This document shows positions 1 to 64,000 of a DNA stretch of 64,000 nucleotides, one piece after another. The notes under the pieces were generated by a model that had not been told where the DNA came from, did no database searches, and saw nothing but the letters and a program-made list of their open reading frames with translations. The translations under genes were made by a program, and so were the position numbers. Positions within the stretch are counted from its first letter, which is position 1, and each line of letters begins with the position of its first letter. Location of the stretch: the NCBI RefSeq assembly GCF_044324785.1, contig NZ_CP172127.1; one strand, written 5' to 3'. The DNA is from Escherichia coli. GTDB lineage: Bacteria; Pseudomonadota; Gammaproteobacteria; Enterobacterales; Enterobacteriaceae.

Positions 1-198
1 TTTGATATGCCTTGCTTTAGTATCCGTCAATACTGCCATACGCTAATTCCTGTTACTCTGGTATGCCATTCAGTATGCCATTAGTCTCTCACTTCACTAA
101 GAATACATTAGATAACATCGGACAGAAAAAATTGTAATGCATTGTTTATAATAAGGTTATATAACACTCCCGGATTAAGTCAGATTTATTTCAGGCGG

Positions 199-254
199 TC
201 CCCCTCACCGCCATATTTAAAGAAAAGCTCGTACGAAAGTACGGGCTTTTTTTT
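199..254 (+). repeat. Direct repeat copy A: degenerate tRNA-Ser 3' end (tCCCCCTCACCGCCA) followed by hairpin (agctcgtacgaaagtacgggct) and T8 run
   Basis: Read directly; near-identical module recurs at 374-433. Only 5 C in the C-run versus 7 in copy B. Confidence 0.6.
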
Positions 255-373
255 CGCATATTGCACTCCAGGGGGGATGAGAAGCCCCGACCGGGGTTCG
301 ACAACTGGCGCAGCCAGTTGGACAGACCACGAACGCAGTGAGTGGGCTGCCCGCAGGGCGAGCGAAGCGAGTC

Positions 374-433
374 TATCCCCCCCTCACCGCCATATTTAAA
401 GAAGAGCTCGTACGAAAGTACGAGTTTTTTTTC
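374..433 (+). repeat. Direct repeat copy B: exact 3'-terminal ~18 nt of tRNA-Ser(GGA) (ATCCCCCCCTCACCGCCA) followed by rho-independent terminator hairpin and T8 run
   Basis: 3' acceptor/CCA end matches the serW/serX tRNA-Ser end as I remember it; upstream 70 nt do not resemble a tRNA body (no GGTGAGG 5' acceptor strand, no T-loop). Confidence 0.6.
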
Positions 434-610
434 GCATTTTATCTGCCTGTACGGCAGTGAACTCAAATACTACACGTTTAGTCCGTTATTAATAAAGCAA
501 AGCCATCTCATTTTCCTGCTACCACCCTTTTTTATCCTTACCTTCCCGCAGCACTAATTATCAACAACTTACCATCATCATCAAAAAAAGGGTCTGAACC
601 TCCTCCACCC

Positions 611-651
611 CATAAACAAAAAGTCCGTAACCTCTTTCGAGATTACGGACT
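611..651 (-). terminator. Rho-independent terminator of clpA
   Basis: Hairpin agtccgtaa...ttacggact just past the clpA stop, followed on the minus strand by a T-rich tract. Confidence 0.6.
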
Positions 652-675
652 TCACCAACCTACCTAACAATTAGA

Positions 676-2952
676 TTAATGCGCTGCTTCCGGTTTGTGC
701 TTTTGCGCACTCTGGAATCCGTAAGTCAGCTCATTTTTCTCTTTATCCAGCGCGACGGTGACCTGACCGCCGTCCACCAGCGAACCAAACAGCAGTTCGT
801 TGGCGAGCGGTTTTTTCAGGTTGTCCTGGATGACACGCGCCATCGGACGTGCGCCCATTGCCCGATCGTAACCTTTCTCGGCCAGCCAGTTACGCGCTTC
901 CTGGCTCACTTCCAGAGAAACACCTTTCTGATCCAGCTGAACCTGCAACTCGACGATGAATTTATCCACCACCTGATGGATCACGTCGGTTGACAGATGA
1001 TCGAACCAAATAATGTTGTCGAGACGGTTACGAAACTCCGGCGTAAAGATCTTCTTGATCTCTTCCATCGCATCGGTGCTGTTATCCTGGTGGATAAGAC
1101 CAATCGATTTACGCTCAGTTTCCCGTACCCCGGCGTTGGTGGTCATCACCAATACCACGTTACGGAAGTCCGCTTTGCGTCCGTTGTTATCGGTCAGCGT
1201 ACCGTTGTCCATCACCTGCAACAGAATATTGAACACGTCCGGGTGCGCTTTCTCGATTTCGTCCAGCAGCAGCACCGCATGTGGATGCTTGATGACCGCA
1301 TCAGTCAGCAAACCGCCCTGATCAAAACCAACGTATCCCGGAGGCGCACCAATCAGACGGCTGACGGTATGGCGTTCCATATACTCGGACATATCAAAGC
1401 GCAGAAGCTCAATGCCCAAAGCTTTCGAAAGCTGTACCGTCACCTCTGTTTTCCCGACCCCGGTAGGGCCGGCAAACAGGAACGAACCGACCGGTTTATG
1501 TTCGTGACCTAAACCTGCACGCGCCATCTTAATGGCTTCAGTCAGCGCCTCAATGGCTTTATCCTGACCGAAGACCAGCATTTTCAGGCGATCGCCGAGG
1601 TTTTTCAGGGTATCGCGGTCACTCTGAGAAACACTCTTCTCTGGAATGCGCGCAATACGGGCCACCACGGACTCAATATCCGCCACATTAACGGTTTTCT
1701 TGCGTTTGCTTACCGGCATCAGGCGTGCGCGAGCGCCCGCTTCGTCGATAACGTCAATGGCTTTATCCGGCAGATGACGATCGTTAATGTATTTCACCGC
1801 CAGCTCTACCGCTGCACGCACCGCTTTTGCGGTATAACGCACGTCGTGGTGCGCTTCATACTTCGGTTTCAGGCCATTGATGATTTGAACAGTTTCTTCG
1901 ATCGACGGTTCAGTAATATCAATTTTCTGGAAGCGACGCGCCAGAGCACGGTCTTTCTCGAAAATGTTGCTGAACTCCTGATAGGTTGTCGAACCAATTA
2001 CGCGAATTTTACCGCTGGAGAGCAACGGTTTGATTAGGTTAGCCGCATCGACCTGGCCACCAGACGCTGCACCCGCACCGATAATGGTGTGGATCTCATC
2101 AATAAACAGGATGCTGTTAGTGTCCTGCTCCAGCTGCTTGAGCAACGCTTTAAAACGTTTTTCAAAGTCGCCGCGATATTTTGTGCCCGCTAACAGAGAA
2201 CCGATATCGAGAGAGTAAATCGTACAGTCAGCCATCACTTCCGGCACATCGCCCTGAACAATTCGCCAGGCAAGACCTTCCGCAATCGCGGTTTTACCGA
2301 CACCAGATTCCCCCACCAGCAGCGGGTTGTTTTTACGGCGACGGCAGAGAACCTGAATAGCACGCTCCAGCTCCTTCTCACGACCAATCAGTGGGTCGAT
2401 TCCGCCCACACGCGCAAGCTGATTCAGGTTCGTCGTGAAATTCTCCATACGTTCCTCCCCACCAGCTTGTTCTTCGCTGTTTGGCTGGCTGCCAGGATCA
2501 GAAGACTGTGTCGGCTCGTCTTTACGCGTGCCATGAGAGATAAAGTTCACCACATCGAGACGGCTGACTTCATGTTTACGCAACAGATATGCCGCCTGCG
2601 ACTCCTGTTCGCTAAAGATAGCGACCAGAACGTTTGCACCGGTAACCTCATTGCGACCGGAGGACTGGACATGGAAGACCGCACGTTGCAGTACACGCTG
2701 AAAACTCAGCGTCGGCTGTGTGTCGCGCTCCTCTTCACTGGCAGGCAGAACGGGTGTGGTTTGTTCAATAAAGGCTTCCAGTTCCTGACGGAGCGCAACC
2801 AAATCCACAGAACACGCTTCCAGCGCCTCCCGGGCAGATGGGTTACTGAGCAGCGCCAGTAACAAGTGCTCGACGGTCATAAACTCATGACGGTGCTCGC
2901 GCGCTCTGGCGAAAGCCATATTTAAACTGAGTTCCAGTTCTTGATTGAGCAT
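676..2952 (-). CDS. clpA: ATP-dependent Clp protease ATP-binding subunit ClpA (758 aa)
   Basis: Two AAA+ modules with Walker A motifs GESGVGKT and GPTGVGKT; start [10 protein letters not shown] as in K-12 (ORF track extends 5 codons upstream). Confidence 0.96.
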
Positions 2953-2982
2953 AGGCACCTCCCCCAATTTTTATGCCTGCAT

Positions 2983-3303
2983 TCAGGCTTTTTCTAGCGT
3001 ACACAGCAATGGATGCTCATTCTCCCTCGCGTACTTGTTCACCATCGCCACTTTGGTTTCTGCAACCTCGGCGGTAAAGACTCCGCAAATGGCCTTCCCC
3101 TGGTAGTGAACAGCGAGCATCAATTGCGTTGCACGTTCTACATCATAAGAAAAGAATTTTTGTAACACGTCAATAACAAACTCCATCGGAGTGTAATCAT
3201 CATTGACTAATATCACTTTATACATAGATGGCGGTTTTAGCGCGTCGCGAACTTTTTCTTCCGCCAGTTGATCAAAGTCCAGCCAGTCGTTCGTTTTACC
3301 CAT
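2983..3303 (-). CDS. clpS: Clp adaptor protein ClpS (106 aa)
   Basis: 106-aa ORF immediately upstream of clpA in the same orientation; sequence [13 protein letters not shown]... Confidence 0.95.
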
Positions 3304-3625
3304 TGTCAGTTATCATCTTCGGTTACGGTTATCGGCAGAACGCCCTGCCGCTGACAAGAGCTTATTTGCCTGACCAATCTACTCCACATGATAGATAACT
3401 ATCATCTATCGTTGGCATCAGCGACATCTGTCACATTCCTGTCAATAGCGTTAACTGCTTCAAATTTTTGATTCATACCTGCCCCCTGGCCCCTGTCAAA
3501 TGCTTGACGGCTCGCCCTAATTCTCTAAATTGTATTTCTAGAGTTGGCGAGGTTTTGAACAGCCCCCTCTCTGACCCCGGTTTATTCCATCTTACTTGTA
3601 TAAGATTTGCGAAGGATGTCGAAGC

Positions 3626-3850
3626 ATGGAAAAGGGTACTGTTAAGTGGTTCAACAATGCCAAAGGGTTTGGTTTCATCTGCCCTGAAGGCGGCGGCGAA
3701 GATATTTTCGCTCATTATTCCACCATTCAGATGGATGGTTACAGAACGCTAAAAGCTGGACAATCCGTTCAGTTTGATGTCCACCAGGGGCCAAAAGGCA
3801 ATCACGCCAGTGTTATTGTGCCCGTCGAAGTAGAAGCAGCAGTCGCATAG
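3626..3850 (+). CDS. cspD: Cold-shock-domain protein CspD (74 aa)
   Basis: MEKGTVKWFNNAKGFGFI cold-shock motif; start set at the internal ATG that gives the 74-aa protein. Confidence 0.95.
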   Translation: MEKGTVKWFNNAKGFGFICPEGGGEDIFAHYSTIQMDGYRTLKAGQSVQFDVHQGPKGNHASVIVPVEVEAAVA

Positions 3851-3883
3851 CTCTTCTGTCTCATTGTGTACATCCTAAAGGCA

Positions 3884-3912
3884 AAATGCCAGCCCGATCG
3901 GCTGGCATTTTT
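3884..3912. terminator. Bidirectional terminator between convergent cspD and macB
   Basis: Perfect hairpin gccagcccgatcgggctggc flanked by A/T runs on both sides. Confidence 0.7.
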
Positions 3913-3922
3913 ATCTCAAAAA

Positions 3923-5869
3923 TTACTCTCGTGCCAGAGCATCTACTGGATCCAGTCGTGCCGCATTTCGTGCGGGTAACCAGCCAAATAAAATCCCGGT
4001 GACCGTCGAGCAGAGAAACGCCAGCAGCAGCGCCAACGGTGAAAAACCAATCTCCCAGCCGGGTAAGAAAAGCTGTAAGGTGAAAGCAATTAACAGTGAC
4101 AGTGTTATTCCCAACGCGCCACCGACCAGGCAAACCAGTACGGCTTCGATCAGAAACTGTTGCAAAACATCGCTTGCTCGCGCACCTACAGCCATGCGAA
4201 TGCCAATTTCCCGCGTCCGCTCGGTCACTGACACCAGCATAATATTCATTACACCAATACCGCCCACCACTAGCGAAATCACCGCCACCAGCGTCAGAAA
4301 CAGTTGTAAAGTACGTGTGGTCTTTTCAACGGTTTTCAAGACGCCGTCCATGTTCCAGGTAAAGAAATCCTTCTTACCGTGACGCAGTGAAAGTAAACGC
4401 GTGAGTTGCTGTTCCGCCTCGGCGCTGTCAAATCCTTCTTTCACCCTGACAGTAATGGAGTTCAGCCACGACTGGCCCATAACTCGCCCGGACATCGTGC
4501 TGTAAGGTAGCCAGACACGCAGCACTTTACTGCTACCAAACATCGACTGTTTTTCTTCCGCCACACCAATGACTCTGGCGGGCATATTGCCGACCAGAAT
4601 CACCTCGCCAACCACATCTGCTTTATGGGGGAAAAGCTGGCGACGAGTATTACTGTCGAGAACCACGACCTGCGCACGACCGTTCAGCTGCTCCTGATTA
4701 AAGGTGTTCCCTTCACTGAAGGTCATGCCATAGACATTAAAATAATCGCCGCTCACGCCATTGGCACTGGCAGCCACATCAACATTGTTATAACGCAGGC
4801 GCAGGTTTTGCGAGACGGCAGGTGTGGCTGAGGCGACCCACGGTTGTTTTTGGATGGCGATTAAGTCGTCGTACTTCAGCGCCTGCTGATATTGCGGATC
4901 GTCATCGCCAAAATCTTTCCCGGGATAGACATCAATAGTATTCGTACCAATAGAACGAATATCCGCCAGCACCATTTGTTTGGCGGCGTCACCCACCACG
5001 ACAATGGAAACCACCGACGCAATACCGATAATAATCCCCAGCATGGTCAGTAAAGTACGCATTTTATTCGCTGCCAGCGCCCGCCATGCCATCGTCAGCG
5101 CCTCGTTAAAACCACTGACAAACTGCCGCCAGCCAGACGCCGTGTTGACAGCAGGTTCCGTCCCGCCAGCAACATTCACTTTTTCAATGGCGGGAGGATT
5201 GCGCACAATTTCGCCGTCGCGAATTTCGATCACCCGCTCGGCCTGAGCAGCGACCTGCGGATCGTGGGTAACGATAATCACCGTATGCCCGCGATCGCGC
5301 AGCTGATGCAGGATCGCCATCACCTCTTCGCCAGAATGGCTGTCCAGTGCGCCGGTCGGTTCATCGGCAAGAATTACCTGACCGCCGTTCATCAATGCCC
5401 GCGCGATGCTGACGCGCTGTTGCTGACCACCCGAAAGCTGTGCCGGATAATACTCTGTACGGTCTTCCAGCCCCAGTCGTTGCAGCAACTCCTGGGCGCG
5501 AAGCAGCCGCTGTTTCCGCTCAAGACCAGCATAGACGGCGGGTACTTCAACGTTCTGCTCGGCGGTTAAATGCGAAAGCAAATGGTAACGCTGGAAAATA
5601 AAGCCGAAATGCTCGCGGCGTAGTTGCGCCAGCGCATCGGCGTCCAGCGTGGCAACATCCTGACCGGCGACGCGATAGGTGCCGCTGGTGGCCTTATCCA
5701 GACAGCCGAGAATATTCATCAGGGTCGATTTGCCGGAACCCGAAGCGCCAACAATCGCCACCATCTCACCCGCATAAATATCGAGGCTGATGCCCTTCAG
5801 CACCTCAACCTGCTCATCACCGGCAGGATAGCTGCGACGAATATCCTTTAATTCGAGCAAAGGCGTCAT
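3923..5869 (-). CDS. macB: Macrolide export ABC transporter MacB, fused ATPase-permease (648 aa)
   Basis: N-terminal Walker [10 protein letters not shown] and LSGGQQQRV signature, C-terminal permease; overlaps macA by 4 bp. Confidence 0.95.
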
Positions 5870-6981
5870 TGTGCAGCTCCTGGTTTGGCCTCACCAATCA
5901 CCACTTCATCGCCCGCTTCCAGCCCTTTGACAATCTCAACATCGGTATCGTTACGTGCGCCAATCGTCACTTCACGCTCGCGTGTTTCACCATTACGCAA
6001 CAATTTGACTTTATAACGATTATCGCCAACCGGATCGCCTAACGCCGACAGAGGGATCGTCAGCACATTTTTCACATCGGTGAGCTGAATATGCACTTGC
6101 GCAGTCATATCCAGCCGCAGCAAACCATTGGGGTTGGGGACTTCAAAACGGGCGTAATAGAAAATAGCGTCGTTAACCTTTTCCGGCGTCGGTAGTACAT
6201 CCTTGATTTGCCCCTCGTAGCGCGTCAGTGGATCGCCAAGTACCGTAAACCAGGCTTTTTGCCCCGGCTTCAGGTGGATTACATCCGCTTCAGAAACCTG
6301 CGCTTTTACCAGCATGGTGCTCATATCTGCCAGCGTCAGAATGTTCGGTGCTTGTTGTGCGGCAATCACCGTCTGGCCTTGCAGAGTGGTGATTTGCGTG
6401 ACTTCCCCGGCCATCGGAGCAACGATGCGGGTGTAATCGAGATTGGTTTTAGCCGTATCGAGAGAGGCCTGATTGCGCTTGATTTGCGCGTCAATGGTGC
6501 CAATTTGCGCCTGTTTCACAGCCATCTCCGTCGCGGCGGTATCGAGATCTTGCTGTGAAACCGCTTGCGTTTGTGCAAGACGTTGCTGACGGGAATACGT
6601 CACCCGCGCCAGTTTCAGCTCCGCTTCCGCCTGCTGCCGCTGCGCGCGTAGCTCCATCAGCGTTGCTTCGACCTCCTTGATCTGGTTTTCAGCCTGTTCA
6701 GGATCAATAACCCCTAAAAGCTGGTCTTTTTTAACTTTATCGCCAATCGCTACCGACAGCGTTTTCAACTGACCGCTGACCTGCGCGCCCACGTCAACCT
6801 TACGCAGCGCGTCCAGCTTTCCGGTCGCCAGCACGCTTTGCTGTAAATCACCGGGGCGCACAATCAGCGTCTGATAAGTCGGAACGGGTGCGTTAAGAAT
6901 TCTCCATAATGTAATCAGTCCGGCGATGACTATCACCAGCGCAATAACGTAACGCTTCTTCACGGTTTGCCGCTTTTTCAT
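5866..6981 (-). CDS. macA: Macrolide efflux membrane-fusion protein MacA (371 aa)
   Basis: Signal-anchor then coiled-coil/HlyD-like sequence; start at [14 protein letters not shown]. Confidence 0.94.
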
Positions 6982-7095
6982 AAATATTCTGAATACTCCA
7001 TATGCCAATCCGGGTCATTAACTTCAACGAAATATCAACAAAACCCTAAAATTTACGTTAGTAATCACACTATTGATGTTTGGTTAAGATACGCA

Positions 7096-8088
7096 ATGGT
7101 GAAATCGACGTCATGTATAACCATTGATTTCATGAATATGTCGCAGCTAACTGAACGGACCTTTACGCCATCTGAATCTCTCAGCAGCCTGTCACTTTTT
7201 CTTAGTCTGGCACGTGGACAGTGTCGGCCGGGTAAATTCTGGCATCGCCGTAGTTTTCGCCAGAAATTTTTGCTGCGCTCGTTGATTATGCCGCGTTTAA
7301 GCGTTGAGTGGATGAACGAACTTTCCCACTGGCCTAATCTCAATGTGTTGTTAACGCGCCAGCCGCGACTGCCTGTGCGTCTGCATCGCCCTTACCTTGC
7401 GGCGAATCTTAGCCGTAAGCAATTGCTGGAGGCGTTACGTTACCATTATGCGTTACTCCGCGGGTGTATGTCGGCGGAAGAATTCAGCTTATATTTGAAT
7501 ACCCCCGGGCTGCAACTGGCGAAGCTGGAAGGCAAAAACGGCGAGCAGTTCACACTTGAGCTGACCATGATGATCTCAATGGATAAAGAAGGTGACAGCA
7601 CAATCCTGTTCCGCAACAGCGAAGGTATTCCTCTGGCAGAGATCACGTTTACCCTGTGTGAATATCAGGGGAAAAGAACAATGTTTATTGGCGGACTGCA
7701 AGGCGCAAAATGGGAAATTCCACATCAGGAAATCCAGAATGCGACGAAAGCCTGCCACGGGCTATTTCCCAAACGCCTCGTGATGGAAGCGGCCTGTCTG
7801 TTTGCCCAACGTTTGCAGGTAGAGCAGATTATTGCCGTCAGCAATGAAACGCATATTTACCGCAGCCTGCGTTATCGTGATAAAGAAGGCAAGATCCATG
7901 CTGATTACAACGCTTTCTGGGAGTCGGTTGGCGGCGTATGTGATGCTGAACGCCATTACCGCCTTCCAGCACAGATAGCACGAAAAGAGATTGCCGAAAT
8001 CGCCAGTAAAAAACGGGCTGAATACCGTCGGCGCTATGAGATGCTCGACGCTATTCAGCCACAAATGGCCACGATGTTTCGCGGTTAA
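7096..8088 (+). CDS. ybjX: VirK-like protein YbjX (DUF535; 330 aa)
   Basis: Start MVKSTSCITIDF gives the 330-aa K-12 length; stop overlaps the convergent ybjD stop by 4 bp. Confidence 0.88.
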   Translation: MVKSTSCITIDFMNMSQLTERTFTPSESLSSLSLFLSLARGQCRPGKFWHRRSFRQKFLLRSLIMPRLSVEWMNELSHWPNLNVLLTRQPRLPVRLHRPYLAANLSRKQLLEALRYHYALLRGCMSAEEFSLYLNTPGLQLAKLEGKNGEQFTLELTMMISMDKEGDSTILFRNSEGIPLAEITFTLCEYQGKRTMFIGGLQGAKWEIPHQEIQNATKACHGLFPKRLVMEAACLFAQRLQVEQIIAVSNETHIYRSLRYRDKEGKIHADYNAFWESVGGVCDAERHYRLPAQIARKEIAEIASKKRAEYRRRYEMLDAIQPQMATMFRG

Positions 8089-9743
8089 TCCGCGCGACCG
8101 CGCGCCAGCCACAGCACGCGTGAGAACATTTTTTTCAGCAGCGTCGGTACGGAGTCCACACCACGACGTCCGGCCTCCATTGCCACTTCAATGGCAAGAT
8201 CGGGTTTGGAAGAGCGATGGATCGCTTTCGAGATAATTTTGCGCAGATTCATCGGTACATTTTCCGGGATTTGCGCCACGCGGTGGAACACATCGGAAAA
8301 TCCCTGGCGATACATAAAATGTTCCATATCCAGCGCCGGTAACGCCGTTAAATGTTCTCGTTCGGCTTCCCGATCGTTATTCAACAGGCTGCGTACCGTA
8401 GCGGCATATTTCTTCCCTGCTTCATCGCCATCGACCAGTACATGCCATTCAATCCCCATTCGCCGGGCAAATTTAACCAGTGGCTTTAGCCCGGACTGGG
8501 CAAACTCAATGACCTTGATCCCTTCGGCATCAAAATGATGTCCGCACTGACGCGCCAGTTCATTGATAACCCAGGTTTCCGTTTCCCCTTCCACCAGCAG
8601 CCAACAACGGGCAAACAGCGATGACGGACGGTTAAAACGAATGTGAAAGGATATGCGTCGGCTATCTTCGGTACTCAAGCCACTCGGTCCCAGACGCCAG
8701 GCGGCAACGCGAGAGGACTCACGTACCAGTCGGCAAACATGCTCTACCGGCGTTAACGAAAGCAACTCTCCCGAGTTGGTAGTAGCGATGCGCTGCAAGG
8801 GCAGAAGATTCAACAGATGCCAGGCAACTGAAAGCATAATGGGGTGTAAACGGGTTTCTGGATCTTCAATCAGCAATAATGGACGGGCGTCTTTATCCAG
8901 CCGCAATGTGCCTTTTGCCTGCAACAAAGTAGCAAACAGGCCGAGCAAAATAACCCGATACGAGCGCCCACCAGGTCGGTCAATCATCCGGTTGATGATA
9001 TCCAGATAGCGCCAGCTTCGTTGCTCATTGCTGGCTCGCCGCCGCATTAAACGATATCGCGCCTGTCCGGCCCCCTGCTCAGAGAAATAATGCTCAAGCA
9101 GCTGTACCATTGCGGAAAGTCCCTGACGAATCTGTCCATCAGAGAGATTTTGCGGATGTGAGGACAACTCACGGGCGAGGAAATCGAGCTGGCGCGCGGT
9201 GACTTCCACATTAGGGACATTTGGCACCGTGCCGTTACGAATACGGCGCATAAAACGGGCATCACGCAAGCGCAGCACCGGCATTAAACGCACCAGATGG
9301 CGTGCCTGATCGTTAATATCCTCGACATCAATCGGATGTCCGTCTTTATCGAGAAAACTGCGCAGTGTCATCACGCTGCCGTCTTCCGCACTCTCCCCTT
9401 CCAGACGATAAAAAATACGGTGATAGCCATCGGTGCATGGCGTCCAGCACGCTTCCAGTGGCCGATAGCGGCGTACCCGATGTCGGCCTGGCAGCGATTC
9501 GCGGAAGGTCAAAATAATATGCAGATGATGTTCTCGCCCGTTGATATCTCCCGGCGGGAACCAGAAATCGTCGCGCTCAAAATGGTAGAGATCTGATTCT
9601 GGCGATAGCAGCAGGGTTAAGGCGTCCAGCAAGCTGGATTTACCCCACGCGTTCTCCCCAATCAGGACGTTGTTTTGTTCCAGCATCAACGACAAACGGT
9701 TGATACCGCGAAAACCCACAATTTCAACGCGCTCAAGAATCAT
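8085..9743 (-). CDS. ybjD: OLD-family ATPase/TOPRIM protein YbjD (552 aa)
   Basis: N-terminal Walker A GENAWGKSS; 552 aa as in K-12. OLD/TOPRIM assignment is from remembered annotation. Confidence 0.88.
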   Translation of the reverse strand: MILERVEIVGFRGINRLSLMLEQNNVLIGENAWGKSSLLDALTLLLSPESDLYHFERDDFWFPPGDINGREHHLHIILTFRESLPGRHRVRRYRPLEACWTPCTDGYHRIFYRLEGESAEDGSVMTLRSFLDKDGHPIDVEDINDQARHLVRLMPVLRLRDARFMRRIRNGTVPNVPNVEVTARQLDFLARELSSHPQNLSDGQIRQGLSAMVQLLEHYFSEQGAGQARYRLMRRRASNEQRSWRYLDIINRMIDRPGGRSYRVILLGLFATLLQAKGTLRLDKDARPLLLIEDPETRLHPIMLSVAWHLLNLLPLQRIATTNSGELLSLTPVEHVCRLVRESSRVAAWRLGPSGLSTEDSRRISFHIRFNRPSSLFARCWLLVEGETETWVINELARQCGHHFDAEGIKVIEFAQSGLKPLVKFARRMGIEWHVLVDGDEAGKKYAATVRSLLNNDREAEREHLTALPALDMEHFMYRQGFSDVFHRVAQIPENVPMNLRKIISKAIHRSSKPDLAIEVAMEAGRRGVDSVPTLLKKMFSRVLWLARGRAD

Positions 9744-10168
9744 ATCCCCTCCAGAAATATGTGACTTATCCTTTACGCTGGCAGTATAACGGGAAAGGCC
9801 TTACTAATACGTGATGACATCACATTTAAGCATGGCAAATGTCTGAAAAATGAGCGAATAATCGCGTTATACTCCCTCTTGCTGATAAGCCTGCAAAAAC
9901 AACAAAATCAAATAATTAGCATGATAAATTATTTTTTATTACGCCTAAAGGATTAAATCTTTCGCTTGCACTACACTGTCAATCAGACAAATGACTATAT
10001 GGGGCAACCCGCTGTTGCCCTAAATCAAATTTACTGGATTTATTTATCTGGCGAATGATTTGCCTTCGTTTTTAAAATAGCCGCGCATTATTTCCGTCGT
10101 CACTTTTTTACGACGACCCTATAAAACGACCATATTTTTCACAGGGTCAATTTTTAATTGAGGTGGAT

Positions 10169-10864
10169 ATGTTCAGAAAATTAGCAGCTGAATGTTTTGG
10201 TACTTTCTGGCTTGTTTTTGGTGGCTGTGGTAGTGCCGTACTGGCCGCAGGCTTCCCGGAATTAGGCATTGGTTTTGCCGGCGTGGCGTTGGCGTTCGGT
10301 CTGACCGTTCTGACGATGGCCTTTGCTGTTGGTCATATTTCTGGTGGTCATTTTAACCCGGCGGTCACTATTGGTTTATGGGCTGGCGGACGTTTCCCGG
10401 CAAAAGAAGTCGTTGGCTACGTAATTGCCCAGGTTGTCGGCGGTATTGTTGCGGCGGCGCTGCTGTATTTAATTGCCAGTGGTAAAACGGGTTTTGACGC
10501 GGCAGCCAGCGGTTTTGCTTCTAACGGTTATGGCGAGCATTCGCCAGGCGGTTATTCCATGCTTTCCGCGCTGGTAGTTGAACTGGTATTGAGTGCAGGT
10601 TTCCTGCTGGTGATCCACGGCGCAACCGACAAATTCGCTCCTGCTGGTTTTGCGCCGATCGCTATTGGTCTGGCCTTAACCCTGATTCACTTAATCAGTA
10701 TTCCGGTGACTAACACTTCTGTTAACCCGGCGCGCAGCACCGCGGTTGCTATCTTCCAGGGCGGCTGGGCATTAGAACAACTGTGGTTCTTCTGGGTGGT
10801 GCCAATTGTCGGCGGTATTATCGGTGGTCTGATTTACCGGACCCTGCTGGAAAAGCGTAATTAA
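10169..10864 (+). CDS. aqpZ: Aquaporin Z (231 aa)
   Basis: Both NPA motifs present (HFNPAVT and SVNPARS); start [13 protein letters not shown]. Confidence 0.96.
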
Positions 10865-10899
10865 TTAGCATTGGCATTTTATCTGCCCTGGTTGTTTTA

Positions 10900-11160
10900 T
10901 CTTCGACGTTACAAACCGCACGGGTGTTGGTGGCGTCAAAATCGCTGAAGCGTTCCCCGAAGGCCGGGGCAGCCCACATGGATGTGGGCTGAGGGCGCGT
11001 CTTACAGGACGTTACCTCGCGCCCGACCCGGTAGCCGAAGGGGATAAGCTGAAGGCACCGCGCAGCGGCGATTTTGTTCGCCAGAGCCCGGGGGTGCAGG
11101 GGGCGGCGGCGACTGGCCGCCCCCTGCGCGCTCCCTGCGCCAGTGGCTTTATATGGCATT
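10900..11160. repeat. GC-rich cluster of stem-loops in the aqpZ–lysO intergenic region (REP-like or structured RNA candidate)
   Basis: Perfect hairpins cagcccaca/tgtgggctg (10970-10991) and gcagggggcgg/ccgccccctgc (11096-11127) in ~260 bp of high-GC non-coding DNA. Confidence 0.4.
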
Positions 11161-11320
11161 GCACATGAAAGGAGCGCAACAATGCTAAACACTCATATAG
11201 AATTAAAAATCCCCCTCTGATGCATAACATTTCCTTTTAATTGCAACTTTACTCGTCCTTCCGCTTTCAGTAGTGTGTCATCGCGCATTTCGACTTCATC
11301 TTTGCAAGGACTGGGTTTTC

Positions 11321-12220
11321 ATGTTTTCTGGGCTGTTAATCATTCTGGTTCCCCTGATTGTGGGTTACCTCATTCCGCTTCGCCAAAAAGCTGCATTAAA
11401 AGTTATTAATCAGCTATTAAGCTGGATGGTTTACCTTATTCTCTTTTTTATGGGTATCAGTCTGGCGTTTCTCGATAACCTCGCCAGTAACCTGTTGGCG
11501 ATTCTGCATTATTCTGCCGTCAGTATTACCGTTATTTTACTGTGTAATATTGCCGCCCTTATGTGGCTGGAGCGAGGCCTGCCATGGCGCAACTACCACC
11601 AGCAAGAAAAACTCCCGTCGCGTATTGCGATGGCGCTGGAGTCGCTAAAACTGTGCGGCGTAGTAGTGATTGGTTTTGCCATTGGCCTGAGTGGACTGGC
11701 TTTCTTACAACATGCGACCGAAGCCAGTGAATACACCTTAATTCTGCTACTTTTCCTCGTCGGTATTCAGTTGCGCAATAATGGCATGACCTTAAAGCAG
11801 ATTGTCCTTAATCGCCGGGGAATGATTGTCGCCGTGGTGGTGGTTGCCAGTTCATTAATTGGTGGTTTAATTAACGCCTTTATTCTTGATCTTCCCATCA
11901 ATACCGCGCTGGCAATGGCCTCCGGTTTCGGCTGGTATTCTCTTTCCGGTATTTTATTGACCGAATCTTTTGGTCCGGTAATCGGGAGCGCGGCGTTTTT
12001 TAATGATCTGGCCCGTGAGCTGATTGCAATTATGTTGATCCCTGGGCTGATTCGCCGCAGCCGCTCTACCGCACTGGGCTTATGCGGTGCGACGTCGATG
12101 GATTTCACCCTGCCCGTTCTTCAACGTACTGGCGGGCTGGATATGGTCCCGGCGGCAATTGTTCACGGTTTTATTCTTAGCCTGTTAGTGCCGATCCTCA
12201 TCGCCTTTTTCTCTGCATAA
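11321..12220 (+). CDS. lysO: Lysine exporter LysO/YbjE (299 aa)
   Basis: Polytopic membrane protein starting MFSGLLIILVPLIVGYL; 299-aa form. Confidence 0.9.
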   Translation: MFSGLLIILVPLIVGYLIPLRQKAALKVINQLLSWMVYLILFFMGISLAFLDNLASNLLAILHYSAVSITVILLCNIAALMWLERGLPWRNYHQQEKLPSRIAMALESLKLCGVVVIGFAIGLSGLAFLQHATEASEYTLILLLFLVGIQLRNNGMTLKQIVLNRRGMIVAVVVVASSLIGGLINAFILDLPINTALAMASGFGWYSLSGILLTESFGPVIGSAAFFNDLARELIAIMLIPGLIRRSRSTALGLCGATSMDFTLPVLQRTGGLDMVPAAIVHGFILSLLVPILIAFFSA

Positions 12221-12253
12221 TACCTCTCTGGCGGTAGATCCCTGCCGCCAAAA

Positions 12254-12267
12254 TTGCGCTAAATCAA
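12254..12267 (+). promoter_or_regulatory. Candidate FNR half-site pair upstream of hcp (TTGCGctaaATCAA)
   Basis: Close to the TTGAT-N4-ATCAA consensus; hcp is known to be anaerobically induced. Confidence 0.35.
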
Positions 12268-12325
12268 TCTCCCTTAAAGTTGCATAAAAAATCCCTTTTA
12301 TCCCCGCGTTAAGCGTCTTAACCTT

Positions 12326-12348
12326 AAACATGTATATTAAATATAACT
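12326..12348 (+). promoter_or_regulatory. Candidate NsrR operator in the hcp leader (aacATGTATATTaAATATAactt)
   Basis: AT-rich inverted repeat resembling the NsrR consensus as I remember it; hcp-hcr is an NsrR target. Confidence 0.35.
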
Positions 12349-12363
12349 TTAAAAGGTGTGATC

Positions 12364-14016
12364 ATGTTTTGTGTGCAATGTGAACAAACTATCCGTACTC
12401 CGGCAGGAAACGGCTGCTCATACGCGCAGGGGATGTGTGGTAAAACGGCGGAAACCTCTGACCTTCAGGATTTACTCATCGCGGCGCTGCAAGGGCTTTC
12501 GGCCTGGGCGGTAAAAGCGCGTGAATACGGCATCATCAACCACGATATAGACAGCTTTGCGCCACGCGCATTTTTCTCAACCCTGACCAACGTTAACTTC
12601 GATTCTCCGCGTATTGTCGGCTACGCTCGTGAAGCAATTGCCCTGCGCGAGGCGCTGAAAGCACAATGCCTGGCTGTAGATGCCAACGCCCGCGTCGATA
12701 ACCCGATGGCTGACCTGCAACTGGTGAGCGATGATCTCGGCGAGCTGCAACGTCAGGCGGCAGAATTTACCCCTAACAAAGATAAAGCGGCGATTGGCGA
12801 AAACATTCTCGGCCTGCGTCTGCTGTGCCTGTATGGCCTGAAAGGTGCGGCGGCCTATATGGAACACGCGCATGTTCTCGGTCAATACGACAACGATATT
12901 TACGCCCAGTACCATAAAATCATGGCGTGGCTGGGAACCTGGCCTGCCGATATGAACGCGCTTCTTGAGTGTTCAATGGAAATCGGCCAGATGAACTTCA
13001 AAGTGATGAGCATTCTGGACGCAGGCGAAACCGGTAAATACGGTCACCCGACCCCAACCCAGGTCAACGTCAAAGCGACGGCAGGTAAATGCATTCTGAT
13101 TTCCGGTCACGATCTCAAAGATCTCTACAACCTGCTGGAACAGACCGAAGGCACGGGCGTTAATGTCTACACCCACGGTGAAATGCTGCCTGCGCATGGC
13201 TACCCGGAGCTGCGTAAATTCAAGCATCTGGTCGGTAACTACGGCAGCGGCTGGCAGAATCAGCAAGTGGAGTTCGCTCGTTTCCCTGGCCCCATCGTGA
13301 TGACCTCGAACTGCATCATCGACCCAACCGTAGGCGCTTATGACGATCGTATCTGGACCCGCAGTATCGTTGGCTGGCCGGGTGTGCGTCATCTGGATGG
13401 CGAAGATTTCTCTGCGGTCATCGCCCAGGCGCAACAAATGGCGGGCTTCCCGTACAGCGAAATTCCGCACCTGATCACCGTGGGCTTTGGTCGTCAAACG
13501 CTGCTTGGCGCAGCGGATACGCTGATTGACCTGGTAAGCCGTGAAAAACTGCGTCATATCTTCCTGCTTGGCGGCTGTGACGGCGCACGCGGCGAGCGTC
13601 ACTATTTCACCGATTTCGCCACCAGCGTGCCGGATGACTGTCTGATCCTGACTCTCGCCTGTGGTAAATATCGCTTTAACAAACTCGAGTTTGGCGATAT
13701 CGAAGGTCTGCCGCGTCTGGTAGATGCTGGTCAGTGTAACGATGCTTACTCAGCGATTATTCTGGCGGTAACGCTGGCAGAAAAACTGGGCTGCGGTGTC
13801 AACGATCTGCCGCTGTCGCTGGTGCTCTCGTGGTTTGAACAGAAAGCGATTGTCATTCTGCTGACACTGCTTTCTCTGGGTGTGAAAAATATCGTCACCG
13901 GCCCTACTGCACCAGGTTTCCTGACACCAGACCTGCTGGCGGTGCTGAACGAGAAATTCGGCCTGCGTTCTATCACCACTGTTGAAGAAGACATGAAGCA
14001 ACTGTTGAGCGCGTAA
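12364..14016 (+). CDS. hcp: Hybrid-cluster protein / hydroxylamine reductase Hcp (550 aa)
   Basis: N-terminal Cys motif MFCVQCEQT; length and sequence as in K-12. Confidence 0.96.
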
Positions 14017-14027
14017 GGAGTTTGTCG

Positions 14028-14996
14028 ATGACGATGCCAACGAATCAATGCCCGTGGCGGATGCAGGTTCATCACATCACGCAAGAAACGCCGGATGTGT
14101 GGACGATTTCCCTGATTTGCCACGATTACTACCCATATCGCGCCGGGCAATATGCACTGGTCAGCGTGCGAAACTCAGCGGAAACGCTGCGTGCTTACAC
14201 CATTTCCTCCACGCCAGGCGTCAGTGAATACATCACCCTGACTGTGCGGCGGATTGATGACGGTGTCGGCTCCCGGTGGCTGACGCGCGATGTAAAACGC
14301 GGTGATTATCTCTGGCTTTCGGACGCGATGGGGGAATTTACCTGCGACGATAAAGCAGAAGATAAATTCCTGTTGCTGGCGGCAGGCTGCGGCGTCACGC
14401 CGATTATGTCGATGCGTCGCTGGCTGGCGAAGAACCGTCCGCAGGCCGATGTGCAGGTGATCTACAACGTGCGTTCGCCGCAGGATGTTATTTTCGCCGA
14501 TGAGTGGCGCAACTATCCGGTGACGCTGGTGGCAGAAAATAACGTTACCGAAGGCTTTATCGCTGGTCGTCTCACTCGCGAACTGCTGACTCGCGTTCCT
14601 GACTTAGCTTCACGTACCGTGATGACCTGCGGCCCGGCTCCGTATATGGATTGGGTAGAGCAGGAAGTGAAAGCGCTCGGCGTGACGCGTTTCTTTAAAG
14701 AGAAATTCTTCACCCCAGTAGCGGAAGCGGCGACCAGCGGTCTGAAATTCACCAAACTGCAACCGGCACGAGAATTTTACGCCCCGGTTGGCACCACGCT
14801 ACTGGAGGCGCTGGAAAGCAATAAAGTTCCGGTTGTCGCCGCCTGCCGTGCAGGTGTTTGCGGCTGCTGTAAGACGAAAGTGGTTTCCGGTGAATATACG
14901 GTGAGCAGCACAATGACGCTGACCGACGCCGAAATCGCTGAAGGTTACGTGCTGGCCTGCTCCTGCCATCCGCAGGGAGATTTGGTTCTCGCATAA
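14028..14996 (+). CDS. hcr: NADH oxidoreductase Hcr (FAD/2Fe-2S; 322 aa)
   Basis: C-terminal ferredoxin motif CRAGVCGCC; 11-bp gap after hcp suggests an operon. Confidence 0.95.
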   Translation: MTMPTNQCPWRMQVHHITQETPDVWTISLICHDYYPYRAGQYALVSVRNSAETLRAYTISSTPGVSEYITLTVRRIDDGVGSRWLTRDVKRGDYLWLSDAMGEFTCDDKAEDKFLLLAAGCGVTPIMSMRRWLAKNRPQADVQVIYNVRSPQDVIFADEWRNYPVTLVAENNVTEGFIAGRLTRELLTRVPDLASRTVMTCGPAPYMDWVEQEVKALGVTRFFKEKFFTPVAEAATSGLKFTKLQPAREFYAPVGTTLLEALESNKVPVVAACRAGVCGCCKTKVVSGEYTVSSTMTLTDAEIAEGYVLACSCHPQGDLVLA

Positions 14997-15128
14997 TCGC
15001 CTTATGCCCGATGATATTCCTTTCATCGGGCTATTTAACCGTTAGTGCCTCCTTTTTCTCCCATCCCTTCCCCCTCCGTCAGATGAACTAAACTTGTAAC
15101 CGTTATCACATTCAGGAGATGGAGAACC

Positions 15129-16847
15129 ATGAAACAAACGGTTGCAGCTTATATCGCCAAAACACTCGAATCGGCAGGCGTGAAACGCATCTGGGGAGTC
15201 ACGGGCGACTCTCTGAACGGTCTTAGCGACAGTCTTAATCGCATGGGCACCATCGAGTGGATGTCCACCCGCCATGAAGAAGTGGCGGCCTTTGCCGCTG
15301 GCGCTGAAGCACAACTTTCAGGAGAACTGGCGGTCTGTGCCGGGTCGTGCGGCCCCGGCAACCTGCACTTAATCAACGGCCTGTACGATTGCCACCGCAA
15401 TCACGTTCCGGTACTGGCGATTGCCGCTCATATTCCCTCCAGCGAAATTGGCAGCGGCTATTTCCAGGAAACCCACCCACAAGAGCTATTCCGCGAATGT
15501 AGTCACTATTGCGAGCTGGTTTCCAGCCCGGAGCAGATCCCACAAGTGCTGTCGATTGCCATGCGCAAAGCGGTGCTTAACCGTGGCGTTTCCGTTGTCG
15601 TGTTACCGGGCGACGTGGCGTTAAAACCTGCGCCAGAAGGGGCAACCTCGCACTGGTATCATGCGCCACAGCCAGTCGTGACGCCGGAAGAAGAAGAGTT
15701 ACGCAAACTGGCGCAACTGCTGCGTTATTCCAGCAATATCGCCCTGATGTGTGGCAGCGGCTGCGCGGGGGCGCATAAAGAGTTAGTTGAGTTTGCCGGG
15801 AAAATTAAAGCGCCTATTGTTCATGCCCTGCGCGGTAAAGAACATGTCGAATACGATAACCCGTATGATGTCGGAATGACGGGATTAATCGGCTTCTCGT
15901 CAGGTTTTCACACTATGATGAATGCCGACACGTTAGTGCTACTCGGTACTCAGTTCCCCTACCGCGCCTTCTACCCGACCGATGCCAAAATCATTCAGAT
16001 TGATATCAACCCAGCCAGCATCGGCGCTCACAGCAAGGTAGATATGGCACTGGTCGGCGATATCAAGTCGACTCTGCGTGCATTGCTGCCATTGGTGGAA
16101 GAAAAAACCGATCGCAAGTTTCTGGATAAAGCGCTGGAAGATTACCGCGACGCCCGCAAAGGGCTGGACGATTTAGCTAAACCGAGCGAGAAAGCCATTC
16201 ACCCGCAATATCTGGCGCAGCAAATTAGTCATTTTGCCGCCGATGACGCCATCTTTACCTGTGACGTCGGCACGCCAACGGTGTGGGCGGCACGTTATCT
16301 GAAAATGAACGGCAAGCGTCGTCTGTTAGGTTCGTTTAACCACGGTTCGATGGCTAACGCCATGCCGCAGGCGCTGGGTGCGCAGGCAACCGAGCCGGAA
16401 CGTCAGGTGGTCGCCATGTGCGGCGATGGCGGTTTTAGCATGTTGATGGGCGATTTTCTCTCAGTAGTGCAGATGAAACTGCCGGTGAAAATTATCGTCT
16501 TTAATAACAGCGTGCTGGGCTTTGTGGCGATGGAGATGAAAGCAGGTGGCTATTTGACTGACGGCACCGAACTACACGACACCAACTTTGCCCGCATTGC
16601 CGAAGCGTGCGGCATTACGGGTATTCGTGTAGAAAAAGCCTCTGAAATCGATGAAGCCCTGCAACGCGCCTTCTCCATCGACGGTCCGGTGTTGGTGGAT
16701 GTGGTGGTCGCCAAAGAAGAGTTAGCCATTCCACCGCAGATCAAACTCGAACAGGCCAAAGGATTTAGCTTGTATATGTTGCGCGCAATCATCAGCGGAC
16801 GCGGTGATGAAGTGATCGAACTGGCGAAAACGAACTGGCTAAGGTAA
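15129..16847 (+). CDS. poxB: Pyruvate oxidase PoxB (ubiquinone-dependent pyruvate dehydrogenase; 572 aa)
   Basis: TPP-binding motif CGDGGFSM; 572 aa. Confidence 0.96.
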
Positions 16848-16883
16848 AAAGGGTGGCATTTCCCGTCATAATAAGGACATGCC

Positions 16884-17885
16884 ATGATTGATTTACGCAG
16901 TGATACCGTTACCCGACCGAGCCGCGCCATGCTCGAAGCAATGATGGCCACCCCGGTTGGGGACGACGTTTACGGAGACGACCCTACCGTTAATGCTCTG
17001 CAGGACTATGCGGCAGAGCTTTCCGGTAAAGAAGCCGCCATTTTTCTGCCTACCGGCACTCAGGCCAACCTGGTCGCTCTGCTCAGTCACTGCGAACGCG
17101 GCGAAGAGTATATCGTCGGTCAGGCCGCGCATAATTATCTGTTTGAAGCCGGTGGCGCAGCGGTGCTGGGCAGTATTCAACCGCAACCTATCGACGCGGC
17201 TGCTGACGGTACGCTACCGCTGGATAAAGTGGCGATGAAAATCAAACCCGACGATATCCATTTCGCCCGCACCAAATTACTCAGTCTGGAAAACACCCAC
17301 AACGGCAAAGTGTTGCCGCGTGAATACCTTAAAGATGCATGGGAATTTACCCGCGAGCGCAATCTGGCGCTGCATGTGGACGGTGCGCGCATCTTTAATG
17401 CCGTGGTGGCTTACGGCTGCGAACTAAAAGAGATCACGCAATATTGTGATTCATTCACCATTTGTCTGTCGAAAGGTCTTGGTACGCCAGTCGGTTCGTT
17501 ACTGGTCGGTAAGCGTGACTACATTAAACGTGCAATTCGCTGGCGGAAAATGACAGGGGGCGGGATGCGCCAGTCCGGCATTCTGGCAGCCGCCGGGATG
17601 TATGCGCTGAAAAATAACGTCGCACGCTTGCAGGAAGATCATGACAATGCCGCCTGGATGGCGGAGCAGTTGCGTGAAGCAGGCGCGGATGTGATGCGTC
17701 AGGACACCAATATGCTGTTTGTTCGCGTCGGGGAAGAAAATGCTGCCGCGTTAGGCGAATACATGAAAGCGAGAAACGTGCTGATTAACGCCTCGCCGAT
17801 TGTCCGCCTGGTGACGCATCTCGACGTCTCGCGCGAGCAACTAGCTGAAGTCGCCGCCCACTGGCGCGCATTCCTGGCGCGTTAA
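16884..17885 (+). CDS. ltaE: Low-specificity L-threonine aldolase LtaE (333 aa)
   Basis: PLP-aldolase fold; start [12 protein letters not shown]. Confidence 0.95.
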
Positions 17886-17895
17886 GGAGGGAGAC

Positions 17896-19326
17896 GTGCC
17901 GCAACGCATTTTAGTTCTCGGTGCCAGTGGCTACATTGGTCAGCATCTGGTGCGAACTCTCAGCCAGCAAGGGCATCAGATCCTGGCGGCGGCACGTCAT
18001 GTCGACAAGCTTGCAAAGCTGCAACTGGCAAACGTCAGTTGCCATAAAGTCGATCTCAGCTGGCCGGATAACCTTCCGGCCCTGTTGCAGGATATCGATA
18101 CGGTCTATTTTCTGGTGCACAGCATGGGCGAAGGCGGCGATTTTATCGCTCAGGAGCGCCAGGTGGCTCTCAACGTCCGCGATGCGCTACGCGAAGTCCC
18201 TGTTAAGCAATTAATCTTTCTCAGTTCGTTGCAGGCCCCGCCACATGAGCAGTCGGACCATCTGCGCGCCCGTCAGGCTACGGCGGATATTCTTCGTGAA
18301 GCGGGTGTCCCGGTGACCGAATTGCGTGCCGGAATAATCGTTGGCGCAGGTTCAGCGGCGTTCGAAGTCATGCGCGATATGGTCTACAACCTGCCAGTGT
18401 TAACGCCGCCACGCTGGGTTCGTTCACGCACCACGCCCATCGCGCTGGAAAACTTGCTGCACTATCTGGTGGCGCTGTTAGATCATCCGGCCAGCGAACA
18501 TCGCATCTTCGAAGCCGCCGGACCAGAAGTGCTCAGTTATCAGCAACAGTTTGAACATTTTATGGCGGTGAGCGGTAAGCGCCGCTGGTTGATCCCCATC
18601 CCCCTCCCCACCCGCTGGATTTCGGTGTGGTTTCTCAATGTGATTACTTCCGTACCGCCCACCACCGCCAGGGCGTTGATTCAGGGGCTGAAACATGATC
18701 TGCTGGCGGATGACACCGCACTACGTGCACTCATCCCACAACGGCTGATTGCTTTCGATGACGCGGTACGTCGCACCCTGAAAGAGGAAGAAAAGCTGGT
18801 CAACTCCAGCGACTGGGGATACGACGCTCAGGCCTTTGCCCGCTGGCGACCGGAGTACGGTTATTTCGCCAAACAAGCGGGGTTTACCGTTAAAACGTCT
18901 GCCAGACTTGCGGCTTTATGGCAGGTGGTGAATCAAATCGGCGGTAAAGAGCGTTATTTCTTTGGCAATATTTTGTGGCAAACCCGGGCGTTGATGGACC
19001 GCGCGATCGGTCATAAGCTGGCGAAAGGCCGCCCGGAGCGTGAATATTTGCAGACCGGCGATGCGGTGGATAGCTGGAAAGTGATTGTCGTTGAACCGGA
19101 AAAACAACTTACGCTGTTATTTGGCATGAAAGCGCCGGGGCTGGGACGACTGTGTTTTACCCTGGAAGATAAAGGCGACTATCGTACTATCGATGTTCGT
19201 GCATTCTGGCATCCGCACGGTATGCCGGGGCTGTTTTACTGGTTATTGATGATCCCCGCGCATCTGTTTATTTTTCGCGGAATGGCAAAACAAATCGCCA
19301 GACTGGCAGAACAAAGCACAGATTAA
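17896..19326 (+). CDS. ybjT: Putative NAD(P)-binding protein YbjT (476 aa)
   Basis: GTG start preceded by aaggaggga RBS; Rossmann motif VLGASGYIG. Confidence 0.88.
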
Positions 19327-19424
19327 TCGACAAAACCTGCGTTATTCTTTCATGTTTCCCATTGCATCATGGGGGAAATCACGGAAGAATGCGCACGTCA
19401 TTTTCTCAACAACAGTGGATTGAT

Positions 19425-20438
19425 ATGAAGGTACTGGTTACCGGCGCCACCAGCGGCTTAGGTCGAAACGCGGTAGAGTTTTTATGCCAGAAAGGCATCA
19501 GCGTGCGAGCGACCGGTCGCAACGAGGCAATGGGTAAATTGCTGGAAAAAATGGGCGCAGAGTTTGTTCCGGCGGATCTGACCGAGCTGGTCTCATCACA
19601 AGCTAAAGTGATGCTCGCGGGCATTGATACGCTGTGGCACTGCTCCAGCTTTACCTCGCCCTGGGGGACACAACAGGCTTTCGATCTGGCTAACGTTCGC
19701 GCCACTCGCCGCCTGGGTGAATGGGCTGTCGCCTGGGGTGTGCGTAACTTTATTCATATCTCTTCACCCTCCCTGTACTTCGATTATCACCACCATCGCG
19801 ATATTAAAGAAGATTTTCGCCCTCACCGCTTCGCTAACGAGTTTGCCCGCAGCAAAGCAGCCAGCGAAGAAGTGATCAATATGCTTTCGCAGGCGAATCC
19901 ACAAACGCGCTTTACTATTCTGCGCCCACAAAGTCTGTTCGGACCGCACGATAAAGTCTTTATCCCCCGTCTGGCGCATATGATGCACCACTACGGCAGC
20001 ATTCTGTTACCACACGGCGGCAGTGCGCTGGTCGATATGACCTACTATGAAAATGCCGTGCACGCCATGTGGCTAGCAAGCCAGGAAGCCTGCGATAAGC
20101 TACCTTCCGGGCGTGTGTACAACATCACCAACGGCGAGCATCGCACACTGCGCAGCATCGTGCAGAAGCTGATCGACGAGTTGAATATTGACTGTCGTAT
20201 TCGTTCCGTCCCCTACCCGATGCTGGATATGATCGCCCGCAGCATGGAGCGTTTAGGCCGCAAGTCAGCAAAAGAGCCGCCGCTGACCCACTACGGCGTC
20301 TCCAAGTTGAATTTTGACTTTACGCTGGATATTACGCGTGCGCAGGAAGAGTTAGGTTATCAACCAGTCCTCACCCTGGATGAAGGTATCGAGAAAACTG
20401 CCGCCTGGCTACGCGACCACGGAAAACTGCCGCGCTAA
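19425..20438 (+). CDS. ybjS: NAD-dependent epimerase/dehydratase-family protein YbjS (337 aa)
   Basis: Rossmann motif [13 protein letters not shown]; stop overlaps the convergent amiD stop. Confidence 0.9.
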
Positions 20439-21265
20439 TCCTGCCCGTATTTCTCCAGCAACGCTTCGGCAATCGCCTGAGTTTCTGCATCCGCTTCGCC
20501 GTTGTATAACGTCGGGCGGAAATGCATCTGGAACGCCATAATCACGCGCCGCTGCTCGCGCGGTGTCATATCAGGTTTAACGTCATAACCGTAGCGCGCC
20601 AAAAGCTCCAGTAATGATGCGGTATCTACCGGTGTGTGCGGCGCGCGCCCGGCAAGGTAAAAGTTCACCCGCTGCGCATCCGGCCAGGCACCAATCCCCT
20701 GCTGCGCCAGTTGTTGCCAGGGGAATAACGGCCCCGGATCGTCTTTGCGCTGCGGCGCAATATCCGCATGCGCCACTACGTTTTCCGGCTTGATGTGATA
20801 ACGGGCAATAATATCTTTCGCCAGCGGAATAAGCGCCTGAATCTGTGCCTGTTCAAACGGGGCAAAATATTTCACTCCGGATGATTTTTGCCAGCCACGG
20901 TTTTCCAGCTCAATGCCAATAGAGGTGTCGTTAAGACGCGTTGCCCCGCGCCAGGCGCTAATCCCCGCATGCCAGGCCAGCTCCTGTTCCGGCACCAGTT
21001 GCCAGATGCGCGGTTTACCGTTGTATCGCGGTGGCACAGCAGGGACCAGATAATGCGAACTGACCTGCTTATCGGTCAGTGTCGCCAGCGAGCTATCAAA
21101 ATCATCTGCGGTGTAGTGGATCACCAGCACTTTAATGCGCGGATACGCCGCCTGTGCCTGGCGTCGGGTATCAAGCTGATATCCCTCTTTCTCGACAATG
21201 CCTTTTTCGCCTGCACACCCTGCCAGTAACAGAGCGACAGCGATCAGCCAGAAGACTCTTCTCAT
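20435..21265 (-). CDS. amiD: N-acetylmuramoyl-L-alanine amidase AmiD, lipoprotein (276 aa)
   Basis: Lipobox LLAGCAG; amidase_2 fold; overlaps ybjQ by 4 bp. Confidence 0.94.
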
Positions 21266-21585
21266 CGACGCGTTTTCACCGCCGTACCGCTGACGCTAAC
21301 CATCAGCATACTGCCGTTTTGCCCGACCGTTTCGTAGTCGATATCAATACCAACCACGGCATCGGCCCCCAGTGCCCGGGCCTGGGAGCCTAGTTCCTCA
21401 AAGGCGATCTCCCGCGCTTTACGTAGCTCTTTTTCGTAGGCCCCGGAGCGTCCACCAACGATATCGCGGATACCGGCAAAGAAATCACGGAAAATATTGG
21501 CACCTAAAATCGCTTCGCCGGTCACCACACCGCAATATTCGACGATGGTCTGGCCTTCCAGAGTTGGGGTTGTAGAAAATTGCAT
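21262..21585 (-). CDS. ybjQ: UPF0145 family protein YbjQ (107 aa)
   Basis: 107-aa ORF upstream of and overlapping amiD. Confidence 0.92.
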
Positions 21586-21599
21586 GATCGATCTCCTTG

Positions 21600-32312: not shown

Positions 32313-33446
32313 TTAAACCGTCAGCACCACACAGCTGTCCACTTCCCAGCACAAACGCACTTCGTCGCCCCAGGTCGGTAACCCTTTACGATGACGATGG
32401 GCGTTTTGTAGCTGGGCGCTAATCATCTGCCCACTTTTCAGACGAACGTGATACACCGAAAGATCGCCGAGATAGGCAATGTGTATCACCTCCCCCACCG
32501 CGAAGTTACAACCATTGGCGGGCGGCTCTTCGCAAAGCATGATTTTTTCCGGACGCAGCGCTACGTGTACCGGCACGTTATCAACCACTGAAGCATCTGC
32601 ATCGACTTTCAGTGGGTGCACCAGTCCCGGCGAATAAAGCACCAGACCATCTTCCTGACGCTCTTTGAGTACACCTTCAAAGACATTAACCGAACCGATA
32701 AATTCAGCGCTATAGCGGGTGGTCGGATGCTCGTAGATCTCTTCCGGTTCGCCAATCTGGACAAATTTCCCACGATTCATAATGGCGATACGCCCCGCCA
32801 TGGTCATCGCCTCTTCCTGATCGTGGGTGACCATCACACAAGTCACACCGACACGCTCCAGAATATCCACCACTTCAAGCTGCATCCGGTCACGCAGCTT
32901 TTTATCCAGCGCGCCCATCGGCTCATCGAGCAGTAATAGTTTCGGGCGCTTGGCAAGGCTTCGGGCCAGTGCCACACGCTGTCGCTGACCACCGGAAAGC
33001 TGATGCGGTTTGCGTTTGGCGAACTCCTGCATATGCACCAGCCCGAGCATCTCATTGACCCGGCTGGCAATTTCCGCTTTCGGCAATTTGTCCTGTTTCA
33101 GGCCAAAAGCGATATTCTGTTCCACGGTCATATGCGGAAACAGCGCGTAAGACTGAAACATCATATTGATGGGGCGCAGGTAAGGCGGTACCTGTGACAA
33201 ATCGACGCCATCAAGCATTATCTGTCCGGCAGAAGGTTGTTCGAAACCTGCCAGCATACGCAGCAGCGTGGACTTGCCACAGCCGGATGCGCCCAGCAGC
33301 GCGAAGATTTCACCTTTGTAGATGGTCAGGCTGACATCATCCACCGCATGTTGACCATCGTAGGATTTGGTGAGGTTGCGGATTTCTAATAGCGGCGTCA
33401 GCGCCTTACGGGTTTTCGCCTGCGGGCGAGGGATAGCGTCATTCAC
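32313..33446 (-). CDS. potG: Putrescine ABC transporter ATP-binding protein PotG (377 aa)
   Basis: Walker A GASGCGKST; the 377-aa length requires a GTG start (VNDAIPRPQ). Confidence 0.93.
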   Translation of the reverse strand: MNDAIPRPQAKTRKALTPLLEIRNLTKSYDGQHAVDDVSLTIYKGEIFALLGASGCGKSTLLRMLAGFEQPSAGQIMLDGVDLSQVPPYLRPINMMFQSYALFPHMTVEQNIAFGLKQDKLPKAEIASRVNEMLGLVHMQEFAKRKPHQLSGGQRQRVALARSLAKRPKLLLLDEPMGALDKKLRDRMQLEVVDILERVGVTCVMVTHDQEEAMTMAGRIAIMNRGKFVQIGEPEEIYEHPTTRYSAEFIGSVNVFEGVLKERQEDGLVLYSPGLVHPLKVDADASVVDNVPVHVALRPEKIMLCEEPPANGCNFAVGEVIHIAYLGDLSVYHVRLKSGQMISAQLQNAHRHRKGLPTWGDEVRLCWEVDSCVVLTV

Positions 33447-33540
33447 GGCTGCTCTCCGGCATTGAATGTGTGCAAGCGCACCATAATGGTGCGAATTGCC
33501 GGCGGGTGTGGTGCGCCCGTCCGGCATCTACGACTGCGGA

Positions 33541-34653
33541 TTATTTTCCGCTCTTCACTTTGGTCCACGCGCGGGTGCGCACACGGTCTATTTTTGGATC
33601 CTGCACTTTCAGAGTGAACAACTTCGCACGAACGTCCGCCGGAGGATAAATCCCTGGATTATCACGCACTTCCGCACTCACCAGCGGCGTAGCTTCTTTG
33701 TTCGCGTTGGCATAGAACACATGGTCGGAAATATGCGCCACCACATCCGGGCGCAGCAGGTAATTCAGGAACTGATAGGCTTCGTCTTTATTTTTGGCAT
33801 CCGCAGGCATGGCGAAGACATCAAAGAACGCCATCGCCCCTTCTTTCGGAATCGAGAACGAGACATTAACGCCATTCTTCGCTTCCTTCGCGCGGTTTGA
33901 CGCCTGCCAGACATCGCCTGCCCAGCCGATAGCGACGCAGATATCGCCGTTTGCCAGGTCGTTAATGTATTGCGATGAATGGAAATAACGAATGTTCGGA
34001 CGCAGCTTTAACAGCAGATCGGTAGCCGGTCCGGTGTAATCATCCGCTTTAGTGCTGTTGGGATCTTTGCCGAGATAATTCAGCACGGTAGCAAAAACTT
34101 CTTCCGGTGCATCAAGGAAAGAGACGCCGCAGCTTTTCAGTTTTTCCAGATTTTCAGGCTTGAGGATCAAGTCCCAGCTATCGACGGGCGCGTTTTCGCC
34201 CAGCACCGCTTTGACTTTATCGACGTTATAGCCAATCCCGGTTGTCGCCCACATATAGGGCATAGCAAATTTATTATCCGGGTCGTGTTTGGCAACCAAC
34301 TTCAGCAGTTCCGGGTCGAGATTCTTCCACTCCGGCAATTTGCTTTTATCCAGCGGCTGGAAAACTCCCGCAGTCAACTGGCGTTCAAGAAAGCTTGCTG
34401 ACGGCACCACCAGGTCAAAGCCGGTGCTACCCGCCATTAATTTGCCTTCCAGTACTTCGTTAGAGTCGAAAACATCGTAGACGACTTTAATACCGGTTTC
34501 TTTTTCAAAATTGGCCACCGTGTCCGGAGCGATATAATCAGACCAGTTATAAATGTGGAGTGTTTTTTGTTCAGCCGCGAGCGTGCCGACAGAGACGGCC
34601 ATCAGAGCACCCGCAACCAGACCCGATAGCCATTTTTTATTTAAGGCGGTCAT
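33541..34653 (-). CDS. potF: Putrescine-binding periplasmic protein PotF (370 aa)
   Basis: Start MTALNKKWLSGL with signal peptide; ORF track extends 50 codons upstream. Confidence 0.95.
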   Translation of the reverse strand: MTALNKKWLSGLVAGALMAVSVGTLAAEQKTLHIYNWSDYIAPDTVANFEKETGIKVVYDVFDSNEVLEGKLMAGSTGFDLVVPSASFLERQLTAGVFQPLDKSKLPEWKNLDPELLKLVAKHDPDNKFAMPYMWATTGIGYNVDKVKAVLGENAPVDSWDLILKPENLEKLKSCGVSFLDAPEEVFATVLNYLGKDPNSTKADDYTGPATDLLLKLRPNIRYFHSSQYINDLANGDICVAIGWAGDVWQASNRAKEAKNGVNVSFSIPKEGAMAFFDVFAMPADAKNKDEAYQFLNYLLRPDVVAHISDHVFYANANKEATPLVSAEVRDNPGIYPPADVRAKLFTLKVQDPKIDRVRTRAWTKVKSGK

Positions 34654-35003
34654 ATCTCTTTCCTTCTGAAAGTTCGTTAACAAACGAACAAAAGTTGTCA
34701 CACTGAAAGATATGCAATAAACGTGCATATTTTTTATCGGCGCGGTGTAAGAAAAGAGAACTCTCTCCCGGCCAGCACTGCTCGCTATATAAAAGCATCG
34801 CAAGAATAACTTTAGCCAGGGTTTGAGACTATAGCTCGGATTAAAAAACGGTATTTAACAAATTTTTATGCGTATTTGCTCTATGTGATAAAGCCAAATC
34901 GGCACAAGAGAAGTGAAATAATCTTTAAGAAAAGGTTAAAAACAGCAGATAATTTTGCAGCACGCAGTCACTGCGGCAGCGACTGCGTACTCGAAAGGAG
35001 TTA

Positions 35004-35480
35004 TCAGTGGAGGAAATAGTTTTCGGTAACGTTGTTTTGCCCTTCATCGTCAGTCGGTAACAGCAGTTGATGGGCATTAGCTTCAAGAATGACCATCGAA
35101 ATCTGCTCTTCGCTCTGACGCACGAACCATGCAAACTGCTCATAGGTTACGCCCTGCATAACGGATAAAGACTGGCAAACCACCAGCTTTGGCAGATTAT
35201 CATCCTGCATATCAAGAAATGCTTTCACGGTCAGCGAACTGGCATTGATGGCTGATAAATCCGCCGCCAGCGGCAATACGGCTGAAGGTCGGACTTCCGC
35301 CATGGCAGAAAACAGGATCGTGTTATCGATCAGATCGATTTTGGCATCAAAGACACCGTCGAAATTCTGCATATGGGGCAGATGCAGAGCCTGACAGTTA
35401 TCACATTCAAAAAAACTCATCCCCAGGTCATCGAGCCATTGACGCAGCGTATCCAGACCAGGAACGACCAGCGATGTCAT
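35004..35480 (-). CDS. ybjN: YbjN, putative sensory transduction regulator (158 aa)
   Basis: Start MTSLVVPGLDTL; sits downstream of rimK as in K-12. Confidence 0.9.
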   Translation of the reverse strand: MTSLVVPGLDTLRQWLDDLGMSFFECDNCQALHLPHMQNFDGVFDAKIDLIDNTILFSAMAEVRPSAVLPLAADLSAINASSLTVKAFLDMQDDNLPKLVVCQSLSVMQGVTYEQFAWFVRQSEEQISMVILEANAHQLLLPTDDEGQNNVTENYFLH

Positions 35481-35567
35481 AATTTTGTACAACCTCTTTC
35501 GATAAAAAGACCGGCACAGCTTACGCAAAAAGCGCAGGCAAAACCATGATCAGTAATGTGATTGCGA

Positions 35568-36470
35568 CTAACCACCCGTTTTCAGGCAATATTCGGTCGT
35601 AGCGTGGCGTTCGATCCAGCGGATCATTTTACCCGCGATGTCGATACCGGTGGTTTTTTCTATTCCTTCCAGCCCCGGCGACGCATTCACCTCCATCACC
35701 AACGGCCCGCGATTAGCACGCAGAATATCCACACCAGCAACGTCCAGCGCCATCGTTCGCGCGGCTTTTATCGCGATTTCACGCTCCTGTGGTGTGATAC
35801 TGGCGACGCTTGCCGCGCCGCCACGATGCAAATTGGAACGAAAATCGCCCTCTTTCGCCCGCCGTTCAATCGCAGCGACCACTTCATCCCCAACAACCAG
35901 GCAGCGGATATCGCACCCTTGCGCCTCTTTGATATATTCCTGCACCAGAATATGCGCGTTCAGACCGCGAAAGGCGTCAATCACGCTTTCCGCCGCCTGA
36001 CGCGTCTCCGCCAGCACGACACCAATTCCCTGCGTACCTTCAACCAGCTTAACCACCAGCGGCGCACCACCGACCATGTCGATTAAATCGCTGGTATCAT
36101 CCGGCGAATGCGCAATGCCCGTGACAGGCAGGTCGATGCCCTGACGCGCCAGCAGTTGCATGGAACGCAATTTGTCACGCGCCCGGGCAATGGCGACCGA
36201 CTCATTGAGCGGATAGCTCCCCAGCATCTCGAACTGGCGCAGTGCCGCCGTCCCATAAAAGGTAATGGCGGTGCCAATACGCGGGATCACTGCGTCAAAA
36301 TGGGGTAACTTGCGGCCTTTGTAGTGAATAGAAGACGCCGCAGGATTTATGTTCATGTAGCAAGAAAGCGGATCAAGAATTTCAACCAGGTGACCGCGCT
36401 GTATAGCGGCTTCACGCAGCCGCTTACACGAATAGAGCGTTCCATCCCGGGACAATATGGCAATTTTCAC
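35568..36470 (-). CDS. rimK: Ribosomal protein S6 L-glutamate ligase RimK (ATP-grasp; 300 aa)
   Basis: ATP-grasp fold; 300 aa. Confidence 0.95.
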
Positions 36471-36530
36471 CCTGCACCTCTCTGTCAGACCTGGTCAAAA
36501 GCCCGCGTATCATACATCGATGTGGCGGTT

Positions 36531-37253
36531 TTAGCGCGTCGCCCAACCCTGTTTGTGCAAATAATCCAGAATAAATGGGCGGCTTTCTTTAATGATTGTT
36601 CGGCGGATATGATCGCTCCAGGTATCCCGGCGATTATTGCTGCCACGGGTGAGGTAATATTCCGCCAGTTGTTCGTCATACTGCGCCAGTGCGTCTTTAT
36701 CCAACGGTTGATAGTTGTTTTCATGCACCAAAATGGAGGCCGGTAAACGCGGCTTAAGATCCGGATTATCCGCAGGCCAGCCAAGGCACAGCCCAAACAG
36801 CGGCAGAACATGCCGCGGTAATTTCAGCAGCTCCGTCACCGCTTCAATATTATTGCGCAGGCCGCCGATATATACCCCGCCCAATCCCAGCGATTCCGCT
36901 GCGGTTAACGCATTCTGCGCCATCATTGCCGTATCAACGACACCGAGCAACAGTTGTTCCGCCAGGCCGAGCTGAGCATCCGGACAGATCTGTAAATGGC
37001 GGTTAAAGTCGGCACAGAACACCCAGAACTCCGCCGCTTGCGCTACGTGTTTTTGCCCGCCGGTCAGCGTCACCAGTTCTTCACGTAACGCTTTGTCGGT
37101 AATGCGAATAATGCTACTGCACTGCAAAAAACTGGAACTGGACGTCGCACGGGCGCTGTTAATAATCGCCTCACGCTGCGCTTCGGAAATGGGTTCATCA
37201 GTGAAATGGCGAATGGAGCGATGGCCACAAATAAGTTCAATGGTTGGCGTCAT
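36531..37253 (-). CDS. nfsA: Oxygen-insensitive NADPH nitroreductase NfsA (240 aa)
   Basis: 240 aa; overlaps the ybjC 3' end by 17 bp. Confidence 0.95.
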   Translation of the reverse strand: MTPTIELICGHRSIRHFTDEPISEAQREAIINSARATSSSSFLQCSSIIRITDKALREELVTLTGGQKHVAQAAEFWVFCADFNRHLQICPDAQLGLAEQLLLGVVDTAMMAQNALTAAESLGLGGVYIGGLRNNIEAVTELLKLPRHVLPLFGLCLGWPADNPDLKPRLPASILVHENNYQPLDKDALAQYDEQLAEYYLTRGSNNRRDTWSDHIRRTIIKESRPFILDYLHKQGWATR

Positions 37254-37524
37254 TATCTTTTTCTCTTTCTGAACGTGAATATTGCGGTGGACGGTTCATC
37301 AGCTGTGGGGCAAGACGTTTTGCCACCTGAAGAATAACCACCACCGCAGCGGGAAGCATGAGCAAAACACCGAGAAAAATCATCAGAATCTGCACTTCTG
37401 GCCGAGAAAATGGCTCAGGCAGCGACAGGGAGCCGCTTACCGACAGCAGCGCCACCGCCAGCAACATCATTCCGATAAATTCCAGTATCAACACGCTTTT
37501 AGGCAATTTACCGATCGCGCGCAT
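37237..37524 (-). CDS. ybjC: Small membrane protein YbjC (95 aa)
   Basis: 95-aa hydrophobic ORF heading the ybjC-nfsA-rimK-ybjN cluster. Confidence 0.85.
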   Translation of the reverse strand: MRAIGKLPKSVLILEFIGMMLLAVALLSVSGSLSLPEPFSRPEVQILMIFLGVLLMLPAAVVVILQVAKRLAPQLMNRPPQYSRSEREKDNDANH

Positions 37525-37683
37525 GCGCTTCCCTCTGCAAAGTGAGCCTTCAGTCTAAAACTTTTCACTGTATTGTGTTTAACAGTTATAGCTTTTAGCA
37601 ATTAATGCAACAGGTTAAACCTACTTTCAGCGAATACATTTTAGCGTGATCATTACAGGCATAAATCTATGAGGAGAGAAATA

Positions 37684-37941
37684 ATGCAAACCGTTATTTT
37701 TGGTCGTCCGGGTTGCCCTTACTGTGTGCGTGCAAAAGATCTGGCTGAGAAATTGAGCAATGAACGCGATGATTTTCAGTATCAGTATGTTGATATTCGT
37801 GCGGAAGGGATCACTAAAGAAGATCTACAACAAAAGGCAGGTAAACCCGTAGAAACCGTGCCGCAGATTTTTGTCGATCAGCAACATATCGGCGGCTATA
37901 CCGATTTTGCTGCATGGGTGAAAGAGAATCTGGACGCCTGA
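37684..37941 (+). CDS. grxA: Glutaredoxin 1 (85 aa)
   Basis: CPYC active site; start MQTVIFGRPGCPYC. Confidence 0.96.
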   Translation: MQTVIFGRPGCPYCVRAKDLAEKLSNERDDFQYQYVDIRAEGITKEDLQQKAGKPVETVPQIFVDQQHIGGYTDFAAWVKENLDA

Positions 37942-37949
37942 TTGTCTTA

Positions 37950-37984
37950 CAAGCCCTCGCGTTGAGGGCTTTATTGATTTTTTC
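37950..37984. terminator. Bidirectional terminator between grxA and ybjM
   Basis: Hairpin agccctcgcgttgagggct followed by ttattgatttttt. Confidence 0.7.
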
Positions 37985-38348
37985 TGTGCTGTGGTTTAAA
38001 CAAACTACTGATAAATAAGAAACACAGTGCCCCCAGCGCACACCAGAACACCGCACTTAATAACCATGCCAGCTCTTGCCAGAATGAGCGCGTCGGTGAA
38101 AAAAACAGCCGCATAATAAGCATTGAACAGGGTGCCGCCAGCATTGCGCCAAACAGAGGTTTCAGGACTTCTCTACGCTGTGAAAAGAAGCTGGCAACTG
38201 CTCCAGGAAGAATGAAAAACAGCAAGCCGATTTCAGGATGCCCGGCAGCCCGAAAAGCGCCTTTCATGTGCGTCGCCAGAAAAAGGCACACCACAATGAA
38301 GAGGACAAAACAGCAGATTGCCCCCGCCCAACGTTGTTTATGTTTCAC
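37971..38348 (-). CDS. ybjM: Inner membrane protein YbjM (125 aa)
   Basis: 125-aa hydrophobic ORF. Confidence 0.85.
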   Translation of the reverse strand: MKHKQRWAGAICCFVLFIVVCLFLATHMKGAFRAAGHPEIGLLFFILPGAVASFFSQRREVLKPLFGAMLAAPCSMLIMRLFFSPTRSFWQELAWLLSAVFWCALGALCFLFISSLFKPQHRKNQ

Positions 38349-38617
38349 TCGTTCCTCCTGACACTGCGTCTATCGAACACATTTTTCGCCAGTGTGGCGT
38401 TCAGTAAGATAAAGCCGCTTCGCATTCCATGCTAATATAGGCCAACGCAATTCATATAGCCGTTGATACCTAATGTGATTACACTAGTAAAATATATTGT
38501 TACTTTACTATCGTTTAGGTGCGCTGAATGAATCTGCGCCCTGAATTCTGGTAAAAAACATTATCGTAAATTACCATTTCTTTCAACAGCTTACTAGTAA
38601 ACAAGAAGTTAGCCTCC

Positions 38618-40303
38618 GTGAATATAAACGTCGCCGAATTGTTAAATGGGAATTACATTCTGTTATTATTTGTGGTCCTCGCGCTTGGGCTATGTCTCGG
38701 GAAATTACGACTTGGTTCGATCCAACTGGGTAATTCCATTGGCGTTTTGGTCGTATCACTGTTATTAGGCCAACAACATTTCAGCATTAACACCGACGCG
38801 CTTAATCTTGGCTTTATGCTGTTTATTTTCTGCGTCGGGGTCGAAGCCGGACCGAACTTTTTTTCCATTTTTTTTCGCGATGGGAAAAATTACCTAATGT
38901 TAGCACTGGTGATGGTTGGCAGTGCGCTGGTGATCGCCTTAGGGTTAGGTAAGCTGTTTGGCTGGGATATTGGCCTGACGGCCGGTATGTTAGCAGGCTC
39001 TATGACGTCAACACCGGTTTTGGTCGGTGCTGGCGATACACTGCGTCATTCCGGCATGGAAAGCAGGCAGCTCTCACTGGCACTGGATAATCTGAGCCTC
39101 GGGTATGCCTTAACCTATTTAATCGGTCTGGTGAGTTTAATTGTTGGTGCGCGTTACTTGCCGAAATTGCAGCATCAGGACTTACAGACCAGCGCCCAGC
39201 AAATCGCCCGCGAACGTGGCCTGGACACTGATGCCAACCGTAAGGTTTATTTACCGGTGATCCGCGCCTACCGCGTCGGCCCGGAGCTGGTAGCCTGGAC
39301 CGACGGCAAAAATCTGCGTGAACTGGGTATTTATCGACAAACTGGCTGTTACATTGAACGTATTCGGCGTAACGGGATTCTGGCAAATCCAGACGGTGAT
39401 GCCGTACTACAAATGGGCGATGAAATAGCGTTGGTAGGCTATCCTGACGCCCACGCCCGACTCGATCCCAGTTTCCGTAATGGCAAAGAAGTTTTCGATC
39501 GTGACCTTCTCGACATGCGTATCGTCACTGAAGAAGTGGTCGTTAAAAACCATAACGCTGTTGGCAAACGCCTGGCACAACTGAAGTTGACCGATCACGG
39601 TTGCTTCCTTAACCGCGTCATTCGTAGCCAGATTGAGATGCCGATTGATGACAACGTCGTGCTTAACAAAGGTGACGTTTTACAAGTCAGCGGCGATGCC
39701 CGCCGGGTAAAAACCATCGCCGATCGCATCGGCTTTATCTCGATTCACAGCCAGGTCACTGACTTGCTGGCATTCTGCGCCTTCTTTGTTATTGGGCTGA
39801 TGATCGGGATGATCACCTTCCAGTTCAGCACATTCAGTTTCGGTATGGGGAACGCTGCCGGGTTGTTATTCGCCGGAATTATGCTGGGCTTTATGCGTGC
39901 TAACCACCCGACCTTCGGTTACATTCCGCAGGGTGCATTAAGCATGGTGAAGGAGTTCGGCTTGATGGTGTTTATGGCAGGCGTTGGTCTGAGCGCTGGT
40001 AGCGGTATTAATAACGGCCTGGGCGCGATTGGCGGTCAGATGTTGATTGCCGGATTGATTGTCAGTCTGGTGCCCGTGGTTATCTGCTTCTTGTTCGGTG
40101 CTTATGTATTGCGAATGAACCGCGCACTGTTGTTCGGCGCAATGATGGGCGCACGCACCTGCGCGCCGGCAATGGAGATCATCAGTGATACAGCTCGCAG
40201 TAATATCCCGGCGCTGGGCTATGCGGGCACTTACGCAATCGCCAACGTCCTGCTGACGCTGGCAGGGACAATCATCGTCATGGTATGGCCAGGATTAGGA
40301 TAA
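38618..40303 (+). CDS. ybjL: Putative transporter YbjL (AAE family; 561 aa)
   Basis: Two membrane halves separated by a central soluble region; 561 aa. Confidence 0.92.
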
Positions 40304-40339
40304 AACTGAAGTTGCCCTGAAAATGAAATTTTTTTGCAC

Positions 40340-40379
40340 AACCGCAGAACTTTTCCGCAGGGCATCAGTCTTAATTAGT
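40340..40379 (+). promoter_or_regulatory. Sigma-E promoter of rybB
   Basis: -35 GAACTT (40347-40352) and -10 TCTTA (40369-40373) with 16-nt spacer, immediately upstream of the RybB 5' end. Confidence 0.6.
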
Positions 40380-40458
40380 GCCACTGCTTTTCTTTGATGT
40401 CCCCATTTTGTGGAGCCCATCAACCCCGCCATTTTGGTTCAAGGTTGGTGGGTTTTTT
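40380..40458 (+). ncRNA. rybB: RybB small regulatory RNA (sigma-E dependent, Hfq-binding; ~79 nt)
   Basis: GCCACUGCUUUUCUUUGAUGUCCCCAUUUUGUGGAGCCCAUCAACC... ending in a terminator hairpin and U6; located between ybjL and rcdA as in K-12. Confidence 0.88.
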
Positions 40459-40477
40459 GTTATCTAAAATTTATCTA

Positions 40478-41014
40478 CTACCCTGCAACCCTCTCAACCA
40501 TCCTCAAAATCTCCTCGCGCGATAGCGGCTTACGGTCGGTGACAAAATGCAGCGTCATCCCCTCAATAAACGCATCAAGCGCGCGGGCGGTTCCGGGTTC
40601 AAACCATTGTTCGAGCGTTTGCTGACTGCGCTGCATCCAGTTTTGCATTACCGTTTTTAATAGCGGTTTTCGGCTAGCCAGCGCGTAGAGCTGGTACATC
40701 AGCTCCATGTTATCCGGCGTTGCAACCTGTGAGCTGTAAATCATATCGGTGATAGCCTGGCATGCGCCTTGAGCATCACTAACATCGCTAAAAAATGCCT
40801 GATATTGCCGGGACATGATCTCAGTAAAACTGCTGAACGCCTCCAGCAACAACTCATCAATTCCTGAAAAATAGTAGGTCATCGACCCCAACGGTACCCC
40901 GGCAAGGGTAGCAATTTTGCGGTGCGTAACAGCATGTATTCCATAAAGTTTCACCGCCTCCAGCGTGGCCTGGATAATTTTTTCTCGCCGTTGCGGATCG
41001 TTAGCGCGACGCAT
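40478..41014 (-). CDS. rcdA: TetR-family regulator RcdA/YbjK (178 aa)
   Basis: N-terminal TetR helix-turn-helix; start [14 protein letters not shown]. Confidence 0.93.
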
Positions 41015-41097
41015 GTCATTTCCTCTCTCTGCAATTGTGTACAAATGTACACAACCTTGCTAATGTTGTCTTCCCTCTTCTTATTTTGACGTGATCT

Positions 41098-42306
41098 ATG
41101 ACCGTAAATTCTTCACGTAATGCATTGAAACGCCGAACCTGGGCGCTGTTTATGTTCTTCTTTTTGCCGGGCCTGTTAATGGCGTCCTGGGCAACCCGTA
41201 CGCCTGCTATCCGCGATATTCTTTCTGTTTCGATCGCTGAAATGGGCGGAGTCCTCTTTGGTCTGTCGATCGGTTCAATGAGCGGTATTCTCTGCTCGGC
41301 GTGGTTAGTGAAACGCTTTGGGACGCGTAATGTCATCCTGGTCACGATGTCCTGCGCATTGATCGGGATGATGATACTAAGTCTGGCACTCTGGCTGACA
41401 TCGCCCCTGCTCTTCGCGGTTGGCCTCGGCGTCTTTGGGGCAAGTTTTGGTTCTGCGGAAGTGGCGATAAACGTTGAAGGTGCCGCCGTTGAGCGAGAAA
41501 TGAATAAAACGGTTTTGCCGATGATGCACGGTTTTTATAGCCTGGGCACGCTGGCAGGCGCTGGTGTCGGGATGGCACTGACGGCTTTTGGCGTTCCGGC
41601 AACGGTGCACATTTTATTGGCGGCGCTGGTAGGTATCGCGCCTATTTATATCGCCATTCAGGCAATCCCTGACGGTACGGGCAAAAATGCTGCCGATGGC
41701 ACCCAGCATGGCGAAAAAGGCGTTCCTTTTTATCGCGATATCCAGTTGCTGCTGATCGGTGTTGTGGTGCTGGCGATGGCCTTTGCCGAAGGTTCTGCCA
41801 ACGACTGGTTACCCTTATTAATGGTTGACGGTCACGGTTTTAGCCCTACTTCCGGCTCGCTGATTTATGCCGGTTTTACCCTGGGGATGACCGTTGGACG
41901 CTTCACTGGCGGTTGGTTCATCGACCGTTACAGTCGCGTTGCCGTGGTTCGGGCCAGTGCACTAATGGGGGCGTTGGGTATTGGGCTGATTATTTTTGTC
42001 GATAGCGCCTGGGTCGCTGGGGTGTCTGTTGTACTCTGGGGACTGGGTGCCTCGCTGGGCTTCCCGCTGACCATTTCTGCCGCCAGCGATACCGGCCCCG
42101 ATGCACCAACCCGCGTCAGTGTGGTAGCAACGACCGGTTATCTGGCTTTCCTCGTCGGGCCGCCACTGCTGGGCTATCTCGGCGAACATTATGGATTACG
42201 TAGTGCAATGCTGGTTGTACTGGCGCTGGTTATTCTCGCGGCTATTGTCGCGAAAGCCGTCGCCAAACCCGATACCAAAACGCAGACGGCGATGGAGAAT
42301 AGTTGA
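41098..42306 (+). CDS. ybjJ: MFS transporter YbjJ (402 aa)
   Basis: 12-helix MFS-like hydrophobicity; stop overlaps the ybjI start (TGATG). Confidence 0.92.
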
Positions 42307-43121
42307 TGAGCATTAAATTAATTGCGGTAGACATGGATGGTACTTTCTTAAGCGATCAAAAAACCTATAACCGTGAGCGGTTTATGGCTCAGTATCAGCA
42401 AATGAAAGCACAAGGCATTCGCTTTGTGGTCGCCAGCGGGAATCAATATTATCAGTTGATCTCTTTCTTCCCTGAAATTGCTAATGAAATTGCCTTTGTG
42501 GCTGAAAACGGCGGCTGGGTAGTGAGCGAAGGCAAAGATGTTTTTAATGGCGAGCTGTCGAAGGATGCGTTTGCTACTGTCGTGGAACATTTGCTGACGC
42601 GCCCGGAAGTGGAAATTATTGCCTGCGGAAAAAATAGCGCCTATACATTCAAAAAATATGACGATGCCATGAAAACGGTGGCGGAAATGTATTATCACCG
42701 TCTGGAATACGTCGATAACTTTGACAACTTAGAAGATATCTTCTTTAAGTTTGGTCTGAATCTTTCCGATGAACTGATTCCACAAGTACAAAAAGCATTA
42801 CATGAGGCCATCGGCGATATTATGGTGCCGGTCCACACCGGCAACGGCAGCATCGATCTGATTATCCCCGGCGTACATAAAGCCAATGGCCTTCGCCAAC
42901 TGCAGAAATTATGGGGAATAGACGACAGCGAAGTGGTGGTCTTTGGCGATGGCGGTAACGATATTGAGATGCTGCGTCAGGCAGGCTTTAGTTTTGCAAT
43001 GGAAAATGCCGGCAGCGCGGTCGTCGCAGCAGCAAAATACCGGGTAGGCTCCAATAACCGTGAAGGCGTACTGGATGTGATCGATAAAGTTCTTAAACAC
43101 GAAGCGCCATTTAACCAATAA
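42306..43121 (+). CDS. ybjI: HAD-family phosphatase YbjI (271 aa)
   Basis: HAD motif I DMDGTFL near the N-terminus. Confidence 0.93.
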   Translation: MSIKLIAVDMDGTFLSDQKTYNRERFMAQYQQMKAQGIRFVVASGNQYYQLISFFPEIANEIAFVAENGGWVVSEGKDVFNGELSKDAFATVVEHLLTRPEVEIIACGKNSAYTFKKYDDAMKTVAEMYYHRLEYVDNFDNLEDIFFKFGLNLSDELIPQVQKALHEAIGDIMVPVHTGNGSIDLIIPGVHKANGLRQLQKLWGIDDSEVVVFGDGGNDIEMLRQAGFSFAMENAGSAVVAAAKYRVGSNNREGVLDVIDKVLKHEAPFNQ

Positions 43122-43206
43122 AAACGGCAGCACGCCCGGCAACACAATGCCTGAATGAAGGCTGCATAATTCGCGCAAATTAACCCGCTGCATTATTTCA
43201 GGCGAA

Positions 43207-43491
43207 ATGATTATGAAAAATTGTCTACTGTTGGGCGCGCTTTTAATGGGCTTTACTGGTGTGGCGATGGCGCAAAGTGTCACCGTCGATGTGCCGAGTG
43301 GATACAAAGTGGTTGTGGTTCCTGATTCAGTCAGCGTTCCACAAGCGGTCAGCGTCGCGACTGTGCCGCAAACCGTCTATGTGGCTCCTGCGCCAGCTCC
43401 GGCTTACCGCCCGCATCCTTATGTTCGCCATCTTGCCAGCGTAGGTGAAGGGATGGTTATCGAACACCAGATTGACGACCATCACCATTAA
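43207..43491 (+). CDS. ybjH: Secreted protein YbjH (94 aa)
   Basis: Signal peptide MIMKNCLLLGALLMGFTGVAMA. Confidence 0.85.
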   Translation: MIMKNCLLLGALLMGFTGVAMAQSVTVDVPSGYKVVVVPDSVSVPQAVSVATVPQTVYVAPAPAPAYRPHPYVRHLASVGEGMVIEHQIDDHHH

Positions 43492-43498
43492 TTCGAGA

Positions 43499-43532
43499 AT
43501 GCCTGATCGCACAAAGCAATCAGGCATTTTTT
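43499..43532. terminator. Bidirectional terminator between ybjH and mdfA
   Basis: Hairpin gcctgatcgcacaaagcaatcaggc followed by T7. Confidence 0.75.
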
Positions 43533-44764
43533 TACCCTTCGTGCGAATTTCCCATCTGTTTATCTTTTAAAAAGATAACCATCAGCAACAGCCACAAAAT
43601 TCCGTTGACAAGGTTGAAGAGATTAAACAGTCCGTTGCCCCCGTTCAGCCAGGCATGTTTGCTGATTTCAATACCGACGGTAAAGATCAGCATTTGCAGC
43701 ATCCCCATCGCCGCAGAAACCGTACCTTTACTCATATCGCTGGCAAACAGGGTTAATCGCACCAGTCCCGCATTCGCCAGACCAATACCGAAAGCATAAA
43801 GACTTAACCCGGCGGTCATCCATAAATACGCGTGCGATGAGATAACCGTTGCCGCAGCAGCGACCAACAGACCAATCATAATCGGCCAGCCGCCCATAAT
43901 AATCAGCGAACGTACGGTGCGACGCGAGGTCAGACGCGCTAACAGCAAGTTACCCGCTATTAACGACCCGAAAATAGGCACTTGCAGCAAGCCATATTCA
44001 TAGCTGCTCAACTGCTCACCGGTAATGATGATAATTGGCGACTGGGCGATCCACGCCAGCAACGGCAGGCTAACGAATCCCAGCGCCAGCGCCCCCGCAA
44101 CAAAGCGACCGTTCTTCAGCACCAGCTTATAGTCACGACCGAGTTCTTTCAGCGACAGTTTCTCGCCTATACGCGTGGCGGTTTCAGGCATGGCTCGTTG
44201 CAGACCGAAAAAGGAGATCGCTGCCAATGCGGCAAACAAGACAAACATCCCCTCCCAGGGCAGCACATGGATCCACGCCGCGCCCACCAGCGGACCAAGT
44301 AGCGGAGCAATCAGCGCCACGTTCGCCATCAGCGCGGTGATCTTGATACAAACCGCCTCTTCGAAGGATTCCTGAATTGCGGCGTATCCCACAGCGCCAA
44401 TGAAACAGAGGCTTATGCCCTGCAAGAAGCGCAACAGGGTGAATTGTTCAATATTTTGCGCCAGTAATATTGCCAGACAGGTGACAATAAACCAAACCAC
44501 TCCCGCCAGCATCACCGGACGGCGACCAATACGATCCGACAGCGGCCCCAGGAGCCATTGTAAAAACATCCCGCCCGCCAGATATGCGGTCATCGAAGTA
44601 GGAACCCAATCAATGCCCGCCTGATATTGTTCCACCACGGCCAACATACCGGGTTGAATCATATCGTTGCCGATATAGGTTGAAAATTCGTAAAGCACCA
44701 GACAGAGAGGGAAAAGTAACGCCTGACGTCCAAGCCTGGCACCGGAAGCTAATTTATTTTGCAT
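43532..44764 (-). CDS. mdfA: Multidrug efflux MFS transporter MdfA/Cmr (410 aa)
   Basis: Start [20 protein letters not shown]. Confidence 0.95.
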
Positions 44765-45048
44765 GCAATTTCTTCGCCAATAATAATCGCGCAAAGTTTA
44801 ATAAAAGCGCAGCTAACGAGAAAGCGAATTTTGTAGCTGAAACCACGGTTAAGCACATTCTTACATTATTGCGAGTATAGCTACGCTTTCTTTAAGTTTT
44901 ATTTAACCTATGCCCGTTACAATCACCCACCGTAAACAGGCCGCTTGAGGGAAATAAGACGATGCCGCTTTACCCAGTTTAACCTGCACTTTATTCTCAA
45001 CGACTTGCCTGTATTGGCTCCCTTTTAATCACTTTGCGTCGGGAAGTT

Positions 45049-45645
45049 ATGCTGGAAAATTTGAATCTCTCTCTATTCTCTCTTATTAACGCGACGCCAG
45101 ACTCTGCGCCGTGGATGATCTCGTTGGCGATTTTTATTGCTAAAGATTTGATTACCGTGGTACCGCTGCTGGCCGCAGTACTTTGGTTGTGGGGGCTTAC
45201 AGCACAACGGCAACTGGTGATAAAAATCGCTATCGCGCTGGCGGTCAGCCTGTTTGTGTCCTGGACGATGGGGCATCTTTTTCCGCACGACCGACCCTTT
45301 GTCGAAAATATCGGCTATAACTTCCTGCATCATGCAGCGGATGACTCATTCCCGAGCGATCACGGTACAGTGATTTTCACCTTTGCACTGGCATTTTTAT
45401 GCTGGCATCGCCTGTGGTCCGGCTTACTTTTAATGGTGCTGGCCGTCGTCATTGCCTGGTCGCGCGTTTATCTTGGCGTCCACTGGCCGCTGGATATGCT
45501 CGGTGGATTGCTGGCAGGTATGATTGGCTGCCTTAGCGCTCAGATTATCTGGCAAGCGTTTGGGCATAAACTCTATCAACGTCTGCAATCGTGGTATCGC
45601 TTCTGTTTTGCATTACCGATCCGCAAAGGCTGGGTGCGTGACTGA
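45049..45645 (+). CDS. ybjG: Undecaprenyl-diphosphate phosphatase YbjG (PAP2 family; 198 aa)
   Basis: PAP2 motifs (PSDH, SRVYLGVHWPLD). Confidence 0.93.
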   Translation: MLENLNLSLFSLINATPDSAPWMISLAIFIAKDLITVVPLLAAVLWLWGLTAQRQLVIKIAIALAVSLFVSWTMGHLFPHDRPFVENIGYNFLHHAADDSFPSDHGTVIFTFALAFLCWHRLWSGLLLMVLAVVIAWSRVYLGVHWPLDMLGGLLAGMIGCLSAQIIWQAFGHKLYQRLQSWYRFCFALPIRKGWVRD

Positions 45646-45702
45646 TCTCTGCTAAAAAGTGTAGTATTGAGCGGCTCGCTTCAATAACTATTCAGAGGGA
45701 TT

Positions 45703-46461
45703 ATGGAAACACGTCGCGAAGAGCGTATCGGGCAGCTGCTGCAAGAATTAAAACGCAGCGATAAGTTACATCTTAAAGACGCCGCCGCCCTGCTTGGGGT
45801 TTCGGAGATGACGATTCGTCGCGATCTGAACAACCACAGTGCGCCCGTCGTTTTGCTCGGCGGCTATATTGTTCTGGAACCACGCAGCGCCAGCCATTAC
45901 CTGTTAAGCGATCAAAAATCCCGCCTGGTGGAAGAAAAACGCCGGGCGGCAAAACTGGCTGCGACGCTGGTAGAACCCGATCAGACCCTCTTTTTTGACT
46001 GTGGCACCACCACACCGTGGATTATTGAAGCGATTGATAATGAAATCCCTTTTACCGCCGTTTGTTATTCGCTAAATACCTTTCTGGCGCTGAAAGAGAA
46101 ACCCCATTGCCGCGCGTTTCTTTGCGGTGGTGAATTTCACGCCAGCAACGCCATTTTCAAACCCATCGATTTTCAGCAAACGCTGAATAATTTTTGCCCG
46201 GATATCGCTTTTTATTCCGCTGCGGGCGTGCATGTCAGTAAGGGCGCTACCTGTTTTAATCTTGAAGAGTTGCCGGTAAAACACTGGGCCATGTCGATGG
46301 CGCAAAAGCATGTGCTGGTTGTCGACCACAGTAAATTTGGCAAGGTGCGTCCGGCGCGCATGGGTGACCTGAAACGCTTTGATATTATGGTGAGCGATTG
46401 TTGCCCGGAAGATGAATATGTGAAGTACGCGCAGACGCAGCGTATTAAGTTGATGTATTAA
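45703..46461 (+). CDS. deoR: Deoxyribose operon repressor DeoR (252 aa)
   Basis: N-terminal helix-turn-helix; 252 aa. Confidence 0.95.
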   Translation: METRREERIGQLLQELKRSDKLHLKDAAALLGVSEMTIRRDLNNHSAPVVLLGGYIVLEPRSASHYLLSDQKSRLVEEKRRAAKLAATLVEPDQTLFFDCGTTTPWIIEAIDNEIPFTAVCYSLNTFLALKEKPHCRAFLCGGEFHASNAIFKPIDFQQTLNNFCPDIAFYSAAGVHVSKGATCFNLEELPVKHWAMSMAQKHVLVVDHSKFGKVRPARMGDLKRFDIMVSDCCPEDEYVKYAQTQRIKLMY

Positions 46462-46469
46462 TGACGTAT

Positions 46470-46498
46470 AACCGGATGACGTTTCGCGCCATCCGGTT
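46470..46498. terminator. Palindromic hairpin between deoR and dacC (terminator or REP-like)
   Basis: aaccggatg...catccggtt inverted repeat; no clear T-run on either strand. Confidence 0.4.
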
Positions 46499-46507
46499 AT
46501 CACAAAA

Positions 46508-47710
46508 TTAAGAGAACCAGCTGCCGAACCACTGATGGAATTTCATCATCACGAAATCCCACATCCGACCAAAGAATCCGCCCTCTTCCACATTTTCCAT
46601 CACGATCAGCGGACGCTGCTCAATGGATTTACCGTTAAGCTGGAAATCAATGGTCCCGACAACCTGACCTTTTTTCAGCGGTGCGGTAAGCTGCGGTTCC
46701 GTTAACGTATAACTCGCTTTCAGGTTTTTCAGCTGCCCACGCGGTATGGTCACTGAGCCCGCTTCACCTGCCCCGAGATTCACTTCGCTCTTATCACCAA
46801 ACCAGACGCGCTGAGTCACAAAGGTGGCATCAGGTTTAATTGGCGTCACGGTTTCAAAGAAGCGGAAACCCCAGGTCAATAATTTCTCAGACTCATTAAA
46901 ACGGATACGGTCGGTTTTCGCCCCCAGCACTACGGAGATTAAACGCATATCGCCCTGGGTAGCCGAAGCAACCAGATTATATCCCGCGCCTGCCGTGGTT
47001 CCTGTCTTCATGCCATCAACATTCAGGTTGCTGCTCCACAGCAGACGGTTACGGTTAGGCTGACGAATTTTGTTGAAGGTGAACTCTTTCTCTTTATGAA
47101 TGGCGTACTCTTCCGGCACATCGTGGATCAATGCTTTACCCAGCAATGCCATATCGCGCGCGGTACTGAACTGCCCCGGCGCATCCAGACCGTGCACCGT
47201 CTGGAAGGTAGTGTTGGTGAGACCCAGTTTTTTGGCATAACCATTCATCAGACCAATAAATGACTCCTGACTCCCGGCAACGTAATCAGCCAGCGCAATG
47301 CAGGCGTCATTACCGGACTGGATAATCACACCTTTGTTCAGGTCTGCCACCGAAACCTGATCGCCCGGTTTGAGGAACATTACCGATGAACCACGCAGTG
47401 CCGGATTTCCCGTCGCCCAGGCATCTTTACCGACCGTCACCATATCGGTGAGTTTAATCTTATCGGCCTTAAGCGCCTGCCCAACCACATAGCTGGTCAT
47501 GATTTTAGTCAGGCTTGCGGGATCCAGTTTCTCATCCGCATTGCCTTCTGCCAGCACTTTACCGCTGGCGTAATCCATTAAAATCCATGCACGCGCATCC
47601 ACGCTCGGCGCTTCAACGGTTTGTTCCGCCGCGAATGCCGTTGGGGCAAAAAGGAATAAAAATGCAGAACCCGCTGCAAGACCACGAAGGAGAGAGGAGT
47701 ATTGCGTCAT
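46508..47710 (-). CDS. dacC: D-alanyl-D-alanine carboxypeptidase DacC (PBP6; 400 aa)
   Basis: Active-site SLTK motif; signal peptide. Confidence 0.95.
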
Positions 47711-47956
47711 AAATGCCACCCGAGTATCCATTCAAAAAAAATACGTTATATCGCCGTATGATAAGTTCGGTGATTAATAACGCACACACAAACTTAAAGA
47801 AACCGTAAGTTGGTAAAGTTTTTAAAGTTTATGCAATATCCTGCCGCTTCGCTGCTTCTGGTGTCATTTTTTTGCCAGCTGTTGCTTAAAAGTTAACTTT
47901 ACTTCACCATCGGAGTCCTGTTCAGCCTGTGGCTGCCTGTCGGAAAAGGGGTGAGT

Positions 47957-48583
47957 ATGATTACGCTGTGGGGTCGGAATAATTCAACCAACGTAAAAAA
48001 AGTATTGCTGACGCTCGAAGAACTGGAACTACCTTATGAGCAAATTCTCGCGGGCCGTGAGTTTGGGATAAATCACGATGCTGATTTTCTGGCGATGAAC
48101 CCTAACGGGCTGGTGCCATTGTTGCGTGACGACGAAAGTGATCTCATTCTTTGGGAATCAAACGCCATTGTCCGCTATCTGGCGGCACAGTACGGGCAAA
48201 AACGCCTGTGGATAGACTCACCGGCACGTCGTGCGGAAGCAGAAAAATGGATGGACTGGGCAAACCAGACGCTCAGTAATGCTCATCGCGGGATCCTGAT
48301 GGGATTAGTCAGAACACCACCGGAAGAGCGCGATCAGGCCGCCATTGATGCCAGTTGCAAAGAGTGCGACGCCCTGTTTGCCCTGCTCGATGCGGAACTG
48401 GCAAAAGTAAAATGGTTCTCTGGCGACGAGTTTGGTGTGGGCGATATCGCTATCGCTCCGTTCATCTACAATTTGTTTAACGTTGGCCTGACCTGGACAC
48501 CACGTTCAAATCTGCAACGCTGGTATCAGCAACTCACTGAACGCCCCGCAGTGCGCAAAGTGGTGATGATTCCCGTTAGCTAA
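47957..48583 (+). CDS. gstB: Glutathione S-transferase GstB/YliJ (208 aa)
   Basis: GST fold; start [13 protein letters not shown]. Confidence 0.94.
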
Positions 48584-49695
48584 TTGCGTGGGCTAACTTT
48601 AAGTAATTCCCCACTGGACTCGTCGGTGAGAACGTATAAATAACCGTCGGGTCCAGTGCGAACATCACGAATTCGCTGCCCTCTGTCCGTTAAAATACGG
48701 CCATCTTCTGTCACTTTGTCGCCGTTGACGCTCATCACAATGACATCTTTATCTTTCAGCGCGCCAATAAATAATTTTTGCTGCCACTGGGGGAATTTAT
48801 CGCTGTTATAGAAGGCCATGCCGCTCACGGCGGGCGAATCTTTCCAGTAAAAAACAGGTTGCTCGGTCCCGGCGACGATCTCCCCTTTCGCTTCCGGTAT
48901 CTTAAAGCCCGAATAGTTGATTCCCCAGGTTGCCAGCGGCCAGCCGTAGTTTTTGCCTTTTTGCGGGATATTAATTTCATCACCACCGCGCGGGCCATGT
49001 TCATTCAGCCACAGTGCATTACTCCACGGATTCATCGCCATTCCTTGCGGATTACGAATGCCATAAGACCAGATCTCGGCGCGCACACCGGATTCCTTTA
49101 CAAAAGGATTATCATCCGGGATTTCGCCCAGGTCGGTCAGACGCACCAGTTTGCCCTGTAATTTATCCAGATCCTGCGCCGTCGGGCGCTGATTGTTTTC
49201 GCCCAGAGCAATAAAAAGATAACCTTTACCGTCGAATACCAGCCGCCCGCCAAAATGGTTGCCGGTAGACAGTTTTGGCATCTGGCGAAAGACGGTGCGG
49301 AAGTCGGTCACTTTTGATAGATCATCACTTAAGCGGCCATAACCCACAGCAGTTCCGGCTTTGCCATCATCGCCAACTTCGGAATAACTTAACCAGATGC
49401 GGCGAGACTGAGCAAAATCAGGCGCTAAAACCACGTCCAGCAGGCCGCCCTGCCCGCGCGCCCAAACGTCCGGCACTCCGGAAAGCGGCGCAGATAATCC
49501 TTTTCCTGCTTGCCAGTGACGCAACTCGCCGCCGCGCAGAGTGATTAACATACCGTGATTATTGGGTAAAAAGGCCAGCGCCCAGGGATGGTCGAGTTTG
49601 TCTTGCAGTACTTCGACATTTACCGTTGCTGGAGCCGCCCAGAGAGCGGAAGAAAGACAAATAAGGGGCACAGAGAAAAAGAATTGTCGATGCAT
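48580..49695 (-). CDS. yliI: Soluble aldose sugar dehydrogenase YliI (PQQ-dependent; 371 aa)
   Basis: Signal peptide; 371 aa; stop overlaps the convergent gstB stop. Confidence 0.94.
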
Positions 49696-49805
49696 AACGC
49701 CTCCGGATTGACTCTGGCTTAAAGCGTAGTCAGTGGAGGAGATAACAAATTCATTTTTACAAAAACTTAAACATGAAGGGGGAGACGCTTTCTCCCCCTT
49801 AGTTT

Positions 49806-50189
49806 TCAGGCCTTCTCAAGCATGGCGTGCTTCTGCAGGCTCTGGATACTCAGCGTTAAGCTCATCAGACAATTTTCAAGCTTATCGGCGTTGACGGTAA
49901 TAACAGTCGGGCAATCATGGTGCCCACTCATCAAACATACTGCGGCTGTCGCTAATGCTTCTTCAGCATGATGAAGAGCACTCCACTCTTCCTGATCCAG
50001 ATGAAGATTCAACCGCAGCGATTTATCGTGCAGTTCGCGATTCAGTTTAAAAAAGTTATCTCGTAGATGATTGCTTTCGCTGACGGACATGTATCCTTTT
50101 GCCTTCCTCAGTTGCACGTATGCGGCGAGGTCAACGCGTGCGTCGATCAACCGGTTCAGCAGATCGATTCGCTGTCTGTCAACGAACAT
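49806..50189 (-). CDS. bssR: Biofilm regulator BssR/YliH (127 aa)
   Basis: Start MFVDRQRIDLLNRL; 127 aa. Confidence 0.92.
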   Translation of the reverse strand: MFVDRQRIDLLNRLIDARVDLAAYVQLRKAKGYMSVSESNHLRDNFFKLNRELHDKSLRLNLHLDQEEWSALHHAEEALATAAVCLMSGHHDCPTVITVNADKLENCLMSLTLSIQSLQKHAMLEKA

Positions 50190-50401
50190 ACTTCGATCCT
50201 CCTCTTTCCAGCCTTGTTGCAATTAAATAGTATGGCTATTTTTTGAGCAAAATGCTGTCCAGGATCAATTCTTCACGCCGAATTAACAAAATTTACATTT
50301 CCTTCGCCTCCGCCAGTGAATGAGATTGCGATACAAATTTTATCCAGAACTCTGTAGAATCCCTGCCCTGACCTTTCCTGTAACTGAATATTTTTTAAGC
50401 T

Positions 50402-51727
50402 ATGAGCAAAGTAACTCCCCAGCCGAAAATCGGCTTTGTTTCCCTTGGCTGTCCGAAAAACCTTGTTGATTCAGAGCGTATTCTCACCGAACTACGCACT
50501 GAAGGTTATGACGTGGTACCGAGCTATGACGATGCGGACATGGTGATCGTCAACACCTGCGGCTTTATTGACAGCGCGGTACAAGAATCACTGGAAGCCA
50601 TTGGTGAAGCGTTGAATGAAAACGGCAAGGTAATTGTGACCGGTTGTCTGGGGGCAAAAGAAGATCAGATCCGCGAAGTCCACCCGAAAGTGCTGGAAAT
50701 CACCGGGCCTCATAGCTATGAGCAGGTTCTGGAGCACGTTCATCACTACGTGCCAAAACCGAAACACAACCCATTCCTGAGCCTGGTGCCAGAACAAGGC
50801 GTGAAACTGACGCCGCGTCATTATGCCTATCTGAAAATTTCTGAAGGCTGTAATCACCGCTGCACCTTCTGCATTATTCCGTCTATGCGCGGCGACCTGG
50901 TGAGCCGTCCGATTGGCGAAGTGTTAAGTGAAGCGAAACGCCTGGTAGATGCGGGCGTTAAAGAGATTCTGGTGATCTCGCAGGATACTTCCGCCTATGG
51001 CGTCGATGTTAAACATCGTACTGGCTTCCACAACGGCGAGCCGGTAAAAACCAGCATGGTCAGCCTGTGCGAACAGTTATCGAAACTGGGGATCTGGACA
51101 CGTCTGCACTACGTTTACCCTTATCCGCATGTGGACGACGTCATCCCACTGATGGCAGAAGGCAAAATCCTGCCGTATCTGGACATTCCGTTGCAGCACG
51201 CCAGCCCGCGCATTCTCAAACTGATGAAGCGTCCGGGTTCTGTAGATCGCCAACTGGCGCGCATCAAACAGTGGCGCGAAATCTGCCCGGAACTGACCCT
51301 ACGCTCAACCTTTATTGTCGGCTTCCCTGGCGAGACGGAAGAAGATTTCCAGATGCTACTCGACTTCCTGAAAGAAGCGCGTCTGGATCGCGTTGGCTGC
51401 TTTAAATACAGCCCGGTTGAAGGTGCAGACGCCAATGCCCTGCCTGACCAGGTTCCGGAAGAAGTGAAAGAAGAACGCTGGAACCGTTTCATGCAGCTGC
51501 AGCAGCAGATTTCCGCCGAGCGCCTGCAAGAGAAAGTGGGCCGTGAAATTCTGGTGATTATCGACGAAGTGGACGAAGAAGGCGCGATTGGTCGCAGCAT
51601 GGCAGATGCACCGGAAATCGACGGCGCGGTTTATCTCAATGGTGAAACCAACGTTAAGCCAGGTGATATCCTGCGTGTGAAAGTCGAGCACGCCGATGAG
51701 TACGATTTGTGGGGTAGCCGGGTTTAA
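50402..51727 (+). CDS. rimO: Ribosomal protein S12 methylthiotransferase RimO (radical SAM; 441 aa)
   Basis: Radical-SAM motif CNHRCTFC; 441 aa. Confidence 0.96.
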
Positions 51728-51733
51728 TTAATT

Positions 51734-51763
51734 CAGGCCGGGCAAAATCATTTGTCCGGCCTG
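51734..51763. terminator. Hairpin between convergent rimO and dgcI
   Basis: caggccgg...ccggcctg inverted repeat; weak U-tract. Confidence 0.4.
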
Positions 51764-51773
51764 CGAATAATGA

Positions 51774-53102
51774 TTACTGCCAGCTAATCTGAGCCCTGCC
51801 GTTTTTCTTACTCTTATACAACCGCTCATCCGCCAGCATTTTCAAGCGTTCGACGGTAGGACATTCATTTGAATGCGCTACACCGATACTGGTGCTTAAA
51901 TTAATGCTTCCCACCTGGAAATGAACGATTTCTTTTAGAATCGATAGCAACTCTTCCAGCGTTCCACCCGTATAAATCACCGCAAATTCGTCACCGCCGA
52001 AGCGGTAGACTTTACCTTTATCTACCGGGATCTGTGATTTAAGGATTTTCACCACTTTCATCAACACTTCATCGCCCAGCAAATGACCGAAGGTGTCGTT
52101 GATGTTTTTGAATTTATCGACGTCAAACAGGCACAAATAACCGCCTTTTTCCGGTAGCGCTTTTAAATCTTCGTCAAAGGATTTTCTGCCCATCGCTTTG
52201 GTCAGGTCGTCCAGGAACGCCGAGTTATACATACTGTAGAGTTTTTTGACATCGGCAGCTGAAAAGAAAAGCCCGCCATCCAGTACGCGTTCAAAATGGT
52301 TATTAATAATGGCTTCTTTCTCCACAATACCACGATTAATCACTCTGCGTACCAGATAGAGGCAACTGGCACCCGATATCACAGCCACCAATGCGGCAAA
52401 GAAAATAATCAACGTACAAACCCGCAAATAAACATCTTTTTTATACGCAAATACGTACAATCCGGTCGGCAAATAGGAGAAGTGCTCCATCGCTTCCGAA
52501 ACGGTGAAGATGGCGTTTTTAGCATTATATTCATCACCGGTCACCGGTTTACCGTTCTTAAACAGAGAGAACATCAGGTTCTCGCTATCCATCGCCAGTG
52601 ATTTTGACAGTAAAGAAAAACGCTCCAGACCAAGCAAAAATATCAGACTGCGATTGTGGGTTACCGGATAGAGGTAATAGACGAAGGTTTTACCGTCAAA
52701 AGAGATAAACCCTGTATTTTTGACATGTCGATACTTCACAACCTGCATAATATCTGCACAATAATTTTTCTCGAACTCCTTTACCTGAATACATTCGTCA
52801 CTGAAAATCAGATAAGGACCGACATCGTACAAATAAGAGGGTGAAACCGAGTCGGCGTAAGCTGTGCGCAAACCAACCAACAGCTGTTCCTCCGTGGGGT
52901 TTAGCGTGTTGATGAGATCAATTGCCACGCTACGCCGATATTCAGCAATATTTGCCACCGCAAAAGCAGTATCAATAACGGACTGTTTCAGGCCATACAC
53001 CCGTTCCTTTACCATTTGAGTGTAGATCCCGCAGGCAACTGCTGAAATCATGATAAAAATCAGCAGACTGACTGTAAGTACGAACTTATTGATTCTGGAC
53101 AT
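51774..53102 (-). CDS. dgcI: Diguanylate cyclase DgcI/YliF (442 aa)
   Basis: Intact GGDEF active site (RFGGDEFAV); two transmembrane segments flanking a periplasmic domain. Confidence 0.94.
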
Positions 53103-53109
53103 ACGTAAA

Positions 53110-55458
53110 CTACTCTTTTACTAATTTTCCACTTTTATCCCAGGCGGAGAATGGCATGGGTTTCTGGTACAGATACCCCTGAGCCTGAACACATCCTAAT
53201 TTGATTAATTCGCGCGCAACGTCTTCGCTCTCTACGCCTTCCGCAATCACCGGGATCCGGTTATAGCGTGCCAGATCGAAAATAATGCGCACAATTTTTC
53301 CCGCAGTACCGAAAATATCGCCGGTAAATTGCGAGTCCACTTTTATGCTATCTGGATTAATTTCATAAAAACGTTTCAGGTTTGACAAACCGGTGCCAAA
53401 GTCATCAATCGATATCCGTACCCCTTGTTTACGCAGTTGTTCAATATTGAGATAAAAATGTTCATTAATTCGCTCGATCACGGTTTCAGTGATCTCAACA
53501 CAGAGGCTGTTCGCCTTCAGGCCATTTTCTTTCATGATGGTGGTAAAACGCTCATGAAAGTGCGGTTCGTTTAACTGCCAGGGCGAAACATTAATATGCA
53601 GTAAGAAATCATCCTTCAGCGATGCACGCTGACTAAAATGTCTGAATTCACCCATTGCCGTTTTAATAATCTGATAACCCAGCTCATTGATAAACCCGAT
53701 ATCTTCAGCAATGGTAATGAACTTCAGCGGTGAAATGATCCCCCGCTCCGCAGACACCCAACGGCACAACGCCTCCGCGCCCAGAATGGTGCGGGTGTTA
53801 ATATCAACGATCGGCTGATAGACCAGGAATAGTTCGCCAATTTCCATTGCATGGCGAATATTACGCGCAATCCAGATATTCTCTTCTATTTCGTTGAGTT
53901 TCGCGTCATCACAGAAAATAAACTCGGAGAACATATGATCACGGATACTGGAAATCGCCAGTTTCAGTTTTTCTGCGTAACTCCAGGCGTTTTCTCCCTG
54001 CAAAGGTTCACAAATGGCAGACTTATGGATGCGCAGATTGCGGTAGCCAAAGCTGCTGTCAAAATCGTTTACCATCGCTATTTTACGGGTAAATGTCTGT
54101 ACATTTTCCCGGCACAGAAGTAAATAGAGATCGGCATTAAATGTCACGATATCGCAGCATTGCGCATATTTCTCGGCAATTCGCTGACACAATTTCCTGA
54201 CGATTTTATTGCGTTCATCAACACCAAACACCGCTTCCACGGCTTCCAGACCACACAGTTTGATGATCCCCACAGCCAGATACTGATTATTGTTGGACTC
54301 AATAATCGCCATATTTTTAATAAAACCGCTTTCCTGATCGTAAGAGATCAGTGAGAGCAATTTATTTGACCGTTCAATTTCGGCATCTTTCATTTCCGCG
54401 ATCGAATTTTTGATGCTGATAATCTCTTTCGCATCGCCTTCGCGAATTTTCAGAGCCTCGATTTGATCCGTTGAGTCAGGCAAAAACGCCAGCGTATTAA
54501 CCAGCTCTGTCATTTCAGAAAATTGCCGACGGAACACACGAGTGGTCATTAAATAAACCACCAGCAATACGATAATAATGAAAGCAAACGGCAGATAAAA
54601 AAGTTTATCTGATGCGTTCAATAAATTACCACCAGGATAATAAAAATAGATTTCGAATAATGCGTTGTTTGGCACCGCTGATGTTTTTTCGATATATTCA
54701 GTATCGACAGAATCAATAATATTATAATTACCTTCGCTATTATAAATAATTAGTTTTTCACGAGCGAGTTGATTCTTGGCAATGATCTCATGGCCTTGTT
54801 TTAAAAATAGAACTTCATCATTAGCGCTGATTTGATCAAGATACTAGTTCAGATATCGCCAGTTTAAATCGACATGAATTTTATCCACCGCTAACAAATC
54901 GTGATCTTTGCCGTTGATGTGTAGCGTAAAAGAGATACATTTTTTACCCGGACGATCAAAGCAATTGTATGCCGGATTCCAGCTGTTGTTAGAGTCATCT
55001 GAAGCCATCGACCACGGTCGTTTCGATGGGTTAAAATCGGCAAAAATAACCCGCCCTGACTCGTCGACAAGCGGTCCATTTACTTGTTCCTGATGATAAA
55101 CAACGATTTTATCATTCGCCCTCCGCGAAAAAAGATAATATTTATTATCATCAAGTACCAGTCCCACCGAGTCTAAAAATGGCATCATTTCCATTTTAAG
55201 AATCACGGCGCGTTGAATCTCCTCTGTATTTTTTAATAAATACAGTGAGTCCTTTAATGTCAGGGCCGAACGTTCAATATCTTTAAAGAAATAGCCAACG
55301 TTTTTCTGAATAAGTTCAAAGCGGCTATCGGCACGTTTTACCGCGCGCTCCGATACCAGTTGATAGTTAATGATGAAAAAAAGACCAATAAATGACAGTG
55401 CTGCCAATAAAAATAAAATTATCAGCCTTATCTTTATCTTTTCGTATAAACTCAGCAT
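53110..55458 (-). pseudogene. pdeI: c-di-GMP phosphodiesterase PdeI/YliE interrupted by one in-frame TAG (codon 205; 54844-54846)
   Basis: Two same-frame ORFs (204 codons, TAG, 577 codons) add up to exactly the 782-codon K-12 length; the downstream part retains the EAL motif (GAEALCRW). Confidence 0.8.
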
Positions 55459-55635
55459 GTTAATACATTTAACAAAATAACTATCTGAACGCTGTGCCGC
55501 TGCAAAAATTGTCCCTTGCTGCGGCTTTTTAACCAAATTACCCGATTCTACAAAATCAGCAGAAAGTTACAACACTTGCTTAGGGCAATAATTTCCTGTG
55601 AGGTGATTACCCTTTCAAGCAATATTCAAACGTAA

Positions 55636-56547
55636 CTATCCTTTAATTTTCGGATCCAGCGCATCGCGTAAACCATCGCCCAACAAATTGAACGCCAGTA
55701 CGGTCAGAAAAATAGCCAGGGTCGGAAAAACAGCGACATGCGGCGCGATAACCATATCCGCTCGTGCCTCATTGAGCATTGCTCCCCACTCTGGTGTCGG
55801 CGGCTGCGCACCGAGGCCGAGAAATGACAGGCTGGCGGCAGAGATAATCGAGGTGCCGATGCGCATGGTGAAAAACACCACGATAGAAGAGACGGTCCCA
55901 GGCAAGATATGACGCAATAAAATGGTCATATCGCTGGCACCAATACTGCGTGCTGACTCAATAAAGGTTTGCTGTTTCAACACCAGCGTGTTGCCGCGCA
56001 CCAGGCGGGCAAACGCGGGGATGGAAAAAATGGCGACAGCGATAATCACGTTAGCAATGCCGCTTCCCAACACCGCAACAACAGCGATCGCCAGTAAAAT
56101 ACCCGGGAAGGCAAACAGCACATCGCAAATGCGCATGATTAGCCGATCTGACCAGCCTTCATAATATCCAGCAAGCAAGCCCAGCAACGTCCCGATCGCC
56201 GCACCGATAAACACGGCAAACACACCCGCCGCCAGTGAGATTTGCGCACCAACCAGGACACGGCTGAAAATGTCACGCCCGAGTGAATCGACGCCAAACC
56301 AGTGCTGCAAAGAAGGTCCGTTATTCAGATTGTCATAATCGAAATAATTTTCGGCGTCATAGGGAGCGATCCAGCGTGCAAAAATGGCCACTACAATCAA
56401 TAAAATAACGAATAATGCGGCGGTCATCGCCATATGCTGACGGCGAAATCGTCGCCAGAATTCATGCCACGGTGTACGTACCTGGTCAGGTTTGACCAGT
56501 GGCATGGCGTTTAACACCGCCTGACGTCGCCAGTTAAATAGTCGCAT
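55636..56547 (-). CDS. gsiD: Glutathione ABC transporter permease GsiD (303 aa)
   Basis: Polytopic permease of the DppC type. Confidence 0.94.
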
Positions 56548-56549
56548 CC

Positions 56550-64000: not shown

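Follow-up and report, generated by a model that had tools for sequence, protein, structure and literature searches.

The window analysed here, a stretch of 64,000 nucleotides from Escherichia coli, is 98-99% identical to many E. coli genomes. Its orientation is reversed relative to K-12, and clpA lies on the minus strand within an ORF at 676-2967. Between the left edge and clpA, at the position of the tRNA-Ser gene serW, we found the start of an integrase gene, a predicted attachment site, two copies of the serW trailer with its terminator hairpin and, between these, an RtT element (Table 1). No recognisable tRNA was present, in agreement with a preliminary description of this DNA: ARAGORN called no tRNA genes in positions 1-3000 or in the whole 64-kb window, and the Rfam tRNA model RF00005 had no match in 1-3000 at E ≤ 1.

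Table 1 Features at the clpA-proximal end of the window
Feature	Position	Strand	Basis or remark
Tyrosine integrase, first 13 codons MAVLTDTKARHIK	1-39	-	Translation; aligns to the annotated integrases of M159-1 and EDL933; remainder lies left of the window
Two direct copies of GTATGCCAT(T)	61-82	+	Putative arm-type integrase binding sites of the att site
Predicted attR: arm GGCGGT (194-199) and 14-bp core CCCCCTCACCGCCA (200-213)	194-213	+	Alignment of attL, attR and attB; arm and core identical in EDL933
Native serW trailer and intrinsic terminator (stem 227-234/239-246, T8 247-254)	214-254	+	Aligned to the trailer directly after serW in IAI39; severed from serW by the island
RtT element, tRNA-Ser(GGA)-linked subtype	255-392	+	RF00391 match; Ser-type model R1; conserved fold
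RtT inverted T-arm copy	268-287	+	
RtT closing stem P1	271-278/375-382	+	Name coined here
RtT second stem P2	281-287/293-299	+	Name coined here
RtT direct copy of tRNA positions 50-58, GGGGTTCGA	293-301	+	
RtT further hairpins	302-320, 323-349, 350-358, 362-368	+	
RtT direct copy of tRNA positions 59-76	375-392	+	
Second serW trailer and intrinsic terminator (stem 406-413/418-425, T8 425-432)	393-440	+	Terminator scan (399-432); K-12 serW trailer alignment

Two direct repeats had been described at this position, each consisting of a tRNA-Ser 3' end, a hairpin and a T8 run. These are real but slightly wider than first given (200-262 and 379-440): positions 200-253 and 379-432 are 94% identical over 54 nt, the match extends to 262 and 440, and the two copies are offset by 179 bp. 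Copy B, the one closer to clpA, contains the exact serW terminus ATCCCCCCCTCACCGCCA at 375-392 and aligned base for base with the 3' end and trailer of K-12 serW, a locus at which K-12 has serW without RtT. Copy A has only the 14 nt of CCCCCTCACCGCCA in common with the serW 3' end. The tRNA end that had been called degenerate in this copy is tRNA sequence over these 14 nt, and its left part, GGCGGT, is island DNA. The hairpin of copy A (227-246) was read directly in the sequence; the terminator scan of the plus strand did not call it. The segment between the repeats is GC-rich, with G6 at 271-276, C7 at 377-383 and the short hairpins named before.

The window contains 39 nt of the integrase gene; what lies beyond, namely the body and far end of the island and the intact serW, was read in relatives whose junctions are ~95-97% identical. 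Full-length homologues of the integrase are encoded at the equivalent position in M159-1 and O157:H7 EDL933, and the homologue from M159-1 contains the Pfam domains Arm-DNA-bind_3, Phage_int_M and Phage_integrase. Alignment of attL, attR and attB revealed that attL and attR have exactly 14 bp in common, CCCCCTCACCGCCA, which are the last 14 nt of serW, and at attR the motifs GGCGGT and ACCGCC form an inverted repeat that flanks CCCCCTC. The sequence GTATGCCAT occurs just twice in the 64-kb window, both times at 61-82. M159-1 has exactly four copies in 49.9 kb, two by attR and two by attL, a number reached in none of 100 shuffles, and the repeats are probably arm-type integrase sites. Taken together, the 14-bp core of attL and attR, the assignment of GGCGGT to the island and the location of the GTATGCCAT copies at the att sites indicate, on sequence grounds, that copy A is the live attR of a serW-integrated island and no excision scar.

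The far ends of the M159-1 and EDL933 islands carry an intact tRNA-Ser and infA, and a tRNA 3'-end repeat is present at both island ends. In the window's genome, too, the serW tRNA is probably moved to the far end of the island and not lost; an apparently missing tRNA at the edge of a window is, in this case, an island junction. The preliminary description had instead considered an att-site scar, that is, an element that integrated into serW and was later excised, so that the tRNA 3' end was duplicated and the tRNA body lost or replaced. Two tRNA 3'-end copies and no tRNA in the window are what such an event would leave behind, but the integrase gene still adjoins attR with its start at position 39, islands that are still resident lie behind homologous junctions and have an intact serW at their opposite end, and copy B together with the middle segment is also found in IAI39, which is free of the island. 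We regard a scar as highly improbable.

Two observations were made at the borders of the junction. In M159-1, a hairpin and T-run terminator of the island itself (AAGCGCATGTTAttgtTTAACATGCGCTTTTTT) directly follows the reconstituted serW at attL (L004:41800-41967); the native serW terminator is stranded at attR and the island-borne one takes its place at attL. At 435-462 on the minus strand, the window has a single type I-F CRISPR repeat (GTTCACTGCCGTACAGGCAG..), matched by CRISPR-DR4 with 29.7 bits (cutoff 35). A CRISPR4.1-2 array is known between clpA and infA (PMC3903273), and the repeat is a remnant of this array that has lost the spacer in the window; at the same spot, two repeats with one spacer are present in each of K-12, EDL933 and M159-1, and three repeats in IAI39.

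The middle segment was identified by a covariance scan against Rfam. The RtT model RF00391 aligned from end to end (model positions 1-130 of 130) with 256-392, at 43.9 bits and an E-value of 1.5e-6. This is 1.1 bits under the curated gathering threshold of 45 bits, which is an operational cutoff and no biological feature, and the copy is absent from gathering-mode output. The copy at the same locus in IAI39, which differs by 2 nt, scored 45.1 bits and the copies at K-12 serX 46.3 bits. Ser-linked RtT units are annotated in some RefSeq genomes of E. coli and unannotated in several others, and this uneven annotation fits scores (43.9-46.3 bits) that straddle the Rfam threshold. A second covariance model, R1, was built from 14 Ser-linked units from K-12 serX and other genera, with the copies of the window and IAI39 left out. 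It matched 255-392 at full length with 149.4 bits and an E-value of 2e-39, the sole R1 match in the 64 kb. The consensus fold of 16 Ser-type units, the window copy included, has 35 pairs, 11 of them with compensatory changes, as in CCAC/GUGG in the window (327-330/342-345) versus CCGU/GCGG in K-12 serX. Folded as a single sequence, the window RtT reached -57.2 kcal/mol with a z-score of -2.3. As expected of an RtT unit (a repeat of ~178-181 bp with the last 18-19 nt of the upstream tRNA at its end), the window unit has a spacing of 179 bp and ends in serW positions 59-76; it comprises the segment 255-392 and is closed by the rest of copy B (393-440). The upstream tRNA itself is present in the island-free allele of IAI39.

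Weak Rfam matches to MicC (153-262), the Thr leader (188-255) and the Leu leader (362-431) were rejected. They scored 41 bits (cutoff 90), 28 bits (cutoff 55) and 22 bits (cutoff 50), respectively, and are spurious since they rest on terminator hairpins. The sole Rfam family above its gathering score in the window was the RybB sRNA (40383-40461, plus strand, 104.8 bits).

The middle segment had been discussed as an unusual structured RNA. Structured it is, but it is not unusual: it belongs to RF00391, and PGAP labels this locus 'RtT sRNA' in other E. coli, among them IAI39 and M159-1. A non-canonical tRNA or tRNA-like gene of 120 bp in place of serW, which had also been left open, is improbable in the extreme. 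The segment does end in an authentic acceptor 3' strand with GCCA and contains GGTTCGA, but neither ARAGORN nor the Rfam tRNA model finds anything, an acceptor 5' strand, a D arm and an anticodon arm are missing, and the element adjoins a normal tRNA-Ser in IAI39 and K-12.

A scan of 100,044 species genomes with a pattern of the core motifs gave at least 120 loci. Among the matches listed, 103 units have at their end 12 nt or more of the 3' terminus of a tRNA, namely the one that lies closest upstream on the same strand. This tRNA was Tyr-GTA for 60 units and Ser-GGA for 39, and one unit each, again among the matches listed, was linked to Arg-CCG (L114:861-1002), Arg-ACG (L088:167-305), Cys-GCA (L028:7254-7392) and Ser-GCT (L106:2186-2323). 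Those units among the matches listed that are linked to neither Tyr nor Ser(GGA) are probably from non-enteric Proteobacteria, and at least one of them, L028, is from a metagenome-assembled genome of this group. L028, L088, L106 and L114 each have the 3' end and T-stem sequence of their own tRNA, and the unit of L088 is without the 5' strand of the closing stem P1. Other loci among the matches listed are from Marinobacterium, Pseudoalteromonas and Mariprofundus. Some of the Ser-linked units or arrays (L037, L042, L091, L110 and L031; Enterobacter, Pluralibacter and others) include one unit with the end ...AATCCCCCCC|GGTGC..., in which the acceptor 3' strand is replaced directly after the T-stem; this may be a further recombination junction.

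The first 20 nt of RtT are reverse-complementary to tRNA positions 50-69 except at the centre, where GATTCGAA has become GATGAGAA (TC to GA in the T-loop). Of the 13 positions that vary between tRNAs, a unit shares on average 10.2 with its cognate tRNA and 7.1 with non-cognate tRNAs. From this reverse-complementary 5' end and the cognate matching, RtT can be read as an inverted T-arm copy, CGAYY, a copy of positions 50-58 (GGTTCGA), a hairpin insert and a copy of positions 59-76, the insert that splits the two direct copies being 60-75 nt long. Given the TC-to-GA change in this inverted copy, the conserved motif GAUGAGAA is a modified antisense T-loop. The four T-stem-derived strands of RtT could also form an alternative fold with two T-arms. 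The T-arm architecture was seen for at least six tRNA types (Tyr, Ser-GGA, Ser-GCT, Arg-CCG, Arg-ACG and Cys) in several proteobacterial orders, and the literature on tRNA-linked repeats yielded no usable description of it. That RtT units represent a general class of modules templated on the tRNA T-arm, beyond enterobacterial tyrT, is a speculative idea which we consider rather doubtful. If it were true and such a class undescribed, either an active copying or conversion mechanism would keep the unit matched to its tRNA, or selection would favour an RNA that imitates the T-arm and acceptor end of the cognate tRNA or pairs with them.

Four alleles of the serW-clpA locus aligned cleanly. K-12 has serW only (infA - serW - trailer/terminator - clpA). 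IAI39 has serW and RtT (infA - serW - trailer/terminator - RtT core - last 18 nt of serW - trailer/terminator - clpA). EDL933 has an island without RtT (clpA - trailer/terminator - 14-bp core - island arm - integrase - 87-kb island - serW - infA), and in the window and M159-1 an RtT unit is added to the EDL933 layout. The presence of RtT does not depend on the island, the RtT structure is conserved, and integration took place at the 14-bp core. An RtT unit at the serW-clpA locus was found in 1025 of 5426 complete E. coli genomes, and the island arm followed directly by the RtT unit, at serW or serX, in 740 of the 5426. An earlier tally of 212 genomes with island plus RtT was discarded since O157-type junctions without RtT also pass 80% coverage. 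With RtT at this locus in about a fifth of E. coli genomes, the combination of the window, a serW-island attR followed by an RtT repeat unit, is ordinary and already known.

The variable presence of the unit between strains and the direct repeats of tRNA 3' end and trailer that flank it might also suggest a decayed miniature integrative element or its footprint, with att-like tRNA 3' ends; the inverted T-arm copy at the 5' end would then give a palindromic DNA architecture, and the unit would be a DNA relic that yields no functional RNA. However, units occur in tandem and are identical, compensatory changes keep the internal hairpins across genera, and one architecture tracks six different tRNAs. 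Moreover, a search with a chimeric query of the RtT 3' end and the island attL arm found in none of the 5426 genomes the junction that would arise if this island family used the 14-bp core within RtT as a second attB; in this search the island attL arm always adjoined the tRNA itself. A relic of this kind is thus very unlikely, and RtT is regarded here as a common, conserved and structurally constrained element.

In sum, positions 1-440 of the window are very probably the clpA-proximal end of an island integrated at the 3' end of serW, followed by an RtT repeat unit that was linked to serW before the island arrived. We propose that the tyrosine integrase of the island recombined attP with the last 14 bp of serW, and that integration carried the tRNA body and infA to the far island end. 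The clpA side would then consist of the island arm, the 14-bp core and the original serW trailer with its terminator, which is copy A. The recipient chromosome would already have had one 179-bp unit downstream of serW, made up of the RtT core, the last 18 nt of the tRNA and, again, the trailer and terminator, which is copy B. An integrase-mediated origin, as first proposed for the duplicated tRNA ends, holds in this model for copy A, which would stem from recombination at serW; copy B and the 120-bp segment are a resident RtT unit that also occurs free of the island (IAI39; K-12 serX). Duplications of tRNA 3' ends beside tRNA genes are not always att scars.

Within the RtT RNA, the inverted T-arm copy at the 5' end would pair with the direct copies of the T-arm and 3' end. 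In island-free strains, RtT may be co-transcribed with the tRNA by read-through of the terminator, and processing of the tRNA 3' type would release it. Each Ser-linked RtT unit has an intrinsic terminator before it. In this strain, the island would cut RtT off from the serW promoter, and a scan upstream of the window RtT found no promoter-like site on the plus strand. Since the unit also sits between two terminators, RtT is probably silent here. Gain and loss of RtT units may occur by unequal recombination between the direct repeats of 64-66 bp.

The closest known relatives of the window unit are the RtT units of the tyrT-tyrV operon, of which K-12 has four. Repeats of 178 bp in this operon were described by Bosl and Kersten (1991), as cited in PMC3318445, and according to the same citation rtT from tyrT is made by read-through and trimmed like a tRNA 3' end. 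RtT RNAs were detected by RNA-seq in Klebsiella (PMC4147364), and a role in the stringent response has been proposed for RtT. Downstream of serX, K-12 has four tandem RtT units of 181 bp, each with its own terminator and each labelled 'RtT sRNA' by PGAP. Like the tyrT-tyrV units, the window unit (~179 bp) lies downstream of a tRNA in the same orientation and ends in the last 18-19 nt of that tRNA, and it shares the core motifs GAUGAGAA, GGUUCGA and CCCGNAGGG as well as the closing stem; the Rfam model is matched at full length. Unlike these, it is linked to tRNA-Ser(GGA) instead of tRNA-Tyr, and all T-stem-derived segments are Ser sequence. In Ser-linked units, moreover, the hairpin region in the middle is longer and every unit contains an intrinsic terminator; they score about 44-46 bits with RF00391 versus 133-137 bits for the tyrT copies, and the window unit is parted from its tRNA by the island.

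A close counterpart of the junction is the serW island of O157:H7 EDL933. It agrees with the window, fully or almost fully, in the arm on the integrase side, the 14-bp core and the trailer, and its layout is clpA - attR - integrase - island - serW - infA. EDL933 is without RtT between attR and clpA, where the window has it. The same arm and 14-bp core bound islands of 41.6 kb in M159-1 and 87 kb in EDL933, with different cargo. The islands integrated at serW and serX in O157:H7 are known as O-island 43/48 and SpLE1. The domain set of the M159-1 homologue, a core that is the tRNA 3' terminus and the putative arm-type repeats in both arms resemble those of other integrases with an Arm-DNA-binding domain that use a tRNA 3' end as attB, presumably the P4-like class. 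In contrast to these, the predicted integrase is encoded here at the island end distal to the intact tRNA.

Follow-up and report, generated by a model that had tools for sequence, protein, structure and literature searches.

Arm-type integrase-binding sites as the probable identity of a 12-bp-period tandem repeat at the end of a serW island in Escherichia coli

The 64-kb stretch of Escherichia coli DNA analysed here, referred to as the window, is the clpA-clpS-cspD-macB region in reversed orientation relative to K-12. The original prediction had related a tandem repeat near the start of the window to the K-12 infA-serW intergenic region and had proposed an alignment with K-12 as a check. In K-12, which carries an intact serW at this place, the alignment begins only at the tRNA 3′ end, near position 375, and the entire segment 1-199 that holds the repeat is missing. 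Window 1-199 is the end of a ~41.6-kb island inserted in the 3′ end of serW, not K-12 backbone. The window opens on the minus strand with the first 13 codons (MAVLTDTKARHIK, 1-39) of int, a gene for a P4-like tyrosine integrase whose remainder lies outside the window start. This start codon beside the repeat had gone unrecognised. E. coli M159-1 is 100% identical to window 1-213, and its annotated 402-aa integrase starts at the match of window position 39. The window itself covers 13 int codons only; the integrase domains were read from M159-1. Pfam assigned Arm-DNA-bind_3 (residues 4-92, E 1.1e-14), Phage_int_M and Phage_integrase to this protein, which is 32% identical to P4 Int (E 4e-49). 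Close to int, M159-1 also carries a gene for an 82-aa Phage_AlpA protein, 2 kb away, and a gene for a DUF3987 protein.

The island end meets the chromosome at a 14-bp crossover core (200-213, plus strand), a direct repeat (attR) formed by the last 14 nt of serW and matching the intact serW 3′ end of both M159-1 and K-12. The same serW 3′ end, CCCCCTCACCGCCA, recurs at 379-392, and a serW terminator hairpin follows each copy. The predicted tRNA remnant near the repeat was thus borne out, and it consists of the last 14-18 nt of serW only; ARAGORN found no tRNA gene in window 1-6000. Overlapping the core is a putative core-type site, read from the sequence, in which GGCGGT and ACCGCC form an inverted repeat around the 7-nt spacer CCCCCTC (194-212, plus strand). 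Its counterparts are GCGGA-N7-TCCGC in an island at aspV and GGCGGA-N7-TCCGCC in distant homologues.

The first copy of the chromosomal serW terminator hairpin lies at 214-255 (plus strand; a direct repeat, D1, with a terminator-like site). An RtT-like unit then extends over 256-392 (plus strand), ends in the second serW 3′-end copy (18 nt, 375-392) and belongs to the chromosomal flank outside the island. The serW 3′ end and its terminator are accordingly duplicated 179 bp apart (200-262 and 379-440) with this unit between them. It was the only near-threshold Rfam match and lies outside the repeat, scoring 43.9 bits (E=4.9e-7), slightly short of its gathering score of 45. Matches to MicC, leader-peptide and CRISPR-DR4 families fell far under their gathering scores and were set aside as terminator or hairpin artefacts. 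The RtT-like unit carries an RtT sRNA annotation in related genomes and resembles the repeats downstream of tyrT. M159-1 has it at serW and two other strains have it at serX; K-12 lacks it, as does the serW locus of O157 FRIK2069, judged by the distance from core to clpA. A further polymorphism concerns the hairpin CTGCCTGTACGGCAGTGAAC at 441-462, present once in the window and twice in K-12 and M159-1, with a C-to-T change in one K-12 copy. The window is shorter here by 56 nt relative to K-12 and by 61 nt relative to M159-1, and the unique DNA between the hairpin copies differs between those two genomes. This small indel polymorphism gave rise to the weak, spurious CRISPR-DR4 match.

The repeat itself consists of two exact plus-strand copies of GTATGCCATT, at 61-70 (copy 1, nearer int) and 73-82 (copy 2), with a start-to-start distance of 12 bp. 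The pair sits upstream of int, 22-43 bp from the ATG, and about 130 bp separate it from the serW crossover core. The two identical copies and their 12-bp period had been described correctly, as had their AT-rich setting (64% A+T over window 1-199, against 49% for the whole window); the stated spacing of one helical turn holds roughly, 12 bp being slightly more. The pair is the only exact direct repeat of at least 10 bp at a spacing of 10-24 in the 64-kb window, where 100 dinucleotide shuffles yielded a mean of 0.95 such pairs (sd 1.05). Taken alone, the pair is no more than chance gives, and it is the context that makes it meaningful. A pair at up to one mismatch and exact 12-bp spacing within a 150-bp arm has a chance probability of ~3e-7, estimated as (31/4^10)^2 x 150 x 2.

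The original prediction had also proposed a motif search. GTATGCCATT was not enriched elsewhere in the window (6 matches at up to one mismatch, 5.5 expected) or across 90 kb of M159-1, and enrichment was confined to the two island ends. Over these sequences, the missing recurrence at other promoters speaks against an operator of a genome-wide regulator. The original prediction had further held that absence from related genomes, or a lack of genome-wide enrichment, would refute a function. That criterion proved ill-posed, as the motif is absent where the island is absent and present in every island copy examined.

Among 5426 complete E. coli genomes, the int-side arm (window 1-199) was found in 1268 and the tRNA-side arm in 1355. 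The arms are located at serW, on the clpA side, or at serX, on the ycdU/dgcT side, and carriers include O157:H7, O104:H4, O111, UTI89 and Nissle 1917. The 32-bp context of the pair was covered over at least 80% of its length in 1262 of these genomes, with one to three pairs per carrying genome, and all inspected occurrences lie on island arms at serW, serX or aspV. A 32-nt query spanning the pair returned 156 records at 99% identity or above and 1303 records at 95-99%. The sole variation in the pair among E. coli carriers is the tenth base of copy 1, which is T here and C in most other genomes; the conserved unit is the 9-bp GTATGCCAT. Copy 1 reads GTATGCCATC in all 4 other serW/serX loci aligned, namely those of O157, Nissle and two further serX loci; the int-side arms of the O157 and Nissle loci are 92% identical to that of the window.

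Conservation extends to other genera. In an alignment of seven int-side arms with a mean column identity of 67%, GTATGCCA is invariant. Beyond E. coli serW/serX, the loci that keep GTATGCCA encode integrases 71-76% identical and come from Edwardsiella, Budvicia (two loci), Limnobaculum and a metagenome-assembled genome, together with the aspV island. In the latter, from strain 23CRST035, Int is 74% identical and the flanks are largely different, and three motif copies lie upstream of int and two lie 45-70 bp past the intact aspV. The int-side arms of the aspV island, Edwardsiella and Budvicia carry a third, int-proximal degenerate copy (GTATGCCTTC, GTATGTCTTC, GTATACCACC, GTATGCCGCC; locus L006 1560-1600, columns 57-72 of alignment A3). 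The serW/serX lineage lacks this copy because of a 13-15-bp gap.

The other end of the island was examined in M159-1, where the island spans ~41.6 kb from the intact serW to the remnant and carries O-antigen-type glycosyltransferases, IS elements, Ag43 and a CbtA/YeeU toxin-antitoxin pair. A second pair, GTATGCCATC-gg-GTATGCCATC, lies 56 nt past the intact serW 3′ end, after a terminator hairpin supplied by the island (tRNA-side arm, NZ_CP058719 2736800-2736966). Its 12-bp period and its strand orientation are those of the int-side pair. Such tRNA-side pairs are kept in five serW/serX islands and in the aspV island. In CFSAN061769, both arms match at 100% on the same strand, ~41.6 kb apart. 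The islands bring their own hairpin and T-run terminator directly after the rebuilt tRNA 3′ end (L003 21966-21925, minus strand; L010 1818-1780, minus strand), and the chromosomal serW or aspV terminator is thereby displaced to the opposite island end. In M159-1 the integrase gene occupies the island end opposite the intact serW, divergent from the tRNA remnant. This layout, which is shared by the top enterobacterial homologues, is the reverse of the tRNA-then-int order of P4 and CP4-57, while the arm geometry relative to int is unchanged.

We reconstructed attP by joining both island ends through the 14-bp core. In the resulting 481-bp sequence the int-side arm sites start at 61 and 73, the left half of the core inverted repeat (GGCGGT) lies at 194-199, the 7-nt spacer (CCCCCTC) at 200-206 and the right half (ACCGCC) at 207-212, and the tRNA-side arm sites start at 270 and 282. 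GTATGCCAT therefore flanks the core on both arms, and the GGCGGT/ACCGCC core is unrelated to it.

Arm repeats in the attP of phage P4 were reportedly described by Pierson and Kahn in 1987. The P4 record (NC_001609) lists 12-bp pairs named attP arm sequence repeat at 3942-3965 and 4151-4174, a core at 4078-4097 and an int ATG at 3926, and the reconstructed attP of the serW island (int-side pair 61-82, core 200-213, far-side pair 270-291) matches it in geometry. The int-side pair, the positional counterpart of the P4 pair at 3942-3965, lies 22-43 bp from the int ATG, compared with 16-39 bp in P4. The distance from the ATGCC of the first copy to the core start is about 137 bp in the island and about 134 bp in P4, and that from the core end to the far-side ATGCC is 58 and 55 nt, respectively. 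None of these distances differs by more than about 6 bp. In both elements all four main copies point the same way, and both combine a tRNA 3′-end core with homologous integrases that have an arm-binding domain. The motifs differ, with ATGCCCCCAA in P4 and GTATGCCAT in the island having only ATGCC in common. Additional copies occur in P4, of which one overlies the ATG in inverted orientation and another is located within int. Its leuX core is oriented as int, whereas the serW core is opposite to int.

If the motif belongs to the integrase, it should change as the integrase diverges. Among 79 loci encoding Int homologues from diverse bacteria, 25 had an exact 9-mer recurring with a 12-bp period in the 110 bp preceding int, compared with 0-5 loci for each other period from 8 to 24. 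Over all periods, one locus (at 15 bp) was obtained with a control segment inside the int gene and none with shuffled upstream regions. Matches of at least 8/9 at the 12-bp period, counted from the per-locus list, occur in about two-thirds of the 79 loci. The motif ATGGCATAC, read on the int-sense strand, is confined to the close clade, and where Int identity is 56% or lower it turns G-rich, as in TGTGGGGCT, GGGGGTAAC and GGCGGTAAC. Both arms of K-12 CP4-57 carry 12-bp pairs: TAGGCCCA occurs twice upstream of intA, and the distal end has TAGGACCA/TGGGACCA. The motif is thus kept with close integrases and changed with diverged ones. It tracks the integrase, as expected of the enzyme's own arm sites. 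K-12 intF (CP4-6), a divergent arrangement tested by Panis et al., was also considered; it belongs to another integrase subfamily, has no comparable repeats and was uninformative.

A scan of viral contigs found the exact pair at 14 loci, among them one that is a serW/serX tRNA-side arm (L098) and one upstream of a 40%-identical Int (L097); the scan was not useful for covariation. Another of these loci, on a low-G+C phage contig (L104 7940-8290; IMG/VR 3300010283_000065), shows a putative attP flanked on either side by GTATGCCA pairs with a 12-bp period. These adjoin the 3′ end of a tyrosine integrase gene, which contains one more motif copy and for which tblastn detected no similarity to the serW-island Int. 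Here an almost identical arm motif seems to have come into use by convergence.

Each arm also carries a second conserved element. The box ATCGGACA (117-124, plus strand), possibly a site for an accessory factor or excisionase, lies 34 nt beyond copy 2. The consensus AT(C/T)GGAC(A) occurs 33-34 nt after the last GTATGCCAT copy in 7/7 int-side arms and 2/2 tRNA-side arms examined (window 117-124; L003 21855-21848, minus strand; L006, L010, L011-L014 and L018), and the DNA between is not conserved. Each arm is thus a composite module of two GTATGCCAT sites, 34 non-conserved nt and the box, kept across genera, and exactly 209 bp separate corresponding positions of the int-side module and its tRNA-side counterpart in the reconstructed attP. 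No box at this fixed 34-nt offset was seen in P4. The box is only a mildly new observation.

In phage lambda, the N-terminal domain of the integrase binds arm sites distinct from the core, tandem arm sites lie about one turn apart, and bridging between arm and core builds the intasome. The GTATGCCAT(T) copies are very probably the corresponding int-side arm-type Int binding sites of a P4-type attP, belonging to the island in the serW 3′ end. The Int of the island would then act as a heterobivalent protein, with the catalytic and core-binding domains working at the GGCGGT-CCCCCTC-ACCGCC core (194-212) and the N-terminal Arm DNA-binding domain docking on the GTATGCCAT copies. There would be two such sites per arm, the other arm adjoining the intact serW ~41.6 kb away. 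The excised circle would present four same-orientation arm sites around the core, one for each subunit of an Int tetramer, and Int bridging arms and core would form the intasome for integration and excision. The sequences show the anatomy, the copies on both arms, their conservation, the change of the motif with Int, the P4-like geometry and the domains of the integrase, whereas Int binding, this stoichiometry, a 7-bp overlap and autorepression are inferred. Such an arrangement follows the known P4/lambda paradigm and is conceptually nothing new. Lambda itself differs in having five sites on its P and P′ arms (2 + 3) at ~10-11 bp spacing, compared with 2 + 2 at 12 bp in the serW island, and lambda int is transcribed towards attP, whereas the serW-island attP lies upstream of int.

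The original prediction had offered a dimeric regulator site or a recombination remnant. The tandem copies do suit cooperative protein binding, but the likely binder is the integrase of the island rather than a generic regulator. The link to recombination beside a tRNA remnant also stands, but the repeat looks like part of an intact, working attachment site. Several points count against the arm-site explanation. The exact pair by itself is statistically unremarkable in the window, the island has an AlpA-type excisionase gene and tandem direct repeats are bound by excisionases too, and the tRNA fragment runs against the direction of int, unlike in P4 and CP4-57, where both point the same way. 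Inspection of 83-199 by eye gave no convincing match to the IHF consensus.

Int bound upstream of the int ATG may also repress int transcription. The position of the pair, so close upstream of the start codon, makes such autorepression plausible, and we consider it about evenly balanced. A consensus scan revealed no sigma-70 promoter between 39 and 200. The best candidate, TTAGTG-17-CATACT, is weak, matching 6/12 positions, which leaves this part of the explanation weakly grounded. In P4, the only promoter-like match is TTGAAA-18-CATAAT, whose -10 hexamer spans the junction of the two arm repeats; CATACT is the serW-island equivalent of that hexamer. Where the int promoter is overlapped by att arms, integrases have been reported to repress their own gene, as for KplE1 IntS, P4 Int and other tRNA-linked integrases (PMC2951348) and for PAI I-536 IntI (PMC7286903). 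Such autoregulation has also been predicted for divergent tRNA/int arrangements, the layout seen in the serW island (PMC2951348). KplE1 differs from the island in that its integrase belongs to another subfamily and its arm sites share a TAAA motif.

Other readings of the pairs must be weighed against arm-type Int sites. In lambda and KplE1, the sites of the excisionase characteristically lie on one arm only. It is quite improbable that the pairs are instead sites for an AlpA/Vis-type excisionase of the island, which would bend the arm for excision and repress int. The Phage_AlpA protein encoded near int in M159-1 could supply such a factor, directionality factors are described as typically binding direct repeats about one helical turn apart (PMC7498355), and both KplE1 TorI and P4 Vis lower int expression (PMC2951348). 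However, the motif occurs in equal pairs on both arms and is not confined to one arm between arm sites and core, the pairs match by position what is annotated as attP arm repeats in P4, and the separate box ATCGGACA is the likelier place for an accessory protein to bind.

We see only a slight chance that the pair is an operator for a host or island transcription factor that controls int alone and has no role in recombination. Its location just upstream of the int ATG and its tandem copies at roughly helical-turn spacing would fit such an operator, but a like pair lies at the far end, beside the tRNA and the 3′ end of a convergent DUF4942 gene, where there is no promoter. The lack of enrichment elsewhere and the P4-like geometry relative to the core speak against it as well. 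That the repeat is a functionless chance duplication, a slippage product or a recombination scar agrees with the shuffled expectation of about one pair per 64 kb, yet this has a vanishing probability once other loci are compared. The motif is invariant across genera while the flanks diverge, both arms carry it in two island lineages, the 12-bp period is specific over the 79 homologous loci, and the estimate for a near-exact pair within one arm is very low. On these comparative sequence data, chance is effectively refuted.

The island belongs to the serW/serX family that comprises the SRL PAI of Shigella, OI-43/OI-48 of EDL933, SpLE1 of Sakai and the serX island of Nissle. The SRL PAI, OI-43/OI-48 and SpLE1 share its 14-bp direct repeat (TGGCGGTGAGGGGG), its target tRNAs and a P4-family integrase, whereas the cargo of M159-1 (glycosyltransferases, Ag43, CbtA/YeeU) differs from theirs. 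The 14-bp repeat has been reported for OI-43/OI-48 and the SRL PAI, and the OI-43/48 integrase is reported to be 99% identical to that of the SRL PAI (PMC3064760). Site-specific excision of OI-43/OI-48 between the 14-bp repeats was measured experimentally (PMC3064760), and we therefore take the attachment module to be active. No description of the arm sites of this family was found in the accessible papers, and a literature search for the motif string matched, among the papers listed, only unrelated primer sequences.

Herein, our findings change the annotation of this region, as the window begins inside a mobile island and not in infA-serW backbone, and the repeat becomes part of the probable integration and excision machinery of that island. 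The family is medically relevant, including the SRL PAI with multidrug resistance, OI-43/48 and SpLE1 with tellurite resistance, Iha and urease, and the Nissle serX island. Targets for mutagenesis (e.g., GTATGCCAT to GTATCGGAT) by which islands may be stabilised or mobilised can be taken from the four-site map, from the inverted repeat of the core and from the ATCGGACA box. A 12-bp-period pair upstream of Arm-DNA-bind_3 integrases may also serve as a simple signature for automatic annotation of attP arms and island ends. A more tentative and rather unlikely proposal is that on both arms the AT(C/T)GGAC(A) box is bound by an excisionase of the AlpA type, or by a second surface of Int, which would give a symmetric intasome in this Enterobacterales integrase clade. 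If true, this intasome would be unlike those of lambda, KplE1 and P4, in which the sites for directionality factors are found on one arm, and would provide a new handle on how the direction of excision is set in islands of the SRL PAI and OI-43/48 type.

Follow-up and report, generated by a model that had tools for sequence, protein, structure and literature searches.

ybjD of Escherichia coli encodes a solitary OLD-family ATPase-Toprim protein that evolves like a housekeeping gene

The gene ybjD occupies positions 8085..9743 on the minus strand of the analysed window, a stretch of 64,000 nucleotides of Escherichia coli (contig NZ_CP172127.1), and encodes a solitary OLD-family ATPase-Toprim protein of 552 amino acids followed by a stop codon. 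The coding sequence, which begins with ATG, is supported by the open reading frame, by the Pfam families DUF2813 and OLD-like_TOPRIM, by RefSeq, where it is labelled 'ybjD: ATP-dependent endonuclease', and by published work in which the gene received the new name oldB (Atahualpa et al. 2026, PMC13261556). A database cluster of 5302 sequences has a representative that is 100% identical to YbjD of the window. A Shine-Dalgarno sequence, GGAGG, can be read at 9748..9752 (minus strand) and is conserved across genera. Further upstream, a sigma-70-type -10 hexamer, TATACT, is present at 9783..9788 (minus strand) within the block CGYTATACTGC, about 39 nt before the ATG. Besides the Shine-Dalgarno sequence, this block is the only upstream stretch retained in at least 80% of 19 genera, and its conservation suggests a candidate promoter of ybjD; a simple promoter scan gave no call there because the -35 element is weak. 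The transcript of ybjD has been seen by RT-qPCR (PMC13261556).

Both ybjD and its class have been published before, and the finding itself is therefore nothing new. YbjD was the query of Schiltz et al. 2019, who placed it in Class 1 of the OLD proteins (PMC6755086), and phage tests were published in 2026 (PMC13261556). Added here are the order-wide vertical inheritance of ybjD together with selection data, the family-wide invariance of its Toprim site, the Class 2-like fold of its C-terminal module and the dispensability of ybjX as its neighbour.

The neighbours of ybjD are ybjX (DUF535), aqpZ (MIP), lysO, hcp and macAB. The gene ybjX, a member of the VirK/YbjX family (Pfam DUF535, E=3e-102; RefSeq), lies on the plus strand at 7132..8088 and is convergent with ybjD. 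The two genes share their stop codons in the tetranucleotide TTAA at 8085..8088, where the TAA of ybjX occupies 8086-8088 and the stop of ybjD is the complement of 8085-8087, and these 4 bp in common leave no space for an intergenic terminator. An identical overlap is given by RefSeq in a K-12-like strain. PADLOC defence models did not match any of the three neighbours scanned (ybjX, aqpZ and lysO), and no Rfam family was found within 6500-11500. The earlier note on this DNA had described a core-genome gene in a conserved neighbourhood that ends in a 4-bp stop-stop overlap with ybjX, and this description holds. The macA-ybjX-ybjD-aqpZ segment (3.3 kb) is present at an identity of at least 95% in 5424 of 5426 complete E. 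coli genomes, and the order hcp-lysO-(aqpZ)-ybjD-(ybjX)-macAB is retained across the 80 best species loci with ybjD. The variable member is ybjX itself, which is missing from 24 of these 80 loci (in Klebsiella, Raoultella, Superficieibacter, Pectobacterium, Brenneria and others) while ybjD remains intact; the gene downstream of ybjD is then macA in place of the convergent ybjX. As a partner of ybjD, ybjX was rejected on the grounds of these 24 loci.

Pfam assigns residues 1-375 of YbjD to DUF2813 (E=2e-160) and residues 376-440 to OLD-like_TOPRIM (E=4e-16). The AlphaFold2 model of the protein (pLDDT 88, pTM 0.87) has GajA, the Thermus scotoductus (Ts) OLD and the retron-Eco8 OLD as its top matches in the PDB (E=4e-20 to 1e-13), and a profile of the YbjD family matches the sequences of Ts OLD (E=7e-21) and GajA (E=9e-20). 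YbjD is an OLD-family protein that combines an ATPase with a Toprim domain. All of these lines agree with the C-terminal TOPRIM domain that the earlier note had proposed, and the Walker A motif that it had read from the sequence is in place. Its likening of the architecture to both P2 Old and GajA stands as far as the OLD type is concerned but has to be refined, since YbjD is nearer to GajA (hhalign against a helicase-paired plasmid GajA, E=4e-35 over 481 columns) than to P2 Old (profile comparison, E=5e-13 over 230 columns). The same note had called ybjD solitary, and indeed no GajB-like helicase is found beside it here, in the 80 species-representative loci or in 10 distant family contexts (90 relatives). 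The literature searched contained no in vitro biochemistry of YbjD, and we infer its ATPase and nuclease activities from conserved residues and homologues. Conservation was counted in 57 family representatives, which are 28-54% identical to YbjD, and separately in 79 Enterobacterales orthologues; across the latter, 14 of 14 key residues are fixed and internal stops are absent (0/79).

The N-terminal lobe of the ABC-type ATPase (residues 1-165; 9249..9743, minus strand) was delimited from Pfam and the AlphaFold2 model, and its first 50 residues are matched by the Pfam families AAA_15, AAA_21 and SMC_N. The mean pairwise identity of this lobe in the family is 28%, with a single invariant column. 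It contains the Walker A motif or P-loop, GENAWGKSS, at residues 29-37 (9633..9659, minus strand), in which K35 is the equivalent of Ts OLD K34 by alignment. Position 35 is Lys in all 79 Enterobacterales orthologues, and among the 57 family representatives it is Lys in 50 and Arg in 6 (Arg or Ser in 7). The lobe is followed by a helical insertion (residues 166-280; 8904..9248, minus strand), defined by the AlphaFold2 model and the family alignment. This is the least conserved region of YbjD (mean pairwise identity 18%), and it is modelled as four helices (residues 180-195, 202-220, 242-255 and 259-277), the loops at 172-176 and 224-241 being of low confidence. In the model, these helices (180-277) sit between strands of the ATPase as they do in Ts OLD, which has a dimerisation insert in its ATPase (PMC7049728). 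The insertion is therefore predicted from its modelled position to be the counterpart of the OLD dimerisation domain, and it probably mediates dimerisation of YbjD.

The C-terminal lobe of the ATPase (residues 281-355; 8679..8903, minus strand) was recognised by profile alignment to Ts OLD and GajA and carries Walker B, the D-loop and the H-loop, with a mean pairwise identity of 39%. Walker B and the D-loop, LLLIEDPETRLHP, are located by the same alignment at residues 289-301 (8841..8879, minus strand). Within the Walker B stretch LLLIEDPE, E293 is aligned to Ts OLD E276, and H300 of the D-loop to Ts H283. E293 is found in 51, E296 in 53 and H300 in 56 of the 57 representatives, and all three are 100% conserved in the 79 Enterobacterales orthologues. 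The H-loop, TTNSG, at residues 321-325 (8769..8783, minus strand), is aligned to GajA and to the 'THS' of Ts OLD, so that Asn323 of YbjD falls at the place of the catalytic His310. Position 323 is Asn in 35, His in 10, Gln in 7 and Tyr in 4 of the 57 representatives, while Asn is fixed in Enterobacterales. An Asn variant of the H-loop has previously been noted for Class 1 OLDs (PMC7049728). Since the H-loop carries Asn and the Walker A Lys is replaced in 7 of the 57 representatives, the ATPase of YbjD may be a poor hydrolase.

The best conserved part of YbjD is the linker and Toprim domain (residues 356-470; 8334..8678, minus strand; Pfam OLD-like_TOPRIM at 376-440), with a mean pairwise identity of 53% and 14 invariant columns. 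The Toprim glutamates are present in the motif VEGETE at residues 384-389 (8577..8594, minus strand), aligned to 'VEGYGD' of Ts OLD, and E385, E387 and E389 are invariant in 57 of 57 representatives. By alignment, E385 corresponds to the metal-A ligand Ts E377 and E389 to the metal-B ligand Ts D381; the roles of the Ts OLD residues at metals A and B are experimentally defined (PMC7049728). The Toprim DxD, D438-G-D440 (8424..8432, minus strand), is aligned to the metal-A ligands D431 and D433 of Ts OLD, with D438 retained in 56 and D440 in all 57 representatives.

The remaining C-terminal helical region (residues 471-552; 8088..8333, minus strand), delimited by a structure model and PADLOC alignments, holds a DxE motif assigned to metal B and an invariant lysine. 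D472-M-E474 (8322..8330, minus strand) compares with S478-x-E480 of Ts OLD and D541-x-E543 of P2 Old. Both acidic residues are invariant (57/57) and lie opposite 'DFE' of the helicase-paired GajA in the hhalign comparison; we infer that they are metal-B ligands by analogy with published roles (PMC7049728). K513, which together with P514 is invariant in 57 of 57 representatives (codon at 8205..8207, minus strand), compares with K562 of Bp OLD and K550 of P2 Old, and its conservation and predicted position in the helical region suggest that it is the catalytic lysine. With these putative assignments of D472, E474 and K513, the nuclease would carry a complete two-metal Toprim active site. The model of the C-terminal region (pLDDT 95) matches the C-terminal regions of the Class 2 OLDs of B. 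pseudomallei (Bp) and X. campestris (Xcc) over about 200 columns with TMq 0.67-0.70, as against 0.37 for Ts OLD. The best PADLOC model on YbjD is GajA PDLC00094 (7e-80, residues 260-549); the GajA models align YbjD through residues 539-549, whereas the 'Old' model ends at 473.

All of the best 80 species loci with ybjD belong to Enterobacterales, and the identity drops with taxonomy from 99% to 64%. Relatives of YbjD are also found in Vibrionales and Aeromonadales, and Succinivibrionaceae form a second lineage with a solitary YbjD-like gene, placed in a conserved housekeeping synteny of its own. The GC content of ybjD is ordinary. No copy was found in phage records, and the close 'plasmid' matches are chromosomal segments, leaving no real phage or mobile-plasmid copy among the matches. 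Comparison with E. albertii gives ybjD a dN/dS of 0.015, and comparison with Citrobacter one of about 0.03, these closest comparisons being the only reliable ones because dS is saturated beyond Citrobacter. In the same comparisons the ratio is equal to or below those of aqpZ, macA, macB, lysO and hcp. The gene is thus vertically inherited at one chromosomal position throughout Enterobacterales, and the patchy spread, mobile or defence-island context and fast turnover that generally mark defence systems are not seen. It evolves like a housekeeping gene and unlike a phage-defence gene.

The phenotypes on record come from a single study. Keio knockout of ybjD left the susceptibility to 68 BASEL phages unchanged, whereas overexpression from a plasmid, at a non-toxic inducer level, reduced the plaquing of Bas18 and Bas20 and made the plaques of Bas64-68 smaller (PMC13261556). 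This effect, seen on plasmid overexpression only, needs the ATPase domain and is unchanged by deletion of the Toprim domain, and the K35A variant keeps the phage phenotype with higher toxicity (PMC13261556). No part of YbjD is under tighter constraint than the Toprim site, and yet this site is dispensable in the overexpression assay, so that the two observations are in conflict.

On this evidence we lean towards the reading that YbjD is an ATP-gated Toprim nuclease whose selected role is host nucleic-acid maintenance or stress, rather than classical mobile defence. Since ybjD is under purifying selection like its housekeeping neighbours and the nuclease site is its best conserved part, the selected function most likely needs the nuclease; the anti-phage effect of overexpression, which does not need the Toprim domain, is then probably not a report of the native function. 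A single-gene defence nuclease of the abortive-infection type, a Class 1 OLD fixed in the core genome, is in our opinion unlikely, though it retains appreciable weight. Infection would here lift the ATP restraint and YbjD would kill or arrest either cell or phage, with a native expression level or a phage panel that was so far unsuited to reveal this. It is favoured by membership of the OLD family and the strong PADLOC matches to GajA and Old, by the overexpression effect and the added toxicity of K35A, and by the defence activity of those bacterial OLDs that have been characterised besides YbjD (P2 Old, Vc OLD, GajA and retron Eco8). However, it has to face the unchanged knockout, the Toprim-independence of the effect although the Toprim domain is the most constrained, the order-wide vertical inheritance at one locus with dN/dS of 0.015-0.03, and the lack of a defence-island or mobile context and of phage or true plasmid copies, where known systems are patchy and turn over fast. 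The host-role reading has difficulties of its own: the sole recorded phenotypes, anti-phage activity and toxicity on overexpression, fit defence, and purifying selection with vertical inheritance is compatible with defence against a persistent threat. The gene is also non-essential, and to our knowledge no housekeeping phenotype of ybjD has been described, both of which count against a host role.

The GajA-like nuclease module allows a further possibility, which we find improbable, that YbjD is an orphan GajA whose GajB was lost and which cooperates in trans with one of the housekeeping SF1 helicases (UvrD, Rep, HelD or RecB), as a split and domesticated Gabija-like machine. The C-terminal fold matches, the GajA PADLOC model aligned to the extreme C-terminus and the longer hhalign match speak for such an origin, but no helicase is adjacent in the 80 Enterobacterales loci or the 10 distant contexts, and similarity of the nuclease module implies no need for a helicase, as Bp OLD is active alone in vitro. 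It is slightly less probable still that ybjD and ybjX form a functional pair, with overlapping transcripts of which one silences the other (ybjX being PhoP-regulated) or with cooperating proteins. A YTAR overlap recurs, from Escherichia out to Serratia, at 46 of the 56 species loci having ybjX, there is no room for a terminator, the pair is among the convergent excludons listed from E. coli RNA-seq by ExcludonFinder (PMC12288877), and the literature ties ybjX to PhoP. Yet an altered shared stop would lengthen one or both proteins, so that the overlap is self-preserving and its conservation needs no function. Besides its loss from the 24 loci, ybjX evolves much faster, being only 44-75% identical where ybjD is 80-91% identical (dN against Citrobacter youngae 0.335 for ybjX and 0.056 for ybjD), and distant family members have unrelated neighbours. 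Finally, the knockout without a phage phenotype (PMC13261556) and the change of the H-loop His to Asn could be taken to mean that ybjD is what remains of an ancient defence gene, in decay or without function. We give this virtually no credence: dN/dS is 0.015-0.05, where values beyond Citrobacter suffer from saturated dS, the 79 species orthologues all have an intact reading frame and show no variation at the catalytic residues, and the gene is found in 5424 of 5426 E. coli genomes with a detectable transcript. The selection data effectively refute the relic reading already.

If YbjD is a nuclease with a host role, it would oligomerise via its helical insert and be kept restrained by ATP at the Walker A/B site; given the possibly poor hydrolysis, the term 'ATP-gated' draws on one mutant and on the analogy with GajA. 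On loss of restraint, the ATPase domain would engage its target, either nucleic acid or protein, after which the Toprim site would nick or cleave nucleic acid by two-metal catalysis, with the C-terminal helical bundle contributing the invariant lysine. Weak or conditional immunity is possibly a side activity. As a more specific and more tentative proposal, one that we think may well be wrong, YbjD could be a domesticated offshoot of GajA (Class 2) that lost its helicase early in the radiation of Enterobacterales, Vibrionales and Aeromonadales and now serves in housekeeping, as an ATP-gated Toprim nuclease with host DNA or RNA as its substrate. The case matters because of a contradiction: OLD nucleases are regarded as effectors of phage defence, whereas ybjD is a strictly vertical and strongly constrained core gene of a whole order, and its most conserved part is dispensable for the only anti-phage phenotype reported. 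Solving it would either explain the fixation of a defence protein in a core genome or reveal a host-maintenance role of a bacterial OLD, comparable to that of an archaeal one, and E. coli K-12 is the easiest organism for testing the role of ybjD.

Compared with the known systems, YbjD combines traits of two classes. By genomic context, with neither a helicase nor a retron RT/ncRNA nor a separate Toprim gene beside it, it is a Class 1 OLD, and it shares with Ts OLD (PDB 6p74), P2 Old and Vc OLD the solitary gene, the order of ATPase, insert and Toprim and the conserved metal-A and metal-B residues; the Asn-for-His variant of the H-loop and a degenerate ABC signature are known traits of that class. 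The C-terminal model of YbjD departs from the Class 1 exemplar Ts OLD, in which the Toprim domain lacks the Class 2 C-terminal helical domain, this lack being a trait of the exemplar and not part of the formal definition of Class 1. P2 Old is carried by a phage, is lethal to recBC-deficient cells and cuts tRNA, whereas expression of YbjD is non-lethal in the recBC(ts) strain SK129 (PMC13261556), and defence by Vc OLD depends on ATPase residues while YbjD K35A retains its phenotype. The nuclease module, in its sequence and its modelled fold, is of the Class 2 (GajA) type. The likeness extends to an ABC ATPase with a helical insert, a Toprim domain and, at the C-terminus, a helical domain with a catalytic lysine, and Class 2 structures (B. 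cereus GajA, 8sm3 and 8x5i; the C-terminal regions of the B. pseudomallei OLD, 6nk8, and the X. campestris OLD, 6njw) are the top full-length and C-terminal fold matches. GajA is a precedent for a nuclease inhibited by ATP binding, and ATP binding appears inhibitory in YbjD as well. In contrast to GajA, YbjD has Asn and not His in the H-loop, and no GajB, a UvrD-like helicase, stands beside it or the family members examined. The true Gabija pairs found are plasmid-borne, have integrase or TA genes as neighbours and reach at most 28% identity, whereas YbjD is chromosomal, core and vertically inherited.

A further parallel is Cran1, a Class 5 archaeal OLD of Sulfolobales with order-wide conservation and a part in cell-cycle progression, for whose phenotype the ATPase is critical and the nuclease is not, though the nuclease residues stay conserved (PMC12796447). 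YbjD resembles it as an order-wide conserved OLD-family protein apparently without an antiviral role. Cran1 is essential, cell-cycle regulated and in a putative operon with a membrane-protein gene, whereas ybjD is non-essential and we know of no link between it and the cell cycle; the relationship is an analogy at the level of the OLD family only. If YbjD is a domesticated offshoot of GajA, it would be a bacterial counterpart of Cran1, and OLD nucleases in bacteria would then serve more than immunity alone.

The gene ybjD occupies window positions 8085-9743 on the minus strand, starts with ATG and encodes a protein of 552 amino acids whose Walker A motif, GENAWGKSS, lies at residues 29-37 (window 9633-9659). 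It converges on ybjX, which codes for a DUF535 (VirK/YbjX) protein, and the TTAA at 8085-8088 is common to both stops, with the TAA of ybjX at 8086-8088 and the stop of ybjD in the complement of 8085-8087. RefSeq annotation of a K-12-like strain gives the order macB, macA, ybjX (+), ybjD (-), aqpZ, lysO and hcp with an identical 4-bp overlap, and the reading frame, motif and stop-stop overlap described in the earlier note are all correct by the sequence and by this annotation. A mechanical list of open reading frames contains ybjX as 373 residues from a TTG at 6967 (6967-8088, +), overlapping the start region of macA; the RefSeq start is the equivalent of window 7132 and yields 318 residues, and the longer frame is an artefact of choosing the first possible start codon.

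Pfam assigns DUF2813 to residues 1-375 of YbjD (E=2e-160) and OLD-like_TOPRIM to residues 376-440 (E=4e-16), with weaker AAA_15, AAA_21 and SMC_N matches in the P-loop region. The top PADLOC model is GajA PDLC00094 (E=7e-80, residues 260-549), and the Old model is weaker (E=2e-24, residues 252-473). The AlphaFold2 model, for which 57 diverse relatives were aligned, has high confidence (pLDDT 88, pTM 0.87); its best PDB match is the Gabija nuclease GajA (E=4e-20, TMq 0.56-0.59), followed by Thermus scotoductus OLD (Ts OLD, E=2e-18), retron-Eco8 OLD (E=3e-14) and then PtuA and SMC heads. With the family profile, the E-values were 7e-21 for the sequence of Ts OLD and 9e-20 for GajA, bearing out the OLD and GajA likeness noted earlier. 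Since Pfam, AlphaFold2 and the family profile agree, the ATPase-Toprim (OLD) architecture, of which the Toprim part had been put forward in the earlier note, is confirmed by three independent routes.

Residue conservation was analysed in an alignment of 57 sequences, 28-54% identical to YbjD. Invariant columns are concentrated in the C-terminal half (E385, G386, E387, E389, W391, D440, G443, D472, E474, K513 and P514), and D438 is kept in 56 of the 57. Equivalences to Ts OLD were drawn from the profile alignment and from the mutants studied by Schiltz et al. 2020 (PMC7049728): K35 corresponds to K34 in Walker A, E293 to E276 in Walker B, H300 to H283 in the D-loop and N323 to H310 in the H-loop, while E385, D438 and D440 match E377, D431 and D433 at metal A and E389 matches D381 at metal B. 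By motif, D472-x-E474 would correspond to S478-x-E480 of Ts OLD and D541-x-E543 of P2 Old, and K513 is the putative counterpart of K562 in B. pseudomallei OLD and K550 in P2. Equivalents of the Q-loop and the ABC signature were dropped, the alignment being too uncertain at residues 150-165 and 255-275; the ABC signature is degenerate in OLDs, and this degeneracy and the Asn-for-His H-loop were earlier recorded for Class 1 members (PMC7049728).

Across the family, mean pairwise identity is highest in the linker and Toprim (53%, 14 invariant columns), followed by the ATPase C-lobe (39%, none), the C-terminal helices (37%, five), the ATPase N-lobe (28%, one) and the helical insert (18%, none). 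The Walker A lysine is replaced by Arg or Ser in 7 of the 57 relatives, and all 14 key residues are fixed across 79 Enterobacterales orthologs. Judged from these alignments, the nuclease site is the most strongly selected portion of YbjD.

By genomic context YbjD is a Class 1 OLD: no helicase adjoins ybjD in any of 80 Enterobacterales loci, in keeping with the earlier statement that a GajB-like partner is missing, and no GajB helicase lies beside distant relatives in 10 family contexts, where the flanking genes, for metabolism, transport or housekeeping, are unrelated. A GajB partner was seen beside plasmid relatives only, which are at most 28% identical. The C-terminal region modelled alone (residues 356-552, pLDDT 95) was closest to the B. 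pseudomallei and X. campestris OLDs of Class 2, whose C-terminal regions it matched at TMq 0.67-0.70, with an rmsd of about 4 Å over some 200 aligned columns, the entire target with its helical domain included; GajA chains gave TMq 0.46-0.57, and Class 1 Ts OLD only 0.37 at rank 15. The PADLOC GajA models reach the far C-terminus of YbjD, whereas the P2-type Old model ends at residue 473. With hhalign, the YbjD family aligned to an Enterobacter IncFII-plasmid OLD, whose gene overlaps a downstream gene for a UvrD-type helicase, at E=4e-35 over 481 columns and to a Streptomyces plasmid OLD with helicase at E=2e-24 over 464 columns, but to P2 Old only at E=5e-13 over 230 columns. Because the C-terminal fold, the PADLOC reach and the hhalign scores agree, YbjD combines a nuclease module of Class 2/GajA type with a Class 1 context, the classes themselves being defined by context. 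Just upstream of the genuine Gabija pair on the Streptomyces plasmid (L096, 1207-3053) are genes for an AAA family ATPase and then a DUF4276 protein, together with a Fic toxin gene, a small defence-island-like cluster which contrasts with the ybjD locus.

The 3.3-kb macA-ybjX-ybjD-aqpZ segment is present at 95% identity or more in 5424 of 5426 complete E. coli genomes, which bears out the core-genome status claimed for it, and the Citrobacter and Salmonella proteins share about 90% identity with YbjD. Of at least 501 relatives from a GTDB scan with one genome per species, the top 80 all belong to Enterobacterales; among these 80, identity falls with taxonomy from E. albertii (97%) through Citrobacter (91%), Klebsiella (85%), Buttiauxella (80%), Pectobacterium (68%) and Serratia (66%) to Hafnia (64%), and the order hcp-lysO-(aqpZ)-ybjD-(ybjX)-macA-macB is kept, as expected from the conserved neighbourhood noted before. 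Nei-Gojobori dN/dS of ybjD, reliable for close pairs only as synonymous sites are saturated in more distant taxa, came to 0.015 with E. albertii and to roughly 0.03 with Citrobacter, not above that of aqpZ, macA, macB, lysO or hcp in the same comparisons. None of 79 full-length orthologs has an internal stop, local GC is ordinary (0.48-0.53), and no PADLOC model matched the neighbours ybjX, aqpZ and lysO. The wider family (335 clusters at 50% identity, E<=1e-30) spans Yersinia, Dickeya, Erwinia, Aeromonas, Vibrio, Motilimonas and Succinivibrionaceae. In E. coli GABEEC10 (NZ_CP118407.1) the segment match breaks at about window 9840, between ybjD and aqpZ, and falls in two places in the record, which points to an inserted or rearranged stretch immediately upstream of ybjD in this strain.

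No genuine phage copy of ybjD was found by tblastn in 50,697 phage records. The sole match, covering 18% of the protein, is a 2,060-bp unannotated record (OR845570.1, 'Escherichia phage ECO95 1-6-1') bearing the first 98 codons at 91% identity, which is probably host chromosomal DNA and not phage sequence. Close matches in the plasmid database are to records that either have the size of a chromosome or are small and bear ybjX as well, and are therefore chromosomal DNA; below them identity drops to about 40% (secondary chromosomes of Vibrio, Salinivibrio and Photobacterium) and then to partial matches of 32% or less. The PLSDB records with the ybjD-ybjX segment (CP088669.1, CP061270.1, NZ_OL790696.1, NZ_CP141089.1, NZ_CP134387.1 and others), some of 0.7-5 Mb and others of 42-88 kb, look like misassigned chromosomal contigs and would inflate counts of plasmid-borne ybjD. 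Near-universal presence in E. coli, synteny, low dN/dS and the lack of phage or plasmid copies identify ybjD as an old, vertically inherited core gene, unlike a mobile defence system. The earlier observation is confirmed overall, and its interpretation supported.

The stop-stop overlap implies that the 3' ends of the ybjD and ybjX transcripts overlap, in agreement with the listing of the pair by ExcludonFinder among convergent transcript overlaps from RNA-seq (PMC12288877), and regulatory coupling is possible. The overlap, in the form YTAR (TTAA, TTAG, CTAA or CTAG), persists in 46 of 56 ybjX-bearing species from Escherichia to Serratia. It is self-preserving, however, since altering it would extend one of the proteins or both. 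The gene ybjX is missing from 24 of the 80 loci, including those of Klebsiella, Raoultella, Superficieibacter, Pectobacterium and Brenneria; its product is only 44-75% identical where present, and its dN against Citrobacter youngae exceeds that of ybjD about sixfold. Because of this absence and fast evolution, ybjX was rejected as an obligate partner. Most genera that keep the overlap have a YbjX of just 44-57% identity, and a gap of 3-46 bp replaces it in Buttiauxella, Cedecea, Siccibacter and Hafnia. In Kluyvera genomosp. 1 about 1.1 kb (L040, 11657-12797) separates the two genes, where a minus-strand reading frame, discerned by eye, stops at the same GATTAA junction and may encode a second paralog of VirK/YbjX, inserted beside ybjD. 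In loci without ybjX (L015, L018, L023, L028, L062 and others) macA follows ybjD on the same strand after about 90-190 bp, so that a shared transcript of ybjD and macAB is conceivable in Klebsiella, Raoultella and their relatives.

In a JGI metagenome (3300037249; L083, 2-4062) a macB homolog, whose product is 50% identical to the E. coli protein, and an outer-membrane factor (OEP) gene stand immediately before a YbjD-like gene (34% identical), all on one strand with a 4-bp overlap; E. coli ybjD likewise adjoins macAB. As a single distant case, not repeated in Vibrio, Salinivibrio or Succinivibrionaceae members, it was not taken as a conserved link. Succinivibrionaceae hold two different YbjD-like clusters (612 and 669 residues) in a conserved housekeeping synteny of their own (L089, L090, L092-L094, e.g. 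Candidatus Avisuccinivibrio): polA, metallophosphatase, ppiB, cysS, a variable gene and the ybjD-like gene, which is convergent with yicC at 0-8 bp; the S10 ribosomal operon is a few kb off in one locus, and the variable gene sometimes encodes an AAA-ATPase_like/PDDEXK_9 protein. Giant DUF2813-Toprim proteins with insertions within the ATPase also occur: P0149 has 1867 residues (L091, 2068-7671), and P0162, P0165, P0175 and P0196 have 1188-1488, P0162 (~1187 residues, from Anaerobiospirillum) being the sole giant cluster with source names. In P0149 about 1000 extra residues, for which Pfam gave no significant match, lie between the equivalents of YbjD ~493 and ~502, inside the C-terminal helical region.

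At permissive thresholds, no Rfam family indicative of a structured RNA or retron-like element was found in 6500-11500. In a 200-nt upstream alignment of 19 genera only a -10-like TATACT (9783-9788) and the Shine-Dalgarno are kept, no LexA-type box was seen by eye and a simple promoter scan called nothing, so SOS or other recognisable regulation was set aside. Three antisense frames within ybjD (99-118 residues) are intact in 5/80, 50/80 and 29/70 orthologous loci; being inconsistently kept, they were treated as chance frames rather than a hidden opposite-strand partner.

The ybjD finding is already in the literature and has recently been tested by experiment. E. coli YbjD (b0876) was the query of the OLD survey of Schiltz et al. 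2019, in which E. coli was assigned to Class 1, the single-gene OLDs (PMC6755086). Atahualpa et al. (MicroPubl Biol, May 2026) also describe a Class 1 OLD, propose the name oldB and report that the transcript is detectable, that the Keio knockout is unchanged in susceptibility to 68 BASEL phages, and that arabinose induction reduces plaquing of Bas18 and Bas20 and plaque size of Bas64-68 (PMC13261556). The phage effect is unaltered by Toprim deletion (construct 1-377) and lost on ATPase deletion; K35A retains it with higher toxicity, and a recBC(ts) strain is not killed by YbjD, unlike by P2 Old (PMC13261556). That the best-conserved site, the nuclease, is dispensable in this overexpression assay suggests that the assay misses the native function.

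By analogy with Ts OLD, YbjD may dimerise via its helical insert, and ATP binding would restrain it, since K35A is more toxic and the GajA nuclease is ATP-inhibited. Once released, the ATPase domain would engage its target and the Toprim would cleave or nick nucleic acid, the nuclease presumably being required for the role that selection has kept. We lean, with guarded confidence, towards an ATP-restrained dimeric Toprim nuclease that serves either the maintenance of host nucleic acids or a stress function, conditional immunity being a possible extra, over classical defence. A plain single-gene defence protein is a possible but doubtful reading; the induced effects on plaquing stand beside the unaffected knockout and the core-gene pattern. 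A split Gabija acting with a housekeeping helicase would suit the GajA-type module, but with no helicase adjoining ybjD or its distant relatives it seems quite improbable. Slightly less probable still is a coupling with ybjX, which has the kept overlap and the excludon listing in its favour and the losses, the fast evolution and the self-preserving nature of the overlap against it. The view of ybjD as a functionless relic, set beside its low dN/dS and uninterrupted orthologs, is given practically no credence.

The remaining interest of YbjD lies in a defence-family nuclease evolving as a core gene and, further, in a Class 2-like nuclease module without a helicase. A precedent for the maintenance or stress reading is the archaeal Cran1, an order-conserved OLD with a cell-cycle role, whose phenotype depends critically on the ATPase and not on the nuclease (PMC12796447).

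What the first reader, a model, noticed from the sequence alone, without database searches (positions are those of the whole stretch)
8085..8088. Several convergent gene pairs share overlapping stop codons
ybjX/ybjD (8085-8088), ybjS/amiD (20435-20438) and gstB/yliI (48580-48583) each end in a 4-bp stop-stop overlap with no intergenic terminator. That implies mutual 3' UTR antisense transcription and possible transcriptional interference.
Basis: seen in the sequence. Interest (0 to 1): 0.15.

Follow-up and report, generated by a model that had tools for sequence, protein, structure and literature searches.

The report
Convergent genes sharing overlapping stop codons
Three pairs of E. coli genes that run towards each other end in a shared four-base stretch holding both stop codons; this is the commonest layout for tightly packed convergent genes, and the antisense read-through it causes has already been published for these same pairs.

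Summary
ybjX/ybjD (TTAA, 8085-8088), ybjS/amiD (CTAA, 20435-20438) and gstB/yliI (CTAA, 48580-48583) each place both stop codons in one tetramer, and RefSeq annotates them the same way.

It is not unusual. In six random 50-kb stretches of E. coli K-12, 7 of 40 convergent gene pairs had exactly this 4-bp overlap, and it was the most frequent spacing. That predicts about 1.5 per 64 kb, so three gives P = 0.19. Only YTAR tetramers can hold two opposed stop codons, which explains the preference.

All three pairs are in the 2025 ExcludonFinder list of 165 convergent transcript overlaps in MG1655. Adams et al. 2021 mapped Rho-dependent termination regions 375-882 nt inside the partner gene for four of the six transcripts. 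I found no terminator at or near any junction.

The layout is old. ybjD/ybjX keeps the 4-bp overlap in 61 of 62 Enterobacteriaceae species that have both genes, using all four legal tetramers. The gstB/yliI junction varies between -4, 0 and +4. One amiD/ybjS overlap was split by a REP insertion.

Functional interference between the partners is untested. Verdict: real, ordinary, already known.

The parts
7132..8088 (+). ybjX coding sequence (VirK/YbjX family, DUF535), stop TAA at 8086-8088
   Evidence: ORF list; PCN033 annotation; Pfam DUF535 E=3e-102
8085..9743 (-). ybjD coding sequence (OLD-family ATPase/Toprim nuclease), stop TAA = reverse complement of 8085-8087
   Evidence: ORF list; annotation; Pfam DUF2813 and OLD-like TOPRIM
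8085..8088 (.). TTAA tetramer holding both stop codons of ybjX and ybjD
   Evidence: Sequence. Conserved as a YTAR tetramer in 61 of 62 Enterobacteriaceae species that have both genes
8089..8970 (+). Stretch antisense to ybjD that the ybjX transcript is reported to cover before Rho-dependent termination. The end point is mapped from K-12 coordinate 917246 and is approximate, because the source used 800-nt windows
   Evidence: Adams et al. 2021 supplementary file 2: Rho score 15.9, p = 7e-53, reads 299 upstream and 18 downstream without bicyclomycin, 568 and 545 with it. Coordinates mapped. C exceeds G in 7 of 10 100-nt bins
19425..20438 (+). ybjS coding sequence (NAD-dependent epimerase family), stop TAA at 20436-20438
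   Evidence: ORF list; start [13 protein letters not shown]; annotation
20435..21265 (-). amiD coding sequence (N-acetylmuramoyl-L-alanine amidase), stop TAG = reverse complement of 20435-20437. Its start also overlaps ybjQ by 4 bp (21262-21265)
   Evidence: ORF list; annotation; homologues
20435..20438 (.). CTAA tetramer holding both stop codons of ybjS and amiD
   Evidence: Sequence. Conserved at -4 in Citrobacter amalonaticus and one further lineage; split by a REP insertion in one lineage
20439..21089 (+). Stretch antisense to amiD covered by ybjS read-through up to the reported Rho termination region (K-12 905089, approximate)
   Evidence: Adams et al. 2021 supplementary file 2, Rho score 3.9, p = 2.6e-10; mapping
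20060..20434 (-). Stretch antisense to ybjS covered by amiD read-through up to the reported Rho termination region (K-12 906118, approximate)
   Evidence: Adams et al. 2021 supplementary file 2, Rho score 4.3, p = 4.9e-6; mapping
47957..48583 (+). gstB coding sequence (glutathione S-transferase), stop TAA at 48581-48583
   Evidence: ORF list; annotation; 208-aa homologues
48580..49695 (-). yliI coding sequence (PQQ-dependent aldose sugar dehydrogenase), stop TAG = reverse complement of 48580-48582
   Evidence: ORF list; annotation; GSDH Pfam family on orthologues
48580..48583 (.). CTAA tetramer holding both stop codons of gstB and yliI
   Evidence: Sequence. Spacing is -4 in Salmonella, C. koseri and C. 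freundii; 0 in Cronobacter and Enterobacter sp.; +4 in E. fergusonii
48584..49031 (+). Stretch antisense to yliI covered by gstB read-through up to the reported Rho termination region (K-12 879406, approximate)
   Evidence: Adams et al. 2021 supplementary file 2, Rho score 3.8, p = 1.4e-6; mapping; C exceeds G in 9 of 10 100-nt bins, equal in one

Best explanation
These are ordinary 4-bp tail-to-tail gene overlaps. They follow from how stop codons read on the opposite strand, not from a dedicated element.

A gene that ends pyrimidine-TAA or pyrimidine-TAG automatically carries a TAA or TAG stop on the opposite strand, shifted by one base. A convergent neighbour that arrives in that frame with no spacer must end there. 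TTAA, TTAG, CTAA and CTAG are the only tetramers that can hold two opposed stops, and 4 bp is the shortest possible convergent overlap.

Once formed, the layout is hard to undo. Any change to the two shared bases damages one protein's end, so it persists.

The consequence is that neither gene has an intergenic terminator. RNA polymerase leaves the stop codon and enters the partner gene in antisense. The RNA there is untranslated and, on the window + strand, C-rich. Rho ends transcription diffusely a few hundred nucleotides further on. The two mRNAs therefore have complementary 3' tails whenever both genes are on.

What is shown: the geometry, its frequency, its conservation and the lack of junction terminators were shown here. 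The transcript overlap and the Rho dependence are shown in the literature. Whether the overlap has any regulatory effect on either partner is inference only; I consider it probably small.
For: **Geometry**
- establish the three overlaps.

**Frequency**
- -4 is the commonest convergent spacing in K-12: 7 of 40 sampled pairs, against 3 of 10 in the window (P = 0.19-0.25).
- Lillo & Krakauer 2007 (PMC2174442) describe a jump at length 4 in convergent overlaps and name the same four tetramers.

**The opposite-strand stop acts as a barrier to the partner's reading frame**
- YbjD ends [R/K]-A-D-stop in all 80 species examined.
- Its YTAR context is kept in 17 of 18 species that lack ybjX, so it does not depend on the partner.
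- The YbjX tail varies greatly in sequence yet ends at that antisense stop in 61 of 62 species. All four legal tetramers occur: 32 TTAA, 21 TTAG, 5 CTAA, 3 CTAG.
- Where gstB uses TGA, which cannot take part in a 4-bp overlap, the two stops simply abut. The YliI tail after LLKVSP varies by 2-4 residues.

**No junction terminator**
-.

**Rho termination inside the partner and transcript overlap**
- PMC7815308 supplementary file 2.
- PMC12288877 Table 1.
- C exceeds G downstream of the three + strand stops.
Against: - Near-perfect conservation of the ybjD/ybjX overlap (61 of 62) is also what selection for coupled expression would produce. ExcludonFinder reports higher synteny for transcript-overlapping pairs in general.
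- No Rho region is reported downstream of ybjD or yliI, so how those two transcripts end is unknown.
- The Rho regions come from 800-nt windows in one growth condition in K-12, not in this strain. Part of the antisense signal over ybjD could come from an internal promoter, although no promoter-like site was found on that strand between 8088 and 8970.
- The genome-wide rate rests on a 300-kb sample with a wide confidence interval.
Confidence: 0.85

Rival explanations
1. The overlaps are selected regulatory modules (true excludons). Transcription of one gene represses its partner through polymerase collision or RNase III cleavage of the paired 3' tails, giving mutually exclusive expression. For example, ybjX expression would hold down the OLD-family nuclease ybjD.
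For: - All three pairs are in the ExcludonFinder list.
- That paper reports higher synteny for transcript-overlapping pairs.
- The ybjD/ybjX overlap is conserved in 61 of 62 species.
- The antisense signal over ybjD is strong: 299 reads in the 800 nt before the Rho site, Rho score 15.9.
Against: - With overlapping coding sequences, the ExcludonFinder criterion is met almost automatically once both genes are expressed. All 7 sampled -4 pairs are in that list.
- No functional link is known between the partners.
- The YTAR context persists without ybjX, and 18 of 80 species have dropped ybjX from this position.
- The gstB/yliI junction drifts between -4, 0 and +4. A REP insertion split amiD/ybjS while leaving both proteins at the same lengths.
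- No anticorrelated expression data for these pairs were found.
Confidence: 0.1
2. The junction itself is an overlapping bidirectional terminator of the kind described by Ju et al. 2019. A hairpin at the shared stops pauses polymerase, and head-on collisions release both transcripts there, so overlap is limited to a few tens of nucleotides.
For: - A small hairpin, CGCGG-TTAAT-CCGCG, spans the ybjX/ybjD stops at 8080-8094.
- The collision model is described for E. coli convergent pairs in 10.1101/2022.10.23.513370.
Against: - Junction folds are no more stable than shuffles.
- The hairpin is confined to Escherichia and is lost in Citrobacter and Enterobacter.
- No hairpin was seen at the other two junctions.
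- Adams et al. find bicyclomycin-sensitive read-through 375-882 nt beyond the stops and no curated 3' ends near the junctions.
- Collision terminators are described as Rho-independent.
Confidence: 0.04
3. The overlaps are annotation or chance artefacts. One ORF of each pair is not a real gene or really ends earlier.
For: Long spurious antisense ORFs are common in this window.
Against: - All six are named genes in RefSeq K-12 and PCN033.
- Each has a Pfam family or a large set of full-length homologues.
- A stop codon position is fixed by the reading frame and does not depend on start-codon choice.
- Orthologues end at the same place in dozens of species.
Confidence: 0.01

Closest known systems
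4-bp tail-to-tail (convergent) gene overlaps of prokaryotes, tetramers CTAA/TTAA/CTAG/TTAG (Lillo & Krakauer 2007, PMC2174442; earlier surveys by Fukuda 2003 and Johnson & Chisholm 2004, cited in PMC10666635)
   Same: Geometry, tetramer set and conservation are the same, and so is the point that any terminator must lie inside the partner's coding sequence. The three sites are plain members of this class.
   Different: Nothing material. The only update is the count. Current K-12 annotation suggests roughly a hundred such pairs. The 2007 paper counted 58 convergent overlaps of all lengths in E. coli; for its cross-species dataset it states it used only gene pairs in which both genes were in COG.
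Convergent excludons / overlapping 3' UTRs (ExcludonFinder, Sanmartin et al. 2025, PMC12288877)
   Same: yliI-gstB, amiD-ybjS and ybjD-ybjX are named in the paper's Table 1 as convergent transcript overlaps seen in at least half of 58 RNA-seq samples.
   Different: The defining functional property of an excludon is that one gene's expression suppresses the other's. That has not been shown for these pairs. Inclusion is close to automatic when the coding sequences themselves overlap.
Rho-dependent termination of untranslated antisense read-through (Adams et al. 2021, PMC7815308)
   Same: Bicyclomycin-sensitive termination regions lie antisense to ybjD, amiD, ybjS and yliI. Similar regions lie antisense to the partners of non-overlapping convergent pairs in the same window: dacC/deoR both ways, mdfA and macB.
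   Different: No Rho region is reported downstream of ybjD or yliI. The positions have roughly 800-nt resolution.
Overlapping bidirectional terminators driven by polymerase collision (Ju et al. 2019, described in 10.1101/2022.10.23.513370; model locus ynaJ-uspE)
   Same: Convergent genes with no room for two separate terminators.
   Different: Those elements sit in a short intergenic region, encode a hairpin, give uniform 3' ends and are Rho-independent. Here there is no intergenic DNA, no significant hairpin and no mapped 3' ends, and read-through is Rho-sensitive.
mscL-arfA, another K-12 convergent pair with a 4-bp stop overlap
   Same: Same -4 geometry, and also in the ExcludonFinder list.
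   Different: From my own knowledge, not tested here: the arfA 3' hairpin is cut by RNase III to give a non-stop mRNA with a known regulatory role. No comparable structure or role is seen at the three sites in this window.

Membership tests
4-bp convergent gene overlap | Two protein-coding genes on opposite strands whose 3' ends meet | tested here: met
   ORF list; RefSeq annotation of PCN033 and K-12
4-bp convergent gene overlap | Both stop codons contained in one YTAR tetramer (TTAA, TTAG, CTAA or CTAG) | tested here: met
   TTAA at 8085-8088, CTAA at 20435-20438, CTAA at 48580-48583
4-bp convergent gene overlap | Both ORFs are real genes with homologues that end at the same position | tested here: met
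   Pfam hits. 80 YbjD and 62 YbjX-like orthologues. AmiD/YbjS and GstB/YliI orthologous loci
Convergent excludon | Transcripts of the two genes overlap on opposite strands in strand-specific RNA-seq | not testable with these tools
   No expression data can be run here. Reported for all three pairs in MG1655 by PMC12288877 Table 1
Convergent excludon | Expression of one partner lowers expression of the other (mutually exclusive expression, RNase III processing of the duplex) | not testable with these tools
   No pair-specific data found. The paper's supplementary tables are not held
Rho-dependent terminator downstream of each gene | Read-through increases when Rho is inhibited with bicyclomycin | not testable with these tools
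   Reported for 4 of 6 transcript directions in PMC7815308 supplementary file 2. Not reported downstream of ybjD or yliI
Rho-dependent terminator downstream of each gene | Untranslated, C-rich and G-poor RNA downstream of the stop codon (rut-like composition) | tested here: inconclusive
   C exceeds G in most 100-nt bins downstream of ybjX, ybjS and gstB. Composition is balanced or G-rich downstream of ybjD, amiD and yliI. Composition alone does not define a rut site
Intrinsic or bidirectional hairpin terminator at the junction | Stable G+C-rich hairpin, with a U-tract for intrinsic terminators, at or just past the stop codons | tested here: not met
   Weak matches only, not above shuffles. 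Fold z-scores between -1.5 and +1.5. Terminator-like hairpins in 12 of 61 and 4 of 61 species against 20 of 244 control segments
Intrinsic or bidirectional hairpin terminator at the junction | Discrete, reproducible RNA 3' ends at the junction | not testable with these tools
   No curated Term-seq 3' end within about 300-400 nt of any junction in PMC7815308 supplementary files 1 and 3. Low expression could also explain their absence

The most novel reading that the evidence does not exclude
The ybjD/ybjX overlap has been held at exactly 4 bp across Enterobacteriaceae while the YbjX sequence diverged to 45-60% identity. It could be a selected control device. Read-through from ybjX runs about 880 nt antisense into ybjD before Rho stops it. 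That read-through would hold down expression of the OLD-family nuclease YbjD, which has anti-phage phenotypes when induced. Rho activity or ybjX induction would then set the level of a defence nuclease.
Probability: 0.06. Interest if true: 0.4.

Novelty: already known. Interest (0 to 1): 0.07.

Why it matters
It matters little beyond housekeeping. The three sites are textbook cases of how compact bacterial genomes pack convergent genes, and of why Rho is needed to stop transcription running antisense into a neighbour.

There are two practical points.
- Knock-outs, tags or terminators engineered at the 3' end of any of these six genes will also alter the partner's stop codon or 3' UTR.
- Lists of transcript-overlapping gene pairs are dominated by such zero-spacer pairs. 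Being on such a list should not be read as evidence of regulation.

The conservation data give a clear illustration of the barrier effect. YbjD's invariant Asp-stop ending fixes where a fast-evolving neighbour must end.

Tried and rejected
- **Intrinsic terminators hidden in the partner gene.** The scans found weak matches 56 nt past the ybjD stop (8029-8012, - strand) and just past the amiD stop (20417-20400, - strand). Counts were not clearly above shuffles. The ybjD-side hairpin occurs in only 9 of 61 species. Rejected as conserved terminators.
- **Junction hairpins as collision terminators.** Folding of 121-nt stretches on both strands gave z-scores from -1.5 to +1.5. Rejected.
- **Frequency from the 2007 literature.** Taking 58 convergent overlaps in E. 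coli with about 36% of them 4 bp would have made three in one window look unusual, at P of roughly 0.003 by my own arithmetic. Direct sampling of current annotation showed the true rate is about five times higher, so I dropped the clustering idea.
- **Pair-specific overlap lengths and 3' ends.** The supplements of ExcludonFinder and of Dar & Sorek 2018 are not held. My guessed PMC id for Ju et al. 2019 was not found.
- **AmiD homologue search.** One search returned almost only E. coli and Citrobacter amalonaticus. Conservation of the amiD/ybjS overlap therefore rests on only four loci.
- **Error in my first script.** It misplaced the ybjX stop in five Kluyvera-group loci and reported gaps of about 1130 bp. 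A direct ORF check showed -4 in all five.

Full report
**What is there**

The window is an E. coli chromosome segment running from clpA to moeA. It is 99.6% identical to strain PCN033 over the 2.7-kb ybjX-ybjD stretch that was compared, and in reverse orientation to K-12.

At the three coordinates given, a + strand ORF and a - strand ORF end within one tetramer:
- ybjX/ybjD share TTAA at 8085-8088.
- ybjS/amiD share CTAA at 20435-20438.
- gstB/yliI share CTAA at 48580-48583.

RefSeq annotates the same six genes with the same 4-bp overlaps in PCN033 and in K-12 MG1655. All six are real genes. YbjX is a DUF535/VirK-family protein and YbjD is an OLD-family ATPase/Toprim protein. AmiD, YbjS, GstB and YliI have many full-length homologues.

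**Is it more than chance?**

There are two separate questions.

*Is a spacing of exactly -4 favoured?* Yes, for a known reason.
- A 4-nt string can hold a + strand stop at positions 2-4 and a - strand stop at positions 1-3 only if it is TTAA, TTAG, CTAA or CTAG. Overlaps of 1-3 nt are impossible.
- Lillo & Krakauer 2007 describe this jump at length 4 and list these four tetramers (PMC2174442).

*Are three such pairs in 64 kb unusual?* No.
- I read six random 50-kb stretches of K-12 annotation and found 40 convergent CDS pairs.
- Seven of them are at exactly -4: dkgB/yafC, yafS/rnhA, zapC/ycbX, yccX/tusE, xseA/yfgJ, mscL/arfA and zraR/purD.
- Six have longer overlaps (-25 to -41). Four are spaced +1 to +8. 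The rest are spaced +31 to +257.
- That is 2.3 per 100 kb, or about 108 per genome (95% CI 44-223).
- The expectation for 64 kb is 1.5, so P(>=3) = 0.19. For 3 of the window's 10 convergent pairs the binomial gives P = 0.25.
- An estimate based only on the 2007 count would have wrongly suggested clustering.

**Why the geometry arises and persists**

*ybjD/ybjX.* A scan of one genome per species returned 80 Enterobacteriaceae loci with ybjD at 80-99% identity.
- 62 of them have a convergent ybjX-like gene downstream, and 61 of those 62 have the exact 4-bp overlap. The exception is Buttiauxella, at +12.
- All four legal tetramers occur: 32 TTAA, 21 TTAG, 5 CTAA, 3 CTAG.
- YbjD ends [R/K]-A-D-stop in all 80 species. 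An Asp codon (GAY) followed by TAR always spells a stop on the opposite strand.
- That context is kept in 17 of the 18 species where ybjX is absent, so it does not exist for the partner's sake.
- The last five YbjX residues differ in almost every species, and the protein is only 45-60% identical between genera. It still always ends at that opposite-strand stop.
- So the conserved end of one gene fixes where the fast-evolving neighbour must end, and there is no spacer to lose.

*gstB/yliI* shows the same logic from the other side.
- The spacing is -4 in Salmonella, C. koseri and C. freundii.
- It is 0 in Cronobacter and Enterobacter sp. There gstB uses TGA, which cannot share bases with an opposed stop.
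- It is +4 in E. fergusonii.
- The YliI tail after LLKVSP varies by 2-4 residues.

*amiD/ybjS.*
- The overlap is kept in Citrobacter amalonaticus (TTAG) and in one further lineage (TTAA).
- In one metagenomic relative, a 106-bp insert with two REP-like palindromes, flanked by a 9-bp direct repeat GGTTAACGC, separated the genes. The duplicated repeat restores both stops.
- This is a natural example of how such an overlap can be undone without changing the length of either protein.

**What follows for transcription**

I found no terminator at or near any junction.
- Consensus scans give only weak matches at about the rate seen in shuffles.
- The six junction folds are no more stable than shuffles.
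- The small hairpin around the ybjX/ybjD stops (8080-8094) is confined to Escherichia.
- Across 61 species, terminator-like hairpins within 160 nt of the stops occur in 12 loci (ybjD side) and 4 loci (ybjX side). The control was 20 of 244 segments.

Published experiments give the rest.
- Adams et al. 2021 (PMC7815308, supplementary file 2) list bicyclomycin-sensitive Rho termination regions at four K-12 positions:

| K-12 position and strand | Antisense to | Rho score | Distance past the shared stop | Gene whose stop it follows | Approx. window position |
|---|---|---|---|---|---|
| 917246 (-) | ybjD | 15.9 (p = 7e-53) | 882 nt | ybjX | 8970 |
| 905089 (-) | amiD | 3.9 | 651 nt | ybjS | 21089 |
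| 906118 (+) | ybjS | 4.3 | 375 nt | amiD | 20060 |
| 879406 (-) | yliI | 3.8 | 448 nt | gstB | 49031 |

- Their curated Term-seq list has no 3' end within about 300-400 nt of any junction.
- RNA downstream of the three window + strand stops is C-rich. That fits Rho loading on untranslated antisense RNA.
- Similar Rho regions lie antisense to the partners of ordinary, non-overlapping convergent pairs in the same window: dacC/deoR, mdfA and macB. The behaviour is general.
- ExcludonFinder (PMC12288877) lists all three pairs among 165 convergent transcript overlaps in MG1655.
- All seven -4 pairs in my sample are also in that list. Zero-spacer pairs therefore seem to qualify almost automatically.

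**Verdict on the interpretation**

Interference between the partners remains untested.

The reading that the overlaps are selected regulatory modules is weakened by several findings:
- The YTAR context does not depend on the partner.
- 18 of 80 species have lost ybjX from beside ybjD.
- The gstB/yliI junction drifts between spacings.
- A REP insertion was tolerated at amiD/ybjS.
- No functional link is known within any pair.

A collision-type bidirectional terminator does not fit the Rho sensitivity or the lack of a hairpin.

**Novelty and score**

The geometry, its cause, the transcript overlap at these very pairs and the Rho dependence are all in the literature. This is already known and of low interest.

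The least ordinary reading still open is that ybjX read-through is used to restrain the OLD-family nuclease YbjD, which shows anti-phage phenotypes when induced (PMC13261556). I give that about 6%.

Noticed in passing
L086:3331-3437 (ENA metagenome contig, AmiD 86% identical): The amiD/ybjS stop overlap is split by a 106-bp insert carrying two REP-like palindromes (GCCTGATGG...CTTATCAGGCCTAC and GTAGGCCGGATAAGGCG...CGCCATCCGGCA). The insert is flanked by a 9-bp direct repeat GGTTAACGC, which restores both stop codons. It looks like a REP/BIME insertion with target duplication at a TTAA.
   Followed up: partly
L004-L083 (ybjD loci from 80 Enterobacteriaceae species): YbjD is 80-99% identical across genera, while the convergent YbjX-like neighbour falls to 45-60% outside Escherichia and has a highly variable C-terminal tail. 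ybjX is absent from beside ybjD in 18 species (Klebsiella, Raoultella, Superficieibacter, some Enterobacter). This could be fast evolution or replacement by a paralogue of the VirK/DUF535 family.
   Followed up: partly
window 21796-23598 (- strand): A 600-aa ORF with pentapeptide-repeat Pfam hits lies between ybjQ and ybjP. K-12 has only 125 bp there. PCN033 annotates a truncated pentapeptide-repeat pseudogene at the same place. This is a strain-variable insertion next to the amiD operon.
   Followed up: partly
window 53110-55458 (- strand): pdeI (c-di-GMP phosphodiesterase) carries an in-frame stop at codon 205, so it is a pseudogene in this strain, as it is annotated in PCN033.
   Followed up: yes
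window 8089-8970, 20439-21089, 48584-49031 (+ strand): In all three pairs the transcript that reads furthest into its partner is the one on the window + strand (the K-12 - strand). Those downstream RNAs are the C-rich ones. The asymmetry may reflect strand compositional skew, not anything specific to these genes.
   Followed up: no
window 21262-21265 and 5866-5869: Co-directional 4-bp start/stop overlaps occur at ybjQ/amiD and macA/macB. amiD therefore shares bases with a neighbour at both of its ends.
   Followed up: no
K-12 sample regions (L094-L099): All 7 sampled -4 pairs, all 6 pairs with longer convergent overlaps, and two of the four pairs spaced +1 to +8 appear in the published list of 165 E. 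coli convergent 'excludons'. That list therefore seems to consist largely of zero-spacer gene pairs.
   Followed up: partly

Follow-up and report, generated by a model that had tools for sequence, protein, structure and literature searches.

The question raised by the region between aqpZ and lysO in this Escherichia coli chromosome (GCF_044324785.1, NZ_CP172127.1) is what kind of element a cluster of GC-rich hairpins between two genes represents. The stretch analysed here, referred to as the window, comprises 64,000 nucleotides of one strand. A preliminary description made from the sequence alone had pointed out the cluster, and had offered as explanations a different repeat family, a structured RNA, a leader for lysO or a recombination scar.

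The GC-rich cluster of strong stem-loops is real. G+C content is 65.9% at 10900-11160, 65.0% in the element delimited below (10909-11182) and 63-75% at the peak around it (100-nt windows), compared with 50.6% for the whole window. The + strand folds with a minimum free energy of -140 kcal/mol, compared with -116.8 +/- 5.1 kcal/mol for 200 dinucleotide-preserving shuffles, none of which was as low (z -4.54), and for the - strand the value is -122.5 kcal/mol (z -3.2 against shuffles). The two perfect hairpins already picked out are present and slightly longer than was described, with arms of 10 and 12 nt that are each 100% complementary. The lack of terminator T-tails was borne out by a terminator scan, which found 0 sites combining a G+C-rich hairpin with a T-tract in 10700-11450, and a promoter scan of the same interval found no sigma-70 promoter-like sites. 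A minus-strand ORF of 124 aa had been suspected of being a GC artefact, and this suspicion holds: it has no Pfam match, and the longest open frame switches strand and frame between homologous copies of the element, therefore a protein-coding reading was rejected. The features that define the locus are as follows.

10163-10864, + strand: aqpZ, the upstream neighbour (ORF; annotation of the near-identical strain 104)
10818-11192, - strand: ORF of 124 aa, no gene (no Pfam match; frame and strand unconserved)
10909-11182, + strand: TRIP1a repeat, equivalent to RRS-lysO, the sense, G4-bearing strand being the + strand of the window (identity to the K-12 copy; multi-copy; literature)
11090-11109, + strand: published G4-forming 20-mer of RRS, GGGGGTGCAGGGGGCGGCGG (exact, the only match in the window; 0 expected by chance)
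11322-12220, + strand: lysO (ybjE), the downstream neighbour, with its ATG at 11322 (ORF; annotation)

The cluster is the chromosomal repeat TRIP1a, since renamed RRS-lysO (RRS, replication risk sequence), which belongs to a small family of intergenic elements, ~270 bp long and with 65% G+C, in Escherichia and its relatives. We consider this reading very probable as a whole, including a mechanism that would be carried over from the K-12 literature. The element is already known, having been catalogued in 1999, surveyed in 2024 and functionally characterised between 2023 and 2026.

Correspondence to TRIP1a and RRS-lysO

TRIP1a was described by Rudd (1999), and Li et al. (2024, PMC10888264) later surveyed 6725 genomes for it; RRS-lysO is one of two replication risk sequences studied by Pham, Cox, Goodman and colleagues (PMC10287960, PMC10592627; Kusi-Appauh et al. 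2026 preprint). The match was made from literature on the flanking gene names, after a megablast search of 5426 complete E. coli genomes with the sequence between aqpZ and lysO had shown about 275 bp of it (10909-11182) to be repeated.

The element shares its locus, sequence, size, G+C content and G4-forming 20-mer with the published one. Its place between aqpZ and lysO is confirmed by the flanking ORFs and annotation. The K-12 aqpZ-lysO TRIP1a/RRS sequence aligned to 10909-11182 with 91.6% identity over 275 bp, the K-12 copy being oppositely oriented relative to the genes. The two RRS of K-12 have a common block of 271-272 bp, with 94.1% mutual identity, which maps to 10918-11182 of the window. 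G+C content, at 65%, is inside the 62-65% reported for TRIP1 (Li et al. 2024, PMC10888264), and the 20-mer found at 11090-11109 is the one reported as the G-quadruplex-forming sequence of RRS (Pham et al. 2023, PMC10287960; 2024, PMC10592627). Around the element, positions 443-51937 of the window (~51 kb) are colinear with the opposite strand of K-12 (925,772 descending to 876,500), except for an inverted segment and one 2.5-kb insertion. The copy in the window differs from that of K-12 in being inverted together with ~40 bp on each side, and in being without the K-12 aqpZ terminator.

TRIP1/RRS was found in 5425 of the 5426 complete E. coli genomes, at 1-9 places in each (median 3-4, maximum 8-9). 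A known multi-copy repeat was the outcome that the preliminary description had named as refuting it, and this is what the search has revealed, with a literature going back to 1999. As in the published family, there are partner copies at dusC and putP, lying in yohP-dusC and efeU-putP and matching the published loci; five types, a to e, have been described, each at a fixed locus (Li et al. 2024, PMC10888264). Of the explanations offered at the outset, a different repeat family was thus the right one, and the family is TRIP1, later RRS, which is neither REP/BIME nor ERIC. A recombination scar as the origin of the element is unsupported; the TRIP1 family is nonetheless a documented recombination substrate, with 156 rearrangements on record, mostly between TRIP1a and TRIP1c (Li et al. 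2024, PMC10888264). RefSeq carries no annotation of the element in K-12 or any other record inspected, and a correct label matters because genome scans will otherwise go on rediscovering it.

Some copies lie outside the five types of Li et al. (2024). TRIP1/RRS-like copies were found at asmA-yegH (L025 2501-2786) and tauA-mmuM (L026 2501-2752), the former representing a divergent subfamily with 81-85% identity, in which the core is invariant and the closing stem and G-rich hairpin have been rebuilt. At a coverage of at least 80%, the asmA-yegH copy occurs in 1485 of the 5426 genomes. An exact-pattern scan of 100,044 species genomes found the family only in Escherichia, Pseudocitrobacter and one metagenome-assembled genome (MAG), a scan which was biased by its demand for both loops. 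Copies in Klebsiella (K. pneumoniae and K. aerogenes; L029-L036) came later, via BLAST on plasmid records, including 13 places in one 5.37-Mb K. pneumoniae record filed as a plasmid; PLSDB holds several such chromosome-sized 'plasmids'. All seven Klebsiella copies in annotated loci lie between convergent genes. A 2.8-kb metagenome-assembled contig from a 'Proteobacteria bacterium' (L009) has two inverted copies, at 1-152 (-) and 408-693 (+), ~290 bp apart.

Individual copies have also been altered. One copy in E. whittamii (L020 8458-8744) has an insertion of ~95 nt within domain 1 (see below), and in one E. coli genome IS1 is inserted beside the dusC copy (hit H133). In strain GU2018_CL13 the aqpZ-lysO copy (L028 375-730) has the orientation seen in the window and an internal deletion of 124 bp bounded by 18-nt direct repeats, which suggests slippage or recombination between these repeats. 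It is also missing 11 bp in the G-rich hairpin, and mimics TRIP1b, which has been described with a 125-bp internal deletion (Li et al. 2024, PMC10888264). One hit (H6) that had been read as an 'empty site' is an internal-deletion derivative instead, and the first reading was rejected.

A fold maintained by compensatory substitutions

To describe the fold, 26 copies were collected from E. coli loci, four other Escherichia species, two Pseudocitrobacter species, one MAG and Klebsiella (eight copies). The parts of the element in the window are listed below, all on the + strand.

10937-11076: domain 1, a long closing stem around nested helices and two GGA-loop hairpins (inverted repeat I1; arms 10937-10952/11061-11076; minimum free energy and consensus structures; compensatory changes)
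10952-10969: first copy of an 18-nt imperfect direct repeat, D1 (partner 124 bp away; the pair brackets domain 1)
10970-10991: hairpin 1, CAGCCCACAUGGAUGUGGGCUG, with loop AUGGAU at 10978-10983 and GGA at 10980-10982 (perfect inverted repeat)
10993-11024: hairpin 2, GGGCGCG...CGCGCCC, with inner loop UUACA-GGACGUUA and GGA at 11007-11009 (minimum free energy and consensus structures)
11076-11093: second copy of D1 (the interval between the copies is the one deleted in GU2018_CL13)
11096-11127: G-rich perfect hairpin of 12 bp with an 8-nt loop, GGCGACTG, overlapping the G4 motif (inverted repeat I3; arms 11096-11107/11116-11127)
11128-11177: 3' domain, a helix of GCGCTCC (11128-11134) with GGAGCGC (11171-11177) around a variable spacer (helix 14; 3 compensatory pairs)

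Comparison of these copies has shown that the predicted multi-helix fold of TRIP1/RRS is maintained by compensatory substitutions. A consensus fold built on 21 copies contains 71 pairs, with 98.3% of cells paired, compared with 41-49% when the partner columns were slid by 1-3 positions. In the same alignment 13 pairs have changed on both sides (0-5 when slid) and the covariation score is 0.157 (0.02-0.05 when slid), and with the Klebsiella copies added the number of compensatory pairs rises to 17. The G4 strand is the better folder of the two, with a consensus energy of -92.3 kcal/mol, compared with -76.9 kcal/mol for the other strand. The count of 113 G:T cells to 7 A:C cells also favours it, a comparison biased by the fold having been predicted on that strand. 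The near-invariant core, together with compensated stems across three genera, argues for purifying selection on the fold.

The loops of the two hairpins in domain 1 are among the most constant parts. Hairpin 1 has arms of 10 complementary nt (10970-10979/10982-10991), which realistically means 9 pairs and a UGGA loop, and its sequence is unchanged in all 18 copies from Escherichia and Pseudocitrobacter; the copies in Klebsiella have the same loop, with the pair next to it switched from A:U to G:C. Loop 1 reads AUGGAU in all 26 copies. The loop of hairpin 2 follows the pattern A-N-GGA-Y across copies, the N being variable or deleted, as it is in the window. It reads CAGGAC in the window, AGGGAU in K-12, and ACGGAC, AUGGAC, AAGGAC or AGGGAC in Klebsiella, where an inner pair of hairpin 2 has also gone from A:U to G:C. 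Both loop patterns are fixed across genera while the pairs adjoining them switch.

The G-rich hairpin also covaries, with C:G replaced by A:U at two pairs in dusC-type copies and the stem rebuilt in the asmA-yegH subfamily, and its loop GGCGAYTG is kept. Where the runs of five G are broken, in that subfamily and in K. aerogenes, the hairpin is retained by compensatory changes. Judged from covariation, selection on the hairpins and GGA loops has been no weaker than that on the G-runs, a finding that bears on the published model of G4 on the lagging strand.

Within the 3' domain, the motif AAAGGAG was considered as a ribosome-binding site and rejected, as it is the 3' arm of the GCGCTCC/GGAGCGC helix and the next ATG is unconserved among copies. 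The tiny ORFs that follow it (MLNTHIELKIPL in the window, MMNQHITTS in K-12) were rejected on the same grounds.

Orientation and the replication-gap model

The copy in the window lies in the opposite orientation to that of K-12, as part of a larger inverted segment.

10868-11216, no strand assigned: segment between the conserved flanks, inverted whole relative to K-12 (349 bp; 387 bp in K-12; the interior aligns only as the reverse complement)

On either side of it, up to 10867 and again from 11217 onwards, the window and K-12 align without a change of orientation. The aqpZ terminator lies within the 387-bp segment of K-12, and has no counterpart in the window (0 terminator-like sites). The + strand of the window, which corresponds to the - strand of K-12, shows a negative GC skew in 13 of 15 8-kb windows. 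The inversion, the colinearity and the negative skew together lead us to infer that this strain has the G4 strand as its leading-strand template. The K-12 arrangement, with G4 on the lagging-strand template, is not that of the window; this is a state of orientation and does not define membership of the family. Both orientations of TRIP1a have been reported, the 'reverse' form in 1255 of 4703 genomes (Li et al. 2024, PMC10888264). The whole arrangement of the window occurs, at a coverage of at least 80%, in 895 of the 5426 complete genomes, including O157:H7.

The dusC copy varies too. It is flipped relative to K-12, where its G4 is on the - strand in agreement with what has been published, in 2000 of the 5426 genomes, including O157:H7 and ST131 (L003 2498-2772; L037 3122-3389). 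In O157:H7 the lysO and dusC copies are both flipped, so the pair is still inverted, and both G4 strands would be on leading-strand templates.

In K-12 the consequences of RRS for replication have been studied in detail. In vitro the G-rich strand is a block to Pol I, II and IV, and in the cell it slows down Pol III (PMC10287960, PMC10592627). With this strand as lagging-strand template, the replisome leaves behind a gap, which is taken up by SSB and RecA; the RecA/SSB peaks depend on RRS, and the effect moves with the element to new chromosomal sites (RRS papers). In single-molecule experiments a gap of ~700 nt forms at essentially every encounter with G4 on the lagging-strand template, and a gap of ~330 nt at ~66% of encounters with G4 on the leading-strand template (RRS papers); in vivo, an inverted RRS with G4 on the leading-strand template loses the RecA/SSB peak (Pham et al.). 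K-12 needs at least one RRS copy unless a 200-kb region is amplified, and deleting or inverting both RRS alters genome-wide supercoiling as seen by Psora-seq (RRS papers). RRS-lysO lies ~650 kb from dif in K-12, paired with the inverted copy near dusC, and the RRS authors have proposed that the copies, placed where the Ter macrodomain ends, work as a topological relief valve (RRS papers). For the element in the window, a similar distance from dif and a dusC partner, both outside the 64 kb analysed, are implied solely by colinearity with K-12.

For K-12 the literature describes the mechanism as follows. On unwinding of the duplex at the fork, the G-rich strand rapidly forms a G-quadruplex and/or very stable hairpins, and so becomes a block to the lagging-strand polymerase. 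The replisome then skips ahead, leaving a single-stranded gap of ~0.3-2 kb to be occupied by SSB and RecA, and, with the lysO and dusC copies flanking the Ter macrodomain, such transient gaps are proposed to serve as topological relief valves. With the element flipped as it is in this strain, fewer and smaller gaps would be expected (in vitro at ~66% of encounters, and in vivo without a RecA/SSB peak). Since G4 on the leading-strand template loses the published peaks, the gap-triggering role may be weak or different here, and the flipped element would still meet the requirement for at least one RRS.

The configuration with G4 on the leading-strand template was built artificially by Pham et al., and the window would carry it naturally. 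If so, between a sixth and a third of natural E. coli, O157:H7 among them, have the G4 of lysO and/or dusC on the leading-strand template, as judged from the same reasoning. Natural strains that often carry a laboratory-engineered 'inverted' configuration are ready material on whether orientation matters. It appears that neither Li et al. nor the RRS authors have linked the orientation polymorphism with the RRS model; RRS is unmentioned by Li et al. (2024, PMC10888264), and the RRS papers call position and sequence highly conserved.

The frequency of flipped copies (895 of 5426 genomes at lysO, 2000 of 5426 at dusC) sits uneasily with selection for the lagging-strand orientation. In addition, conservation is higher in the two GGA loops than in the G4 region, and a pure G4 model does not explain either this difference or the keeping of the G-rich hairpin where the runs of five G are broken. 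The conserved A-N-GGA-Y and GGCGAYTG loops would point to a sequence-specific ligand of RRS/TRIP1. One speculative extension, which we regard as unlikely, is that RRS/TRIP1 is more than a G-quadruplex, being a folded three-domain element, preserved by compensatory substitutions, with such a ligand, either CsrA on a transcript or a protein reading the folded single strand, and that the lagging-strand gap model describes one of its two natural states.

Alternative roles and related systems

An Rfam scan at permissive E-values gave as its top match TwoAYGGAY (RF01731, clan CsrB/RsmB), full-length over 10925-11089 on the G4 strand, with 30.7 bits (E 0.0099), below the gathering threshold of 43 bits. 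Scores were 30.6 bits for the K-12 TRIP1a and 28.4 bits for an ST131-type dusC copy (L003), the Klebsiella copies had zero matches to this model even at E <= 10, and an nhmmer profile of the family did not match the five Psychromonas TwoAYGGAY sequences of Weinberg's alignment (E 0.5). The rest of the scan was noise from G+C-rich miRNA-like hairpins, a lysine riboswitch or leader being absent from it. TwoAYGGAY (Weinberg et al. 2010) has been proposed to be a CsrA-binding RNA, and is multi-copy in the gammaproteobacterium Psychromonas. The two have in common a long closing stem round two hairpins with AYGGAY-like loops (AUGGAU; ACGGAC or AUGGAC in Klebsiella), the closing P1 stem expected of TwoAYGGAY being present at 10937-10952/11061-11076 with compensatory changes, as well as multiple copies in a gammaproteobacterium and a match that spans the full model on the same strand. 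However, the score is sub-threshold, loop 2 of the window is one base short (CAGGAC), the Klebsiella relatives score nil, there is no primary-sequence similarity to the Psychromonas members, and RRS has two extra domains, the G-rich hairpin and the 3' helix. The link therefore appears to be one of architectural resemblance, short of membership.

It is against this background that a role as RNA has to be weighed, in which the element or its domain 1, as a 3' UTR or small RNA, would use two high-affinity CsrA-type GGA-loop sites as a decoy like CsrB/RsmZ or TwoAYGGAY, titrating CsrA or stabilising neighbouring transcripts. Such a role would be compatible with one as DNA, and we think it unlikely. 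In its favour are the full-length TwoAYGGAY match on the G4 strand, to a family proposed to bind CsrA and itself multi-copy in Psychromonas, the fixed loops beside pairs that switch from A:U to G:C, and the many G:U pairs tolerated on the G4 strand only. The GGA loops also resemble RUACARGGAUGU, the CsrA SELEX consensus. Most copies lie directly downstream of genes, often between convergent ones, and the haplotype of the window has no terminator between aqpZ and the element. However, the TwoAYGGAY score is under its threshold, with the Klebsiella copies unmatched and the Psychromonas comparison at E 0.5, promoter-like sites are lacking in 10700-11450, and orientation relative to neighbouring genes is unconserved. 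The rows listed in the Potts et al. (2017) supplement give 'No' for CsrA CLIP against both ybjE and dusC, with aqpZ and yohP not among them, and as gene entries they are uninformative for intergenic RNA. As to a structured RNA, the fold is backed by covariation, which cannot separate RNA from single-stranded DNA and, like the tolerance of G:T, fits the folded DNA strand equally. A further reading, a cis-regulator acting on the neighbours as a lysO leader or riboswitch or as an aqpZ terminator or 3' stabiliser, is highly improbable. In this strain the sense strand points the same way as aqpZ and lysO, and the canonical aqpZ terminator of K-12 is missing, so aqpZ transcripts probably run into the hairpins of the element. 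In K-12, however, the element is antisense to both genes, and copies elsewhere adjoin unrelated genes, which together exclude a lysO leader or aqpZ terminator; the leader proposed in the preliminary description is also unsupported by any riboswitch or leader family match in the Rfam scan. A terminator-like T-tract is absent from 10700-11450, and the apparent Shine-Dalgarno sequence is a helix arm followed by an unconserved ATG.

The other possibility is that TRIP1 is for the most part selfish or neutral, an interspersed repeat of the REP or MITE kind that spreads or is shuffled by recombination, and whose importance would be as a rearrangement substrate and not as a programmed replication element. 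This we consider improbable, although several properties agree with it: 1-9 copies per E. coli genome and 13 places in one chromosome-sized K. pneumoniae record, loci beyond the published five (asmA-yegH and tauA-mmuM), polymorphic orientation at lysO and dusC, internal-deletion variants between 18-nt direct repeats, and the documented rearrangements, mostly of TRIP1a with TRIP1c. However, convincing terminal inverted repeats or target-site duplications were not found, an associated transposase is not known, each type keeps to a fixed locus, and the near-invariant core with stems compensated over three genera is a sign that the fold is under purifying selection. Such compensation, together with fixed loci and with the conditional essentiality in K-12, which requires at least one copy, is not easily squared with a purely selfish repeat.

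Near the ends of the element there is a perfect 9-bp inverted repeat, TTAGCATTG/CAATGCTAA, at 10865-10873/11180-11188, the only end-proximal pair, which may be due to chance. A mobile element was considered from it and rejected, as the repeat is off the inversion boundaries.

Two other known systems invite comparison. REP/BIME elements (including naRNA4/REP325) are likewise G+C-rich, palindromic and intergenic, are often found after convergent genes and have been implicated in chromosome topology. However, their sequence is unrelated, the TRIP1 unit is ~270 bp as opposed to ~35 bp and far less numerous, and a link to a RAYT-type transposase is not known for it; the REP-derived naRNA4 model had zero matches in the element, though it matched REPs in neighbouring loci. 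The pilE G4 of Neisseria gonorrhoeae, cited by Pham et al. as the sole analogue, is also a bacterial G-quadruplex that leads to replication gaps or nicks with a programmed consequence. It differs in being short, in needing a cis sRNA transcript and in serving antigenic variation, and is without a multi-helix fold or a repeat family.

Elsewhere in the window, the insertion of ~2.5 kb relative to K-12 lies at 21647-24195, in the ybjQ/ybjP intergenic region. It contains an ORF of 600 aa (21796-23598, - strand) with pentapeptide-repeat Pfam matches to PF00805 (25.9 bits, above the cut-off) and PF13599 (32.5 bits, below the cut-off).

Follow-up and report, generated by a model that had tools for sequence, protein, structure and literature searches.

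The FNR and NsrR motifs between lysO and hcp in an Escherichia coli chromosome are the published binding sites of the hcp-hcr promoter

The region upstream of hcp-hcr carries a site for FNR, an oxygen sensor, and an operator for NsrR, a sensor of nitric oxide. Both had been flagged by eye in an earlier note on this DNA, the first as a near-consensus FNR site and the second as an AT-rich inverted repeat resembling an NsrR operator. We found that both motifs are real and that they are the already known, published binding sites of these two regulators. We hold it as almost certain that they make up the well-characterised E. coli hcp-hcr promoter, in which FNR activates from -72.5 and NsrR represses from -6 to +17 until relieved by NO. 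The fit of these motifs to the known anaerobic and nitrosative-stress control of hcp is supported, since both assignments match published genome-wide binding data obtained on identical sequences. The literature on the identical sequence has shown the binding of FNR and NsrR in vivo, the dependence on FNR and the induction by nitrate or NO.

The window, i.e., the whole 64-kb stretch of DNA that was analysed, contains both motifs within the 143-bp spacer that separates the end of lysO (12220) from the start codon of hcp, with hcr ending at 14996 (Table 1). The segment 12150-12450 is 100% identical to an E. coli chromosome and was found in 5424 of 5426 complete E. coli genomes, where it is annotated as the junction of lysO and hcp. 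In the RefSeq annotation of the best-matching genome, the gene order is ybjD, aqpZ, lysO, hcp, hcr, poxB, ltaE. The comparison with the hcp-hcr promoter of E. coli K-12 (Filenko 2005, via Myers 2013; Rodionov 2005; Partridge 2009, via Mehta 2015) reveals one and the same locus: the sites, the -72.5 geometry and the order of the genes all agree, and the published FNR 14-mer and NsrR 23-mer of hcp occur in the window without any difference. In the best-matching genome (E. coli N3; L082 2561-3586), aqpZ and lysO are separated by a gene for an IS110-family transposase. The gap between these two genes in the window is too small for an insertion of that size, which points to strain-level variation beside the locus.

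Table 1. Features of the lysO-hcp spacer, with positions counted from the first nucleotide of the window.
Feature	Position	Strand	Remarks
NarL/NarP-like 7-2-7 inverted heptamers TACCTCT-ct-GGCGGTA (candidate)	12221-12236		centre 12228.5 = -104.5
9-bp stem-loop UGGCGGUAG-AUCC-CUGCCGCCA	12229-12250	+	starts 9 nt past the stop codon of lysO and ends 3 nt short of the FNR site
FNR binding site TTGCGCTAAATCAA (same 14-mer as TTGCGctaaATCAA)	12254-12267		centre 12260.5 = -72.5 from the transcription start
NsrR-like site II AAGTTGCATAA-a-AAATCCCTTTT (whole AAGTTGCATAAAAAATCCCTTTT; candidate)	12277-12299		centre about -45, overlaps the putative -35 region
Weak -35 region TTTTAT (putative)	12296-12301	+	placed by spacing, 17 bp upstream of TAACCT; TTTT conserved, rest variable
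-10 hexamer TAACCT (putative)	12319-12324	+	-14 to -9; sole well-placed hexamer with T1, A2 and T6
NsrR operator, site I AACATGTATATtAAATATAACTT: 11-1-11 inverted repeat AACATGTATAT-t-AAATATAACTT	12327-12349		about -6 to +17, centre +6
hcp transcription start	12333 (+/-1 nt)	+	computed from the published FNR position (-72.5) and the site centre (12260.5)
Shine-Dalgarno AAGG	12353-12356	+	read from the sequence
hcp start codon ATG	12364-12366	+	start of hcp in the RefSeq annotation (12364); ATG aligned in 79/79 orthologues

The FNR site lies exactly where the earlier note had placed it, about 100 bp from the hcp ATG: its centre is 103.5 bp upstream of the start codon. The site agrees with the TTGAT-N4-ATCAA core at 8 of 10 positions, with a perfect right half (ATCAA) and a left half (TTGCG) that fits at 3 of 5. 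We scored it with a position weight matrix (PWM) built from 61 ChIP-seq-supported sites (Myers 2013, Table S6), from which the hcp and aqpZ sites were excluded. The resulting 12.75 bits fall within the range of the training sites (11.7-21.2) and rank fourth in the window. The same site appears in Myers 2013 (PMC3688515) as its reverse complement, TTGATTTAGCGCAA. It lies beneath a ChIP-seq peak of FNR and has a PatSer score of 13.11 and an ln p of -11.6 that passes the threshold of -10.75. Occupancy by FNR on the identical 14-mer was seen there by both ChIP-seq and ChIP-chip, and hcp-hcr is classed in category 1 (directly activated by FNR), with the site at -72.5 (Table 1 of that work, citing EcoCyc and Filenko 2005).

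The inverted repeat is an NsrR operator (hereafter site I). It had been placed at 12326-12348; the element stands, but its coordinates shift by one base to the right. With a PWM made from 25 sites (Mehta 2015, Table 4; hcp excluded), site I scores 25.7 bits and is the top match in the window. No equal score was found in 2e7 random positions, AT-rich background included (P < 5e-8). In the genome of CFT073, the reverse complement of this 23-mer (AAGTTATATTTAATATACATGTT) is the second-best 11-1-11 NsrR site, outscored genome-wide by ytfE only, with an ln P of -23.87 that passes the threshold of -14.28 (Mehta 2015, PMC5320621). The PWM scores and these published values thus uphold both motifs. The same study reports a ChIP-seq peak of NsrR over the hcp site in CFT073 (12-fold enrichment), cites a ChIP-chip hit for NsrR at hcp in K-12 and gives a 43.7-fold induction of hcp by nitrate. 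When mapped via the CFT073 locus, the published summit (967971) falls at position 12336 of the window, 2 bp from the dyad centre (12338). The Phcp::lacZ fusion pNF383 is in use to monitor NsrR and NO in the cytoplasm.

The transcription start of hcp is placed around 12333 by the published position (-72.5) of the FNR site, which is centred at 12260.5. This position is second-hand, as Table 1 of Myers 2013 itself relies on EcoCyc and Filenko 2005. Relative to this start, the FNR site has a class-I-type position and the NsrR operator straddles +1, so that both are at functional distances. The value of -72.5 also agrees with the invariant TA..CT hexamer that we take as the -10 element: T12319, A12320, C12323 and T12324 do not vary in 76 species, where the hexamer reads TAACCT, TAATCT or TACCCT. 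This putative -10 is followed by an 8-nt discriminator. A generic scan for sigma-70 promoters in 12100-12500 gave no strong promoter, as expected for an activator-dependent promoter, for which such a null result is uninformative. An induction of hcp by OxyR has been proposed and is also disputed in the literature. A bioRxiv preprint on an antisense RNA at an hcp promoter was set aside, as it concerns HcpR of Bacteroides and is irrelevant to this locus.

The conservation of the spacer across Enterobacteriaceae singles out the same two elements. A scan of one genome per species yielded 80 loci whose Hcp is 89-99% identical, 78 of them with enough upstream sequence, i.e., 79 loci compared when the window is included. 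In 69 of the 79 species the FNR 14-mer is unchanged, and each of the remaining 10 carries a single substitution. Site I shows few variants, mostly at its central positions. The distance between the centres of the two sites is 77.5 bp in 75 species, whereas the distance to the ATG drifts (-24 to -31). In an ungapped profile anchored on the FNR site (76 species), the information is near maximal in both sites and low in 12300-12316. Conservation of the two elements across the 79 species thus greatly exceeds that of the spacer around them. Both blocks had been noticed upstream of hcp in 8 enterobacteria and attributed to FNR and NsrR (Rodionov 2005). The non-consensus left half-site (TTGCG instead of TTGAT, 12254-12258) is itself kept in 77 of the 79 species; such retention suggests selection for a deliberately weak FNR site or for an overlapping function.

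Could both motifs be consensus matches that arose by chance in this AT-rich spacer and play no part in regulation? The FNR score (P ~1.8e-5 per position) should occur about 1.1 times in 64 kb, four such matches are seen in the window, three other sites scoring as well or better, and the left half-site agrees at only 3 of 5 positions. Yet within the 143-bp spacer only 0.002 FNR matches and fewer than 1e-5 NsrR matches are expected, and the 14-mer and the spacing are maintained in most of the species while the neighbouring positions vary freely. The ChIP-seq peaks published for both proteins on these sequences effectively refute such a coincidence, whose probability we regard as negligible.

Two other readings concern what the conserved elements do. 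The operator might be conserved mainly as an element of the core promoter, of the initial transcribed region or of the 5'-UTR, or as a site for IscR, IHF or Fis, with incidental binding of NsrR. It spans the start and most of the 31-nt leader, so that promoter escape, mRNA stability or translation could conserve it, and NsrR is in the Rrf2 family with IscR. However, the conserved positions follow the pattern of the NsrR half-site on either arm, ytfE alone scores higher genome-wide and the ChIP summit is at most 2 bp from the dyad centre. Moreover, a permissive search of 12100-12500 matched no Rfam family, the leader included. We therefore judge this reading very improbable. The same low credence goes to the idea that hcp is mainly transcribed from another promoter, e.g., one dependent on sigma-E, in which case FNR would not be at -72.5 of the relevant start. 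Myers 2013 (PMC3688515) found no sigma-70 ChIP peak at hcp and mentioned a report of sigma-E dependence, and another paper lists hcp among the genes common to the NsrR and RpoE regulons. Nevertheless, the + strand of 12151-12420 has no match to the sigma-E consensus (GGAACTT-N15-17-TCNAA) with up to 3 mismatches. The rigid 77.5-bp spacing and the invariant TA..CT hexamer fit a single FNR-dependent sigma-70 promoter, and the absent sigma-70 peak may reflect continued repression by NsrR in nitrite-free medium.

An FNR-dependent sigma-70 promoter gated by NsrR, which we favour, would work as follows. Under anaerobiosis, dimeric [4Fe-4S] FNR binds TTGCGCTAAATCAA at its class-I-type position and activates the weak promoter, presumably via the C-terminal domain of the RNA polymerase alpha subunit (alpha-CTD). 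When bound to site I, [4Fe-4S] NsrR would block access to the start site and to the downstream end of the core promoter, probably by steric hindrance. Transcription would thus stay off, even with active FNR, until NO, a product of nitrate or nitrite respiration, nitrosylates the cluster of NsrR and the protein leaves the DNA. The relief of NsrR repression by NO follows from the established chemistry of its Fe-S cluster and is consistent with the use of the pNF383 reporter and with the induction by nitrate. Two further candidates probably modulate the response: a NarL/NarP site centred at -104.5 and another NsrR-like site around -45.

This second NsrR-like element (site II) scores 19.8 bits, above the median of the training sites, and is the second-best NsrR match in the window (P ~1.5e-7 per position; 1.6e-6 with an AT-rich background). 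Its left half is the 'possible NsrR site' (AAGTTGCATTA in CFT073) of Table 2 in Mehta 2015 (PMC5320621), where the printed distance of '11' appears to be a garbled 77. In 60 of the 79 species it is the best second site and lies exactly -50 bp from site I. Its scores range from -2 to 25 bits across species: it is strong in Escherichia, Kluyvera, Klebsiella and Raoultella, and decayed in Enterobacter, Lelliottia, Kosakonia and Salmonella. The window differs from CFT073 by three SNPs in the spacer (12241, 12286 and 12294), of which two are inside site II. The resolution of the NsrR ChIP peak is too coarse for sites 50 bp apart.

The NarL/NarP-like pair has 2 mismatches to TACYYMT-NN-AKRRGTA (left heptamer 7/7, right heptamer 5/7). 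Such a match is weak alone, as 8 equally good ones occur in the 64 kb, yet in 71 of the 79 species the pair is the best upstream match, 32-34 bp from the FNR centre. The position of -104.5 agrees with the one reportedly given for a Nar site at hcp by Chismon et al. 2010. Control of hcp-hcr by NarP in enterobacteria was predicted by Rodionov 2005. The right heptamer is also the 5' arm of a hairpin that abuts the FNR site, and its conservation therefore cannot be credited to NarL/NarP alone. The RNA of this hairpin has a folding energy of -16.5 kcal/mol (z = -4.2). The structure can form in 71 of the 79 species, with loops that vary in sequence and length, and its stem shows compensatory pairs at 12235:12244 (UG in 40 species, UA in 27, CG in 4) and 12237:12242 (GC in 62, AU in 3, CG in 3, GU in 2). 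We considered that GGCGGTA...TRCCGCC could be a palindromic protein-binding site and rejected this in favour of base pairing, given the loop of 3-5 nt and the covariation of the stem pairs. A scan for terminators in 12100-12500 flagged nothing; the hairpin escapes it because no U-tract follows, and it is not a canonical terminator. It may be a 3'-end hairpin of lysO or an insulator.

We thus tentatively raise the possibility, which we think has less than an even chance of being right, that the promoter has two conserved elements beyond its standard description. One would be a second NsrR operator around -45 that gives a lineage-specific tightness to the control by NO; the other would be the covarying hairpin, insulating hcp from lysO read-through or explaining the conservation of the 'Nar site'. 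Either of them may already be described.

The comparison with known systems sets the hcp promoter in context. It resembles the class I promoters of FNR and CRP, with a single dimer site well upstream of the -35 and on the face expected for a contact with the alpha-CTD. Sites at -61.5 or beyond typically act through the alpha subunit alone and are rare among FNR targets (Myers 2013, PMC3688515). Whereas most FNR-activated promoters are class II, with sites around -41.5 (Myers 2013), hcp is among the few with a site around -72.5, and has a non-consensus left half-site. As for NsrR, the operators of ytfE and hmp (AAGATGCATTT-n-AAATGCATCTT) share with hcp the 11-1-11 dyad, the 1-bp spacer, the overlap with the core promoter and the repression relieved by NO. 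Unlike theirs, the arms at hcp are more AT-rich and less symmetric, with 7 of 11 symmetric positions (AACATGTATAT versus AAGTTATATTT), and hcp has a second NsrR-like element 50 bp upstream. In the nrf and nir promoters (PMC5434802), where FNR and NarL/NarP co-activate in response to nitrite, the activation by FNR is joined to a 7-2-7 pair of NarL/NarP heptamers that lies further upstream, an arrangement that the candidate pair of hcp would share. In contrast to these, the Nar-like site of hcp is weak (2 mismatches) and its right heptamer is shared with the conserved hairpin.

The matrices also matched other positions of the window. The best FNR match is TTGCCCTAAATCAA (10015-10028; 13.8 bits), between ybjD and aqpZ and upstream of the latter, which is the published aqpZ/ybjD ChIP-seq site TTGATTTAGGGCAA (Myers 2013, Table S6, PMC3688515). 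It is one base off the hcp site and has the same spacer. The hypothesis that the two sites arose by duplication was rejected, as their flanks have no similarity. Two other matches score slightly above hcp, TTGACTAATATCAC (3203-3216; 13.4 bits) and GTGATTTGTGTCAA (30150-30163; 13.15 bits), and were not found in the part of Table S6 of Myers 2013 that was consulted. As these two outscore hcp, the FNR PWM score alone does not discriminate functional sites. For NsrR, matches of about 14-17 bits occur at 11227-11249 (ACATTTCCTTTTAATTGCAACTT), some 70-95 bp upstream of the annotated lysO start, and at 40309-40331 (AAGTTGCCCTGAAAATGAAATTT); both are absent from the published list of 11-1-11 NsrR sites.

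A reading of the sequence by eye thus recovered a textbook module, the anaerobic activation by FNR gated by the NO-sensing NsrR at the gene of the hybrid cluster protein, and the two sites bring no new biology. The marginal value of the analysis lies in the comparative data: the rigid 77.5-bp geometry, the sub-optimal FNR half-site that is kept, the lineage-variable site II and the covarying hairpin next to the FNR site. They refine a well-studied promoter in small ways that can be tested.

Follow-up and report, generated by a model that had tools for sequence, protein, structure and literature searches.

The plus-strand interval 40380-40458 of the window (the whole 64-kb stretch of E. coli DNA that was analysed) is almost certainly rybB, the gene of a 79-nt Hfq-dependent small RNA, and it would be transcribed from a sigma-E promoter located at approximately 40320-40379. 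The two bases by which its RNA departs from that of K-12, U56 and G69, are most likely neutral. This is an already known, ordinary and functional-looking RybB gene, intact and in its usual place. RybB is one of the best-studied enterobacterial sRNAs; to find it intact in E. coli is only to be expected and matters little beyond the completeness of annotation, and the branch of the envelope-stress response that runs from sigma-E through RybB to the porins can be assumed present in the strain under study. A mildly useful by-product of the analysis is that the 3' end of rybB serves as an attachment site for P2-family prophages, which is empty here.

Identity and genomic position of rybB

A cmscan search of the 64-kb window against Rfam 15 gave one match at gathering threshold, to the RybB family (RF00110) at 40383-40461 (+). 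The match scores 104.8 bits, which is 2.6 times the gathering score of 40, with an E-value of 1.7e-20, and it spans model positions 1-79 of 79 without truncation. The search had been proposed as a check by an earlier sequence-only reading of this DNA, which placed an intact RybB with its promoter at 40340-40458; the second check it proposed, alignment to K-12 rybB, was carried out with the curated MG1655 gene (b4417), a 79-nt ncRNA at NC_000913.3 887979..888057 (-) between rcdA and ybjL. The MG1655 gene aligns to 40380-40458 (+) of the window over its 79 nt, with 77 of the 79 positions and the entire promoter identical, and no substantial divergence is seen. The K-12 transcription start (the G of GCCAC, +1) falls on 40380 and the K-12 3' end (the last U of the U6 tail) on 40458, which is also the end of the interval in the earlier reading. 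That interval therefore runs from -40 to +79 and comprises the core promoter plus the K-12-annotated RNA, while the Rfam model starts at RNA nt 4 and ends 3 nt beyond the annotated 3' end. Both checks thus sustain the claim of an intact gene.

In a 181-bp alignment, the locus shares every base with E. coli 2013C-4282 (100% identity), while its identity to K-12 is 98.3%. The rybB locus is present in 5,418 of the 5,426 complete E. coli genomes (99.9%), and in five of the 5,426 there is no match to the locus at all. A permissive local Rfam scan of 39800-41200 found nothing beyond RybB, and the Rfam scan gave no match to MicA, MicL, MicV or VrrA anywhere in the window.

That the stretch is a chance resemblance or the remnant of a pseudogene has practically no probability. 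We found no point in support of such a reading, and it is refuted by the full-length Rfam match and the K-12 alignment: the E-value, the full model coverage, the 97.5% identity to a curated gene in the syntenic position, the conserved promoter and the covarying stem described below all speak against it. Two small ORFs that overlap the RNA (40394-40525 +, 43 aa, with a TTG start; and 40295-40432 -, 45 aa) were themselves treated as chance; the first crosses the terminator and neither is supported.

The neighbours of rybB are ybjL, which shares its strand, and rcdA (ybjK). This is the intergenic region to which rybB has been assigned in the literature (PMC1804206) and where the earlier reading had put it. 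Upstream, ybjL (38618..40303, +) is a 561-aa ORF of the aspartate:alanine antiporter family (NF003440, 1178 bits against a cutoff of 645) that occupies the same position in K-12 and 2013C-4282. Downstream, the convergent rcdA (40478..41014, -) encodes a TetR-family regulator, as judged by TetR-family matches and by its same position in 2013C-4282 and K-12, and it is separated from the RybB 3' end by 19 nt, as in K-12. K-12 has the same gene order, ybjM-ybjL-rybB-rcdA-ybjJ-ybjI, in the opposite orientation. In the PGAP RefSeq entries for K-12 DHB4 and 2013C-4282, nothing is annotated between ybjL and rcdA, while the curated MG1655 record lists the ncRNA; the warning that an annotation restricted to coding sequences would miss rybB is borne out by these two records. 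Since automated PGAP annotation leaves the 174-bp gap blank, a non-coding RNA pass is needed to record the gene.

The sigma-E promoter

Upstream of +1, the window agrees with K-12 at all 84 aligned bases, a stretch that takes in the sigma-E boxes and an A/T tract. The -35 element GAACTTT lies at 40347..40353 (+), corresponding to -33 to -27, and the -10 region AGTCTTAA at 40367..40374 (+), corresponding to -13 to -6. The published sigma-E consensus is GGAACTTTT for the -35 box and GTCAAA for the -10 box (Papenfort et al. 2006, PMC1804206). The window reads AGAACTTTT at 40346-40354, matching the -35 consensus at eight of nine bases, and GTCTTA at 40368-40373, ending 6 nt before +1 (40380); this hexamer differs from the published GTCAAA at two positions, yet it is identical to that of the K-12 promoter. 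With 16 nt between GAACTT and TCTTA, the two boxes stand at the spacing of about 16 nt found in sigma-E promoters and are correctly placed upstream of the start site. From shuffles, the pattern GAACTT-N15-17-TCTNA would be expected 0.24 times per window; the 64 kb contain two copies of it, one of which is the rybB promoter at 40347-40373. The other, GAACTT-N16-TCTGA at 26085-26112 (-), lies antisense within artI (25693-26424 +) and is probably a chance occurrence, given the 0.24 expected per window.

For comparison across species, rybB loci were gathered by searching a single representative genome of each species for the first 20 nt of the RNA, which yielded 120 loci, 117 of them distinct, from Enterobacteriaceae, Yersiniaceae, Hafniaceae, Morganellaceae and others. 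When the 117 distinct loci are anchored on +1, positions -33 to -27 (GAACTTT) are 98-100% conserved and positions -13 to -10 (AGTC) 93-100%; A-7 is invariant (100%), and A-6 (95%), T-4, A-3 and T-1 fall within 93-100%. Between the boxes, the spacer varies freely, with no more than about 0.1-0.6 bits per column. At every conserved promoter column, the window has the consensus base. Such a pattern is what a promoter with two boxes at fixed spacing leaves in an alignment, and it reproduces the conservation of the sigma-E promoter described for Salmonella, Yersinia, Serratia, Klebsiella and others (PMC1804206). The -35 and -10 elements that the sequence-only reading had recognized are hence present, identical to K-12 and conserved across some 117 loci.

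Further upstream, outside the interval of that reading, the A/T-rich tract AAAATGAAATTTTTTT occupies 40320..40335 (+), or -60 to -45. Among 118 distinct upstream sequences, columns -52 to -46 are 93-99% A/T, and the mean A/T content is 0.73 at -60 to -37 against 0.52 further upstream. Rhodius et al. (PMC3326320) modelled the contributions of UP elements at sigma-E promoters and described rybB as a strong competitor for RNA polymerase. From its composition and position, the tract is probably the UP element of the rybB promoter, and the functional promoter would then probably start about 20 nt upstream of 40340.

The rybB promoter is among the strongest sigma-E promoters (PMC3326320; PMC12249550), and rybB promoters have been described as matching the sigma-E consensus and as strictly sigma-E dependent (PMC1804206). 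This dependence was demonstrated with the promoter of Salmonella, and that of E. coli rybB serves as a sigma-E reporter (PMC1804206, PMC3326320, PMC12249550); for the promoter in the window, sigma-E dependence is to be expected from its sequence identity. A scan for sigma-70 promoters and simple terminators flagged neither the promoter nor the terminator of rybB, as it does not model promoters of ECF sigma factors and allows only loops of 3-8 nt. Finally, a 2025 report found that NsrR dampens rybB transcription with no robust binding to the promoter, and proposed a protein-protein effect on sigma-E (PMC12249550); for an effect of this kind, no additional DNA element is expected in the rybB promoter.

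Seed and terminator of the RNA

In RybB, function resides in the 5' seed, while the 3' end provides a scaffold for Hfq binding and termination (PMC6694218). The 5' target-recognition domain of the window's RNA (40380..40404, +) is identical to K-12. It consists of the seed, nt 1-16, GCCACUGCUUUUCUUU (40380-40395), and a conserved block that extends to nt 25. The seed contains the motif CRCUGCUUUU, which is common to RybB and to the Vibrio sigma-E sRNAs MicV and VrrA and was enriched in selection experiments (PMC6694218), and it is unpaired in the minimum free energy (MFE) fold save for a weak 4-bp helix that involves nt 2-5. In the cross-species set, nt 1-20 are invariant by construction, being fixed by the search pattern, and are not independent evidence of seed conservation; nt 21-25, which lie outside the pattern, are 99-100% conserved. 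Given that the seed is identical, the window's RNA would be expected to have the same omp-mRNA targets as the known RybB, with Hfq-dependent repression taken from the literature.

The 3' module (40413..40458, +) combines a Rho-independent terminator with the putative Hfq-binding region, and it has the hairpin and U tract typical of the RybB family. Its 10-bp core stem pairs 40416-40425 with 40443-40452, is extended by 3-4 bp at the apex and is followed by a U6 tail at 40453-40458. For the 46-nt module, the predicted MFE is -22.2 kcal/mol (z -4.3), a stability that none of 200 shuffles attained. RNAalifold, applied to 29 distinct RNAs, recovers the hairpin with compensatory double changes in 8 of the 16 predicted pairs. 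In the 10-bp core and 3-bp apical helix, 94.2% of the cells are paired, versus 17-47% when the partners are slid by 1-3 columns, and the covariation score of this stem was reached by none of 500 shuffles.

A terminator scan of the plus strand from the ybjL stop codon (40303) to rybB found no terminator-like site; hence ybjL transcripts probably end at the RybB hairpin, which would thereby double as the ybjL terminator. On rcdA's strand, no U tract follows the hairpin, so that any read-through from rcdA would be antisense to RybB.

Two substitutions in the terminator hairpin

The sequence-only reading had described the locus as reading like that of K-12. This stands for the promoter and for RNA nt 1-55, which are identical to K-12; it does not stand for the RNA as a whole, in which two of the 79 positions differ (97.5% identity), both of them in the terminator hairpin. 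At RNA nt 56 (40435, +), in the apical region of the hairpin, the window has U where K-12 has C. At RNA nt 69 (40448, +), it has G where K-12 has A, which turns the fifth pair of the stem from U-A into a U.G wobble; this base is also the first of a prophage attachment core that is discussed below. A third difference from K-12, at 40470, lies in the spacer 12 nt downstream of the RNA.

Position 56 is variable between species, where U, C and A are all found, and U occurs in other genera as well (e.g. at loci L006 and L110). Of the 117 distinct loci, none but that of the window has G69. Nevertheless, a U.G at the fifth stem pair occurs in the RNAs of two other species (UG:3), and the pair covaries freely among A-U, U-A and U.G. 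The hairpin is predicted to fold at -22.4 kcal/mol with the K-12 sequence, -22.2 with that of the window, -22.8 with U56 alone and -21.8 with G69 alone, all in the same architecture; A69G by itself costs about 0.6 kcal/mol. At the DNA level, a search for inverted repeats found nothing here, as A69G splits a perfect repeat into arms of 4 and 5 bp that fall below the 6-nt seed of the search, while RNA folding keeps the stem through the U.G pair. An exact 32-mer that requires both variant bases is present in 153 of the 5,426 complete E. coli genomes, and G69 occurs together with another type of downstream spacer in 168 genomes. The U56+G69 combination is a natural minority allele and not a sequencing oddity.

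These data bear on whether the gene is present but weakened, with the hairpin substitutions impairing termination, Hfq binding or RNA stability. Both differences from K-12 do fall within the terminator/Hfq module, and G69, which is unique to the window among the 117 loci, replaces a Watson-Crick pair by a wobble at a predicted cost of roughly 0.6 kcal/mol when taken alone. A defective allele is nonetheless very unlikely: the net predicted stability and the fold are unchanged (-22.2 versus -22.4 kcal/mol), the wobble is natural at this very stem position in other species, nt 56 varies across species, and the U6 tail and the seed are untouched. Moreover, the presence of U56+G69 in 153 genomes, and of G69 with the other spacer in 168, would be unexpected for a deleterious allele of a gene that is kept in 99.9% of genomes. 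With pairing preserved in the predicted fold, we regard the U56/G69 allele as most likely neutral.

A related proposition, that the U56/G69 RybB of this minority E. coli lineage is a functionally distinct allele, is a long shot. If it were true, the allele could alter read-through into rcdA antisense, the binding of Hfq to the 3' end or the half-life of the RNA, since G69 makes the fifth pair of the stem weaker and lies at one end of the attachment core, and it would tune the strength of the feedback between sigma-E and the porins in that lineage.

Prophage attachment at the 3' end of rybB

The last 11 nt of rybB and the 3 nt downstream of it form an unoccupied P2-like prophage attachment core at 40448..40461, which matches the core ATGGGTTTTTTGTT of strain K71-77 at 13 of 14 bases. 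In K71-77 (locus L127), a degraded P2-like prophage of about 17 kb separates the rybB terminator from rcdA, and ATGGGTTTTTTGTT stands at both of its ends as an exact 14-bp duplication (L127 343-356 and 17319-17332). The same prophage carries, at L127 3371-7965, genes for a P-loop NTPase and for a protein with an HsdR N-terminal domain, with the portal gene on one side and, on the other, a short hypothetical ORF that precedes the replication endonuclease gene; cargo of this type is often linked to anti-phage defence hotspots in P2-like phages.

Two further strains have a prophage at this place. In N73 (locus L125, NZ_CP189493.1 2992665-2999696), a phage integrase sits directly against rcdA, with the integrase-side junction at L125 3426-3532. 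A megablast search of the N73 genome found the promoter and 5' part of rybB nowhere; the match is confined to the final ~32 nt of the query (window 40449-40480). N73 may therefore represent a natural loss of rybB linked to the prophage. In FDAARGOS_497 (L130 2501-2816), an intact-looking P2-like prophage abuts rybB at the same junction, and this strain carries G69. The idea that the G at 40448 bars integration of P2-like phages was accordingly rejected. In addition, the annotated attR of Klebsiella phage 4LV2017 matches rybB. A literature search on rybB as a prophage site found no paper that names rybB.

These attachments, together with the probable role in ybjL termination, raise the question of whether the 3' hairpin is kept mainly as the ybjL terminator and a prophage attachment site, with the sRNA being secondary. 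In favour of this are the plus strand free of terminator-like sites between the ybjL stop (40303) and rybB, the coincidence of the last 11 nt of rybB plus 3 nt with the P2-like core of K71-77, and the prophages that abut the site in N73 and FDAARGOS_497. Such roles, however, come on top of the function of the sRNA, not in its stead. They can account neither for -35 and -10 boxes that hardly vary and keep a fixed distance from an invariant +1 nor for the invariance of the 25-nt 5' domain; in the window, the attachment site holds no prophage; and published genetics shows that RybB itself regulates omp mRNAs (PMC1804206, PMC6694218). We consider this account of the hairpin extremely unlikely, and we retain the reading of the locus as a sigma-E-driven sRNA gene.

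The spacer between rybB and rcdA (40459-40477) exists in at least two types in E. coli. One, ATCTAAAA(C/T)TTA, is that of K-12 and of the window. At least 2,326 genomes, O157:H7 among them, carry the other, GCCTGAAATTTA, which extends beyond E. coli to E. albertii, E. whittamii and many other genera. Since GCCTGAAATTTA coincides with the phage-side arm of the junction of the P2-like prophage, the difference in spacer may be either a scar left by integration and excision or the ancestral state. To see whether G69 affects occupancy by prophages, genomes were counted by 32-mers that join each rybB allele to the presumed phage-side junction GTTGCCTGAAATTTA, which gave 2,158 for the A allele and 168 for the G allele. 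These counts are invalid for that purpose, since GTTGCCTGAAATTTA is also a common native spacer at empty sites (e.g. in A25 and O157:H7 PV15-279) and is found in E. albertii and E. whittamii as well.

Lineage of the window

Among complete E. coli genomes, the best match to window 30000-52000 is that of strain N3, with 99.1% identity over 22 kb, and outside the rybB stretch the window is 93-98% identical to 2013C-4282. The lineage of the window is therefore not closely represented among the complete genomes compared. A 17.5-kb segment from lysO to artJ (11217-28772) is 93.3% identical to 2013C-4282 with 20 gaps, while the neighbouring stretches are 97-98% identical; this segment may be recombinant. 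Between aqpZ and lysO, some 270 bp (10909-11181) align in inverted orientation, at 91.6% identity, to the corresponding place in 2013C-4282, which may reflect a small inversion or a repeat element.

Proposed role and comparison with known systems

In the window itself, the gene, its promoter boxes, its seed and its terminator are shown, each with evolutionary support, and no result speaks against reading the locus as rybB. The mechanism that follows was worked out in the orthologues of K-12 and Salmonella and is carried over to the window by sequence identity. When misfolded outer-membrane proteins accumulate, RseA would be degraded and sigma-E released. RNA polymerase with sigma-E would then bind the GAACTTT and GTCTTA boxes, 16 nt apart, and start at G 40380, probably aided by the upstream A/T tract. 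The single-stranded 5' end of the RNA, GCCACUGCUUUUCUUU, would pair with many omp mRNAs, such as ompC and ompA, and this pairing would block their translation and accelerate their decay. The porin load on the envelope would thereby be lowered, closing a negative feedback on sigma-E, and the 3' hairpin with its U tail would serve both to terminate transcription and to bind Hfq. In the published work, RybB accelerates the decay of omp mRNAs (PMC1804206); together with Hfq, it pairs through its 5' end with these mRNAs, and its loss raises sigma-E activity, as is characteristic of negative feedback (PMC1804206; PMC6694218). The sequence-only reading had gone further and taken the locus to show that the envelope-stress regulatory architecture is conserved. 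What the locus supports is the conservation of one node of the sigma-E regulon, rybB; the architecture as a whole is not shown by a single locus. The window does not contain rpoE/rseA, micA, micL or the omp targets.

The closest known counterpart is the rybB of K-12 MG1655, which has the same position between ybjL and rcdA, the same length of 79 nt, an identical 84 bp upstream, and the same hairpin architecture with its U6 tail; the window differs from it by C56U, A69G and the spacer base at 40470, and in predicted hairpin energy by 0.2 kcal/mol. Within the wider RF00110 family, which includes the RybB of Salmonella, the 5' domain and overall structure of the window's RNA fit the consensus, whereas its mid-stem and apical loop depart from it at positions that covary in the family. 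MicA and MicL of E. coli and MicV and VrrA of Vibrio cholerae are likewise sigma-E-driven, Hfq-dependent repressors of abundant envelope proteins (PMC6694218; PMC4102768), but they are different genes at different loci and with different scaffolds. Finally, the attachment site resembles other cases in which P2-family phages use the 3' ends of sRNA or tRNA genes: other E. coli strains have the rybB 3' end duplicated at the prophage ends, and on the rybB side the 3' end of the RNA stays intact. Unlike those occupied sites, the one in the window is unoccupied, with 19 nt between the end of RybB and the rcdA stop codon, as in K-12.

Follow-up and report, generated by a model that had tools for sequence, protein, structure and literature searches.

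Results

The pdeI frame is interrupted once, within its periplasmic sensor region

The window analyzed here is the whole stretch of 64,000 nucleotides of Escherichia coli DNA, in which gsiD (56547..55636, minus strand), pdeI (also known as yliE; 55458..53110, minus strand), dgcI (yliF; 51774..53102, minus strand), and rimO (50402..51727, plus strand) are collinear with their K-12 counterparts. The pdeI frame spans 2,349 nt, which is the annotated length of K-12 pdeI, and consists of 782 codons and the natural stop. Direct reading of this frame, in which chance plays no part, showed that codon 205 is a premature amber TAG (54846..54844, minus strand), in the interval (54835-54855) to which the initial annotation had assigned an in-frame amber codon. 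The minus strand around the stop reads CTG AAC TAG TAT CTT GAT CAA ATC AGC GCT AAT GAT GAA GTT (WRYLN*YLDQISANDEV). When positions 55536..53110 of the minus strand were translated, codon 205 was the sole internal stop: 204 sense codons precede the TAG and 577 follow it, and the frame of 782 codons ends at the natural TAG stop at 53112..53110. The earlier count of 204 codons, the TAG, and 577 codons adding up to the length of K-12 PdeI is thus correct. The window gene aligned without gaps to the pdeI alleles of K-12, 19KM1831, and PCN033, and no second stop, frameshift, or indel was found in it in these 3 alignments.

The TAG divides the gene in 2 parts. The upstream part (54844..55458, minus strand) is an open reading frame of 204 codons plus the TAG that can still be translated and that encodes the first membrane segment (TM1), the CHASE9 domain, and part of a second periplasmic subdomain, without an output domain. 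Its exact 204-amino acid product is present in public collections as a 'CHASE9 sensor domain-containing protein'. The downstream part (53110..54843, minus strand) is an open frame of 577 codons plus the natural stop that encodes the second membrane segment (TM2), a divergent GGDEF-like region, and the EAL domain, and that is severed from the native start. Pfam searches with the collinear K-12 protein located the CHASE9 periplasmic sensor at residues 35-150 (55009..55356, minus strand; PF17153, E = 2.3e-62) and the EAL domain at residues 532-767 (53158..53865, minus strand; PF00563, E = 2e-69), and hydropathy analysis located TM1 at about residues 7-36 and TM2 at about residues 282-310. Codon 205 therefore falls in the periplasmic sensor region, past the CHASE9 match and ahead of TM2, in agreement with the N-terminal sensor location proposed initially. 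A recent preprint describes the pdeI stretch between the CHASE9 core and TM2 as a degenerate Cache module. The EAL catalytic domain had also been described as intact downstream of the stop, and both the Pfam match and the motif check bear this out, since EALCR (562), NVS (623), EITE (655), DDFG (685), EGVE (740), and QGY (760) are all present in the window translation.

The locus has the synteny (gsiD-pdeI-dgcI-rimO), the gap-free similarity, and the CHASE9 and EAL domains of a full-length pdeI orthologue, and lacks the uninterrupted frame. It contains one stop at a position where its relatives have a sense codon, which is the configuration of the single-lesion nonsense pseudogenes that PGAP labels 'internal stop'. 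Because of the TAG at codon 205, the locus (53110..55458, minus strand) is an orthologous pseudogene interrupted once and not a functional member of the pdeI family.

The stop arose from a glutamate codon and is rare

Alignment to K-12 pdeI, which differs from the window gene at 24 nt and by no indels, identified the ancestral codon at 54844..54846 as GAG (Glu205). The lesion is thus a G-to-T transversion at pdeI nucleotide 613. GAG is also present in the closest intact allele, that of 19KM1831, which differs at 5 nt: 3 synonymous changes, V463I, and codon 205 itself. This proximity to an intact allele, together with the lack of a second lesion, makes the break look recent rather than decayed, and the earlier proposal of a recent point nonsense mutation instead of old decay holds.

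The prevalence of the lesion was determined in 5,426 complete E. coli genomes, 5,425 of which matched a 2,701-bp query that includes the gene, at the locus annotated as pdeI between gsiD and dgcI. Matches to a 61-mer centered on the TAG were obtained in 5,368 genomes and were exact in only one, PCN033, which was also the only genome matched by a TAG-specific 35-mer that megablast can seed only if the TAG is present. As a rough indication of the coverage of the site, a 401-bp probe spanning it was matched over less than 80% of its length in about 43 genomes and occurred in 2 places in 27. K-12 does not share the TAG, which is lacking in 5,425 of the 5,426 complete genomes, so the condition named initially as a refutation does not hold. 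On the window allele, E205* is known from only about 3 contigs on record, and the allele belongs to a small clone.

The pdeI gene of PCN033 (NZ_CP006632.1, PPECC33_RS04325) is annotated by RefSeq/PGAP as a pseudogene with the note 'internal stop'. Like the window gene, it carries the GAG205-to-TAG change in an otherwise intact 2,349-nt frame and in the gsiD-pdeI-dgcI-rimO context. Its allele background is different, however, departing from the window at 27 other nucleotides in the gene and at 96 across 7,061 nt. The tract that both sequences have in common around the TAG is 74 nt long (nt 583-656, with differences at nt 582 and 657), which is no longer than the mean spacing of 87 nt between their SNPs. 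Since the shared tract does not exceed this spacing, import of E205* by recombination is not indicated and independent mutation is the simplest reading; from these alignments, E205* most likely arose independently in PCN033. A change of one base can create a stop in pdeI in 316 ways, and with so many possibilities and many knock-out lineages one coincident stop is unremarkable.

Separately assembled contigs contain the TAG

The reads of run ERR13187251 were assembled in Logan into a contig that matches window positions 50110-59458 (9,349 nt) without a single difference, TAG included, and 2 further similar contigs with the TAG are on record. The existence of a separately assembled identical contig makes an assembly error unlikely. 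ERR13187251 might derive from the same isolate as the window genome, so that its confirmation of the base call may be less than fully independent.

A look-up with the exact 204-amino acid stub returned 22 apparent carrier contigs, a number that we rejected as a count of TAG carriers. Nine of the 10 places returned for the stub (L005-L013) are contigs that end at pdeI nt 612-614; at nt 613, 5 of these contigs have a G, and the other 4 stop at nt 612, before the codon. As the TAG is seen in none of them, these contigs are artefacts of an exact-length look-up and not confirmed carriers; only the ERR13187251 contig and the 2 similar ones contain the TAG. They come from different samples; 8 share another pdeI allele, and L006 is close to the window allele. 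Their common end point probably reflects a bias of the exact 204-amino acid look-up; a repeat, an IS insertion, or a branch point in a strain mixture at this site is another possibility.

The other genes of the window are intact

In the window, 54 K-12 orthologues, from clpA to moeA, align end to end, and 53 of them are intact, pdeI being the only broken one. This indicates that the pdeI break is isolated and not part of a genome-wide decay, and a decaying, Shigella-like source genome was rejected on this basis.

Two other places in the window depart from K-12. About 2.65 kb separate ybjQ from ybjP (21586-24237) compared with 126 bp in K-12. This stretch contains a single, AT-rich open reading frame of 600 amino acids (21796..23598, minus strand) with a Pentapeptide_4 match in Pfam at residues 368-440 (E = 2e-4) and a weak NCBIfam match to the Hailong effector HalA (24 bits against a cut-off of 250). 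The adjacent ybjP shares only 88.6% identity with its K-12 counterpart and has a different 5' end. At the start of the window, the 3' end of the tRNA-Ser gene serW is present as 2 direct partial copies (200-262 and 375-462), and an identical terminator-like hairpin comes after each copy. In K-12, serW occupies the equivalent position ahead of clpA, whereas ARAGORN found no complete tRNA gene in the window. From their sequence, the partial serW copies resemble a junction formed by integration of an element at serW, with the window starting inside the element.

pdeI has been disrupted repeatedly in E. coli

Codon 200 of pdeI, a TGG (Trp) codon located 5 codons from the window stop, was turned into a stop in 2 separate events (L022:3646-3706 and L014:2660-2720). 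In its TGA form, W200* lies on an O103-type allele; the 225-amino acid N-terminal product of this allele occurs in 2,291 indexed blocks of the collection, and the corresponding 61-mer is exact in 4 complete genomes, including O103:H2 CEC12044 and O121 WL1277. The TAG form of W200* was found in GCA_025274305.1 and Res13-Lact-PEA14-20, on an allele that is 4 nt from the allele with the TGA form. Stops at codons 200 and 205 have thus arisen at least 4 times: W200 to TGA, W200 to TAG, and E205 to TAG on 2 alleles. Lesions of other kinds were also found. In a metagenome-derived E. coli contig (GCA_964261755.1; L019:2198-2290), a 20-bp tandem duplication (TTATTGGCAGCACTGTCATT) is present in the TM1-coding part of pdeI; as it shifts the frame, this is another independent pdeI knock-out. 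In A134_1EC, pdeI contains an IS1 insertion. According to a pangenome study from 2026 that covered 2,377 E. coli genomes, pdeI belongs, with pdeR and pdeC, to the genes most frequently found as pseudogenes (PMC13322260). Pseudogenization of pdeI is therefore a known and recurrent pattern, and the identical change has already been flagged in a RefSeq genome.

dgcI is in tandem with pdeI and may be affected by the stop

The dgcI gene is intact and encodes a protein of 442 amino acids with GGDEF at residue 369, so the GGDEF site described initially is present. The accompanying statement that dgcI is convergent with pdeI is wrong: both genes are in tandem on the same strand, dgcI starting 7 nt after the pdeI stop, and it is rimO that converges on dgcI. 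An AAGAG ribosome-binding motif of dgcI lies within the last pdeI codons. The arrangement of the sequence suggests that pdeI and dgcI, which encode a putative phosphodiesterase and a cyclase, are co-transcribed and possibly translationally coupled.

With dgcI immediately downstream on the same strand, the pdeI stop could lower dgcI expression rather than leave dgcI untouched, and we consider that dgcI expression may be lowered by polarity. The spacing of the 2 genes and their published co-regulation favor this effect. Against Rho-dependent polarity, no rut-like C-rich, G-poor tract is evident after the TAG, where the median C/G ratio is 0.85. In addition, an RpoN-binding site detected in vitro as a gSELEX peak was assigned to yliF in K-12 (PMC8743547), which indicates that dgcI may have its own promoter and also counts against polarity. 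A separate sigma-54 promoter for dgcI was searched for and rejected, as no GG-N10-GC site in the window matches more than 5 of the 12 consensus positions.

In-frame starts downstream of the stop

Three in-frame starts were considered downstream of the TAG. The first is GTG262 (54673..54675, minus strand), which is 168 nt downstream, has an anti-Shine-Dalgarno duplex of +0.1 kcal/mol, and lacks a Shine-Dalgarno match. It is followed by TTG280, 222 nt after the TAG on the same strand (−6.2 kcal/mol), and by ATG304 (54547..54549, minus strand), which lies 294 nt beyond the TAG with GGUGG ahead of it (−5.6 kcal/mol). ATG304 is located at the cytoplasmic end of TM2, and because of this position its product is predicted to be soluble. 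From these sequence features, ATG304 is the most plausible internal start and would give a soluble fragment of 479 amino acids. E. coli DEC12A has the exact 479-amino acid product on record as EHX34673.1, and some depositors call the open reading frame 'EAL domain protein'. The one carrier of this open reading frame that was read over the whole locus (L014) has W200* (TAG); for DEC12A, the analysis covered the annotated product. A consensus scan listed no new promoter created at the site by the mutation (GAGTAT to TAGTAT). Over the region, promoter-like sites (9, against 9.9 in shuffled sequence) and terminator-like sites (4, against 3.9) were not in excess.

Discussion

From the findings above, we conclude that pdeI E205* is very probably a genuine and evolutionarily recent loss-of-function allele, which adds to the many pdeI knock-outs that have arisen independently in E. 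coli. Ribosomes starting at the native ATG would terminate at codon 205 and produce a 204-residue stub anchored in the membrane and exposed to the periplasm, composed of TM1, CHASE9, and part of the second periplasmic subdomain. Missing TM2, the divergent GGDEF region, and the EAL domain, this stub would be unable to signal. The 1.7 kb downstream of the TAG would then be largely untranslated, yielding at most small amounts of a C-terminal fragment from weak internal starts, and dgcI expression may also drop through the loss of translation across pdeI.

It is extremely improbable that the TAG is a sequencing or assembly error and that the true codon is GAG. Such an error would require a change of a single base, and the source genome is absent from the complete RefSeq genomes, whose best matches reach 99.8% over the 2,701-bp pdeI region and 99.2% over 25 kb. 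However, the ERR13187251 contig is identical over 9,349 nt including the TAG and is joined by 2 similar contigs, the site is neither a homopolymer nor a Dam/Dcm motif, and PCN033 contains the identical change. We find it similarly hard to believe that a useful amount of full-length PdeI is still made because the amber codon is read through, whether naturally or with the help of a suppressor tRNA. The stop is followed by a T, and this UAG-U context, reported by Poole et al. (1995) to be an efficient termination signal, counts against readthrough. So does the rarity, to our knowledge, of amber suppressors in natural E. coli isolates, and ARAGORN found no tRNA gene in the 64-kb window. Programmed readthrough would be expected to leave the stop conserved among relatives, but the TAG context is lacking in 5,425 of 5,426 complete genomes, and only PCN033 has it, on a different allele. 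In favor of readthrough, Ojha et al. observed apparently full-length products from 2 nonsense-interrupted Shigella diguanylate cyclase genes and raised readthrough as a possibility (PMC11327459). Unlikely, although with more to be said for it, is a split gene, in which translation would start at ATG304 (or at GTG262 or TTG280) and produce a sensor-less HAMP/divergent-GGDEF/EAL fragment that turns over c-di-GMP free of periplasmic control. The EAL domain is intact with all its motifs, moderate Shine-Dalgarno-like matches precede both ATG304 and TTG280, ATG304 with its upstream GGUGG lies at the cytoplasmic end of TM2, and in Shigella flexneri dgcE, dgcQ, and dgcN still raise c-di-GMP despite their nonsense codons (PMC11327459). 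On the other hand, the alternative starts of the Shigella genes are near the stop (e.g., stop at 312 and AUG at 314) whereas here the nearest one is 57 codons away and has no Shine-Dalgarno match, EAL phosphodiesterases generally need dimerization, PdeI activity has been studied only in the membrane-anchored form, and the lack of a new promoter at the site also counts against this reading. The deregulated EAL fragment from an internal GTG or ATG that the initial annotation envisaged has a precedent in the Shigella genes and is weakly supported in the window, as the first in-frame start lies 168 nt from the TAG and lacks a Shine-Dalgarno sequence.

A different question is why pdeI is lost. Selection for the knock-out, with loss being advantageous in some niches instead of neutral, would explain the repeated hits, including that of PCN033, but we regard it as doubtful. 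This explanation draws on the occurrence of E205* on 2 alleles 27 nt apart without sign of recombination import, on the 2 different stop codons that struck codon 200 on near-identical alleles, on the fixation of the TGA form of W200* in a large lineage (2,291 blocks), and on the place of pdeI among the most pseudogenized genes (PMC13322260). However, with 316 possible stops and tens of knock-out lineages among thousands of genomes, the chance of a coincidence is several percent, and the lesions form a biased sample, having come to light in searches based on fragments of this length. Moreover, deletion of yliE in CFT073 did not change motility (PMC3484386), which fits a dispensable gene drifting to loss. 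We consider it very unlikely that the stops at codons 200 and 205 represent a recurrent, selected uncoupling of the CHASE9 sensor, in which a soluble and constitutively active fragment starting at ATG304 would retune c-di-GMP in certain lineages.

PdeI is one of 13 c-di-GMP phosphodiesterase-type proteins of E. coli. Overexpressed PdeI blocks phage N4 as other phosphodiesterases do (PMC7553319), and in a single-cell study PdeI raised c-di-GMP through its divergent GGDEF domain (PMC11651652). Because these published data conflict, the direction in which c-di-GMP would shift upon loss of PdeI is not predictable. The clone described here would be without full-length PdeI, which matters little beyond the annotation of the strain but is useful to those who study this lineage for biofilm formation, motility, persistence, or sensitivity to phage N4. 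That an unrelated strain carries the same codon change and that O103/O121-type lineages have stops 5 codons away is a small data point, and this recurrence fits the published picture in which c-di-GMP turnover genes, including pdeI, are repeatedly lost in E. coli.

Comparison with related nonsense alleles

The W200* alleles resemble that of the window in having a single nonsense codon in the periplasmic segment, 5 codons upstream, which leaves a CHASE9 stub and an open EAL-encoding remainder that gene callers annotate from ATG304. In contrast to the G-to-T change in the window, W200* is a G-to-A transition in a Trp codon, and its TGA form is widespread.

A further parallel is provided by Shigella flexneri, in which dgcE, dgcQ, and dgcN are interrupted by nonsense codons upstream of the GGDEF domain but raise c-di-GMP and give rise to several protein species (Ojha et al., J Biol Chem 2024; PMC11327459). 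Like these genes, pdeI is a c-di-GMP turnover gene with a stop between the sensor and membrane part and an intact catalytic domain. Unlike pdeI, the Shigella genes encode cyclases, have alternative starts close to the stop, and have had their activity measured, whereas the window gene encodes an EAL protein, is known here from its sequence, and does not have an alternative start close to the nonsense site, the nearest being the Shine-Dalgarno-less GTG262.
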